NCBI GenBank assembly: GCA_048013815.1
Contig: CM106585.1
Location: 9,424,001 to 9,488,000, forward strand
DNA length: 64,000 nucleotides
Direction: 5' to 3'
Source of the DNA: Setoptus koraiensis
Lineage: Eukaryota; Animalia; Arthropoda
Shown: in pieces, positions 1 to 64,000 of the stretch
Layout of the letters: the number at the start of each line of letters is the position of its first letter
Numbering within the stretch: position 1 is the stretch's first letter
Position numbers and translations under genes: made by a program
Notes under the pieces: model-generated
What the model was told of the DNA's origin: nothing
Seen by the model: the letters and a program-made list of their open reading frames with translations, nothing else
Databases searched by the model: none

Positions 1-1550
1 ATTGTTGTTGTTGTTGCTGCTGCTGTTGTTGTTGTGTGTTCAAACTACCAGCCAGCCAAATCAAAATCTCGTTCATGTTACAAATTGAATCAAGCGAGTC
101 AAGTGGATCAGGTATTTGTGGCAGAGCCAATAAGTGGAGTGTGTGAGTGGATTTGGGGCAATCTGGCCGCTTTGCGAGGATAAATGCGTTAACGTTTAAT
201 GTGCAACATTCAAGAGAGATTGAATGTTGTTTTTAATGGACAGGCGGCGGCTCGGGGCGAGCGGGCCCCTGTATCGAGTTGCTGCGCTTGTGCCCGCGCC
301 ATTTCTATTCATTCTATTAATTTTTCCATTGCCAATATTTCAGTGGCTGCCGACTGTCGACTGGCACCGGCGCCCAGAAGACACCTGACACTACATTTAT
401 TGTTGATACATTTTGCTTACATATGCAATTATTATTGAAATCTATCGACAGCAGCAGCTGCAGCAGCGCCACTTTGGTTTGGTGCCAGTGGGCGCTTTTT
501 GGCTTGCCTGGCACCCAAATGGCACCGTTAGCCAGCCAGCCAGCACATAGCTGCTATTGGACATTACTATTGGGAGGACCCCGACGAGGCCAAGTTTAAT
601 AAGACTGGCGTTGCAAAACTAGCAACAAGCGCACACTGTAGGTGTGAGAATGTTTTTTCATCTGTTCGATTGTTGTTTGTGGTTCAGACAGCAACATAAC
701 ATGTTGTCGGCTAGCGATCAAGAATATGAGTTTGTCGCTGTTGGCGCTTGGTTCACTTTAGCTGAGCTTGTTGTCGGCGCTGCTGCCTCCATTTGGCATG
801 TGTCACTTAACTCGACCAATGGCCGCTATGTTGGCCACTTACTTTTCTTTTTCTTCGTCTTGAGTAGCCTTAAGTTGTTTTCGACCACTGCAACTGCCAG
901 CCATTGTTGGGGCCGGCTTAAGTATCGATTGGCGATGGAAATAACAGCGCCAGCTAAATGCGTTTGCGGTGAGCGCTGCAACTCGCATCAAGTCAATAGA
1001 AGGAGGGGCGTCGACAAAGTGGCTCGCTCTGCCAACTCACCAACAAACTCAATGGGCTCACATGGCAACGGCAGCCTGAGTGCTTGTGGGCGCAAAAAGA
1101 ATCTCGAAAATCACTCACTTGAGGCGCAATCGAGTTGGGGCTTCGATCGAGCCTCAACTCGAGCCAGCTCACATCGAGAGAGCGCGCATCGAAAGAACTG
1201 GCCGGCGTGCTGGCAACACGAGTGGGTCACGGAAGATTCTCTCTCTCTCTCTCTCTCTGTGAATATGGGCCAACTGAAACAATTTAATTTGGACAGTTTT
1301 TGAGTGCAAGCCGCGAGTGTGCTGTTAATAAAAAGAGAGCGAGAGCCATGACACAACAGTAAAAGAATTAGCGCTACCTGGCTGCAACAACTCGCTAGCT
1401 GGCTCACTAAGTGGGCAACGGGCCTCTGTTGGGCACTTTGCGCCTCTGGCCATTCTTGCGGCTCGCTCATTTTGTAATCATTTATCATTATTTCGTCGTG
1501 CAATGGTGCGCCATTGGTGTCGGCTCCAACAGCAGCAACTATGGGCAACT

Positions 1551-1610
1551 ATGCCAATGCATGTCAATGTATGCCGATGCATGCCGATGCATGCCGATGT
1601 AGGCCGATGT
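1551..1610. repeat. 10-bp tandem repeat (ATGCCGATGC)n, ~6 degenerate copies
   Basis: atgccaatgc atgtcaatgt atgccgatgc atgccgatgc atgccgatgt aggccgatgt read directly. Confidence 0.85.
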
Positions 1611-2457
1611 GGGGGCCACCAGTCGGGCTCATTGGCGGCCATGCTAATAGCTGGTGACGTAATGTGTGTGCCGCGATGGAAATATCGCAATCAATTAAGC
1701 AGAACAGCGCGCGCAGTGATTTATACTGCTGACACATTTACACATGCATACTACAAGCAAACTACACGCAAACTAACGTACACTAACTACGCACAACAAA
1801 CGCTACGCGCACGGGCCCCAATAAATGGTCTGCTGCAATATGCTGGCGCTGCTGCTGGCCGTCTTGCCACTAACAAAGTGTTTTACACCCTCTGCGACCT
1901 ATAATTATCTTCCACTTGGCTCGCTCTGGCTAACTAGCGCCGGCTGTCTTCAATTTGCAAGCACTCTAATTGACAATGGATACAAAGGCCCCCCCCCCCC
2001 CCATTCGACAGTTCGCGCTGGCGACAGTCAGTATTTTTGGTGGCTGGCGAGAGCCGGTGCAACCGAGCGTGCAAGTGCTGCCAGCATATTTGAATAGCAA
2101 GTGAACTGCAAAACTCGCCAGCCAAATAGCCCGCTGGCCGGGGTTTGAGCCGCGACAATAAAAGCGTCAGTGGTTGAGCAATGGCTTGTGGACGTGATTG
2201 TTTTTAGCTTACACAAACTGTACAGACACAGTGCAGTTATAGACTGGCTACTGGCTGGCGCCAACAGCGACTAGTGTTAGATATTAGAATTAGTATCTAG
2301 AATATATTATACTGTGGCTGTCGATGATTGAGCTCTCGCGAATGCAAGCTTGCGCGATTCAGCACTCTCTCAACATGACACGATTTGCATAATGATCAAC
2401 ATTTGTCTCTCCTTCCTGTTCATCTAATTACTATTACTGCTGACTTGCTAACAATAG

Positions 2458-5400
2458 ATGTTGTCACGAGAAGTTTCAAGCAGCAGCAACAGAGCAGCGA
2501 CGACAACACCGCCAGTGCCTACGACTCAAACGATAGCAGATCAATAAGTGAGTATCGACTGACAACAGTTAACTGCTGCTACATGCAACATTGAAAGTGT
2601 TAATTGCTTTTGCGTTCCCTAATAATACTCGCTGGTCACTAGCAATACTAAATTACAGCCAATAATACTGTTAACCCTTTTCAAAATGTATGCTACGATG
2701 CGCGTCCAGGTGAAGTGGAGCGCCTGAAGCGTCTGTATCCCCAGAACGAGCGCTTAATCGCCAGCATCAGAAGCAGATACTACGAGGTCATTTATCCCAT
2801 TCAGATGAGAAATTATCGCAGAATGGGCATATCGACGCGCGACCTGCCTGCACAACAAGCGGACGGCTCGCCACCAGGCTCCTCATTGTCTCACCAGGCC
2901 ACCAGCAACAACATATCTCTGGAACAACAACAAAACGGGGCCCACAACAAGGTAAGTCAGCTCAGGTAGCACAGTGTTATACTTTATACTTTAATGTTAT
3001 ATCGTTACATAATTAGATCACCCTAGCGTACACAATTCAATGACAGCGCCCAAATGACAGCGACCAAATGACAGCGACCAAATGACAGGATTAAGCGCGG
3101 CCAGATCGGGGCCATTGGTTGTTGTGTTGTGGTGACGTTGTGGCCTGAAACAAACCAAGTGGCTCGCTGTAAATGCTGCTGCCAGGCTGCCCGGCCAGTG
3201 TAAGCCAACTCTGACCACTGCATTTTGCGCGGCACACGCGAACCATGTTGCGCAACCACTGATCTGTAAACAGCGGATGCGAATGAATAAATCATAGACC
3301 CCAATAAATGCCCAAACTCAACCCGAAACTCGCTCGTCGTCGCACTGTATTTGTCGTTGCTGACAAGCGCCTCCGTGCACAGTCAACTCAACGCGCATTT
3401 CATTTACAGCCAGCGACATGCTACACAGACACTTGTTTCAGGTGGAGTTTGGGGCCCATTGAACACTGTCCATTTAACTCGAAACTGTGCCCACGCTCTC
3501 ACGTCAACACTATCCAGGTATCAATGGGGCCCACAGCACGATTAACTCAATCTGCGATGGGCTGCCAACTTGTTAACTTGACAAACTTGTCACCGGCCCA
3601 CCGTGGGCGTGTTCGGACCCTTGCTGCTGGGGCAAAAGCAGGCAAACGGGTGCCCGCCGACATATAATATATATATTGTTATTTGGGTCAAAATAAATGA
3701 TGATAGCGAGTTGTGGCGTGGCGTGCCGTCTCGACAAGCCAGAGCAAATACCTTGTGATTACTGGGGGTGGCCCGCAAGTTTTGCAAGCCCGCCGGTGCG
3801 GTGATAGTGACTCAAATGGGCGCCACCATCATTAGCATTGTGTGTCACGTGGGTTGCACGGATTGAATTTTTGCACACTCGCCGCACTGGTCCCCTTGCC
3901 TTTGCCTCTTGCCCCCTGCCCCCGGTTGGCCGCTGCAAAGCGCAAATTCAAATTGCCAATTTGGGCCGAGCTCCACTGGTTGGCTCGCTCGGTTTGCACG
4001 AAAAAACAAGCGCCACTACCAGTCAGCTAGCTGGCTAGCAGCCAACTTTTCTTAGTAGGCAACAGTCAGTGACCGAACCCAATGGCCGGTTTGTTTGTGC
4101 AGCTCGGTGGTATTTTACAAACGACGTCGGCCAGCTCCTCGGGCCAGTTTGAGCGCTAGGCGAGTAGCCGTCGGCAGGGGCACGAGTGGGGCGCGCTTTG
4201 CAGCACCGCGTGCGCGAGCCAAAGCTCGTTTGTCGTTGCTGCAAAATCAATCGCCAGCAACAAACGCCTGGCCCGGCCAACAACGAACAACAAACCATCA
4301 ACAACGACAACGGGCGCAGAATAAATCAAGATAGCATTGGCCGCGATTGAATCGCGGATTGAGAAGTAAATCGTGCGCGAAGCGAGCGCGCCTCCATTGC
4401 TCTATTTCTGGTTGAGAGAAAAAGGGAGCGAGCAAGAGGGAGCGAGCAAGAGGGAGAGAGCGCGCCAGTCTCATACGTGCCCATATTCCTGGCGTCGTTT
4501 TTCAATTACGTCAATCGGCTCGTCCTGCAGACCTGCTCCTATTTAACCTAACAAGCGTTGCCGCTGATGAGCCGCCGAGCGAGCTTGGCCAACAAGCGGC
4601 GGCGGCGGCGGCAGCGGCAGCGACGGCAGCGCCCGCCTATAGCGCCCAGTGGGCGAGAGACGTGCACAGTTGCCCGAGAGCAAGCCGACACGCAGACAGC
4701 TCGCCAGCGCGCCCTATAGGCGATATATATATCGGGCCCCGGCCGGGGCCAAAATAAGCGGGCCCGCTGTGTTTGGCTGGCGCGCTTCGGCCCCAAAAAT
4801 GTGCGCTTGTGTGCCAGCGAATCAGGGCCCTCTCTTTTTATTTTTTGCCTGCTCTTGCCAGCGTGTGTGTGTGTGTGTGTGTTTACTGCTCTTATTACGA
4901 CAGCCAGTTTGTTGTTTGTGCTAAAACGGCGGCGACGAACGGCGGATAACGACGCGACTCTGACTCAACTGTGTGTGTGTGTGTCGTCAAAGCTTAAAAA
5001 TAGACAAGTTGCTCTGGCGTTGTCTTCGGCGGGATGTTAGATTGTTAGTTTGGGACACAGGCAGTGTGCGTGTGTGTGTGTGTGTGCTATATAGACAAGG
5101 GCTTTAATAGTAAATTGAGCAAATTCGAGCACAGGCGAGCTGTTCAGCCGGGCCCCGGCCTCTTGTTGTTCTTGTTAGTGTAATGTACGAATATCATCAA
5201 ACAACAAACAAGAAATCAAATAACAATCTAGCCGCGAGAACAGGCGCTTCAGGCCCCGGCGTCGCCCCCATACCGATGCAGCGCCGACGGACTGGCCGCG
5301 CCATAGGCGTGAACGGGCCCGGCCCGGCCCGTCAACTGTGTTTTGAAGGGGGCAAAGCGCACACCAGTGAGGCCACCAAAACAGCGAGGGGTCGCAGGGC

Positions 5401-8400
5401 CAAGTGAAGACAGCCAGCAACTCGCTCGCTAGTTAGGCCAACTTCTGATTGCAGCGGACGGGCGCCATTTTGGGGCCAGCCAGCCACCACGCCAAACTAG
5501 GCATCAGCAACAACAGTGAGCGAGCGAGTTTGTCAGACAGACAGCGGCGCTTTAGATAGATTTGCATATCCACTATCTGGCGCTATCTGGCGCTATCTGG
5601 TGCGGATTTGCCAAACACTGGCACGAGTGTGCAAAGTGTTTAGAAGTGTCTAGACGGAGACGTGTAGCAGTGGCTGGCACACACACACACACACACACTT
5701 CGGGCGCGGGCCTCAGTGTGCCAAACAGTCGGCCCAACTGAACGATCGAACACAAGAACGCGTTACACTAAACGGCACCCACCAAGTGCAGAGACAATGG
5801 CTGCTGCGGCCAAGGTGGAGGGGGCCGCTTGCGCCTAGCTCGTCATCTCGATTCTTCTTTGTGTTGCATATTAAATCAACAATCTCTCGTGCCGGATCTG
5901 ATTTCCAGTTGAACTGTGCGATCGAGTGTGTGTGTTCGCGAGATCCAGCAATAAGTTGGGGCGCCCGGGGCGTATAAAGCCTATTTAGTTGGCGCTTACA
6001 GCCATTTTTAGTTTGCTCGGCTGGCTCGCTGTTGGTCGTGCCCTCACGAACACACGCACACACTCCAGCGAGTGGGGCCAACGGGGCCCATCATCTAACC
6101 TATTCTATTGTGAACGCATCCAGTCAGTATCAAGTTGTGAGCGGGCCACACAATGAATCACTCATTCAAAGTGCTCAGTCAGGGTGCGCGCCCGTCACAA
6201 GCCGACCCCAATCTTTGCCACTTTTTAATTAACTGGATCTGGCCGCACGGCCGCCCGGCACCTGAGCGGCACAATGGTTGTACCTGGGCGGCGAGCGTGT
6301 TCAACTTGAGAGGCCCACTGAGTGATCTGTTAAAATGAGATGTGGTGTTAAAAAGAGTTATCTCGTGGTGATTGTTGTGGGGCCCTCTCGTTGGCGCTCA
6401 ACAATGTGATTAACAATGCGCAATGTGCTCATGATTAACTGGCCAATGTTGCCCCGTGCCCCCGACCAAACATTTCGGCCCGTTCCGCTGCCGTCACAAT
6501 CACTAACCTGTCGCATCGCGTGACCGTACTATAAAAGCGGTTACACAACGATGGGACGCAACGACACAGCAATCGGTCAAAATGCTGTCATACAGTGATG
6601 ATACGCTCATGATTGGGCCCCCGAAACCATTGTGAGCACGATAGTCGGTTCCGCCAGTTAGTTAGCCAGCAGTGTTAATAAATTACTTTTTTTTTGGCAT
6701 GTTCAATCTGCAGCGGCACCGTCCTAACTAAAACTCCATTTACCTCACTAATGCAATCTGATCGTGCGTCTTGTGCAAATATTTGCCCTCAACACAACAA
6801 CTACCCCAGGTTAAGCATTACAACAAGACAAACGTCCATATAAAGGCTTTCAATTATAAATTCAGATTGGATCTCGAGCTGAACAGGTAAATACAACACT
6901 TACAACAATGAGAGATGTGCTCATAAATCACATACTAAGCGCACTGCTAGCGGTAACTAAATAGCTAACTAACTAACACTAATCATTGTTCTAACAATCA
7001 TTCAAAATGCCATTGCAACTGGCCCCTCTTTTGACAGTATTCTTTATGGTCCAAGCCTGATTCAGAAACATTTTTTACCCAAGGGAGCACAACAGATATC
7101 CACTCAAGAGTTGGAGCATTGCTATTATCATGCCACCAGTAAAGGGCTCCCAAAAGCCGTCGGTGCCTTTAGAACGTGCCATGGATTGAGGTGAGTTTAT
7201 TGTGCCACTGCTGCTTCTTATACGTCGCTCATCATATATCCATTATGCAACTGATCGACAACGTATCTATCCTCACATGCTCCCAATAACTCATCCCCCC
7301 CCCCAATTCTAATCGCCAACCAATCAGCGGAATTTTACATTTGGCCAACGAAAGTTTTGTTATACATCCGTTTTATGGTGGAGATCTGTCGGTAAGTGTA
7401 TACCCTGCGGCAATGAATGCCATTTGCTTCTGGAAATAATAAAAGATCGCTCGCTCGGCCACAATAATCAATTAATTAATTGTTAATATTTAACATTCAA
7501 TATTTAATAACAATGCACAAACGACCAATCTTGGCGTCTAGGTCAAGCACCCCCACATCATTTACAGGTACCAGATTGATCATTATGGTAGCAATGGCAA
7601 TTTTGAGTACCAGCAAAATTCTGGCATCAATGCAATAAGAATGAAGCAGCCCAATGTTGACTCAATGTCTACTAATAGAAACAACTTCAATCAATTGCCA
7701 ATTGGTAACAATATTATGAACGCGCAAAATAGCAACTGCGGAAATTCTCTATACAACAATCACAATGAAATAAGGGGCAACTTACGCCAAGTGAATCACC
7801 TGAATGGTCGCAATCACAATCTCAATGAGCAACCCATCAGTTTGGCTATACAACAACAACAGCAACAACAGCAGCAGCGCCAGGGGCTACAATATCCCGC
7901 CTATGATGCGGCCAGCGATCAGACAAGTACTCATAAACATTGGGCTTCGTCTCTGTTTTCCTCTATGCAAAGGGCACTCAATCCCGCGAGCTGGTCCACT
8001 GGCGATGACACCTCTTCCGGGCAACAGATTACAAATAAAGAAACTGTCAATAGGGAACGAAAGAGAAGAGCCTCTTCAGAGGCTCGCGTCAGCGGCAACA
8101 GCAGCAGCAGCACTTCAGGTACGAAGTCGCAACGTATTGATAGTAGTCACAACAGTCACATTCAGATATTAGATGACAGTGGTAGTAGTGGAAACAAATC
8201 ACTAGAGAGGCGCCACTCGAGCCAACGTGTAGATGTGGCCAATATTGAGAAATACATCGAACTGGCACTCATATTGAGCCATGATGTGTTTGAGAAACGT
8301 CGAAATTCTTCCAGATTAGAGATCATTCAAGATGCCATCCAAATCATCAATTGTGTCGATATGTATCTCCGTTCAGCAAATACGAGGGTATCACTTATTT

Positions 8401-11400
8401 ACATTGAAACATGGGCCCACAACGATCAGATCAACATCCAAGAAAGCGACTCTAAACAAAACCTACTGAATCTAATAGAATATGCCTCTAAGAAGCTAAA
8501 CAAAGTTTCCATAGACGCCATCCATTTGATAGCGTAAGTCGGCTTATTTGTTTTGCAGCATCATCCTGATGACAAGTTTACATACTCACAACTGTTTCGC
8601 TATGTTTATCCTAATCATCACTATGCTCTGTTTTCATTCTATTCTATGGTACAATCATGCTGCAATACCATGTTATGATTCAACTATAGAGGCCAATCTG
8701 TCTTCAATTCTAAAGAATTGGGCATCGCAATGCCAAATAGCATTTGTACAACAAATGCCGCCTCTATAAGTCAAGATTCTAGCATATACGAGCCATTCAT
8801 TGTGGCGGGCACAATGGCTCACATGCTGGGTCACAATTTAGGTATGAGTCATGATAGTGTGGATCCCAATGACGAATCAATGCCTTTCTCTTCTGCCTTC
8901 CAAAACGAGGAAGGCACCGAAAAAACATACTCTCAGGCACCAAGCTCGTCGTCGTCGTCAATGGACCAATCACACGAAATAGCTTCAGGCGAGTTAATGA
9001 TCAAATCTATAACAAATCCAACGAAATTTTCCAGCTCCATACAATCGGCTTCATTGGTGGCCGTCCAATCAAATAGTGAAGAGAACGACAGTATGGGATC
9101 GTTAGATTCTGACGAGTCGACATCAGAGGAGAGCAGTCCATTGCCAAGGGCACATGATAGCGGCACTGGCGGCGGCAGTAATAGTGGTGGTGGTGGCGGC
9201 GGCGGCGGTGGTGGTGGTAGCAGTAGTAGCCCAAGTATATCATGTCCAGATAAATGGTCTTGTGTTACAGAAAAACCGTCGCTAGTGTCTTCGTCTTTAT
9301 CTTCGATGCCAACCGGAATGCTCACATCTTCGGTAATGACCAATAAAGATTTGCATTTGGTCGATAGCACCAATAACGATGGGTCGGGCGAATTCAGCGA
9401 TGGCGACGGTGATGTCAAACATACGGCCATGCTTCACGAGACGGATAATGGTGACAGTAAGAGTAAATTAGTCAAGTCATCATCAGGGGCGCGTCATTCG
9501 CACAAAAATGCCGCGTCGAGCTACTGGTTGCCATATAGATTCTCTCAGGCTAGCATCGACGAGTACAATCGTATTTTGGAGACAAATCAAATGCTCTGCC
9601 TGTATAACAAACCAAACAATCATCACAATGAGAATCTCATGATCTTAAATGAGCCAAATCACTTTGGAGCAGTTTGCGGCAATGGTATAGTTGAACTAAA
9701 CGAAGATTGTGATTGCGGCGGCCTCCAAGATTGTCCTTGTTGCATTCCGTCGACCTGTAAGTTTAGGCCCCATGCCGAATGCTCAACCGGGGCCTGCTGT
9801 GATAATTGCAAGGTGAGTAATCCGTCATCGATATATTGTTGTCTATACAGTCGGGGTCAGGAAAATGATGCGCACAACTGGGCGCTCATTTCAAAAAAAA
9901 GTGCACCTAACAAGTTGCGGGCCTGTCAAATTATTCTCTCTGCGCATCAAAATCTCACCATAATGACGATTTTGCGGAAGCGACTGTATAAGCACACCCG
10001 ATCCTCACTGGAGCCCAAAAGACCGGGCCCGGCTCCTCCTATTTGATCTTGATATATAAATCCTGATATAAAGCCACTAACTTATCGTTTCAATCAATAC
10101 CGCTATCTCCAATCTTTGGCAAATATTTATATATATTTAATATGTGAATAAAATATCAATTGAACAAAAACATATCGGCAATGGCGATAAACAACAAAAA
10201 TATCAACTGGTTGCATTCGCGCGCTTACAGCTTTTGTCAGCTGGTTACGTGTGCAGGGAGGCGCGCAACGAATGCGATCTAGCTGAGGTTTGCGATGGAA
10301 AATTCGGCGAGGTAATTAATGCAAAACAAGAGACAATTCCACAAACACTTGTAACCTGATTTGTCTTCTCGACCAATTAATACATTCTCAAATTTTATTC
10401 CGTTTTACAACTATAAATCTTTTAAAATTAGTGTCCCGGAGACCTATCCAAACAAAATGGAATGGAGTGCGCTCGAGGAACTGGCTACTGTTACATGGGC
10501 CAATGTCCAACCCACGAGAAACAATGCCAGGAAAATTGGGGCCAGAGCGCACGGCAAGCAGAGGGAATTTGTTACAGTAATTTCAACGTTCAAGGAAACA
10601 GTAGAGGCAATTGCGGTTGTGATTCAAACAGGGGCCTACACATAAAGTGTAACCAAGAGTAAGTGAGGCTCCAACAGTCAGGTTGAGCCAGAGATTATTA
10701 TACGGATCTTTTATTTTTACACAGATATTCATTGACAATATCCAACGCCTCTCCGCCCCCTCTACAGGAACATCTTATGCGGCTCGCTTCAGTGTCAAGG
10801 AGGCGCCTTGAAACCTTTGGTACAAGCTAAAAATAATAATATAATCAACAATAATATGCTCTATCATGGTATACAATCAGCGACATCAGAAGAGCATTCT
10901 AGTGATAGAGAATATTTCAGGGATACTGTCCATTTTGGTGGAGCCAACCATGAATGCAAATCAATTGCGAGTCCAATGGATTCTTTCGTCAAGTCAAGCT
11001 TAGTGACTGATGGAACGAAATGTAGCGAGAACAAGGTAAGAGCAGCCTCACTTTGTATCTTGGGCTACCGACAAATAGAAATGGCAAAATCATGTGAAAC
11101 TAATGTTCAATCTCATCTCTGTGTAAAATGTGTCTCACCATTAGATATGCATCAATCAGACTTGTCAAGAAATAGAGCAAGTCTTTGGAGAGAATCTGAG
11201 GCTTTGTCCCATGGATGAGAGGGGAAACTTCTGTTCAAGACACGGCGTTTGCTCATCGACCAACAAATGCCACTGCCATCGGGATTGGATCGGACATGAT
11301 TGTAGTCAAAGAGTCGACTCAGGTCTTTTAAAGGCTATGCACAACAGGGCCCCGAATTCTGTCCCATCTGAACAGAAGACTCTTGACCTGGAACCGGCCG

Positions 11401-14400
11401 ATAAGGTCAAAGCGCAATCACCAAGCAGCAATAATAATAGCGGAGGTTTGCAAGACCAACAATTAACATTTCTTGAAACAACTCTTGGCGGAAATAGAAC
11501 TCTAGTAATTACAGGATTACTCAAAACAACAGCTGAAAATGAAGTTAGTAGCAATGGCAACTCTAGTCAAGTGTTGTCTCTATCAAACACTACTGTTGCA
11601 ACGCAAACCGATGAATCAACAACAACGATTGCTCCAAATGGTACGGAGACATACAAAGAAACTTCCACTACTGTTCACGAAAGAAAGAAGAAACGTGGCT
11701 GGACAGCCGAACAATTGGTATTTATTTTGGTTTTTGCTGTGGCCGGAGTCTATTTATCGTTTGTTCTTTGCGCGAACTCATTTCGACGAAGGGGTTTCAT
11801 ATCATATAAGCCTGATAGAGTATTACGTCATCATCAGATTAATTGTAAAATGGATGCTTGGCGATCCTCTATGCTAGCTAAAAGACTTGAGGCTGTAAAT
11901 AATGGTGCAAGCATACCAACAATTGACCAAGACACCCAACGGATGATAGGCTACACACCGGCCTCATCGTATCATGAAAATAAGATGATTGGTCTTGACT
12001 CCTATGGACTGCAGGGTGTAAATGATATGAATCAGAACGAACAAGATATGATTGAACAAATAGACTCATCAGCTGGCCAGAGTAGATATAATCAGCCTCT
12101 ATTAGCAACACGATACAATAACAATGTCAGCACCATCGATGAATCAATATCTATGATGCCGACGACCAATCCGCATCAATCAACCTATATACCTGGTAAT
12201 GAATCCGTGGCAAATCAACAGCCGGAAAATGTGTCGGGCACATCCCGCACTGCACTTAGAACCTTGGAGCGCATTAATCGACAAGGCAGTCAACAATTGA
12301 GCGCCCAGTATCCGATGATTGCACGAAACTTGTCAGAGCAACAACAAATCAAACGGCCGCCTCCGCCGGCAAGATCGCAGGCAACACGGCTTTCCGAGCC
12401 AAGAACCAGTAGCACAGGTATGGTCCAGTTACCACCACGGGCCCCCATGAGCGACACGTTGCAAGCAGCTAGACAACAATCAAATCCTCTGGCTGGCTGT
12501 AGTGGTGCTATTACAAAAGAAACAGTTGGTTATGGCTATCAAAAGAGCTCGCTACCACAAATGGATATTAATCAGCATCAGAAGCAGATACAACAAAAGG
12601 ATAGTATAACTACTAACTCGTCTCTGGAACACAGAGACCCCTTCTGGAGCGATGATGGAATGAACAACAATGAACATATTGGCCCGCACACAAATGTGCC
12701 TATGAATGATGACCACAACAACAATTGTAAGAATAAACATTGTCCGCGTCATCAGTCGATGTTGTCCATTATATTACAGCATCAGTCACCTACATCAATG
12801 GGCGATCATCAGCAGGCGTCATCTACTCTGACGGCGCTGGGAGTTATACAACCACAAGCAAATACTAGTAATCACAATGGATATCATGAGGAAATTCTCG
12901 ATGCTTTGGCAATCGGGCAAATGGCTTCTGATGATCAAGATGATTCGCAGCAACCGCGCCAGCAGCACCAGCCACAACAACAGCCGCTCCAGTTATCTCA
13001 GGGCCTGGGTAACGTGCAGAGGCGCCGTTTGAACAAAGCCAATTCGACTAGCATCGATAAACAATCTTCCAACACAAATTTACCCTCGGCGCCTCGTCCG
13101 CCATCTCAAAACATAAACACCAACGCCAAATTGAGAACTCTCGCTAGTGGTTATCATCATCATCACCATGCTATGAATCGAGCTGTGCAACCTGTCTCAT
13201 TGATAGATCAGCTCCAACATTTAGAGCGCGTTCAAAGTATGTATCAGCAGAACAAGCCCAATGATTTGCATGAATTTTTCTCGTTGCCTCTATCTGTTCA
13301 ATTGAGCGCTCTTTTGGCTCGCTCGAAGCAGAACATGGTCAAACAAAATCAAAAGTATCAACAACAAAAGGTTACTATGACACCATCAAGCGGCGCTGGC
13401 TATAAATCGAGGAAAAGCCTTGGCGAGGAACAAGCGCTTGAGGACTATTTGAACATCTTACTCAATTCAACAGTGGTCACTGCCAATAGGAAATATCAGA
13501 ATACCGCACATAATCAAGAAAAAGAACCCTCAAACGTCCAATCGAAGAAATCCTCTTGCTCATCTTATCAGCAAACCCAAGTTAATGCAACAAGGCAACA
13601 ATTGACCAATAGTCAGCATAGCTTGATAGGCACTAATCAGCAGCACTACAAGAAAGGCTTACTACAAGGCGCATCGGCCTCTCAACCGATGACGCCATCA
13701 TCGGCAAGGCCACAATTGAAACTGAGAAATCTTCAAGATTTAATTCATCGCTTGCAGCGACTTCAATCTCAACATCAAGCCTACGATTCCTCTGATCAAG
13801 ACCAAAATACAATGATGCCGTCGCAGAACAACAAACAGCCATTGAAATACCAGGATAGCGGAGCGTCGGGAAGTGGACCGTCAAGACAACGACAGCCTGT
13901 TGTGTATCGAGACGGATCCATGGGACGAATGGGCCATTCGCGTCATGGAAGCAACAATGTTTTCAGATCGAGATCACGACTTGGAGGGGGCAACAGTGGC
14001 TCCCAGCAAGGTATTGCAGACATTGGCTCGGAACCATTGCGCAATGATATGCGCGATGATTCAATTTATTCAATATCCGATTCAGAAGATGGTGGCTTCA
14101 TAACGGATTCGTTCACATCCAAGACCTTTGACCCATCTGGTTTCTTCAGTAAGTCCACCTCGCCCCTATCTACGGGACCCCAATCGTCTTCGCGACGGCG
14201 ACGAAGCTACAAAGCGTCCTTCAAGTCGCAAGTGTCCTCGTCGAATCAGCGCAACAGAACTGCAGCCGAGGAGTATGGCGAAGGAGGGGCCGATGAGGGC
14301 GACGTAGATGGCGACGATGATGAGGACGAAGACGACATGATTGATAACGACGAGGATGACGAAATGATGCTGTCTAGCTGGCGTACCACCTTGCAACGAC

Positions 14401-16710
14401 ACAATCATTATCACACGTCGAACAGAAAAAAGAGAAGATCTGTGCAGAATGATGGTGGTGAAAAACAATCTAGTGTTGGGGCCAAAGGCACCCCTGTGCC
14501 AGGACATCTTTCAAACAGCGTGGCTCGACGTAATGTGAAGAGCAACAATTTGAATAGTTGCGATCATGATCAGTCTAGATCGTCGCATCATTCTTTGAAC
14601 AATCTACCGTTGGGTTGCTCGGCAAACAACCGTGGCGGCGGCGGCGATGACGACGCCGATGATGACGACGACGAAGATGACGTTTCCACCAATACCAATC
14701 CTGATGATGAGTCCATGACAGTTAGGGGCCAGAAATACGTGACCACTGCTAAAAAACAAAACGATCAAATGTCCGCCCACGCAGCTGGTCGCACTATTGT
14801 TGGTTCTCCACACAGTAGCAAGAAACATCATCAGCAACAACAGTCTACACTTAAATGCATCGAGGTGCCCCTAAATGAGGCTCCCGGCGATGCGAGTGAG
14901 TCGAGCGTGAAGATCGACAATGATGCCAACAATTGTCAAGACTCAGAGAATATCAGATTGGAGGCAGAGAAGACAACATCTATCAGGTAGGACAGTCTAT
15001 TCATTTATCTATTAGAATTAGATATGGGGCTATGTTTCGAGCAAGATACACACAATTGGATAGCAATCTAATTTTTGTCGTTGTGCTATCACATTCTCAA
15101 ATTCACTACATTCGATTAGAAGGGAAAAGAACAAAATTCATGTGAACTATGAATCGCTGAAATATAATAGTCATCAGCACCAACAATCAATGAATCAAGA
15201 ACAGGAGAGCCAAGAAATAGCATCGATGGCTGCGTCCACTGCTTTACAGACGCTGAAGAGACTTGCCAAGAGAGTCAGCTCAGACAGTAAGTATTTTCCT
15301 CCCCTCCCCCTAGCATCATGATAAATAAAGATGGAGAGGGACAGTGAGAAGCTTTGCAACAAGTCGTCTAAATTCACACCAACGACAAGTTTCTCTTCAT
15401 CTTTTTGACAGAGTGGCCACGAACAAACAAACAGACAGATTCTACTCTCGCAACAACTATCTTCCTTCAGTAAATCACTTGATGATGTAGATTAAATTAA
15501 TTAAAACATTTAATTAGCCGAGTAGCCTGTCTATGACAAGATCTACTCGACGATGGTGATTTGTTGTGTGGCAGATGTCCGAGCTTGCTGTTATTGGGAC
15601 TGCACTACTAATAGAGAATGAATAATAGCGGTAAAGGTTTTCTTTACTCAATGAAACTTTGCTCACGTAATTCTCGATCAACTTCCTATAAGAATATGCA
15701 TGACTAGCAGAGGGATTTTTTTTATTGCACTTAAATAGTTGCTACAGTGTTGTAAGCAATGGAAAATTTTCGTCTCATAACCATCATACGACCGAAACTG
15801 AGATCTTTTTAATTAATTGAACGTGCCAACTTCAGTAGACAGTTATTTTGTGTCAGCCAAAAGAGTGGAATGAACCACTTTCTTTCAAAATCGAGCCACT
15901 TAAATAATACTTTGGATCAGTTGACAAAATTAAACCACGCTAACACTGACCAGCACCATTTTTTATCTCTTTCTCTTACCTTGTTTCTGCTCCCAATTAT
16001 CGAATGATGAATGAAATTTAATCCTCCTTCAAACAGCCCTCATTGAACAGAAGAGAAACAACCCTGCCAGTGTTAGTAGCAAGCAACCAGTTTCGGCCAC
16101 CGGCAGTGGTGGCCATCATCAACGCCAACAGCAAATGGCTGACCGACCCAACAACCGTCGAGTAAGGGACATTGATGCAGGTGATTATGTGATTGTTGAT
16201 GACAATAACCATCATGGATGTGCCACCACAAATGATCGGCAACAACAACACCAACACCAACAGGACCCGTCATTAACACTTGAATCTCAGCAATCTGTAG
16301 TTCAAGGTAACATAACCAACGCGGATCATCACCAGACCATCCACAGAGAGATGAACGATGAGAGTGGGACTGTAGTTGCGCAACAATTGAAAATGGCCGA
16401 TGACGACGGTGGCAATGTTGGTGATGTTGCTAACGGTGATGGTCAATTAGATTGCAAGAACAGTGACAGTAACAGGCAGAAATGCGATGAGAAAGGGGTA
16501 GATTGTGATCAGGTTTTCACTTTTCCTCTTGCACCCTCTCCTACGCGCGACGATACGGATGTTGTTTGTCATTTCGCAAAAGAAGAAGCCAAATTAAACG
16601 ATGAAGAATGTTCTCTGTCGTCGCAGGTAACATCGTCACCACCACAACCAAAGCCTTTAACTTGTCAGAGTTTTTCCAGTGATCAAGCAGATGATACAAC
16701 GAACAGTTGA
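2458..16710 (+). CDS. mmd: Non-catalytic ADAM (mind-meld/UNC-71/ADAM11-22-23-like): prodomain, metalloprotease-like, disintegrin, Cys-rich, EGF, TM, very long cytoplasmic tail; 5' (signal peptide) exon not resolved
   Basis: Phase-consistent GT-AG exons: 2458-2547, 2659-2951 ([21 protein letters not shown]), 6810-6886 ([14 protein letters not shown]), 7038-7190 (LEHCYYH), 7328-7391 ([12 protein letters not shown]), 7542-8533, 8690-9812 ([11 protein letters not shown]; [15 protein letters not shown]), 10231-10311 ([16 protein letters not shown]), 10432-10658, 10768-11035, 11145-14986 (EGF, TM ~11715-11774), 15171-15286, 16037-16710. About 2,665 codons. The prodomain motifs match Drosophila Mmd as recalled. 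The first and last two exons rest on splice signals and phase only. Confidence 0.9.
3038..3088. repeat. 14-bp tandem repeat (CAAATGACAGCGAC)n in ADAM intron
   Basis: Two full copies at 3051-3078, a partial copy at 3079-3088 and a degenerate copy from 3038. Confidence 0.85.
4864..5698. repeat. Cluster of (TG)n/(CA)n microsatellites and a (TATCTGGCGC)x3 repeat in the ADAM intron
   Basis: (TG)n at ~4864-4882, ~4971-4983 and ~5066-5087; (TATCTGGCGC) ~5574-5600; (CA)n ~5678-5698. Confidence 0.8.
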
Positions 16711-17202
16711 CCATCAATTTGGGGACGATAGGAACAATGGTAGCATGGGATGTGGCGTGTAGGTTGCTGCAAAAATGTTGATCAAAATCGACGTCCAAAT
16801 GCAATATTGTAATATGTATGTAATATACAAATAGATCTCATGAATTCATGCTGGGTAGCAGTATATTGCTGCGGATAATGATTACCTGAAGGATTTTAGA
16901 TTTTGATTCGTTATTGATTTTTAAATATGTGTAACTGTTTTTGTAAATGAATTTAGGATCACTAGTTGATGTTTGCATATCGCTATTGGTAATAAACAAA
17001 ACTTTTAGCCAAGTCTTTTATTGCTTGTATACATTTATAATACACATAACTCTTTGGTTGCATTTACAACAGCTTACGGCCATCATATCTGCAATGACAT
17101 GGAGCTAAACATTGCTTATTATCAAGCTTGATTTAGTGTTCATTGACATTTGATCGATTGATCGATCGAAAATGCACACTTGCTTGCATAGTTGCAGCGG
17201 GT

Positions 17203-17805
17203 TTAGTATCCGCCGCTCGAATGGCTTCTGTGTCCACCATGACCGTGTCCACGACCGCCACGTGAGTAACCTCGGCTAGCATATCCACCGTGGCTTCTTT
17301 GGCTTCGATGACCGGACTTGGCTCGGTATTGTTGATGGCCTCTGGCGCCGAGGCTTCTGCCCGATCTGCGTGGACGTCTGTAGGAACTGTGGCCGCCACG
17401 ACCACCACCATGTGGTCGTACGTTAGCGTAGCCGCGTGAACGCATGGGATGTGGCGCGGAACGATGACTGCGAACTGCTCTGCTGTAACCATGGTAACCA
17501 TATCCGTGACCTCCGTAATAAGCGGGTCTTGCTCCGCCTCTGCTCATTCCTCGGCTACCGTGGCCACTTCCGCCACCATAAGATCTGCGACTGTAGTGGC
17601 CGTTGGCTAGAACTTGAACTATCACTACGGCCAAGATGGCTCCTAAGGCCAAATAGAGGGCCTAAGCATTAAGCACAGCGATGGTTTGTTGATTGAGATA
17701 GATTGGATGTCATCAGAAAGATAATTAGACTTTAAGTTAAGTAAATATTTAACTGGCACAGTGATTAGTGACTTGAGGAACTTGGACACTTACTGAGAGC
17801 TTCAT
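17203..17805 (-). CDS. Secreted Gly/Arg/His/Ser/Tyr-rich protein, 156 aa
   Basis: Exon 1 17805-17794 (ATG AAG CTC TCA|GTAAGT); exon 2 17661-17203 after a TAG acceptor. Gives the signal peptide MKLSALYLALGAILAVVIVQVLA followed by low-complexity GGY/GHG/RS repeats. Confidence 0.8.
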
Positions 17806-20800
17806 GATATTTGATTTGTTAGTTTTGTTGCGACGACGCACTGATTAAAAACAAACACTCTTGTATTGATTCAAGTATTTCGGTGAGATTCCTGCTGAAT
17901 GCTGTATGTTTTGAACACTTTCGACTGGAACAATTAGACAAACTAATCATGCAAGATACGTCTCTTTATATAGACGCCACCATACCGAACCAAATCTCAC
18001 CGCTGTATCTTGATATTGTTGTGACGACATACTCTTACAGAATGATCTCAGCCATCACTCTGACGACAATATCCATATTGTACTGCGCTCAAATCTGTTG
18101 ACATCGCCTCACTCGCTGTTTACCAATGCAAGTCTCTGGCTTATGGGTGATTTGTGGTGGCCCCTCCCAAAGCAATTTAACTTTTCTCTGACTAAATTAT
18201 CAAATTCGGCTAAATTCAGAGATAGGACAAATAAAAGATTCAGGTAAAAAACAAGCCTGTCATTGAGCCAGCAAATACAATCACAACTTTAATTAGAAAA
18301 CAATTTGTATGCTTGGAAATCTTAGAGTAAATTCAATAAAAATGATTAGATTATGCTTGTCATCGACTGCTTCGCACTATTCACTGAGCTTAACCTACGC
18401 CAGTGAGCCCTCAACAACACTGATCAGTCATTTTGGCAAGCTTAATAGAGTCTCATGAGCTCACTTGGCGACTTTCGTCTCGGTCTTTGAGTCGTTTTTC
18501 AGTTGCTGTCTCTAGACATTTGCTGAGTTAGCCAACTTAAGCAATTCTAATCACCAGTCTTGGGATGAACGTTGAGTTGATTAATTAATAAATATTGTCA
18601 TTAGTATGCCGAATGTAGTACCGGTGGCGAATAAGAACGAACGAGTGTGCGCTTTGTATCAAATTAAAACTTGCCTATTCTATCTCGCTGACCATCGGCT
18701 GACATGGTGTATTTATGTTGACCAACAGAAGAATAGACGGCCATTATTCATTCAGGATGATGCTACAACAACAAAAATTGACACAACAGAACTTGATTAG
18801 ATAACACCTAACACTTGATAATTTTTAGTCAACCTTTTGTCGTTGCTCCTTATGTCTGTTATGGCTTATGTATCGGTGGCCAACTATTAAATCATCCGAT
18901 ATTTATGTAGCAGATCGTTATACGATATCTCTGGTGATTTTGAGCTGCAACAGTAGTCTGATTAGAAGGAAGAAGATGAGTAAATTAATGCCAGCGACAT
19001 TATGGCGGCAAAATGACGAGTTTTTTATCATGACCAATGTTCAAATCAATGCCAGCAGTGGTTATCAACGACAAGAGGTCTAGAGGATGCAAGGTCTCTG
19101 CACTACAAGGGGACACATCAAGTTTATGCGACAATGTTCGTCAATTCCAAAATCATGGATTATGCCAAATCAGAGTTGTCGCATGGACAGGCGACGTAGG
19201 CTGGAAAGTGATTTTTGTTCTTTCATCAATCTCATTCAAGTAGTAATCAGACCCTCGAACAAATGATTCGAAGAAGTAAACGGAGACACACTGACTTAGA
19301 TTGTGCAACACTCACTGATGACATAATAAATCAGTTCCTAATAACCGAAAATGCAACCTGAGTACATGCCCAGATCTATGACCGGCTTGGTATCTCAGAT
19401 TAGCATCATACACAGAATAGTGATTAGCCAATCAAACTGATATCCATAGATTAATTGTTGCTAGTGCTTCCGTCGCCTTCCAGAAATCCCGATAGGTTAA
19501 ATCCGTGTCTTGTAGCTACATTGATAGTTCTATCGTAATTTGAAGGCTTCCTTACACCAACTAAGAGCATAAACAACTTGAGACTGATCACAAAAGCTTT
19601 TTTATTTCCCTTGATGCCTCTTACATAAATTTAATTAATTTGCACCATTCCTCGTTTTTCTAGTATAGATCCTAGAAAGTATCATGAAACAATTGTGGAA
19701 CTATTAATCAATTTTCCAAACCGAATCGGCAGTCTCCCTCCCTTGCTGGCTGTCTACGTTTCCGGATAGATAAAGTCGCTACAAAACTATCTGATAGTTA
19801 AGTTAAAATTTACAAAACCAAACTAATTATCAAATAGTGATCGTCGTATTAGTATTCTAGCGCTAGTCGGATATTAGTCGAAAGAGTTAAAAATTAATTC
19901 TATTTTTAACTCTTCGACTGCTTTTTGTTTGTGTGAATTCCTTGCCATCTTGATGATCTCATGATGAATTTCCAATTTCTATTTATTTGTGATCATTAAA
20001 GGGTAAACAAGTGAGGGGAGCACATCTGCGATCGAGATCAGCATGAACTACCAGGAAAACGAGTAGGGGCTTGTTCTACTAGTAGATGCTTGCTAGTTTA
20101 AGTTGGACAAAGTATTTTTTGTATAGTCTTAATCAATATTCATTGCATAGGCACCTATTGGCACACCTGAGCTTCCGTTTGTAATATGCTGCCAGGAATG
20201 TGATTATTTGCCAGCAAGTCTCATGTCGGATATTTCATGCAATATGATGTAAATTATTCAAACCATCTGAGCTTTGATGTCTATCGACCTAATCAATCCT
20301 TCTTTTTCCGCCAACGTCTTTTAAGTATTTTTTTACTTAGCAACAAAATGAATGCAACATTTTCTGGTTGCATAATATCTGGAAAAATCGAGAACCATTC
20401 GATTATTTGCTCAATATTTTATTGGGTATTGCAGGGTCGGTATCACGTGCTATATGGTGGCGTAAACAATTCAGCGATCTTGTATATATCTGGTTGGATT
20501 GACTGAGCAGTAAAAACGGATTAGGACTGCAGATTCTTGCAGCTCAATCCAAAAACTGTGATAGCTTTTGTAGGGTCTCTCCAACGATCACCCGAGGAAA
20601 CTTCTTGAAGAGAAGTGCAACCACTCACGTACTGTGCCGTGCTATAATGTCCGCTAGAGAAATGGATTCTTTGATTTGATTGTCTGAAATTATTTGACGT
20701 CAAGTCAATAGATTCATATCATAAGCGGAATGATCGCCGTGCTCTTCGCTAACCTCACCTGCGGAACTTGTATTTTGCGCTGATTTTTTATGATTAATTG

Positions 20801-21025
20801 TTGATAAGAACCGATTTTCAACACTGATTGAGACCAACGCAAACACATCGTATATTGCTGGCCGGTAGACATCACCATGTCGGTATAGCCTGCCATTTTA
20901 TGACTAGCACTAGTTCAAATCACATACATGAAACCTCATTTTGTGCCTTAAACAAGATCACTAGAAAACAGAATACATTCTTACAATTTTACCTAACTGA
21001 CTATTTTGTTAAATTCTCATAAAAA

Positions 21026-22138
21026 ATGAACATTTTCAATTTCTTCGCTGGTTCATTTCGATTGATGCTGTTTGCCTCAACATTGATATTGCTAGTAATG
21101 GCCATGTTGATGGGATCGCAGGCTCTAAGTGCCAACGACCTCTACGTAATGTTGGGCACTCTAGATTGGTCTTCAAAAGCCAATTGGTTTCTGATCGGAG
21201 CTCTCTATCTGGCTGGAGTGGCTCTTATTGGCCTCTGGGGAGCATTCTACAACCATCGAGGCACAATTCGTGTGGTAAGTGATCAAATTATTAGCCCTCA
21301 GCTACTAAAGATGATCAAAAGATAACATAATCCAGCAATGTTATATGTTTGTTATTCAATTGTTAAATAGTTTGGTTGGCTAACTGCCCTGAACAGTCTC
21401 CTTTGTGTACTGGTGTTTATTGGGCTACCAGATCTAGAATCTACCAATTCTCGCTTCGATGAATCCTTGTTTAAGGCACAAGAAAAGTACAATTGGAACC
21501 CACGAATTTTATCTGATAGTGAATTCCTGCATGCGAGCACTATTCACGATGGCTTCGATTCTCCCGACAAAGTGTTGAGAGATCCAACAAAATTGTGGGA
21601 CACTCTACAGGGATCGTATTTTTGTTGCGGACTTAATGACAAACGTGAATGGTATCAATATTCACCGATTCCTCATTCATTGCCAAGATCGTGTTGTTTA
21701 CCACATGAGCAAAGTACATCAGAAAGCGACGGAATGAAATATTGTAAAGAGCCTGGGTCATTGTGGAAGGAGAGGCCATGCATAGACATTATCAGAAGAC
21801 CTGTCATTTTGATCGAACTTACATTGATTATACTTTTCCTCTTCAATCTTGTTTTCAGTATGTTCGCTTTCATGGTTGCTTGTTGTTCCTCATATGGCGA
21901 TCCAGCTACAGAAAGTTACATAAGAGAACCTCTAGCTTATCCCAGTCAAATGATTGGTAGCTCATTACATAACGGTTATACAGAACCTCATCTCATAATA
22001 CACAACAATATTCCGCCCTGTTCGTGCCCACCGACAACAAACTATCATCAGCCCCCATCTTATATACAGTCCGAGAACATGTATCCGAGCCTAGATGAAA
22101 AACAAAGACAGTCAATGAATTACGGGAGCCTAAGATAA
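21026..22138 (+). CDS. Tetraspanin
   Basis: Exons 21026-21274 (GTG|GTAAGT) and 21371-22138, phase 0. Four hydrophobic segments; large extracellular loop with the CCG motif (YFCCG), PxSCC and a distal Cys. Confidence 0.88.
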
Positions 22139-22523
22139 AACCCTATGAAACATTTGTAACAGCTTAAGAGTAGCTAGAGTGCATGGAGTTTATATTCATG
22201 ATTTGTGAGTTTGACGCCGGAAAAACTTTAAGCAAGGATATAATAAAATTGATAGATGAAACAAAATCTTCGATGTCTAAAGAGATTGCATTTAATCTAG
22301 GAATTCTGGCAATGGACAAGAACGCTTGATTTTACAAGCTAGGCATTTTTGCCTTTGTTTGGAGAATCACTAGTTGCAAGGTAACTTGTAGATAAATAAC
22401 ACTCGCTAGTTATTGTCTAGCTATTTGTGTTCTAGACTGGCGCACTTGTCCTCAGCTAGAACGGTACATGATGGATTTACATAGAAGAGGAAGTTAAACA
22501 GATGCAAAAAATAGGGGAAATAA

Positions 22524-23663
22524 TCATTTTAAATTTAACCTTTCTGTGGGCATACAAAATATCGGATTGACAAGCTTTAAGACGCGTGTTTGTTTCAAAT
22601 CCTTGAATTTCTCCAGCAGTAACTTTTCGATTTTGTTGTCCTCAGGCTGTTTGGAACCTGTTGAACTGAGGCCCGATACTTGATCACTATTTGTTTGTTC
22701 GTCAATTGTGTCTGTCTTCAATGTAATTTGCTTGTCATCATTTACCATAAGGGATATTCCAGCCAAACCAAAAAGTGTGTGATAAGGATCGGCCCAATTT
22801 CCCGGCCTATCACTGAATCCGCCTTGCTCTTCGTCTTGACATGCTAGCATAAACCTAAATAGCTTACTGTGATTTATCCAATTAAATCTATCTATTATTT
22901 TCATTGAAGCAAGACACCACCATGAGTAACACAAATCAGGCAATTTTTCTGGCCTTCCATTAAGACCACCTGATGGCATTTGACGCTCGGCCAGCCACCA
23001 TCCCAATTGGTTGGCATCAATAAGATGTAGTCGTTGTGCTATAGCCAATGATCCAACGCAACAATATACGTAAGCGGCATGTGATTCACTGCCAGGTTTA
23101 CTTCCGAATCCTCCATCAATCTGATTGTGACATCTCATGATGAACTCTACTGCCTTGTCTAAATTGATTGCGTCCAGGCGACCGAGCAGTTTCAATGATG
23201 CCAAGGCACAAAATGTGAACCTAGTGTCTATTTCACCCCATTTATCACCGAAGAAACATCCATCTGCTTGTTGCAAAGACTTTATGTAAGCCACACACTT
23301 GTCGATGTCGAACACTCTAGAGTCACATCTTCCATAAAGAATTAATATCTGGATAGCACTTAGAGTATGTAACATATGAGGATCATGATCGACGGCAGCA
23401 GAAAAGCCGCCTTCATTGTGCTGACAAGCGTGGATGAAATCCATTATTTCGTTGATGTCGGCGTCATCTTTGGGTAACCTATCCATGAGATATAATGCAT
23501 TGAGTCCCCAATACATACCACTCATTCGGAGATATTCGCTCATAATTTGTTCTGTTCCATTTTTATCTTTAGCATAATTTGTCAAATATCTAGTGTGGAG
23601 ATCTAATAGTAAATTGGTTGGTTGCTCCGGTTTAAGTACGACATCCCTGGTTCCTAACATCAT
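22524..23663 (-). CDS. RABGGTB: Rab geranylgeranyltransferase type II beta subunit, single exon
   Basis: Motifs [66 protein letters not shown] and VNPIFCMP. Confidence 0.96.
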
Positions 23664-24085
23664 GGATTGCTTTCTTTTGACAATGCTTTCTTTTCGCTTG
23701 AAAAATCTAAAGATTTAACAATGTGCGTCGATATATAATGATAAAAGAAATGAATGATATCTTTAAGAGAAATAATTACTTGATCCTATTCAATAGATTT
23801 ACATATCACGATGAATTCAAGTGCCCAAGTTAGTTTAATTTTTTGCTTGGATTGACTCAGCTGAAACACGTTTTTTTTACTCGCACCACAAATATGCGCC
23901 GTTCTGCAAGGTAACACGCTCGTATTGTGTTGTTCAATCATATGGTGTTGCTTATTTTCACCAGTTGGTAGACCATGAATTCCAATATTTCCAATCTCCC
24001 GGAGTTTCGCCATACCTAATTGAAACAAGCGAACGATTCGACGGATTCCCAGTTTGAGGTTAAATCAATCGTTTGATTTCGTTTG

Positions 24086-25279
24086 ATGATGGCGGCCCTG
24101 GATTTTGGCCGAGGACCTATTAAGTATCCAACAACTGATGACATCGACCCTGATACAGCAAGGATATTGTTCGAAAACTGTCCTTTACTAATCATAGAAG
24201 ATATGCCAATAGGAACAGAATTTGGAATCGATATGAATGTATTTCGTATAGGCAAAAAATTCAGAGGAGTCAAAATGATTCCTCCAGGCATGCACTACAT
24301 CTACACAAGCTCAGTTGACAAAATAACAGACCAGGCTGGACCGAGATCTAGCTTTTTCTACGACTTCAAACCTCAAGAAATTCTTGTGAAACGATGGTCG
24401 CATATTGACGAAGATTTTATTGATGACTATCAGGTAGAAGAAGAACAATTGAAACGCTACAAAGATAACCTCAAGGATCTTAACAACTACCTGGGCGCTT
24501 ATCAGTATTCAACCTACTCAAAATTCATTGGACTTACAGATCATATTGATAAGAGAATTATCAAAAGACTAATGCCCAGCAATAATCGAATAAGATCTGT
24601 AACACAATTGATACCCGAGTCACAAACAACCATAGAGAGCACATGTTCAAATATCGACAAGAGCTCAGCTGCAGAGTTCATGGAACAGAGAAACAAAAAA
24701 CTTGAGAAACTTCCGCAAATGAATATAGAACCAAGTGCTGCCATAAAATTTTCCCAGATCGGACTCAACGATCCATTTAGATCATGCAGAGACCCCAGTC
24801 AAATCACAAAGTACCACCTTGACTCTTCGATGAAGCTACAACAAGTTATAGAATTTTTTTGCGACAATAATATGATGCTCTTATTAGGAGAATTACAATT
24901 TGCTTTCGTCACATTCATGATTGGTCATGTGTATGATAGTTTTGAACACTGGAAAGATCTTATAAAATTGATCTGTTCGTCAGAGTCGGCCATTGATCAA
25001 TATCCAGAACTTTACTCGGAATTAATAAGAGTTTTACATTTTGAGATAAAGGAGGTACCGGAAGATTTATTTGTCGATATAGTAGATAATAACAACTTTC
25101 TTCTGTCGTGTCTAGCAAATCTATTCAGTAATCTCGAACATTCACAATCTGTAGATGCCCAACTGAAAAGACGCGGCCTCCAATTTAAGAAGAATCTAGA
25201 AGATAAATTTGGTTGGGATTTCGACCTGGAGCCTGATGATGAGTTACCTGTTGTGGTTGACTTATCTGATGCAGGGTGA
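24086..25279 (+). CDS. AAR2: AAR2 U5 snRNP assembly factor, single exon; divergent from RABGGTB (~420 bp spacer)
   Basis: Motifs GTEFGID, FRGVKMIPPG.HYIY, LGAY, LLGELQFAFVTF, SFEHWK, VPEDLFVDIV..NNFL and DELPVVV. Confidence 0.95.
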   Translation: MMAALDFGRGPIKYPTTDDIDPDTARILFENCPLLIIEDMPIGTEFGIDMNVFRIGKKFRGVKMIPPGMHYIYTSSVDKITDQAGPRSSFFYDFKPQEILVKRWSHIDEDFIDDYQVEEEQLKRYKDNLKDLNNYLGAYQYSTYSKFIGLTDHIDKRIIKRLMPSNNRIRSVTQLIPESQTTIESTCSNIDKSSAAEFMEQRNKKLEKLPQMNIEPSAAIKFSQIGLNDPFRSCRDPSQITKYHLDSSMKLQQVIEFFCDNNMMLLLGELQFAFVTFMIGHVYDSFEHWKDLIKLICSSESAIDQYPELYSELIRVLHFEIKEVPEDLFVDIVDNNNFLLSCLANLFSNLEHSQSVDAQLKRRGLQFKKNLEDKFGWDFDLEPDDELPVVVDLSDAG

Positions 25280-25377
25280 TAGACTTTGACAATAAAAAAT
25301 CTTCTAGGCGCATTTTCAAGTCAATCTACTCAACTCTAAACTAGACTAGATTTGTAGTATGGACGGGCTTAGATATA

Positions 25378-25953
25378 TCAGGGCGGTGGAGAACGTAACT
25401 TTCTACGAGGTAATACATTTCCTAATGAGGCCTTCGATCTCCTCTTGCGCACTTTTGAACGTTCACCAGTTTCGGTGTCCTCTTGTTTGCGTTTCTTAGC
25501 CCTGTTGAGTCTCCTCCGTGCTCTGGCAAACGAACTTTTCGATTTTTTTCTTGATTTTTTGTGACTATGTGTCCTAATCTTTCTAAGATGCCTAGCAGGT
25601 CTAATGACTTTAGTTCGAGACCTGCTCTTGCCATAGGCAACTTTCAATTTTTTAGTCAATCTTCTTTTTCTTCTTAATCTTTTCTCCTCCTCAGTTAGCT
25701 TTTTCCTAGGTGGTATAAGGAATACTTCGTCTTTGTCACTAAAAGATATGTGTGTTCTTCTTCTCCTTGATCTCTTTCCTCTTCTCTTAGTACCATTATC
25801 ACTAAGGGACGCAGCCGCAGAGGGCGAAGCTGAAGAGTTTCGCAATATCGACCTGGGCGATGAGAGATCCGAAGTGACAATAGTACCTAAATCGACAGAG
25901 GATTCGGAAGATGATCGCGTCTCTCGTGTAACGTGCGATCTCCTTCCTCGCAT
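25378..25953 (-). CDS. Highly basic Arg/Lys/Ser-rich orphan protein, 191 aa
   Basis: ATG-initiated 191-codon ORF filling the space between AAR2 and SLC25A26; about one-third R+K by manual count. No family recognised. Confidence 0.65.
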   Translation of the reverse strand: MRGRRSHVTRETRSSSESSVDLGTIVTSDLSSPRSILRNSSASPSAAASLSDNGTKRRGKRSRRRRTHISFSDKDEVFLIPPRKKLTEEEKRLRRKRRLTKKLKVAYGKSRSRTKVIRPARHLRKIRTHSHKKSRKKSKSSFARARRRLNRAKKRKQEDTETGERSKVRKRRSKASLGNVLPRRKLRSPPP

Positions 25954-26547
25954 TGTCCAAATGCTGTCTACTAAACTAATTCAATAGTTGGAATGACGAT
26001 GATGTTGTATTGAAAAGGCTGCCGGACGATACATTCAATATTATACAAGCTGAGACATTCATTTCGAAGAAATGCATATGATTTGGAAATCAATTCGTAC
26101 CTTTGTTTGGCCTATGATGCTAGTTTCGGAGCTTGGCAAGATACTCAAACACAACAATAACGAAAAATTCCAACTCGGGCAACGTAATTTATCAAGCGCG
26201 TGATGTAGATAAAGACTAAACAGTATCACGCGCAATTATTTATTTGTCTGTTCAATCGGCAATGCATGCAGATAGTCTGACCTAACTTCAAATCTATTTA
26301 CAATGTACAATAAAAATCCTCTGAAATTATAAGGCAATTAGTCGCTGTAAGAACCTTGGTTGGATAATAAAACAACAATCAATGATATAGTATGTTGAAT
26401 AAACAAACTCGATTTTTGAACTGCGCGCTTGCCAACAAAGTACACCCTATATACTTTTTTGGTCGCTGTCCTTCGTCGCAAATCTTGACCACGTGATAAA
26501 CACCAAAATTTACATGTTTGCCGTAATCTCAACAGCCGGATCAAAAA

Positions 26548-27478
26548 ATGCCTTCCGATGACAATGGTAGTGCTGAAGGTGATAGATCTCATCTTCGACA
26601 CGAGCAGCCGGCTTCCACGTTTCGGATAATGGTTGCGGGAGCCGTTGCAGGACTTCTTGTAGACACATCATTATTCCCCATAGACACCATCAAATCTCGA
26701 GCGCAGAGCCAAGCAGGCCTATTCGCGTCAGGGGGTTTCAGAAATATCTACAGAGGGCTCCCATCAATTCTTGTCGGGTCCATACCTAATGGTAAGGATG
26801 CGTCTCTCTATGTATACAGTGCCTCTTGACGATCCTAACAATTTATCTTTCCCATCATTATCCCTTATAGCCGCCTTGTTTTTCATCACGTATGAAACAT
26901 TTAAAGAACATCTCGGACTTTGGAATAAGAGTTATACCAGTGTAAATAATTCGCTGGCTGCTTCTATTGGAGAGCTGGTGGCTTGCGGAGTACGTGTCCC
27001 TTATGAAGTTGTTAAATTGAGAGCTCAAACTTCTTCCGTGTCTCTGAAAACTTTAAGTTTATTCAAGAAGATATTCGCGAGTGAGGGCGTGCCAGGTATC
27101 TACAGAGGCTATGTAAGCACTATTTCTAGAGAGATACCTTTCAGTATGATTCAGTATCCTATATGGGAAGGATTAAGAGAGAGGCACATGAACCACCATG
27201 GCAAGCCAGTTACCGCACTTGAATCTGCCTATTATGGATCTTTAGCTGGAGGAATAGCTGCTTTCATCACAACCCCCCTGGACGTCGCTAAAACCAGAAT
27301 CATGTTGGCTGATAGTTCAGATCGATTAGCTTCGGGTAATGTTGGCTATGCACTGAAACAAATATACTTCGAAAAAGGTGTTCTTGGCCTCTTTGCTGGT
27401 GCCTTAGCAAGAATGTTTTGGATCTCAGCCGGTGGTGCGATTTATTTAGGATCATACGAGAAAGTATTGACATTATGA
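26548..27478 (+). CDS. SLC25A26: Mitochondrial S-adenosylmethionine carrier
   Basis: Exons 26548-26791 (G|GTAAGG) and 26871-27478. Carrier signatures FPIDTIKSR, VPYEVVKLRAQ, TPLDVAKTRIML; also REIPFSMIQYPIWE. Confidence 0.93.
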
Positions 27479-29037
27479 TAATCAACATATGATGGGTACT
27501 CCGGGTCGGGTTGAGATTGTTGAATTTCAGGAGTGGGAGGTGGAGCGGGCGGTATATCTTCAGAAGAGTAAATAGGTTCTTCTCTACCTAAGTCAGAATC
27601 ATCATGAGTTGAGGTGGCTGGACATCTTTGATAATAGTTATTGCCGTAGGTTGAGGAGGCGCTAGTCGATGTGCCAGGCATCAAGCGACCGTAAGTTGAT
27701 TCTTGATAGATATATGTTGGAGTCGGAGGCAACGGCGGTACTAGGTTATTGTGTGGTATCATGATATTGGCAAACGGTTGTTCTGCGTGTCTGGATTCAT
27801 CATCTGAAGCAAGGATACCGTTCATGCCTACACCAGTACCACTCTTTTTGCTCTCAGAATCTTCCCTGCATGAGCGTATCGTGACAACTCCAATAAATGT
27901 TAGTATTGACACGCAAATCACAACCACCTTTATATAGTCAAAACCAGTTTGTTCTAACGGAGGTTCTGGGATTTGAGGTATTGGAGTGACTTGAGGGCAT
28001 CTAGTGGGACCCTCATCGGTGCCATCTTCACAATCCACTATTCCATTGCACAATAAATGCCTCGATAAGCATTTTTCTATGCATAGGAAAGTTTTACCGT
28101 CATCACAAGGGCAGTTTGATTCATCTTCCTCTGTCTCTTTGCAATCGACTGTTCCATCACACTTAAATTTGTGATCGATGCAGATTGGTTTAGATCTATT
28201 AGGATATTTACAATCAAATTGAGTGTCGCTACATTTTGCAAATTCGTCATATGAGTTCTTATTAAAATTAAGAGTAGCTGGCAAATCTCCGGGTAAAGTT
28301 GTGTGTGTTGAATTCTGATTGACTTGATTGTGGTCGCCGACGCACGTTGCATCTTGTTGCGGTGTGGGCAAATCTTCGCATTTCCATTTGATTAACATAG
28401 CCCCATTGTTAGTTGATTCATTCGTTGACTTACTAGTTAATTGTTCCAAATATTTTCCACATTGATTCTGTACCGATAAACAAAGATGTTTACAGGGCAA
28501 AAGAATACTAGGCGCCATTACCGTGCACTGGGGAGCAAACAATGCACACAGGAATAATTTTACGTCTTCGCTTTGTTTAAATAACCATGCAAATTTGTTT
28601 AACTCCGCAACGGCTGACTCTTGAGTTGTGTGATTAAAATGATTTTTGAATGGTCTAATAGTCATGTTCCATCCAACACCATTACATAATGGAACAAGCA
28701 TGGGATCACATGAACCTTCAGGTGGCTGGTTCACTTTTTCAAGTTCAGAGGCCATTTTCCATTCACTTTGAGGATTGAGCGATACTAATTCAAATGAACT
28801 AGAGTTAGTGCTGGCTGATATCACATGATTATTTGTAACTATTTCTACTTGTGTTGGTCGTCTCACGGCACCGTTGTCGTCGTTTATTGGCTGAGTGGCC
28901 AATGCAAACTGTTGAGCATTACATTGTATAATTGTTGTGTATAAAAGAGTTTCATGCAACAGTGTAGCGATAATAAATAAATAATAACAATGATATAAAA
29001 TCTGACGGCATGCTTTCATCTCTTGAGTTAGGAACAT
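27442..29037 (-). CDS. Type I membrane protein: signal peptide, Frizzled CRD, 2 LDLa repeats, TM, Pro/Tyr/Ser-rich tail; single exon
   Basis: First ATG at 29037 (alternative 29019). CRD ~28710-28342 (CDPMLVPLC..NMT..NHFNH..FLCALFAPQC..PCKHLC); LDLa repeats with CDGTVDC..EDESNC and CNGIVDCEDGTDE; TM YIKVVVICVSILTFIGVVTI. Confidence 0.88.
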   Translation of the reverse strand: MFLTQEMKACRQILYHCYYLFIIATLLHETLLYTTIIQCNAQQFALATQPINDDNGAVRRPTQVEIVTNNHVISASTNSSSFELVSLNPQSEWKMASELEKVNQPPEGSCDPMLVPLCNGVGWNMTIRPFKNHFNHTTQESAVAELNKFAWLFKQSEDVKLFLCALFAPQCTVMAPSILLPCKHLCLSVQNQCGKYLEQLTSKSTNESTNNGAMLIKWKCEDLPTPQQDATCVGDHNQVNQNSTHTTLPGDLPATLNFNKNSYDEFAKCSDTQFDCKYPNRSKPICIDHKFKCDGTVDCKETEEDESNCPCDDGKTFLCIEKCLSRHLLCNGIVDCEDGTDEGPTRCPQVTPIPQIPEPPLEQTGFDYIKVVVICVSILTFIGVVTIRSCREDSESKKSGTGVGMNGILASDDESRHAEQPFANIMIPHNNLVPPLPPTPTYIYQESTYGRLMPGTSTSASSTYGNNYYQRCPATSTHDDSDLGREEPIYSSEDIPPAPPPTPEIQQSQPDPEYPSYVDYHNVNTFSYDPK

Positions 29038-29911
29038 CTTTGTTAAGCGTCGTAATAAGCTCGACTGAGAATTAATTCGCACCAACAATGTGACATCTTA
29101 TCCATTAATTACAATGATAGTGGCGATGGCGAGAGTTAATAGTGAGTATGGCGTGTGATAAAAATACAAACAATAGTGATTATCATTGTGACATCCGTAA
29201 ATTGATGGTATGTAACAACAAGTAAATAAAACAGTTGATATTGAAGATGGACATTTGTTGTGATGCTGAATGTTATTGGTGCATTTCGTCCATATTTCAA
29301 CGGTAGCCTATAGAAAGCTATTGAACACGGAATGTGCAATGTGCCGTGGACGCTTTCTCTGTGCTTGGATCAATACACACATTTGATGACAGAAATGACC
29401 AACAAGATGATGCCACACCAATACCAAACAAACAAAACAGTTTCCGACTGGGCGTGTCACTTTCAGTAAAACCAACCGCGCGGGTATATGCAGTAAGGCT
29501 GGTGCAGCGGGCGTAGAAAATACTGGCACAACCGCGACCGCGGACATACGCGGACACTAGTGATTGGCGCACCCGCAGCCGGCATGTTTTCTTGAGGCGC
29601 ATTCCGCTGTTGCTTTGTGCGCTGCTTTCGTGTGCTACCGTGTGCAACAGTGATCGATAGAATAAGAGCGTTCGCGAACCGCCAGCGAGCCTTACCGTAT
29701 TACTTCAAATTCGAACAAATTAAGGGGACGCAGACGTTTATTTTCGAGACAATTTTAATGTTTTATAGGATATATAGATACGAGACATTGTTGACATTGT
29801 TTTGTTTTTTTAGAGAAAATAAAACTAGTGACGCAAAATTTAGCTGATTATTGATTTTTTCATCGGCCTCTTGGTCGCAGAGGATGTGAAGGTGAAATTG
29901 TTGGATAAAGC

Positions 29912-30181
29912 TTATGAGACCAGAGTTTTCTCTTGTTCGATCTGCGTCAAACTAGGTAGAGTATTCTTTTCTTCCGTCTGAGCGGGCTTGAGTTGCTCTT
30001 TTCTGAATGATTCGATATTTTGGATGACCTGTTGTTGTTGTTTCTCATTCTTTATCTGCTCTGCTGATGGTAGAACAATTTTTTCCTCTGTTTGTGCATG
30101 CTTGAGACTGTGGTCAGCCTCGAGCTCGGCCTTGAGGCCTCCGTCGATTTTGGGTAGTTCCTCTTTGCTTGGCGAAGACAT
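29912..30181 (-). CDS. Beta-thymosin/WH2 actin-monomer-binding protein with two repeats (ciboulot-like), 89 aa
   Basis: Repeats LKHAQTEEKIVLPSAEQIKNEK and LKPAQTEEKNTLPSLTQIEQEK. Confidence 0.92.
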   Translation of the reverse strand: MSSPSKEELPKIDGGLKAELEADHSLKHAQTEEKIVLPSAEQIKNEKQQQQVIQNIESFRKEQLKPAQTEEKNTLPSLTQIEQEKTLVS

Positions 30182-31312
30182 TTTTGGTTGCTTGATAATA
30201 TGGATTGGCGAGGTCTCTTCGATATCTAGGGATACTCGTTTGGTTGTTGTCGTTGCTGGTATGTATTGTTGGTCGGATTGAAATTAAATCTAATGTTTGA
30301 CACTAGTGCTGATACTGATGATAAAGATAATATGGTAAAGTAATTCTTGTGTACTCCAAAAAATACTGTGTGCTGTTGAGGAAGACGAAATTACAAAAGC
30401 AACTAAACTTCAATCTCTCTCTCTCTCTCGCTCTCGCAGACAGGCCAAACTCACAATTCTTCTTTCCCCCGTCCACCGCTAAAAAGTTGACTGTCTGTCC
30501 CAAGTTGTACGATTGTCTAGTTTGTGTGTGCGTTTCATGTTTGAGTCCGGTTAAGTCGTTGAAGCACACAGTTGAGTGACTCAAGAGAAGCAATAACAAC
30601 AACAAGTTGGCTGATATTGATGCTGCTGCTGCTGCTGCAGTTGCTGTTCAATTGTTTCTACATAATAATCCACCTCATAATATAGGGTGAGCACATCAAA
30701 TGGTGAAGCCATTAGCCACAACTGTGCTGTTCGATGCACATTTCGCTCTGTGCTTCACGCTGTTGGCTTAGTTTGTTCATGGCAGTGTTTGCTCAAATGC
30801 ACATTCTGTGCCCTGGTAGTGTCAACCTTTTTTGGACAACAACACACTGACGAAAGCATGCAACGTAATCCATTCAAAATGGACATTTGCTCTGCCCATC
30901 CTATATGATGATGCCGGTGGTTGTTGTGTCAGCAACTATCACACAGATGATTATGGCAAAAGCAACAGCAAAAAGGACTGCATCAACATCTGCGATAGCA
31001 ATCATCCTATCAGCCTATCTCTGGCGTACAATTTCTTCACTGGCCACTAGCTAGTTTTTTGTGCCTGTTAATGCAACACGGTGACATGTAATCCCGAGTT
31101 CTCTCCATGGTCGATAGGTGTCGCATGCCCATAAAACAATGGTATAGTGTGTGACTTTAGAGAGATAGCAATCGTTGCAGCGAACATTGCACAGAACGTA
31201 ATCCTTCGGAGTTGAAATTATCACACAAAATAACACAGGAAGAATGGGAGGAATTCTTCGAATGAATTGATTCGAGCTCTTTCTTTCGAAATTCGAATCG
31301 TTCTTTTCCCAT

Positions 31313-31313
<1 letters not shown>

Positions 31314-31356
<43 letters not shown>

Positions 31357-31362
31357 CACACA
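31314..31362. repeat. (CA)n microsatellite
   Basis: About 24 CA units with one CG interruption. Confidence 0.95.
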
Positions 31363-34300
31363 CAGGATGACTCATGTAGGATCGCAAAGGTACAAGTTCG
31401 TTTGTTCGTTTGTCTGTCTGTCTAGTATTGTATTGTAGTGAAGTGTTTTCTATTCCATTCTGTTGCGTCAAGGGTAGTGTCAGGCAGGAATGGGGAAACT
31501 GTATGATAGAGCAAATAGATCAACAAACAGCCACCCAACTAGAATGGCGTCCCTGTTCTCCTGTGCAAGATATCGGAGCATAAGAGGAGAGGGGGAGGGG
31601 GCATATTATCAAGAAGATGTCGGAGCGAAAAGAAAGAAGAAGAAGAGTTGAACCGACTGAGCCGGCCAGAGTCCCGTCTCACACTAGTCCACGCCCGAGT
31701 GTTTCCCTCCCAGTGACTTTGCTGCCACTCTCAGGCACCATGACACTGCCATCGCCATAGAAGCCACAATCGCCGCTAATGGTCAGCAGTTTTAATGGAG
31801 ATATATATCGCCGAACAAGTCGGCCGGTTTTATCACGCTTTGCGAAACGCTTTATAACATTTCCAGCAGCATGCTAAAAGCATTGTGCTGCTGCTGATGC
31901 CCTTAACTGCGCTTACTTTTGCAAGAGTTGGGGCTATATCGACTATGTGTGCAATAGTAACTCTTTGTTATATCTTCCATGACCATCATCGTGGAACTCA
32001 ATTTTCCCCCCAAACGCATAGCATATAATAAACAAATCCAGCTCACTTTTTCATCTCAATCCTCGAAGCATTTCACTAAGTTTGCCGAGTGTGCTGCTGT
32101 AATCATTATCGTCGTCGTCGTCCCCGTCGTGATGGACGCTTTAGCCATACAATGGTCAGGGCTTAAAGAAGCTCTTACTATCAATGGCAACTCACAAGCC
32201 ATTGGCATCACTCTTTCACTGCACCACTACCGCCAATCCAACAATCTAATGAGGAAAACATCAGTAGCAACAACTAGAAAAGGCCATAAGATGGCAGCAG
32301 TATTGTTGCGCAAGTTTCGTTATCCGCTGACAAGAATCCGCTTGTGAGAAATTGCCCAATGCCGGTTTTGCAGTGACTCCGAGCAGCGGACTCTCTATTT
32401 TACCGATGATCACGTCGATGATCGATGAGTGATTACAGTTTAAGCTGACGTAACCACCGCAAAGACCAGCCACAAAGACAACAACAATGATAATCACACA
32501 TTCCGGCCGCTAAAAACTCCAATCGGAGCCAGTTTTGTATAATGTTGTTCCAATTTACCACTAACTTTCTGATGGCACCATTGAAAGCATTTTTAGATGA
32601 TACACAAAAAAGGAGGATGCCTTTCTCTGGACGAAAGCAAAAGTCAACTTCTTCGTTTTGTGGGAAAATATGGTATCACTTGCGGCACTGTTTTTGCGAT
32701 GAATATAGAGCCACCATGGGCATACTTCCTGCAGCACTTTCTTTGTGGTTCACGAAAGCTCATGTACAAGGATAAACAACAACTACGACACATCCAGTTT
32801 CGATACTTCATAACTGACCTGCGACGACAATTAAGTCCGGCTGTCGAGCACTTGTCTCTGCTAAGTTACAGGTTTTTTTTTGCTGACATTTCTACAGTGT
32901 CGACAGTGGTGATGACGAACATGATACGAATACATATTTTGTCTACATCATTATATCGAGTTACAAGTGCATTTGTGCTGGGTACGAAGATAAATTAGAG
33001 CAATTTTGAGATAATGTGCCTATGGATTGAGTAGAGATGTGTGTATCCTTCTGCTACTTTTAGTCTGTATCAACTAACATCCAAAGTATCCATCCGAAGA
33101 GTTTCTCTCATTGTTCTTTTGGCTCTGTTCATCTGAATTGATTGTTGTTCGGTGGCGCGCCAATGCGATGAATCAACAGTTGTAAACTGTTGATGTGCCA
33201 AGTCGAATGTTGTTGACTCCCCTCTATCGTATCCCTTGTACACAATGTACCATGGTGCTACATGTATAAACAATAGCCTTACGGTCGCCGTCTTGATAAG
33301 CTACGAATAGAACCCCAAAAATTTTGTTTTGTGCACAAGATCGAGTAGAAGTAATCTGCTTTGGTGAAGCCCTAAAAAAGCCTGTCACGATTGTATCTCC
33401 TTACTCACCTTCAAGAGAAGTTTCGCACATCGTAAATGTGCATCCCCTCGGATAAATGACCGATTAACTTTGAAAGCGTTTGCATAAGCACTAACGATCA
33501 AGTATGATTCTGTACCACTAGATGACGCTAGCGTTTCTCTTGATTGTTTCTAGACGAACACTTCAGTGAGAGCCACTGTCTATCCAGACCTTAGCCAATG
33601 TTGTGTCTTCCTGTCAGATAGTGTTGAGCGATCAACGTTAACTCGCAAGCCTATTCTGATTCGTTCACGCTCTGATAAAACTTGAGTTTCTGGTTGGCAA
33701 ACGAATTCACTTGAACAAATTCACCGGACTACTTATGCCATCATACAATGTCGCAACACTCAGTGGGTCACAAGAGTATGATAATTTGGCTCTCTGATTA
33801 TCAGTTATTGGTCTTGAAGTAGCAACATTTTGGACATTATTTTTATTGCGCAACTGAAGCTTCAATAGCTTACCTTGCAAATGATACGATTGTTGTTCAT
33901 TAAGCATGGTCACGCAGCAATACGTTGGCATTCATCAAGCCAACACAGTTGAGATTTGTTGTGCACAATAGCAGGAATAAAGTTGTCATTGCGACACTAG
34001 TTTTAGCAATCTATTGTTGGTCGCTTGAAATCTCCTCGGCCAGTCGTTAGCCGACAACATAAAACAATTGCTAGGCATCATGTGACATGAGTGCAACTAG
34101 GTATTGTTGAATTTAGAAATTGAACCAACACATCACACATGACTCATTTTTAATGTATGCAACAGCAACCTGCTGCAGCATCCTGCTATACGTAACATGT
34201 ATGTATACCTTTCTGTCGGAGATGATGATCAATGTCACCGCTGTATCAACAAATAGCTATTGTTGTTGCTGTTGCTGTTGTTGTTGGAGTAAATGTTCCA

Positions 34301-37258
34301 CCATGTCTCATTATGCTCATTTACACCACGCCGTTGTTAAAGCCATAACTAGCGGTGCCGGTAGTAAGTTGATATCTTTTGCAACAAAATTCTCCATGAA
34401 AAACTAGTAGTTTTGTCATGATTATTGTCTGGATTTGCTGGACGTTGGCCAATATTGAACAATTGCATCGCCTAGTGTTAACATTTAAACTGTCAATGTA
34501 CTTGTGATTGAATAATTACAAGATTGAAATAAGTTTCGCAACGTTTCCACTCCAGCATGCCCTTAACCTTGGCACCTGATGATATGCTTCGCATCATGCA
34601 AAAATCAGGGTTTGTGCCTGGTGATGGCAACAACGGCCAACTCACCAAAAGCCTAGCCAGGAAACAATCTAGTTATACCATTGTTTCTTCTTGTTGGCAC
34701 AGCAATGAAATTGTTGCGTAGAATTTATTTGTAGATGCAGTGCTTCCATCAACTGGAGCCAGTTTGTTGGCTTATGATGATGTCATGGAAAAAATTATTA
34801 TAATCATATTTTTCACAGCATGGACAACAGCTAAAAAGGAGAAACAATAAACAACAATCTTTAGTGCGATTGTCTAAATAGGTATATGGCTAAGTAGCCA
34901 GTGTGTGATGCCCAATTCTCTCTGTGCCTGTCAGTTGCGCTCATTAATGTCCGAATCGACAAGTCATGACAGAGATTAATGGTTGGTCTTCTTCCACTTC
35001 TCAAGCTGTTATTCATCATCATTATCTACATCGCCTGCATCGCAATCATCACGAGTATTTCATAAGCGCCTAGATGTGTTTGTAGTTATGTTCGCTCATC
35101 ATTAACAACATCATCATACAAGTTTGACAGAGCCAACATTCTATTCTATTTTGATTTGATTTATCCCATCTTTTATGTTGCTTTCATCATCATCAGCAAC
35201 TGCATCACAGTCAGCGAAGCAATTTACATTTCTCTATTTGTCCGTGATTGACTCATTGGTACACTCATGGGTCTCTCGCTGTAGAATTAACTGTGTGCTC
35301 GTTGATGTTGACCGTCATGATAATCACATCACATCGCCATCATGATTGTATATGCATATTTCGAGCTTGTTCCGGGAATCTGTGGCGTTTTCAGCACTGC
35401 TACACACCCAATTGCCGGCTAGCATTAAATAGGCAGTCGTACTTGATTCTTTCAAACAGAAGCTTCCAACGAGAAGTTCTAAATCGGCATCGCAAGCTAT
35501 TATTATTACTATTATTAGCTTCATCAGCGAGTCGGCGTTAGCATCATTTGATTTCCCTGACTCTGGTCATCGGTGAGCGGACACCGATCATGGACAACGT
35601 ACAAGTTAATCTATCATTACCAATCAGCTGTGGGCTGATCATTCAGGCAACTTGTTGCACTATTTTGTGGCGCAAAATGGAAGGCCAGAGGTGAGAGAGA
35701 AAAGAGAGGGAGAGAGAGAGAGAAAAAAATCGGCCTATCGAAGAGTGACCAATCACGACTGCATACTTTGTATGTGTGCTTGCCAACTTTATAACCTACC
35801 CAAAGTGGCTTACCAATGGATTTGTATAGTTTTTCGATCAAACGTCCAAGATTTTGGGCAAATGGTTGTTGTTGTTATTGATATTGATATTATCATCATC
35901 TGCAACGTTTACGCTAGCTGTTATCACCTATTGTTATTTTCGTTGTTGTTCGCTTTAAATCGCTCTGTGCCTTCTCTCTTAGATATTATCAAATGCCCAA
36001 GGCGACTTCAAGTATAGAATTTGATGCAAAAGAGGATTCCGAGTGGCCATTTGAATGGATTTGTCTGCGATTGTTTGCCTGATCGCTCGTTGCCGGTTGC
36101 TTGAATGTGTGTGTGTGTGTTGGTATTTTGATTTCGTGACTTGTGCAAATAAAGTAGTCCGGCGGAAGGGTAGCTACATGATAATATCATTCTCATTGAT
36201 AGGGAACATGTGAAAAATGTAGCGCAAGTTCAATGGTAGCTTGGCGATTGCATGGATAATCCATGTCTGTGAATAGTTTTAGTTGTTCTTTGGCTTTGGT
36301 GTAATGATAATAATAACAATAACAACAAAAAGATAGCATAGGTTTAGGCATGCACACATGTGGGCAAGCGAATAAATAAATTTCAATAGAGTTATGATGA
36401 TGGTACGAGATGCAAATTTTGTGATACGAGGACGGTCAAGAGAGGGAACATGCACACAACTATAGCGAACAAAATGGCTATCGAACTGAATTGGAATATC
36501 GAACAAAATGGCTTTGCGAATATATAATATCTACGCAATATTGGCCCTATTGTGTGTGCGTGTGTGTGTGTGTGTGGCTGGCGAACCAAGAGCTGGTAAT
36601 TCGGCGGCCATAATGAGCCACACACACAAGATTCGCATCAGACCATTGGGCAACCTTGTTCTATGTTTGCCCAATGGTGTTGTATTGTGCGATAAGCATC
36701 GTCGAATTAACACTAAGCTAACCGGTGCATGTGCACACTGTACGCATGCGCCAAATGAAAACTTTTATATGGCCGGTAGCTGAGAGAACAATTGAGACAA
36801 CGGCAAAGTCATGCATAATCAAGGACCGAATCAAGATTGAAAGGGGAAGGATGGGGAGCGCCGTTGCAGAGGCACATGCTGTTGCGATGGGCACACGCAC
36901 TTGCACCGTGTATTATAGGTTGCGCACACAATCAATCACATGTTGCACAAAAATGGAAAAATAAAATATTCTCCGAAGCAATTCGATTCATTCTGAGCTT
37001 ATCGTTCTTATGCCATGACATGCAAATAAATACAATCAAACCAGATAATCTATTCGTACATCAGGCCGACTAATGTGCAACAGCAACTCCATCATGACTG
37101 GCATCGCAACAGGAAGTAGTCGAGTATCCCTGTATCATCATCACGATATGAATTCAAAAAGAATTGAGCACCATGTTGTTGTGCCATTATGCACCCACTA
37201 GACGACATAGCTGTCCATTTTCAAGTTCAACGCCACAACCAACACAACTGGCCTCCAA

Positions 37259-39016
37259 ATGAATACAGAAACCAACAGCAAACAACAGCTCACATTATAT
37301 TACCACCTAATTTTATTTGTCCTTGTCCTCGTAATAGTTACCAATTGGTTGTTGTTTACACTAGTGTTCGGCATCAACGATACCGACGGAAACTCTCTTG
37401 TCAGCGACCAGCATACAATATTGCATTATCTGAGGGACAATATTCCCTATTCGTTAAATTCAGACGCCGAAATACCACATCAACCGTGCAACAAATTACA
37501 GTCACATGATCTGTTTGAATACTCATCCAAATTCAACTTGTGGACAGTTACAACAATCAAGTTGCCAGTGATAGCTGAAAATGATGGGCATAAATCTAAA
37601 TCTCTGCGCTCAATCGAACAAACACCCAATAGTAACGGTGCGAACCTGCTCGATCATCACCAATGCGACCCTACCATTTGGCCCAGCATAAACAGCTCAG
37701 ATTCTTGTCAACAACAGCCAACTCTTTCTCGTGACAACGATAGAATTGTTGAGCAATTAATATATCAGCCACAGTGCTTAAGCGCAAACAACAACTACCA
37801 TCAAGATACGATACTCAAAATTAGACCTGACAGACTCGACTTGGATTCAAATCAAAACTTTTTCATTCAAGAGGCCTGTACAGTGAACAAATGTGAGATA
37901 ACCTATGATTGGAATGAGGCCGATGCACTAATATTCAAGGTAAGCTTGCTGCATACAAGATGCTCTATCTTCATGCAATATCTTGAGCTAACCAAATCAT
38001 TAAAAACAAATTTTCCTATGCAGAACTTCAGAGTTGATTTCATACCCGAGGAATATGTAAGAACAGAAAAACAAATCTGGATCGCTCACACGTTAGAGAG
38101 TCCATCAAATCTAATCAGAGAAAAACTGCCAGCCGCATTCATATTTAATTGGACGGCTACCTATAGACACGATTCGGATATTGTGACGCCTTATGAAAAG
38201 TTTGTTCCTTACAACGAAACTATTGAACAGTATCAGTTGTTGTCGAATTTAAGTTACATAGATAAAAAAAGATTTTACCTCGGTGCGAGCGCTAACTTAA
38301 AAAAGTCAATCCGAAGCAAGAAAAAAAATGTTGTTTGGTTTGTTTCAAATTGTTTCACTGTCAACTATCGTGAGAAATACGTAGAATTACTTTCGGAATT
38401 CATTGACATCGATGTATATGGACGGTAAGTATGTTCAAGATTATTTCCCTTGTCGATAGATGATGAATCATACTGCTGATCTTGACTAAAGCGAAGTTTA
38501 CCCCCTCTACTTTAATTCAATAGTTGTGGCAACTTAACATGCCTCAAAGCCAATCATACAAAATGCCTACAGATGGCCAATGAAAAATACAGATTCTATA
38601 TAGCTTTCGAGAATTCAAATCACACCGATTATATAACAGAGAAACTTTATAATAATGGCCTGGGTAAAAATGATCTCAATCATATGATGGTACCCATAGT
38701 CATGGGCACTAGCAAGTCAGATTATGTGAAGCATGCGCCAAAGAATTCATTCATTCATATTGAAGACTTCGATAGTCCCAAAGAGCTTGCTAAATTTTTA
38801 CTGAAGGTTGCAAATGATGAAGTATTGTTCCATTCATATTTCGTATGGAAAGCCATGGGGAAGTTTATTGATACCAAGTTCTACTGTCGTGTATGTACAA
38901 TGCTTCATCATAGTAGAAGGAACAATATAAGAAAATATTACACGGATATAAATCGATGGTTCTCAGATGAAATCGATATGAGTAAGAAGGGTGCCAATCT
39001 GTTTTATGATGCATGA
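37259..39016 (+). CDS. Alpha-1,3-fucosyltransferase (GT10), type II membrane protein
   Basis: Exons 37259-37939, 38024-38424 and 38524-39016; the first intron is in-frame and stop-free. N-terminal TM; FNWTATYRHDSDIVTPY, VVWFVSNC, DVYGRCG and the alpha3-FucT motif YRFYIAFENS..DYITEKLY. Confidence 0.92.
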
Positions 39017-39079
39017 AAAATCAACATGGGGCACTCAACCATCTCCACTAAATATGATGTGATACAGTATAGTAAATAA

Positions 39080-40075
39080 TTAAACTCCATGTGCGGAGTC
39101 AAACTTTTCTTGTAAATCAATCATTGATTGCCTATGTTCACTTCGGGCCACTTTTTCTATCCAATGATTGAAATCATCCTGGATCTTTTCGTCCTGAAAC
39201 TTTTTTATGTCCTTAAACCACTTGCTACCAGGAGGTGCTATTCTATAGTGGGCCTCTATCAGATGACCGCCGGAATATTCCAGTTGTTGGTCTTTGTCGA
39301 TTCTATAATCCAACAGCTCTTTGATTGATCCACAATATACCAAATCTCTAAATTCTTTAGGTAACCAAGAAATTATCATGTTGACGACCGGCTTAAGAAG
39401 AAAAGGTATCCCAGTAATCAGAATACAATCCAAACGACTTGGCAGAATATTTCTGATACTTACCTGGAGATTTTCAGAAACGGTAGTAATTCGATATCAA
39501 TGTTTGCAAGCAATTTTGTAACTTATGTATATGAAATAATATCAGATACTCACGGACCATCTGGCAAGATTCAAATCAACATTAGCCAATGCTGCATTTG
39601 TTTCATCGAAAACGAGCACCATCTTCTTTGTTATGCACAACTGCCTATCCAAGGAATCGAACACATAAAAAAGAAACTGATGATAATGTTCTTCAATACT
39701 AGCAGGAGGTCTGTAAGTCAAGCAACCTCTAAAATGAATCACAAGATTGCCTTTCTTATCTTCTCCGGCACATACTAGCGGTGAGAATAGCCATTGCTCT
39801 TTAGCAAAATCACAAATCTGTGCTTCATCGGTATTGAATTCATGGCGCCACTTCAAGTTGCTCTTCATATTTTCAAAACTTTTGTTTAGGTCGTATTGAA
39901 AGTGATTAAGGTATCGCCAGCAATGCCAGTCCTCGTTTGAATCCATGATTCTTATGAAATCGTCTTCATTGTAACTGTCGGCATTTTTTTCATATTCCTT
40001 TGCGAACAATTCACGAAGCTCCAACACCAAATCATTATCTTCTTTCATTCTCTCGACAAATGCCTCTCGATTCAT
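39080..40075 (-). CDS. CRAL-TRIO (Sec14-like) lipid-binding protein, resembling the N-terminal part of MOSPD2, without an MSP domain
   Basis: Exons 40075-39554 and 39463-39080, phase 0. CWRYL..SFENMKSNLKWRHEF, GEDKKGNLVIH, VLVFDETNAALANVD, IPFLLKPV..MIISWLP, EYSGG. Confidence 0.85.
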
Positions 40076-41020
40076 GATTGTATAATGCAGAAATTTGATC
40101 TAAAATGTTAGTGCTACTTATCACTTCTAGGATGAATTGATTGGTTTGGTTGGCCACTATCTTTTAGAAAGCGCAAAATTTTCAAGAAATAGAACAGTAC
40201 TTGAAGTTTTGTGGTGGACTTGTTTATTGCGTGTCTAGAATTTTCAACTCGCTAATTGTTCAAGTAGCTGAAAAGTAAGAAACACAAGTTACAGACACTT
40301 ATGTATGGAACTCCAAACAACATTTCATCGTTTTCACATTTTGTGAACAGACAAGACATTTGGAAGCATCTATTATGTAGCTACCATTTAGAACTAACTT
40401 TATCGTTTAGAACTAACTTTATCGTCTTCCCATAATTAATGTTTATCTTATTTATTGATTGTCGTCGCAAACCTGTTTGTGCTTTAATATTGATGATGCC
40501 TTATGGTGAATAACGCATCTTTTCTAAACCGAGTAATCTCGTATGAACTACCAGAGGCAGATGAATGGCTCTAAGACACGTGAGTATCTTTCATGTAGTT
40601 GTTTCTTCATAACAATAATAAAATGTGCCACAGGAGCAAAAGTGATTTGATATGTTTGTAAGTTAACGATGTGTGTACAGATACAATCAAATAGAAAATT
40701 ACAACAAAGCTTTGTGACGCTCATACACCGAGATCTCCCCTCTGATTATCTGCTCTATGTAGACATGCTTTCAATTATTTCTGATTATTTTTTCATTTAA
40801 TATAATACGACATCATACCCACGTTGCCTATCCACATTTAGTCTCGTTTATTTAACCTCGACACATTTCACCCACAAACAACATACCCTCAAAGTAGCTA
40901 GTGACAACAATCAACTTTCGTGTCGTTCATCATCTCTTTCGTATCTCGAATGCTATCAACACGAAATGTGCAAATCTATTGCAAAATCGATTCTAGCATT
41001 ATTACGTTGCTATAGAAATT

Positions 41021-41566
41021 GCCGTAGCGATAGGTAGCTTGTCGATGAGGCAACAGAAAAGCACCTTCCGTAAAGGGGCTCGGTATCCAACGGAAGCTTG
41101 AAGCCATGCGTCAGTATGCGTTGTAGCTTCGAATCTGTCAGGTTGAATTGAAAATTCTCTCTGATTGCAATCAAGAGTATTTGTGTTTGAATTAGCAGGA
41201 TGGTCTTGACAGAGATCACAAGCAGGTCTGAGGACACCCGACGGATTCAAATTAGTGTGGGAACCAGCCCGGAACCTCCGTATGTAAGCTCGAGGTATTG
41301 TGCCATTGAGTGAAAAATAAACAGCCAGAAACAGACCACTTAGCGGATTTCTTTGAGACCCGCGAGGGCGGCGTTCTAAGCTTTCTGGATGCAAGTTCCA
41401 GTGAAGGCGATTCACACGGGTGACTAGGAAATAGTCAGGTGCGAAACAGCGTGGATTCTAGCGCGTGGCGAGTGAATTGATTGGATACAAAACGAAAAAT
41501 TTATCGCAGTTTCTTGTGCTTAAACTGTGCATTCTAACGCATCGCCAGCTCCCCTAGCGGGTTTTT
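41021..41566 (+). ncRNA. Candidate structured non-coding RNA of unknown family
   Basis: GC-rich island in AT-rich intergenic DNA; the two ends are complementary; several GNRA-type hairpins; T5 run at 41562-41566. Based on manual folding only. Confidence 0.35.
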
Positions 41567-41806
41567 CTCGCATCTGTATTTTAGACATTAGAGAGCGAAC
41601 GCTTGAAAAGGACGGACCGTAGTCAAGAATATTTATTCACGGCTTACTTTCCATTATTATCATTACGAATTACGATTATCACGATATCAACGATATAATC
41701 GATCCCATTATCAGTCACATTAATATTATCATTGTATATTTTCACAGTTGCCATCGGGATTATCCACTGAAAACATCATAGTCATTATAAAACAAGGCTA
41801 CAAATT

Positions 41807-42706
41807 ATGGAGAAGGCCAATCAAAATAATCAGCCAACGACCATCAAGCTAATAGATGAAAAAGATTGGAACATAATCACTTCGGTCCCCAACGAATTTG
41901 CTTATTTTTACCAAGGCCATCCTGCCTTGAACATTATATCTGTGATTGGAGGTCATGGATCTGGTAAATCCAGTCTACTAAATAAGATAGCCAACAAACC
42001 TGTGTTCAATACATTTAATGACTTGATTTCATCATTAGGATCTCATTCGTCCAGAGGTACCGGTAGGGATTTTCATTTACAAAACCGACATCAACCAAAC
42101 ATAACCAAGCATACCACTCGTGGAATTGATCTTTATCCGGCACATGAGAGAATTCTTTTGGATTGTCAGCCTTTATTGAGCTCCTCCGTACTAGAGGAGC
42201 ACTTATCAACCAAATATCCGAGCCCATTGAGTCCAACAAGTCTAGTCAAAGATCCCATCACTCTTTCTTATATATCATCATTGCAATTGACAACTTTCTT
42301 ATTTGCCATTAGTGATTACGTAATTCTAGTAAACAAATGGCTGATAGATGTGAATATCTTGAAGCTCATATCAACCTCGTTAATGATCATTGGCGAAGGC
42401 AATCTTAGAAGCAAACTCATCATTTATGCAGAAGATGAAAGGCTACAAACGAAATTGAAGCCAACTTTGGATCTTGTACTCGGTCGTAATGTTATAGATA
42501 ATATTTTTTGTGACCATGAAGATCTTATCGATTACGTCAAAAAATATTCAGAAGAAAAGTGTAAAAAGTTTAGATCGGATCCGAGACCTTTCACAGGAAA
42601 GAATTGGTTAGAATCTTGCCAAAGGGTATGGGTATCTTCTATAAAGAACTCATCCATGTTCGCGGACTACGCGCATTTAATGGATCCAGCATCATCGATC
42701 GCCTGA
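41807..42706 (+). CDS. SMG9: SMG9 nonsense-mediated decay factor (G-fold domain only), single coding exon
   Basis: P-loop ISVIGGHGSGKSSLL, HTTRGID, ILLDCQPLLSSSVL, SLQLTTFLFAISDYVIL and W....RVW...K.SSMF.DY. Confidence 0.88.
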   Translation: MEKANQNNQPTTIKLIDEKDWNIITSVPNEFAYFYQGHPALNIISVIGGHGSGKSSLLNKIANKPVFNTFNDLISSLGSHSSRGTGRDFHLQNRHQPNITKHTTRGIDLYPAHERILLDCQPLLSSSVLEEHLSTKYPSPLSPTSLVKDPITLSYISSLQLTTFLFAISDYVILVNKWLIDVNILKLISTSLMIIGEGNLRSKLIIYAEDERLQTKLKPTLDLVLGRNVIDNIFCDHEDLIDYVKKYSEEKCKKFRSDPRPFTGKNWLESCQRVWVSSIKNSSMFADYAHLMDPASSIA

Positions 42707-42796
42707 TTGAAGTACAAATCTATAGCCTCAACAATCTTGCGTATTAGTTTCAATCTTTTACCCGATGCTCGTGCTTTAAACAAAATAATACAGTTT

Positions 42797-43208
42797 ATTT
42801 CTTTGAGTAAGTTTGCCATCAGAGAAAATTGTAGTAAATGAAAATTGTAGCGCTAAATAAATGACAACTTTCTGTTGTTCTTACCCCTTGAGTCTGCGTT
42901 TCTCCTAGTCAAACACAGTAAAATGAGTTAATATTGACCCCTGTTACGGCTAGTTCAGTTGTGTATCAACAAATTGAATATCTTGAAAAATTTTATTCAT
43001 TCATTCATAAATCTGGTGTATTCAAGAAAACAGACAATAACAGTTCTGTCTTCCCGTACAACTACATTTCTAAATATATCAAAGTAAATAAAGAAAATTA
43101 TGTTTATGTTAACCAGTTAAGTTTACCAGTTTCAGAGATGACAATCTTCGCATCATGCAAATTAAAATGTATTCAATCCATCAAAACTGAGATCAATAAG
43201 AGAATCAC
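42797..43208 (+). repeat. Dispersed direct repeat, copy 1
   Basis: Matches 45859-46008 plus 46395-46633 (e.g. ctagtcaaacacagtaaaatgagtta; taaatctggtgtattcaagaaa; cagacaataacagttctgtcttccc). Confidence 0.9.
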
Positions 43209-45858
43209 GACAGAACACTTGACGCAGTTACATTGATTGACCTTTGTGAACCGACCACCAGAAGAAAAGATTTAACATTAGGTGCTCTGATCGGTGCTAG
43301 CCTACTTTATGTCCGAGCGATATCATATGATTAATGTATCTTTCAAGTGTGAATAACTAAAAGACTTAATTAAGCTGGCCAATCGCAAGCAATCCCACAG
43401 CAGGACATTTTGTGAACTTATTCGACTGACAGAGAATCTCATTAAGATATGCGAGACTCAGACAGTTTACTTTCACTTTTTTTTTCTAGTAGACTTGCTA
43501 TACCTTAGTATAAGCTGATATATGTTACCAGCTATCCTATTTCTTCTACTATCATCAATCTAGTGGGCACACACAAAGGCGTAAGAATAACACTAGCTCT
43601 CAAATTATCAACGAGTGACAGTTTCACAGGCGAGTGACTTAGAATGCCTATGTAGCTAAAATGTGGGAAGTTTTGGGAGTCATTTAGACTGCAATAACCG
43701 TTGCTACCCTCTCAACAACAAAAGAAGATAATTTACTAACGCACTACAATGTGAGACTGCAATGACGAGGATGATTCGTTGTGATGAGCAATGGTTGGCC
43801 GGCTACTACTACTAGACTAAATATTCGATGGTATAACAGGTTTATTGTTGACGGCGGAATAATGTTGAGAATATTTCTTACATTGTAGCCGAAATCTCTG
43901 GCCCAAATCGAGTAACACAATATTCAGAGTAAAAAACAAAAAAAAAACGAGAGCCATACCATATTTCGAGCCTCAAAACATTATCACAAATTGTCCCTTC
44001 AATTGTAAATTGCTTAGATTGTTGATTCTCTCGTGATTATGGAGCCCCCTGTCTCGGGCCTGTATATATTCTATAAGAAAGCGGTCTGACAGTATAGTAA
44101 ACTTTTCATTCATGAACTATTCAAGCATAATTGGATCTGGACATGATGAATTATTGTGGCAATAGTTGTCTCATCCTAGATCTTGATTGTCACTCATATG
44201 CTGTTGACTAATGGCTAGCGCAACTTGATTTGATATATAGACTAATTACTGTAAATCTTTGTTTGTATCAAATAGTAGCATTGAAAAAATTTCAAGGAGA
44301 CATTTGTTTGTTTTAGATAAAACTGGCGGATAAAAGCACATTGTATAATGGTCGTTATGATAATTATGAGTATACTAATTAGATAGAATATGTTTAATTT
44401 CTAGGAATTAGTGGCGCGCGAAAATACAATGGCTGAAAACGCTTGATGGCGTTGAAAGATTGTCTGGATTTAGTCTATTAAAGACCCAATTCTAATACAC
44501 GGAATTTATTCATATTCCATGATGAATTGTCTTTTATTCTTGTGGTTGAGATCATTTTAACGTGTCCGACATATTCTACCCACGATAAAAGCTATTAATC
44601 AATCAAATAAAAAAGCATTATCTTGCGGCTGATGTCATTGTCTTAAAAGAAGCTAACCAATGACAAGTGAGTTTACCCGAGTGAATAGTGCAGGTTTTTT
44701 TTAGCAATTCGATTACATCAGTCTATACCCCTACCTATACCACCAACTATCTCTAGTTGACATAGTAAAATTAGCGTTTGCACACTATTCTATTCTTGTT
44801 CTTAATGCATCCATAATTCTATTGCATAATATAGTAATATGTATATTATGATTTTCCACATGATTTCACAGCATGACGTAAGTATGTACCTTCATGGTAA
44901 GATTAGAATTTCTTGCTCTATTGCCAGATCTCCATCATTCAAACATGTTCTGGATTAGATAATTGCATCATTATCATAGATGACTTGTTTTGGCATTGAA
45001 ATCCTTTATTCTCTCACTTGTTGCCATAGAACTACATATATTTCTTTTCTCCTTTTTATTGATGTTTAAATCAAGATGGTCGGTAACATAAGTAAGTTTT
45101 GATTCACCCTTGTCTAGATGAGAAAGTAAGTAGAAGTCCAAGATATTTGGCTCATATACAAGCACTCTGAGAATCTGCGATCTTGTAACATGTATCTCAA
45201 CAAGCTGGATGTCTGCAGTTGTACTCATATAATAGTAATAATCACTAGTATTCTAGTTTCGGCTAGTATGTAACTCAAGGTGGCCATATATATACATATA
45301 TATATATCTATTGTTTTTAGCTGCTGTTGCCATAGCGCAGGCAACAAGTTATCCGCCATACAGTTATATGGATTGTTATCTTAATTAAGTGAAACCAGCT
45401 AAAATAACGATAATAATAACAACAATGGGTTTGTTGTTACTTTTAAATTTGATAAAAATAATAACACAATCATATCAGATTGCCTCTATCATCTAGATTA
45501 CCCAGCAAAAAATTGAGATTCATTCTTTCCAAAATCTTTTCATTGTCTTGAGTAGGAAATAAGTTAGATGGCTGAGCTAATTCATGCAACTTTATTCTAC
45601 TGATTGTTTTTCTTAGTTAGTTTGTTGCACGGGTTCCTCGCGTTTGCCAGCCCCTTTCTCGGTCTCTCTGTTTTTTCTCTCTGTCTCTATTACTTCTTTC
45701 TATGTATACGTTTCAAGCTGTATGTCCTACCTGAACCCATCGTGAAAATTTTTAACTATGAGTCTTTTGCCTAAAAGTAGTTGTCATGAGTCGTAACTAC
45801 TACCACTACTACAACTACCACTTCTACTACTACGACCACTTCTGCCAAGACCTTGTCC

Positions 45859-46633
45859 ATTTCTTTGAGCGTGCATGCCATTAGAGAAAATTGTAGTGCT
45901 AAATAAATGACAACTTTCTGTTTTTCTTGCCCCTTAAGCCTGCCTTTCTCTCCTAGTCAAACACAGTAAAATGAGTTAACATTGACCCCTATTACGGCTA
46001 GTTTAGTTTCTGCAGTTACCTAGCTGTTGTATGAATGTTATAATGCATTAATTCATTCGCAAAACACATCATTCATAAGCATAACCATTATTCTTAACAC
46101 CAACGGTAACCTCATAATCTTAAGCCTGTCCAAACAGTTCACATTGTGATAGTTAATGTCTAAACATCATCAAACTCACCTTGATATTTATAATTTCCAT
46201 GTCATTAATTGATTTAAATTTCTTCTGCTACACACACATAGATCAAAGCAACCATAGTAATAGAGTAAATCTGTCTGGCTAGTATTTCACTACGTGACAT
46301 TATTAAGTAACCAAACTGCCGAGACGCCTCCTACCTATCTGCTGTAAACTGGAGATTTTGGCTAGAGGGAGAACTTCTACGATTGTTCATGATTGTGTAT
46401 CAACAAATTAAAGATCTTGAAAAATTTATTCATTCATTTATAAATCTGGTGTATTCAAGAAACCAGACAATAACAGTTCTGTCTTCCCATACAACTACAT
46501 TTCTAAATATATCGAAATAAATAAAGAAAATTATGTTTATATATAGTTAAACAGTTTCAGAGGTGACACTTCTCGCATCATGCAAGCTAGAATACATTCA
46601 ATCCAACAAAACTAAGATCAACAAGAGAATCAC
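45859..46633 (+). repeat. Dispersed direct repeat, copy 2, interrupted by ~386 bp at 46009-46394
   Basis: Colinear match to 42797-43208 on both sides of the extra segment. Confidence 0.9.
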
Positions 46634-46971
46634 TATAGGTCAATCAGCAATCTGGACAGCAAGCAAATAGAATAAAGCCTCTCACCTGAGCGTATTATTT
46701 TTTTTTTCAAGCCATCACCAGAGTCATAATGATGAAACAAAGCAAGCACAATCAGGTAAGATGCTGAAAGTTGAGATTGATATTAAGGTGTCAATGCTAC
46801 CCCTGGTTTGATTGTTGTTCAACTATTTATATTCGATCAGTATATAGATCAGATCAATTGAACAAATAAGAAGATAAATAATTAATCGAAAAAACTTATT
46901 ATTGCTCATTTCAAACGTCTACATTTCTATGATGATGACAGTTTGTTATAATTTCAGCTGCAATAGTTCTC

Positions 46972-48626
46972 ATGTTTTTGTTGAGTATGACTCAAACAGC
47001 AACTTGTGCTCCGACTCCAGCGCAAATCAAGAGAGATTCCAAAGCAAAAATCACAGAATATGAGCTAGATTCTCAAGAAACTGGTTATTTACCATCAGTG
47101 CACACTGTAGATTCTGGATATGGTCATGACTCTGGCAAGAACGCCTATGGAAAACATGCCTCCGATTGGAGTGTCTATGATCAAGGTAAGGGCCTATAAA
47201 CGATGTTTATAAACATTTGTAACCATGAGTCGCATACAATGACAATGTCCGGCAAGTCTTACGACCATTGTTTAGGTCAGGGGATGATTATGATAGATTA
47301 AGATGAATTTCTATACAATCACTTGTTGTTCAGCAATTTGTTTTGAGAGCGCCATCTATGCGGCCTTCCATTGGCACCACATCGAAAGAGCTTTTTTGAC
47401 TTTATCTGTTATTTGAACATGTGTTCCTAATAAGTACACATGGAATAGTTGTTCATCCGATTCATAGAAAGAAAAAAAATAAAGCATGGAGCCAACATTT
47501 GATATCAAAATTTTTAACAGACATCAACATGACAACTATTTGCGACCAATGAGTGAATGAGTGTTATTGTGGTCATGGTTGAGGTGATTTCCTATTATTT
47601 TGTTTCAACGAGATGCATGAATACCACTCACAGATACACCCAACCCCAACCATGTAACATTGTTGATTTTTCGCGACATTTTATCTTGATCATTTGTTAA
47701 TAGGAAATCATGGTCTACATGACAAATATGGGGACAAAGGTTGGACCGATCGCGGATATAACGCACAGGCAAGCCATGGTAAACATGATTCTTACGGTAA
47801 TAATTACAATAATCATGGATCTGGACATGGTTCAGGTAAGACAATAGGCTCACATACCAAATACTAATGAAAGTCACATACGGCAAATTCATCGACTAAT
47901 TATGATTCAAATTAAATGCCTCTAATTTTTGTAACTAGGATATTACTCTCGAGACCGTGGTTATGGATATGAAAAACACTACGCCTATGACAAAGAGATA
48001 GCGAGTAAGCATCATGCCGACAATCATGGCAGTTATGGAAGCGCCCATGGACTTCACGACAATTATGGTCACAATGGTTTGTAGCTTTTTTTCTGCCGAA
48101 CTACCTCTTTTGTTTTGTAATAGCAAGAAAATGATAGAAATCCTATAATATTACTCATATCGCCGAATAGGATCAAACTCGCACACAAACAGTGGACACG
48201 ACAAATATGGTCAATTGAGCAGATATGGTAAGAATCCAATTATGATCACTTCTTGTCTTATTTCTGACTTATTGATACTATTAGAAATTTTCATTAAAAA
48301 TATGAACTTATGATTTTCGTATCCCATTAGGAAATCACGGATATGGTAAGAATACTTTGCAAGTTACCGACTGAGATAAGACTCTTTGATGTTTTTATCA
48401 GGACTAATGATCACCGGCTTCCAAATATTTCTTAGGTAAACGTGGAAGTAACTTGGCTGCCCATCACGATTATGGCCACAATCAAAACAAAGGACACCAC
48501 TACTCTCATCAGACGCAACCAACTTACTCCAGCTACTCAAACCCGTCTCCGCCAGTCTATAGGTCAACATATTCAGATTGGGTCCCTCAGTTAGGATACC
48601 CGAGCAGTTATCCGAGCTACTATTGA
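46972..48626 (+). CDS. His/Gly/Tyr-rich, probably secreted (cuticle/structural-type) protein, ~250 aa; exact start uncertain
   Basis: Exons 46972(or acceptor 46958)-47185, 47704-47835, 47939-48076, 48171-48227, 48331-48345 and 48436-48626. All junctions are phase 1 with AG/GT ends; the joined frame is open to TGA at 48624 and rich in GHG/GYG/DKYG motifs. Confidence 0.75.
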
Positions 48627-49103
48627 GAGGCATTAATAATTCTTTGATAATTCTTTTTGTCAAGACAATGATGTCTTGTTGGTTTGTTGAATTATTCATT
48701 CATTGTGCACGCTTCGAGAATAACTCTCATCATTACAGATATATCAGCACTGCCAAAAATCAGATAAGTAAGAGATTGCTATTTAATGTCAATTCAATAT
48801 TAACCGAGAAACGAATAAACACCAGGTAAGTTATAAGAAATAATGGAAGATCTGATTGATCATCGGGATATGTGAGAGACTAGAATTGTTCAAGTTTTCA
48901 TGCAAATTCTAGGATACTGTATCCCTAAATTATTTGTGCAAACTATAGCCTCGTGAACAAGTGATCCATTTTAGAGTTTTAAAGATTGGTCATCTACACC
49001 AAGGCTAACAAATCAAAATAATAGGTCAAATACACTTAAAGTAATCGACTTCATCTTGAAGAAACAGCACCTAACTATTTTTATTTTTATTTTCTTGTGA
49101 TGT

Positions 49104-52100
49104 TTATTGTGATTGGGACTCCTCCCTGGATTCATCGGACAGAAGCTTGAATAAAAGCTTGTTATCGATAACTTTAGTTGGCAAGACAAACTGTTAAGAA
49201 TGTTAGTAGAAGAGACAATAAATTTTACATTAGTAATTGCCAAATCGATAGTACCAGTTCAAATTTATCTTACACTTGAACCTACCTTAACAATATCTTC
49301 ATTTGGTATCTTTTCTAATTTGATTTCTTTGACTAGTCTAGACATTACACGACGAAACTCCGATTCAATAATACCCTCTTTGAGAGTTTCCTTTTCAAAG
49401 TCTGTCGATTTATTCATCTCAGACACTGTATCTGCGGATGAATCCGAGTTGACATGATGTTTTGCCCATTCAACCATAACTTGAAATTTTTTAGTCTCAC
49501 TTATTTGCAGTGTTTTTCTAGTAAGGATGGACATGAGCATTGATTCGCTCAATTGCAGGTACTCTTTCCTCGCAAATAGCTCTTCTGCTATTGGATCAAT
49601 GTAATTCATGATTGAATTAAGTAACTGCATTGCAGTTATGTATCTCCATGTATAGTTTTCTAATTCATTTAACATTTTGGGTGCCGCACTCAATCGCATG
49701 TGTGTATTTGCGTGATGGAAACACGCGTGGAGTAGATCTGGAAGGTCATAATGCTGGAATGAGACAATAGATTAGAAGAGATGAGTTATTGGATCTAACA
49801 GGAAAGTAATTGAAGAGTATCGGTTGTCAGGATGAAACTCACCTCAGCCGCGCATATTAGACCAGGTATTGTATCATACGATAGCTTACATTGGCCATTG
49901 TGAATGTACTCGATAGTTTGTTGAAATACTTCCGCATCGAATTCAATAATATTGAACTGGAAAGAAATCAGCGTTAGGAATAATGTGACAATTAGTAGAG
50001 GGTGGGCCTTTACCGATGGCTAAATTCGAAAATCTCCAATACTTACTTCTTTCTGGGCAAGACGTTCATGGTCTATTTTGGCGATCTCTTTGCACAGAGC
50101 GAAGTTGGTCAGATCAACCTTGGCGTGATTTTGATCCACTTTGATATGCATAAAATCATTTTTAGATTGCTTGATATTACCTCCCCAACCAGACCTGAAT
50201 TCAGAAAAGTCAATAGGTATGTCAGTGAGGTTGAACTATATGAGTGAGATATCCTGGGGTGAGGAAGTTTGAAACTCACCAGTTTCCTGATACAAGACGG
50301 TTGAATGCTTGCTTGAACACACCGGTACCGCTTGTGCTTGGCACCGTTAAATAATTGGGTTTTTGTGCCATTGATTTAGTCAAATTAGGTATCATAGATT
50401 GACGCCGCTCTTTCTCTCCTATATAGATTGGAGAATAAAAAAAAAACAAAGATTTGAAATAATTACGCAATAATATTCATGAGACTCCCACTATTTATAC
50501 ACACACATACTTACCACTGCGCTTGTTCAAATCCAATCCAACGCTGCCCCTCTTGGCTAGATTAGTCTTAGTAATTCCACTTGGTATATCTTTACTCATG
50601 GTTAAGGGTTCACCTCCGAGAGCCTTCATCTCGATAGCTCTAAGACTGTTCATTTGATTTTGCAGGCTAGATGAAGCGCTACCAGGAGGTACAAAACCAT
50701 ACAACATTTCCAAAAATGTTCTACTCCTTATGGCCAATATAGCTCGAACACCATATACTTGTCTGATCTTATTCTCCGAGCTGTTTTTCCCTTGCTTCTC
50801 CCATACATTAAATACAACATTGCAACAAATATCTCGGCTGGGACCACAAAACGCAACGTGGAAATCTTTAGCTAATTGATCATAATCTTCAAAGTAGTCT
50901 TTCATTGAATCTTCTAGCGGACTCGAGGCCCTCGTATGACCTAAGGGTCTCCATGAACCTCGCCTATATGGCTTTGGTATTTGCCCAGTAACCAAGTGAT
51001 TAGCTAAGTTAGCAATAATATCTTCGAGCATCTGACTCCTTGTCCTATCCTGCATTCTTGCGAATTTTGGCGCAGAATAGCTCGCTCTTTCACCATTGAC
51101 TATTTTGACCATCAACCATTCCCTGAAAAAATCAGACTGAAAGATTATACACAGTTAAAATTAATTAGATTCTGAACTAATCTCAAGATGGAAATATAAT
51201 CTATTCACCTAGTGTAACTTACTTTCTCAAACTGGTGTTGCTCACTTAGATACGGTTTAAATGCATGTTGGACTTCGTTTCTGCAAACGCAACTTACAAT
51301 ATATTTGCGTTTCTCATCTGGCTGAACAGGCTTTGGAGATGTCCTGACGATTATAAAGGTGTGTAAAAAATAGGATTTGATGCAACCTGGCCAGAAAAGG
51401 TCATCACTCTGTAAATTGATTAAAGTACAATATAACAATTTGGATTAAAATAGATTCTACGAGGTAGATGAATATTAATATTTTAAGCAGTGAATTTGAA
51501 TGAAACTAACCTCGATGAATGCAACGCAAACAATGTCGTTACCTATATGGCGTTTCTTTTGAAGTTTCTGTGGGTCATTTTCTTCGTGGGGTAACATTGT
51601 CGACACATGAAACATTATCTCTATATTGCGCCATAATGTGTAAACCGATTCGTAGCCAGTGAGGTTGTGGACTGTATCTAATCCTCCTTTATACCTATCA
51701 AAACCCTTCAACTTTATACGGTCTCCCAAAATATCGAGAAATTCCGCGAACAAGGGCGACTCTTCTTTGTTACCTAGAATCGCTTCCTCGCTGTTTGCTT
51801 GTTTTTCTTTGATGTATATAACTCCTACCTTCAACTCTGATTTGATAAACATGTGGTCAAGCTTGAGGAGCTCGTCTGGTGTTGATGGAAGCTGCCCCAG
51901 CATGAGCGGTGGTTTCAATTTCGCTATCTCACTCAATTCTCTAACTATAGCCTCACGATCATAGCGATCCGCACAAATGGTACTGGCAGGTATGGTTCCG
52001 TGCAAAGTGTATGAAACTGTCCTAAGCAAAACATGGAAATGGTCTCGTTGATTGTTTACTTCCTGTTTCAAACTTAACATGACAGGACCTAACATATCGT

Positions 52101-52893
52101 CATTAGTGAAGTAGTTCCAATGTTCTCTTCCGTAGTAGTGCTTCTCATAATTTTCTTCTTCAAATGATATCAATTCAAGCATTGTGTCTTCTTTAGTCTG
52201 TGCTGCATTACGATTTCTCCCCTGAACCTCCGAATTATACTGATAATTGTTGGCTAAATAGGATTTATAATCGACTGTATAGCCGCTCGCCGAGGTATTC
52301 CTACTGGAGTAATTCATTCCAAAAGACGGTGAAGGGGTCTCTGAGTTGAAATTCTTAAGTAATTCTGGTGCAGGAAATTGATTAGATGTGCTGGTATCAC
52401 TGAAATCTATTATTAAATCTGGCGAGGCGGTCTCCTTGTTGGACACCTCCTTGTGAGCAACTTTATTTTCCGGAGTTTTAGTTTTATCATTACTGTTGCT
52501 GCTGATGATGTTATTGTTTGTGCTTTTGGCCGTTTTTGCATGATGATGGCTATTAATACTATTTGTATCATCAATATCATCTAAAGATATCTCCACCGAT
52601 GCAGCTGATTCTATACTATCCATTCGTCCCGAATCTGGACGTACTTTTTCCTGTCTTGATATCGATGGTAGGTACGAGGCAGTAGATTGGTTCAATGATG
52701 GCTCGGTTATAGTTATATTTGGAGTCCCTCGTCGGGGCTTGTGAAGATCTATATCATCTCTTGTCATTGTTCGTTTGTTGCGCCTTTTTTTCATTGACGA
52801 AGTCATGACACTCCCTCGAGTCGTTTTCGAGATTGCGCCACCCTGACCATCGTCATAAGATCCCTGCTGTTTTATGGCAGGTTGTTTAGGATT
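49104..52893 (-). CDS. rad: Radish-like RapGAP + BTB + BACK protein, 5'-truncated by the assembly gap
   Basis: Exons (gap)52893-51511, 51408-51223, 51136-50515, 50418-50280, 50194-50047, 49956-49843, 49753-49286 and 49190-49104, all phase-consistent. RapGAP motifs YKGGLD and QKKRHIGND; TGQIPKPYRRGSWRP; BTB (VRAILAIRSRTF; FNIIEFDAEVF; GLICAAEHYDLP); BACK (LSESML..ETKKFQVMVEWA). Confidence 0.88.
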
Positions 52894-53393
52894 NNNNNNN
52901 NNNNNNNNNNNNNNNNNNNNNNNNNNNNNNNNNNNNNNNNNNNNNNNNNNNNNNNNNNNNNNNNNNNNNNNNNNNNNNNNNNNNNNNNNNNNNNNNNNNN
53001 NNNNNNNNNNNNNNNNNNNNNNNNNNNNNNNNNNNNNNNNNNNNNNNNNNNNNNNNNNNNNNNNNNNNNNNNNNNNNNNNNNNNNNNNNNNNNNNNNNNN
53101 NNNNNNNNNNNNNNNNNNNNNNNNNNNNNNNNNNNNNNNNNNNNNNNNNNNNNNNNNNNNNNNNNNNNNNNNNNNNNNNNNNNNNNNNNNNNNNNNNNNN
53201 NNNNNNNNNNNNNNNNNNNNNNNNNNNNNNNNNNNNNNNNNNNNNNNNNNNNNNNNNNNNNNNNNNNNNNNNNNNNNNNNNNNNNNNNNNNNNNNNNNNN
53301 NNNNNNNNNNNNNNNNNNNNNNNNNNNNNNNNNNNNNNNNNNNNNNNNNNNNNNNNNNNNNNNNNNNNNNNNNNNNNNNNNNNNNNNNNNNNN
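52894..53393. other. Assembly gap (500 N)
   Basis: Run of N. Confidence 1.
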
Positions 53394-53741
53394 GTGTATG
53401 AAAAAATCACGCTCTGTGAGTAATTGCGATTCTGGGCCCCAGAATCTGGGATTCGACTCAGCATTTTTTCCTGTTTTTTTTTTACCCATTTTATTTTTTT
53501 CTCGTGACTCTACCGAACTTCAGACCGGAAGTTTGGTTGATGGACAACAACGGGGACTCCAGAATTCGAGATTTCCGCGGTGGAGGGGCGTGTTGGACGG
53601 AATCGGGGGCGATCTAGGCACTCATCTAATGGATCCCTATTGGATAAGAAAACGATTATGACTCTGACATCAATTTGAAATTTTATCCCAAAAATGCAAC
53701 AACTTCTGGTAAAGTTGGAAAGCTTTACGCGTCTGGCCTAG

Positions 53742-54011
53742 TGTGCCGGTAGAAACTCAATGGTTTAGACCACTTTCTGCCATTTCTGCCATTTCTGCCA
53801 TCTCTTCCGTTTCTGCCAAACGGAAGAAATGGTTTATACTCTGGCAGAAAGTGGAAACTCGACTTTCTGCCACTTTCTTTCCTCCATGGTCGAAATGGAA
53901 GAAAATCGGGGTTTTCAAACCGTTTCTACCGTTTCTGCCATATTGGTAGAAAGTGGCAGAAAGTCCGTGTGGTTTAAACCACGAGTTTAAACCATTTCTA
54001 CCGGCTCACAA
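53742..54011. mobile_element. 270-bp MITE (non-autonomous DNA transposon) with imperfect TIRs and an 11-bp target-site duplication
   Basis: GTCTGGCCTAG flanks both sides (53731-53741 and 54012-54022). The left end TGTG-CCGGTAGAAA..ATGGTTTA matches the reverse complement of the right end TAAACCATTTCTACCGGCTCACA. Internal TTTCTGCCA repeats occur in both orientations. Confidence 0.85.
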
Positions 54012-54544
54012 GTCTGGCCTAGAAATCCTCTTTTCTATGATGGCGTTCGTTGAACGTATCGTTGCACGCAATGAGAAATCAATTGTGAGAGAGAAAAAAA
54101 AGAGTTGAAACATTTACCAAAACAGTCTGCGGTTAAATGTGCATTTCGAAGCATCGCTAGCGCCTCGAGTGGAGCTTGTTTACACTTGAGTGGGGGCATG
54201 TGCGACAAGCTAGTCCGCTACTGATACCTATGGGCAGAGTCCATTACAAATCCGAAAGAGCGTCGCTGCACGCTTTCCTCTGTGAGCGAGCAGTTGGTAG
54301 CGCTCACTACATGGTCACCTGAAATGCTCATGCCCCTGGTGGACTTCTATCAAACTAAGCACGTATAAGTTGCAAGTAACAATATTACAGATGTGAACAA
54401 TCTTTTCACCATGATCTCGCCTCAAAATAAAAACTCTCTTGTATGGCCTCCCGGTCGGCTGGCACACTATCTACGTATGTATTAAAAAACTCTCTGTTAT
54501 AATATTAGCTGCACTAAATCATCTCACTCATTATTATAATAATT

Positions 54545-54814
54545 ATGGGAATCTGGTCCTACATATGGCCGTTTGAGAAGAAATTCGAAGACATCCCTTG
54601 CGCGAGAGAATCGTGCATATATGCTCAATTAGGCGGTGTTGCAACTGGAGCTATCCACTTTATGTTTACCAGTCATGTTAGACGATCATGTCATGTGGCT
54701 GTTGGCTCAGGAATACTAATACTATGGATCTCCTTCTTTGTATGCCGCTACCAAGATGCAAAGTTTAGGATTAAATCGAAAGCCTTCGAGGACGCTATGA
54801 AATCCATAAAATAA
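54545..54814 (+). CDS. COX20: Cytochrome c oxidase assembly protein COX20
   Basis: IPCARES..Y..GG..G..FMFTS followed by a second TM and CRYQ, the COX20/FAM36A pattern. Confidence 0.88.
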   Translation: MGIWSYIWPFEKKFEDIPCARESCIYAQLGGVATGAIHFMFTSHVRRSCHVAVGSGILILWISFFVCRYQDAKFRIKSKAFEDAMKSIK

Positions 54815-54895
54815 GAAAACACACTTTATTTCATTTAGTCAGATGATATGCCAGTTTATAATTTATATCGTATCATATTTATTAGAACAATAATT

Positions 54896-57534
54896 TCAGT
54901 TTTGGTGTCTCAATTTGTGTTTCAACATCGATCTTGGACAATGTGTAGAAAATTTGCATGCGTCGCAGAAAATTTCTTCAGTGAAGTGATCGATTGTAAT
55001 GTATTGACGACATTCAATACATTTCGTAACTTTCTTAGCATTGGTTATAATAACTGATTTATCAGGTAAGATAGCATCAGTTCTTAACATCCTGGACATG
55101 AACTCAATGATCTTGCTTGAGGTATAACTGACTCCAGGCACCGCAGGCGTATTCCTGTTTACATCATCTAAACTCGCTTGGGGGAGAGGTTTTCGTCTAG
55201 GATTTTCAATCAGATTGGGTTTGCCACCCTCTAAAAATTGTGAGCTCACAGATCCTCTAACATGAATCATTTGATGATCATCCTCATCGCTACTACCGTT
55301 AATTATTGAGTCTGAAGGGCTTTCGCTGGAAGATTTCTCGTAATCACTAGTGTTCTTAAGATTTGGTTTCTTGTTAGCAACAAAGAGTTCCATAAGTAAG
55401 GCTTTGACGCAAAACTTTTCTAGTTCAGGGGTGATAACGTTAGTTTGAATCTCTACATCGGGATCGGGCACTTTTAATGGATTATGCGATTCTCTCTTAT
55501 GGTCCGCCAATTCTTGTTGGGATAAGAATGTACAACAACAATTACTACACGAATTAGTACGTGACAAAGCATAATGCATATTCATGTGATCGTGGATAAT
55601 TTCAGACAGTTCTTTCATGTTGCTGGAATCTCTTATCGTGAAACTTCTCAAACAAAGAGGGCATATCACGGACAGTTTAGATTTGTGGACCTGAATGAAT
55701 AAAGAGAGAAAATAATTGTTAGCGCAACTAGATTTTCAAATGTCCATCGATTAGTATCAGCATTATCAGTTGCACTCACCTCCTGAAAGTGTATGAAAAC
55801 GAGACGCTGATAGGATGTAGCAAATTTGCACAAGGGACAGCGATAAGGAACTTCTGATTCGAAATGGAGTCTTCGCATATGTTGCAAGTAGGTGGCTCTA
55901 TCACTCAACTGCATGCAACATATACGGCACCCATATAATGTAGTATGAATGTCTGCACGAAATATGTCATAGTGATCGTTTAAAGCTTGCTTATCCATAA
56001 GACGAAAGCAGTGTTTGCACTCGAATATGCCATTCCTCCCTATGAAACTGTTTTGTCTAGATTCCATTCTATTTTTTTCGACATGAACTATATGATGTTT
56101 GGCGAATTGGAAATTATTAAGATATGTGAAGCATAAATGACATTTAAATCGTACATCAGGTTCTGGGCAGGCAATGGCATTGGTGGGTTCTTTCTTGACT
56201 GGCACATTGGTAGCATAGAAGTAATGTTCAGCGAATATCTGATTCTTATCGTCTTTATCATCTGAAGTAAAAGCTTCCTCGACCATTTCGGCAGTTGTTA
56301 TTGTTTCCTCTCCATTAACTGGAAGTGCTGGCTCAGAATACCAATCAGAACTATCGCCATACCGGGACATGTGACTGATTATATTCGTGAATGCATCAAA
56401 GGGTGTGGTGCCAAATATCTCTCTCCACTGAAGCTCGGCAAGCACTAGCTTGAGGCCCTCGTTAGTTATCGAATTAGAATCGAAATCTTTGAAAATGTGT
56501 GCTAGCTGACAGATGGCATAACCAAAGGCGGAATCGACGTCGAATGCTCCATTTTTTGACATCATTGATCGTCTATTTACTATGGTAACTTTGAGATTGT
56601 TGACACTTCTAAGTGCCAGAAATTTCTCTTCTGCTGTCCTTATCTCAGTACCAGGAGCAAACCAATGTTCAGTCAGTTCAGTATACGAGTACCTTGATTG
56701 CCCGGGGATATGTAGCCCCAAACGTACAAGATTAGATTTAGAACTCTTAGCACATAAAATGTAAACGTCGCGGAATTTCATCGACACTAGATCAACCGGC
56801 AAATCAGGCTTGCTATGTAAGGTGACTTGGTGATCTTCAAGTGCCGTCCTGCAGACATTTTGGAACCTGCGCCAAATGAGATCCATAGTTTCGCAGTCCA
56901 GCTTTAGTTTTGGTTGAAGTTCGTTTCGATGAGTTGCAGTTGCCCAATAATAAACTGCAAACAACAATTTACTAATACTTATATTTTCAAATCCACGAAA
57001 GAATGAGGGTCTTTGGATGGGCATAGAATAATTTGTGCAATAACTGGTCTTGGTACAGGCCCAACAGTATTGAGATTGGCACTGATCATATGTCAACATC
57101 ATCTGCCTAGAGCATTGTTTACAAGTTGGAATTTTAGTCAAGTTCTTTCTGATCATCCAGCTGGCAGGGTTTTCTTTGAATTTTGTGTTGACCAAATGAG
57201 AGTCCAGTATTGATAGAGATCGGGCCATGTCTTCGAAATTTGCAGGCCATTTAATAGAAACAGGTCTTAGGAGAGAGTGCTTATCAGGGTATTTATTAGT
57301 GCCCATAGATTTGAAATGTACCATGTAATCACATATGGCTTCAAAGCGGTTGACGTCAATATCTTGGAAACAAGTGAACACAGTCCTAATTGATGATGTA
57401 ATCAGTAGCGTATTGCTACGTCTCATATGAAGAGCGGCCTTTTCAAGTTCCTCGCTAGTAATCGCATCCACCTCACTGAGGTCATCATTAGCACATTCAT
57501 TATTGGTCAGGGATTCTATGCAAACCAGTCCCAT
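54896..57534 (-). CDS. ZNF280/POGZ/Row-type C2H2 zinc-finger protein with an N-terminal inactive IS1595/Merlin (ISXO2)-like transposase domain, ~849 aa
   Basis: Exons 57534-55780 (GAG|GTGAGT) and 55690-54896. Finger array CHLC..CKHC..CRICC..PYRCPLCKF..FQEVH..ICPLCL..CSNC and terminal CIEC..CDACKFST. The N-terminal half carries ISXO2-like signatures. Confidence 0.85.
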
Positions 57535-58858
57535 AGTGGCGGCTGACTCTTTGCGTGTGTTTAACGAGGTATCTTGTTGATAACCGTCTATGATGTAATC
57601 GTATCATAAATGTTAAATGAAACGTTTGATCTATGGGTGAATTTTAAAATCAGATTTCTCGACCATTGATAAGAGAAACTTGGATGGTCGCTGAAACCGC
57701 CAGAAAAGACGATTGTACTACACACATGGACCAACGTTGGAGTCACGAACATGGACGTGAAGGAAAGGTCTTCTGTCTGTCATAGAATATGGCGGGTTAT
57801 TCAAATGAAAAAAATTGTGCCATCGGGGTAAAATTCAATCTCTCCCTTGTATCCCCCTCCCTTTCCACGAGTTACGTATCAACTATCGAGGATGCAACAC
57901 ACCTTTTCTGCACCTGTCTAAAATGTCGTCTAACCATAACTGTTTCTATCATAATGATTTCCTTTAATTGATGGAGTTTTGAAGCCTGTCAGAATATTAA
58001 TTTAGACGTGAATATTTACACTCACATTCGGATATTCACACGATTCGGTCACACCCTTGTACTGAGTGAACTCTTTCCAATATCCTTCTGCAAAGTTCAT
58101 TTTTATTCCGCCAGGAGCGCGCAGAGCGTGTTTGGATGCATATGCAAACCCACAGTGTTACGTTAAATGTTCCTATCATACATGTAAAATGTGTCCGCTG
58201 AGGACAAGCTACTGTTGCGCTAACTTACCTCACTCGCTCAGCTCCTCGCGCATTACTCACGCTGCTTATGAAAATCCAAATACGCTGCCCTGGCGAAATT
58301 AAAATGAACTACGCAAGGGAATATTGGAAAATGGTCACCCAGCGTTAGGGTGCTGATCATTGACCTGTAAGGTTGCTTTACAAGTGCAACAGGTGTCTGG
58401 TAACGAATGACTAATTATTGTCTGAAATTGTAAACATACATTACAGTAAGTTGTGAGCTCGGTGTTTATACTGTACACGTTTGACTTGGTTGAAGAGCCT
58501 TGGTAGAATCTAACAGCTATTTTAAAGAGTATATCCATAAATCATACGATGATTTTAATTTAATTGATACGATTATTCTTGATCAGGGTATACACCAGGA
58601 AGATGCATACAAGCTATTATTGGGGACCCATACATTAAACAATCTCAATTTCATTGACCAAGACTTTGTTGGTTAGGGAATCTTCACACATCAATAATCA
58701 ATCGAATCAATTGATTGACGACTAGAAAAAACATTCGTATTTGAGCTAGATGAACGTTATTTGGCACTTATTGTATCGATAGAGAACATTCCTGGTTTTT
58801 GCATTTAGAACAAACTTATTCAAAATAGCTGAAGAGAGGATCTCATTGGAGCAATATA

Positions 58859-59992
58859 ATGACTTTGCTACTCGTGTATGCTTCATACTTAATCAGCTTA
58901 CCGCTATTCTGTTTAGCTAATCCATCGATAACCTACATTAGTAAAGATCAGATAGTCGACATTGGAGATGAAATAGAAATCAAGTGCAATCTCATTGATG
59001 TTGAAGGCTACCAAATAGGTTGGACAAGGACTCATCCGAACTCTGAGACCAGACAGGCCACAACTATAGCTCGTGGAGCGAGTATAGATGTGCCAGACAA
59101 CAGATTCTCTGCCAACTACAATAATCGAAACGGATCATATCAGTTAAAAATAAATCAAGTCAACGAGAACGATGCTGGAAACTATCAATGTCAAATAATA
59201 GTTTCTGGCACTGGTAGTTCTCAGACAGCCAGAACAAATATCTTTGTAAGAATACCTCCAACAATATCAGACAACAGCACTAGAAGTATTATCACTTCTG
59301 TCGGACTTGACGTACAGATGCAATGTTACGCGAACGGGTATCCCAAACCTACCATTAGTTGGCGCAGGAATAAAAACATTCTAATAGCAATCAACGGCGG
59401 TGTTGCAATCTTCAGAGGGAGACAATTGAATCTAAATAATGTAACAAAACATGACAGGGGTACCTATTATTGTGTGGCAGACAATGGTGTTAGTCCAGGG
59501 GCTAGGCGAGGTATCAGTGTCGAGGTTGAATTCAAGCCTGATGTTCGAGTTGGTCAGCCACGATACGAGCAAGCGTTGCAATATGATGCCGACTTACACT
59601 GTACTGTAGAGGCCTTTCCATCACCGTCAATTATCTGGCTCAAGGATGGTCAAGAGTTGAATAATAATCAACATTATTCTGTAGCAATATTTGATACTTC
59701 TAACGAGCTGTCCCATACGACTTTGCGAGTCAAAAAAATAGAGAAAAGACAATATGGAGTATATGTTTGCAGAGCTGCTAACAAATTTGGCTACAGTGAG
59801 GCCGAAGTACTTCTTGACGAGACTCCAAATGTTATATGCCCGCCGGCTTGTGACGGTCCCAATTATTTGATCTCATCAGGAATCTCCTCAACCTTCGTCG
59901 GATCATATCATTCATACTTGATGGTACCAATTTGCAGCCTGACTGTTACTTTACTGTTGAATTTATCAATGTTTTACAAGTATTGGTACTAA
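58859..59992 (+). CDS. Lac: Lachesin (three Ig domains, probable GPI anchor), single exon
   Basis: PPTISDNSTRS, CYANGYPKPTISWRR, DRGTYYCVADNGV and ISVEVEFKP; signal peptide and hydrophobic C-terminus. Confidence 0.9.
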   Translation: MTLLLVYASYLISLPLFCLANPSITYISKDQIVDIGDEIEIKCNLIDVEGYQIGWTRTHPNSETRQATTIARGASIDVPDNRFSANYNNRNGSYQLKINQVNENDAGNYQCQIIVSGTGSSQTARTNIFVRIPPTISDNSTRSIITSVGLDVQMQCYANGYPKPTISWRRNKNILIAINGGVAIFRGRQLNLNNVTKHDRGTYYCVADNGVSPGARRGISVEVEFKPDVRVGQPRYEQALQYDADLHCTVEAFPSPSIIWLKDGQELNNNQHYSVAIFDTSNELSHTTLRVKKIEKRQYGVYVCRAANKFGYSEAEVLLDETPNVICPPACDGPNYLISSGISSTFVGSYHSYLMVPICSLTVTLLLNLSMFYKYWY

Positions 59993-60570
59993 CCCATTCA
60001 TTTTTAGTTATAGTTATTTTAATTTAGAGCGAAAATTGTGTACAAAATACTGTATTCTAGGCCATACTGATTCCTACCCTTCTCATCTCTAAGGAGTTAG
60101 GTTTCACTAGGATTTGGGAGTGAGGCAATACCAGTACTTACCGTTATTATCAAGACGATAACCATAATAAGAAGCTTGAACATGTAAATTCTACTTAACG
60201 TGTATGACACTAATTTGTTGCGATAGTATATCTTCAAATGAAGCTACTGCTCGATTTCACTCAAGAAACCAAGAGATAGAATAGAAAAAGAGTATCCCCC
60301 GATGCTAATTTGAAGTGTCAATTCTATGTCACAGATAAACATATATTTTGCCTAACTTCGATATATCAACGTTCCAATCTTATTTATTGAATTCGTTTTT
60401 ACATTTATGAATAAGTTCTCCGTCTCGTATAGTTAGCTCTCGCTCCCGCATTCGATGGCACAATATGCAAATATTATAGTTATATAATCAATACAGATAG
60501 AAATTTCATTTCTTGATTAGATATTTTAGACCACTGCGCGTCATATACATATGATAGTTTGAATCGTAGT

Positions 60571-62219
60571 TCATAATGCACGAGTAAAGTTGGCGGGGAA
60601 TAGGCCCTTTTGTCTACCAATCTCTTTGATACCCATCAACCAACCTTCTTCTTGTTCTTGGGGATCATCATATTCGACAACATATATGATTTCGCCGGCA
60701 TCAAAACTGAGTTCATCTTCATCCTCGGCTATGTATTTATAACTTGCTTTGACCTTGTAAAGGGTACCAGATGGTAAATTATTTGTTGAGGCTTCCAGAG
60801 ATACATGATCAGAGGTTGGACTTGTTAGTTCCGATGAGTTGGTTGGTTGCTGCTGCCTGTCTTGAGTATTACTGTCAACTATTGTACCTTTTCCATTTGA
60901 ATCCTGATTTTTGACACCGGAGTTACTAGTGACAATGTCCTTAGTTGAGCTTATAGTCGGCGTAAGACTTTGAGAGGCTTTAATCGGAGAAATTGTCGGT
61001 TCTTTGTTATCCAAATGAGAGGACTTCTCATCAGAAGAGGCAGCATTACCATTAGAGTTAGAAGCGTTTGCATAGGCGGATTGTATATGATGTACAGGGG
61101 ACTTTGATTGTGAATGGCTCACCTCAATATTAACGGATGGATGTTTACGATTATCATTATTTGTCGGTATAGAAACATTACTATGTAGTTTATGGTCACT
61201 TTGATCATATTGGATCTCATTGATAGATCTAGTTGTGCTCTGCGTAGGTGATTCTAGGGTCGAATTATGGCATCTTACGTCACTTATATCATAAGACCCT
61301 CTTTGTGCTCGGATGGCAAGTTGTTCTATGATATCTGTGAATGATTTGTGTATGGCTAGACTACTAGAGTGGTAGGCAATATTGGCGGAGAATAATCTCT
61401 GTAAAACCGAAGTGATGAAAGGTATTCGACTATCATATAAAGCTGGCAATTCATCGTGTAATTCAGTGTTGATTATATCGTAAACTCTTTTGGATTCATC
61501 CAGTTGTTCTTTAGATTTGATTAATTTGTTGTCTTCACTGGTCCTGGGATTGGTAGTGCTCACCTGCAATGCTTCAAAATTATGCCTGTTACTATCGTAA
61601 TCTACTAGCTTCCTACCTCGTTTTGAAATCTTATCGCGAATCTCTGCGAATTGACTAAGATACTGCTCGATGGGTATCATGACGCTCTCTTTGAGCTTTT
61701 CCTCTAAATCATCAAAAGAATGATCCATTTCAATAATATCACTCTCGAATACATCATGCTTAGGCCATGTTTTTTCATGAAGTTCCAACAAACATTGATT
61801 TAGACTTGTCGAGGCATCGTGCAGAGCTGAATTGTAGAGTTGATAGAAGGAAAAAAAAGGAAAATTAGCAAAGTGAGGAGTTAATTTGTTCAACTGTAAG
61901 GATAGACTTGTCATAGTTTCTCACCTTTTAAGCAACTGGTGTAATTTTTGAGTTCTTTCTGAAGTTTCAACGAAGAATTTTGCTGTTTGTTAAAGTTAAG
62001 ATGGTAGACATCAAATAGTTCATCAGTGGTTTTCTCGGCCCTACCAAAATTTTGCAATAACTGGAAAAATTACAAAGTTTACAGGAATTATTAGTTAAAC
62101 GAAGAACAGACAAAACTTCAAGTACATCAAAAGTTATAGGATAAACTTACTCTTGCTCTAGCTCTCCTAGTTTTTTTGCTTACTAAAGAGGTGAAATTCA
62201 TCGACTTCAGGTCCGCCAT
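60571..62219 (-). CDS. Amph: Amphiphysin/BIN1 (N-BAR + SH3), 486 aa
   Basis: Exons 62219-62151, 62060-61925 and 61826-60571. KRGRKLVDYD, ELHDELPALYDSRIPF; SH3 YKYIAEDEDELSF..GWL.G..GLFPANF. Confidence 0.95.
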
Positions 62220-62960
62220 ATTATTGGTTATCCGATATAAAGTAAATAATTATTGTAACCGATTTATAAATTAAATTACATCGCTCCTAGTATCAATGGC
62301 AACCACTGTCGAAGATATTCGACAATACCTCGTTAAACAGAATTATCTAATTTTTATCTGTGGAGAGGTTGATAGTTTTTCCCTACATGTGATAAGTAAA
62401 TAACATCTACTCGACGGTATCCCTGGCGAAATGGACGCTTCTAAATGTTTGAGCTGGAGCTTTATGATTGGACAAAAACGATCCAAACTATAGAATCAGC
62501 AGTGTATGATGAATTACTCTTCGAAAAGATTGCAGATTGATTGTTAACGAACTGATAGTTTCAGAAATAGATCCTGATGACATGACAGGAATATTGGCTC
62601 CGTTTGTCCTTTAAGAATTTTCTCACCTAGAGTCTGGCTTGATTAGTCAGTATAATCGAAGGATGTCGTTGGTTGTTATAGATTAATCAAGGATGTAGAG
62701 TTTAATATATAAATAGTATGCCACATTACATCTACCAGATAACACTACCAATAACAAGCTTTTCAATCAGGTCAACATGAGTAATAAAAATCAATCAGAA
62801 TGTAAAAAGGTTGCGCATGCTCTCATCATCCAATTTACGTGGGTGTTTTGAATTTCTTTCATTATCTTTATCAACATTTACAGTACAATTAATTTAATTG
62901 TCTCATGATTTTCAATTCAAATACAATCTCTCTTCATAGAAAATCAATAATTTATATAAG

Positions 62961-64000
62961 TCATACCATGTGAATGTGGGTTTTAGGTCTTGATGGTTTC
63001 ATCACAAATGCTAAGGCTGTACCTATCAGGCAACCACTCATAACGTCAAGAGGATGATGGTGATAGTCGGATATCCTAGTAAAGGCAATGTAGGCTCCAA
63101 GTGAAAAGCATCCGAGTTGTACCAGAGTTATCACCAATCTATCAAAGTATTCTTTCAAACGATTCCTCTCTGAGGCCTTGAGAATGAACGGTGTTATATC
63201 ATTGAGATAAATTATCAGGTACACCATGGAGTAAAACATTGTCGATGAGTGACCTGGTATTGATATAAAATTGAAAAAAAAAATGTCAGTAATACTTTAA
63301 GAAATCAAGGTTTGTTCTAGCGAGTATACTCTAGATTTTCTATACCTGAAGGCCACGATGTTATTATATAACTAAGATCTCTTGGTTTCAAATCCGGATT
63401 AGTACAGTTGAAATCTGTGACATAAGTATGACGGAGTGAAGTGTCTGAGCAATCTATGTTTGGTTGACACCTATGCTTGAAATGGGGTCTCAATCTACCA
63501 CAGGCAATCTTTCCTAAACCAGTTACAAACATCGTACTGAATAAGCCAAACAAGAAAACTTGTATCTCACTATTACTACCTCTTTTGAAATCCTGACATT
63601 TCACAGAATTAGACGCTGAGATCCTTGGTCTGTTCTGATGCTCATTGAGGTCAGCACAATCGTTATTAGTATTCTCACAATTGATTACACGAACATCTTC
63701 TGTGTGATCATGTTTGCTCGCATTTTGATCTTCCTGATTAATTGAATCAGTTCTATTGATATTAATTCTTTGCGTCAGATAATTTGCTTCATCACCTGTT
63801 TCATTAAGCAACGGGTGGTTTCCATTTGAGTCTGAACTCGAAAGTAGCGGGTGCTCGCTTGGGTGTTCATCGTTGATACATCGTCTGTTGTTTGTGGACG
63901 TTTTGAGTTGATAGTGTTTGAGATAAGGCTCAACCAATCGTTTATCACAATAATATATTAACAAGCTCGGCATAACAAGACAACAAAATAAAAGTAAACC
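62961..64000 (-). CDS. Phospholipid phosphatase (PAP2/LPP, wunen-like); 5' end beyond the window
   Basis: Exons >64000-63346 and 63253-62961. Catalytic motifs C1 KIACGRLRP, C2 PSGH (split by the intron) and C3 TRISDYHHHPLDV. The frame is open to the window edge. Confidence 0.92.

Follow-up and report, generated by a model that had tools for sequence, protein, structure and literature searches.

Gene Structure and Protein Architecture

The window, as the whole 64,000-nucleotide stretch of DNA analyzed here is termed, carries on its minus strand an open reading frame of 531 amino acids (27442-29037) whose start ATG is the same as that of a syntenic orthologue, P0001, a protein of 72% identity whose neighboring genes match those of the window gene. 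The locus is a genuine intron-less gene encoding a type I membrane receptor, the principal features of which are as follows.

27442..29037, minus strand: complete single-exon coding sequence, 531 codons plus stop, collinear with P0001 over its whole length
27441..27446, minus strand: AATAAA overlapping the stop codon, likely poly(A) signal
28915..29037, minus strand: N-terminal hydrophobic leader, residues 1-41, presumed signal peptide
28339..28710, minus strand: Frizzled-type cysteine-rich domain (CRD), residues 110-233
28111..28236, minus strand: LDLa repeat 1, residues 268-309, six cysteines
27997..28107, minus strand: LDLa repeat 2, residues 311-347, six cysteines, canonical CNGxxDCxDGTDE
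27874..27942, minus strand: transmembrane (TM) helix, residues 366-388, followed by RSCR
27445..27873, minus strand: disordered cytoplasmic tail, residues 389-531 (143 amino acids), rich in proline (20 residues), serine (18), threonine (11), and tyrosine (11)

A base-by-base coordinate check placed the stop codon at 27444-27442, and the function of the AATAAA that overlaps it was judged from the sequence. Transcript-side data consist of one 228-nt contig from a possibly-RNA run, which covers 27396-27623 at the 3' end of the gene and could derive instead from a convergent carrier gene. Three raw RNA runs, whose species label is probably that of the host plant, gave no reads anywhere over 26400-30300.

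The layout given in the preliminary description, namely a leader, a Frizzled-type CRD, two LDLa repeats, one TM segment, and a tail, was confirmed by Pfam, Kyte-Doolittle hydropathy, and an AlphaFold2 (AF2) model. The leader, presumed to be a signal peptide from its hydrophobic stretch alone, is conserved in P0001 and falls within a predicted helix at residues 2-47. Pfam Ldl_recept_a (PF00057) matches twice (E 7.5e-9; residues 268-309 and about 311-347), and the strongest hydrophobic segment of the protein lies at 366-388 (Kyte-Doolittle maximum 367-390; AF2 helix 366-396). Model confidence is good for the CRD, LDLa, and TM regions, while the tail is predicted to be disordered, with pLDDT below 50 across most of its length. 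The Pfam search of the window protein returned Fz and Ldl_recept_a only, with no PF01534, SRCR, Trypsin, or CUB match, and both the corin protease domain and the LRP6 propellers are absent, as had been proposed.

The Frizzled-Type CRD

Assignment of the CRD rests on concordant results from Pfam, PDB, Foldseek, and AF2. The Pfam Fz model matches residues 110-225 with an E-value of 2e-15 and a score of 57.7 bits (cut-off 32.1), the best PDB sequence matches are the CRDs of FZD7/2/1 (2e-15), and the domain is modeled with a pLDDT of about 90. Foldseek returned seven-transmembrane Frizzleds at the top, and corin was recovered as collinear over the CRD and LDLa repeats together. The window CRD retains nine of the ten canonical cysteines, the third being replaced by S156 (28570-28572), whereas P0001 has all ten. 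It further carries a distal insertion of approximately 8 residues by comparison with P0001 and approximately 14-15 residues when compared with the remaining family members. Ligand binding by this particular CRD may be altered because of the lost cysteine and the distal insertion.

Family Membership and Selective Constraint

The family sequences collected, in part through a search seeded with P0064, a consensus-like member, amount to 37 of full length. P0001 and 35 more distant relatives have the complete architecture together with PPP(T/S)P in the tail, so these features are not due to chance. A single family member is named; it comes from Aceria tosichella, an eriophyoid mite, and bears the automatic UniRef label "ANP-converting enzyme". 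One relative sits on a plant-metagenome contig, and a metagenome scan with tail patterns retrieved only contigs of P0064 itself. P0002 and other top scorers of an exhaustive search proved to be poly-CRD proteins of differing architecture and were set aside. Literature searches found no account of a CRD-LDLa-TM family in mites. The proteins thus far collected constitute a family, so far undescribed and numbering at least 37 sequences, in which a lone Frizzled-type CRD is combined with a pair of LDLa repeats, one TM segment, and a disordered tail; as far as found it is specific to mites, the named member being from an acariform mite.

The window protein occupies a very long branch in the family tree, and its dS relative to P0001 is normal at 0.57. 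In the same pairwise comparison, dN/dS reached 0.28 in the CRD and 0.20 in the LDLa repeats, but only 0.067 in the tail core and 0.047 in the segment comprising the stalk and TM helix (residues 348-388). The TM helix and the tail core are therefore under the strongest constraint within the protein.

Conserved Motifs of the Cytoplasmic Tail

The tail strings named in the preliminary description (GTSTSASSTYG, CPATSTHDDSD, and YSSEDIPPAPPPTP) are all present, and the motif positions were checked base by base. Alignment of the family divides the tail into the following elements, four of which are conserved blocks.

27715..27738, minus strand: PPLPPTPT, residues 434-441, common only to the window protein and P0001
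27700..27714, minus strand: block 1, Y-I-Y-Q-E, residues 442-446; family consensus P-[IL]-Y-Q-E-P
27682..27693, minus strand: block 2, YGRL, residues 449-452; family consensus (S)DYER[LVI]N; putative YxxPhi AP2-type sorting signal
27646..27675, minus strand: block 3, GTSTSASSTY, residues 455-464; family consensus GGYSGASSVY; Ser/Thr/Tyr cluster
27529..27552, minus strand: block 4, PPAPPPTP, residues 496-503; family consensus (E)PPAAPPP(T/S)P(AP); family-wide proline-directed Thr site
27472..27480, minus strand: C-terminal Y-H-N, residues 520-522; YxN motif

In block 1, Y444 is near-invariant and E446 highly conserved. Y449 of block 2 is invariant, and the pattern Y-x-R-[LVI], set in a disordered region, was found by inspection in about 33 of the 37 sequences (an automatic regular expression gave 26/35, with some rows mis-registered). 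Block 3 has the variant consensus GG[Y]SGASS[VI]Y, with G455, S461, S462, and Y464 near-invariant. Its serine-rich core (SGASS in the family, STSASST in the window protein) is conserved upstream of PPPTP and is set inside a tyrosine-rich block.

In block 4, PPPTP occupies 27543-27529 and appears in the window protein as PPPTPEI. The pattern [AP]PPP[TS][PR] occurs near the C-terminus of all 37 sequences; P499 and P500 are invariant, and P496, P501, T502, and P503 are conserved in at least 90%. Loss of the motif in orthologues was specifically looked for: 34/37 retain PPP(T/S)P, the other three have PPPTR, and the Thr/Ser is never replaced. The +2 position, which is that of the CK1 site in PPPSPxS, is Ser/Thr in 2/37 and Pro in 20/37, and Ser/Thr stands four residues after the threonine (GSK3-type spacing) in 15/37. 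Between the serine cluster and PPPTP lies a spacer of 10 to about 60 residues, depending on the family member. A YxN motif follows PPPTP in 20/37 (YHN in the window protein, YDN in P0001) and a tyrosine of any context in 35/37, and [RK]xxPxxP directly precedes the block 4 motif in approximately 13/37. A further PPTP is confined to the window protein and P0001. Readings of the tail in terms of ITAM, PPxY, NPxY, PTAP, and acidic-dileucine motifs were dropped, since alignment by eye shows no conservation of any of them.

Feature searches of the ESM Atlas with two tails returned no LRP5/6 cluster; the nearest tails were those of generic Tyr/Pro-motif membrane adaptors (SCIMP, LIME1, A36R, and UL135), with low scores of 0.57-0.68, which lie in the noise range. 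A tail profile run against PDB and Pfam, neither of which is known to contain an LRP tail, gave nothing meaningful.

Proposed Function and Alternative Explanations

The explanation that best accommodates these observations, to which a probability of about one half is assigned, is that the protein is a mite CRD receptor taken up via AP2 and furnished with phospho-regulated docking sites, rather than a straightforward Frizzled-LRP6 fusion. At the cell surface, its CRD would bind a lipid-modified ligand of the Wnt type or some other CRD ligand; by way of the YxRPhi signal the receptor would enter clathrin-coated pits; and the Ser/Tyr cluster together with the invariant Thr-Pro site would provide docking sites under phosphorylation control. 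The protein might then be an endocytic receptor or modulator that binds Wnt, removes or relocates its ligand, and perhaps also signals. All functions proposed for the tail are read from short motifs and are predictions of that kind. The AP2 mu2 ligand of TGN38, crystallized in AP2, is DYQRLN (PMC3655264), from which the family consensus DYERLN differs at one position (5/6 the same). Against this reading, YxxPhi motifs are common, an SH2 site is an equally good reading of a tyrosine within a phospho-cluster, and the window protein itself has YGRL (in STYGRLM) instead of YERL. It also leaves the invariance of the threonine in PPPTP unexplained.

An alternative is that the tail works in the manner of LRP6/Arrow, as the preliminary description had suggested. 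Upon ligand binding, GSK3, CK1, or proline-directed kinases would phosphorylate the serine cluster and the threonine of PPPTP, whereupon Axin-GSK3 would be recruited and inhibited; a single chain would then both bind Wnt through its CRD and activate the beta-catenin pathway, or would titrate Axin as a modulator. In favor of this, PPP(T/S)P is retained by most members and its Thr/Ser by all, the CRD is Frizzled-like, the LDLa repeats adjoin the membrane as they do in LRP5/6, and the conserved serine-rich block upstream of the motif resembles the miniC form of LRP6, which consists of the S/T cluster and the first motif and is enough for signaling (PMC2603313); PPPpSP peptides bearing a single phosphate also inhibit GSK3 (PMC2603313). 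Even the AP2-type tyrosine motif fits, since LRP6 signaling itself requires AP2-binding tyrosine motifs (PMC12095580), and the serines or threonines at GSK3-type spacing in some members point the same way. The proposed likeness to an LRP5/6 tail is nevertheless borne out only in part. There is a single conserved motif where LRP6 has five, and the +2 Ser/Thr of PPPSPxS is largely missing. Two further stretches previously likened to LRP6, PPLPPTP as a motif of this type and CPATSTHDDSD as a counterpart of LRP6 motif B, are lineage-specific, being restricted to the window protein and P0001. Moreover, the Axin/GSK3-binding element of LRP6 is a single contiguous 28-residue patch (PMC12095580), against which the variable spacer between the serine cluster and PPPTP compares poorly with the contiguous PPPSPAT element; the tyrosine motifs lie upstream of PPPTP, not downstream; neither Atlas tail search yielded an LRP5/6 cluster; and PPPTP would equally suit any proline-directed kinase or a WW/SH3 ligand. 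An LRP6-like tail is regarded as unlikely. Its fullest form, in which acariform mites would have a one-chain canonical Wnt receptor, the CRD being wired to Axin/GSK3 via a minimal tail of serine cluster, single PPPTP, and AP2 motif so that beta-catenin is stabilized without a Frizzled-LRP6 pair, is more doubtful still.

The abundance of tyrosine invites a different account, in which the 11 tail tyrosines (in YQEP, YxRL, SSxY, and YxN contexts) would be phosphorylated in trans by a non-receptor or associated kinase and would assemble SH2/SH3 adaptors, a Drk/Grb2-type adaptor at YxN and others at YxxP/YxxL, with PPAPPPTP as an SH3/WW ligand; such a protein would resemble Ror or MuSK with the kinase on a separate chain. 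Y444, Y449, and Y464 are indeed invariant or near-invariant, most members have a tyrosine after PPPTP and over half a YxN, roughly a third place [RK]xxPxxP ahead of the motif, and the tails nearest by features are those of tyrosine-motif adaptors, though at scores indistinguishable from noise. Neither YxN nor the basic residue of the SH3 motif is universal, SH3 binding would leave the invariant threonine unexplained, and no partner kinase is known; a phosphotyrosine scaffold of this sort is held to be decidedly improbable.

Least probable of all is that the CRD (a lipid/sterol-binding fold) and LDLa repeats take up a non-Wnt cargo, such as a lipid, lipoprotein, or protease-inhibitor type ligand, with a tail devoted to trafficking only: LDLa repeats with YxxPhi are typical of endocytic receptors of the LDLR type, evolution is much faster in the ectodomain than in the tail, and the CRD lacks a cysteine and has a distal insertion, but this CRD is nearest to Wnt-binding Frizzled CRDs, not to those of Smoothened or other proteins, and pure trafficking has no need of four invariant motifs or an invariant Thr-Pro.

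Implications

Synthetic fusions of Frizzled with LRP6/Arrow are classic tools for demonstrating that joining the functions of both receptors suffices to start Wnt signaling. A natural protein that unites a CRD of the Frizzled type with a PPP(T/S)P tail in a single polypeptide would probe the minimal requirement for an LRP6 tail. On a conservative reading, the family represents an unrecognized, strongly constrained group of receptors in mites, animals that include major crop pests, which has been mislabeled as a protease (corin). It would extend the short list of single-pass CRD receptors (Ror, MuSK, corin, and MFRP) by a new class, and its four conserved linear motifs offer a clean set for the identification of partners.

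Comparison With Known Systems

The resemblance to YxxPhi cargo such as TGN38 and the transferrin receptor is one of motif and not of homology: (S)DYERLN approximates DYQRLN and is likewise placed in a disordered tail far from the membrane, the window protein having STYGRLM. With MFRP the family shares the character of a single-pass membrane protein with LDLa and a Frizzled-type CRD. MFRP is a type II protein with CUB domains, a CRD at its C-terminus, and a short N-terminal cytoplasmic part, whereas Pfam detects no CUB domain in the mite receptor. Corin has the same direct succession of CRD and LDLa, and the Foldseek alignment is collinear (residues 47-342 against human corin 396-649). Corin, however, is a type II protein with a pair of CRDs and eight LDLa repeats, and it also possesses SRCR and trypsin-like protease domains; the mite receptor does without these extras, has the opposite orientation, and bears an unrelated tail.

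In both sequence and fold, the CRD is nearest to those of the Frizzleds (class F GPCRs), specifically FZD7/2/1, MOM-5, and Drosophila Fz. Unlike these, the mite receptor crosses the membrane once and not seven times, and it has neither the Frizzled 7TM domain (PF01534) nor the KTxxxW motif that binds Dishevelled. From LRP5/LRP6/Arrow it differs in having no YWTD propellers or EGF modules but a Frizzled-type CRD of its own, one conserved motif where they have five, Ser/Thr at +2 in just 2/37, a variable spacer, and tyrosine motifs on the upstream side; the PIYQEP and GGYSGASSVY blocks are not known to have a counterpart in LRP5/6. What it has in common with these co-receptors is a type I topology, juxtamembrane LDLa repeats, and a disordered tail in which a Ser-rich cluster, here set within a tyrosine-rich block and at a varying distance, is followed by PPP(S/T)P and accompanied by an AP2-type tyrosine motif.

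Gene structure and genomic neighborhood

The receptor gene and its two neighbors are listed below, together with the two proline-rich motifs of its tail and its stop codon, the positions of these last three being exact to the base.

29915-30181, (-): small two-repeat thymosin-beta gene (Pfam 2e-19), on one flank of the receptor gene
27442-29037, (-): receptor ORF, 531 codons, single and uninterrupted
27738-27715, (-): PPLPPTPT
27543-27529, (-): PPPTP
27444-27442, (-): stop codon of the receptor gene, overlapped by AATAAA
opposite flank, (+): mitochondrial-carrier gene, convergent with the receptor gene

At their 3' ends, the coding sequences of the receptor and carrier genes overlap over 37 bp (27442-27478). 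In a different sample, the Logan contig L001 encodes P0001, a protein 72% identical to the window protein; the gene for P0001 is flanked by the same two neighbors, thymosin-beta again lying upstream, and has the same convergent overlap, here of 28 bp. From this identity, the common neighbors and the common overlap, P0001 is judged to be the orthologue from a related species.

Within the window protein, Pfam places a single Fz domain at residues 110-225 (57.7 bits, cut-off 32.1 bits; E 2e-15) and finds two LDLa repeats (E 7.5e-9), each with six cysteines and the second with the canonical calcium cage CNGxxDCxDGTDE. The top hydrophobic segment, residues 366-388, is followed directly by RSCR. In an AlphaFold2 model made with a family alignment of 24 sequences, pLDDT is ~90 in the CRD, ~85 in the LDLa repeats and below 50 in nearly all of the tail, and residues 366-396 are predicted to form a helix. 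Since a hydrophobic leader, common to P0001, precedes disulfide-rich domains placed outside the cell, the protein is predicted to be a type I receptor with a cytoplasmic tail of 143 residues. The architecture proposed in the preliminary description (an Fz-CRD, two LDLa repeats, one transmembrane segment and a tail of ~145 residues) was thus borne out, as were its coordinates for PPLPPTPT and PPPTP, to the base.

That the gene is real is judged from an ORF that is intact and conserved, from purifying selection and from conservation across the family. Three large RNA runs labeled 'organism D', probably the label of the host plant, gave zero reads on the receptor, thymosin-beta and carrier genes. 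A 228-nt contig spans 27396-27623; its run type is uncertain and its source may be either the receptor or the convergent carrier gene. DNA runs labeled 'organism D' contain exactly half of the 31-mers of the locus (26400-30300), and this label probably denotes a host plant carrying a related mite.

A receptor family from mite or mite-like assemblies

An exhaustive HMMER search returned 952 proteins at E up to 0.001, most of which have only the CRD or an LDLa repeat in common with the window protein. The top scorers carry 3-13 tandem CRDs and no other Pfam domain (P0002, P0003, P0008, P0009, P0013, P0018, P0019, and P0027, all public proteins); they head the list because the CRD is repeated, and were rejected as relatives since their architecture is unrelated despite the best scores. 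A distinct set aligns in one stretch from the CRD through the tail to residue ~504, and grew to 37 members through a local tail HMM and a further database search that started from P0064, a consensus-like member. Each is 330-620 aa long, and all have the CRD, two LDLa repeats, a transmembrane helix and a tail. Those with genomic contigs are single ORFs amid compactly packed eukaryotic genes.

For 36 of the 37 members, the source is an SRA or metagenome assembly that has no annotation. The only named relative, UniRef A0A6G1S8T4 of the eriophyoid mite Aceria tosichella, bears the automatic name 'Atrial natriuretic peptide-converting enzyme'; another lies on a 'plant metagenome' contig, and as far as they go both agree with an origin in plant-feeding mites. 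A maximum-likelihood tree joins the window protein to P0001 on a branch that is very long (3.8 substitutions per site). The tree is mostly unresolved elsewhere, and the pair may be either a fast-evolving orthologue or an old paralogue. A literature search for such a CRD-LDLa-transmembrane family found no paper describing one. The family is previously undescribed, known so far only from mite or mite-like assemblies, and would add a further kind of single-pass receptor carrying a CRD.

The ectodomain and its putative ligand

By sequence, the CRD is nearest those of FZD7, FZD2, and FZD1 (2e-15), followed by other Frizzleds and sFRP3; by fold, the best Swiss-Prot matches are seven-transmembrane Frizzleds, among them MOM-5 and Drosophila Fz, with human corin, collinear over the CRD plus LDLa, at rank 14. 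As both comparisons place it nearest the Frizzleds, a Wnt-type ligand is the most economical guess. The third canonical CRD cysteine is absent from the window protein (S156, codon AGC, 28570-28572) and present in P0001; should the disulfides follow the Frizzled CRD pattern, C193, its partner, would be unpaired. The family member P0091 has neither cysteine. The window protein also has a distal CRD insertion, which measures ~8 residues relative to P0001 and ~14-15 relative to other members.

Conservation of the cytoplasmic tail

Four blocks of the tail are conserved across the family, and the spacers between them vary.

Block 1: family P-[IL]-Y-Q-E-P, window YIYQE; Y444 nearly invariant, E446 highly conserved
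Block 2: family (S)D-Y-E-R-[LVI]-N, window STYGRLM; Y449 invariant
Block 3: family G-G-[Y]-S-G-A-S-S-[VI]-Y, window GTSTSASSTY; G455, S461, S462, and Y464 nearly invariant
Block 4: family (E)-P-P-A-A-P-P-P-T-P-(A-P), window PPAPPPTP; P499 and P500 invariant

Loss of PPP(S/T)P in orthologues had been named beforehand as a point that would tell against an Arrow-like tail; the motif is kept as PPP(T/S)P in 34/37 members, the other three having PPPTR. The original observation of PPPTP is stronger than could then be known. A tyrosine lies C-terminal of block 4 in 35/37, within YxN in 20 (YHN in the window protein, YDN in P0001).

Between the window gene and that of P0001, dN/dS is 0.067 in the tail core (433-503), 0.047 in the stalk and transmembrane segment (348-388), 0.20 in the LDLa repeats, 0.28 in the CRD and 0.48 in the N-terminal region, the ectodomain evolving several times faster than the tail. 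With a normal tail-core dS of 0.57, the tail core and the stalk-transmembrane segment are the most constrained parts of the protein. Overlap with the carrier gene was rejected as the cause, since its 37 bp stop before the core motifs. The tail is conserved and, on this sequence evidence, clearly functional.

Function of the tail and comparison with LRP6/Arrow

The μ2 subunit of AP2 favors the YxRΦ form. Block 2, in the disordered tail ~60 residues from the membrane, matches at five of six consensus positions DYQRLN, the TGN38 peptide used in crystallizing the open AP2 complex (PMC3655264), and a putative endocytic sorting signal is the best-supported single assignment in the tail. The invariant Thr-Pro of PPPTP would fit any proline-directed kinase, be it MAPK, CDK, or a GSK3 primed at +4, where 15/37 members have Ser/Thr, and would fit a phospho-dependent WW-type reader as well. 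The most likely reading, to which we give a probability of about 0.5, is that the protein would be a CRD receptor endocytosed through AP2 and regulated by phosphorylation.

LRP6-like recruitment of Axin/GSK3 by the tail is unlikely, the order of its motifs speaking for it and their number, spacing and placement against. Somewhat more doubtful is a phosphotyrosine scaffold for SH2 adaptors, to which the many conserved tail tyrosines and the frequent C-terminal YxN point, and a non-Wnt cargo receptor is improbable.

The LRP6/Arrow tail was taken as defined in published work. It carries five PPPSPxS motifs, both Ser/Thr residues of which are phosphorylated, with a Ser/Thr-rich cluster ahead; this cluster and the first motif ('miniC') are enough for signaling, and inhibition of GSK3 is still seen with peptides phosphorylated at one site only (PMC2603313). 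The element bound by Axin and GSK3 is a contiguous one, T1477-Y1504, with motif A at its center, and tandem tyrosine motifs just downstream, which bind AP2, are essential for signaling (PMC12095580). Feature searches with two family tails returned no LRP5/6 cluster, and only generic, low-scoring membrane adaptors with Tyr/Pro motifs. PPLPPTP and CPATSTHDDSD, the latter previously likened to LRP6 motif B, fall outside family-wide conservation, as only the window protein and P0001 have them. The Arrow-like tail is thus only partly supported, and what stands of it is its bare grammar, a Ser-rich block that may correspond to the LRP6 cluster and then PPP(T/S)P, plus an AP2-type tyrosine motif. The mite family differs in keeping one motif rather than five, with Ser/Thr at +2 in 2/37 members and Pro there in 20/37; its spacer between cluster and motif varies from 10 to ~60 residues, whereas the LRP6 element is contiguous, and its tyrosine motifs lie upstream of PPP(T/S)P, those of LRP6 downstream.
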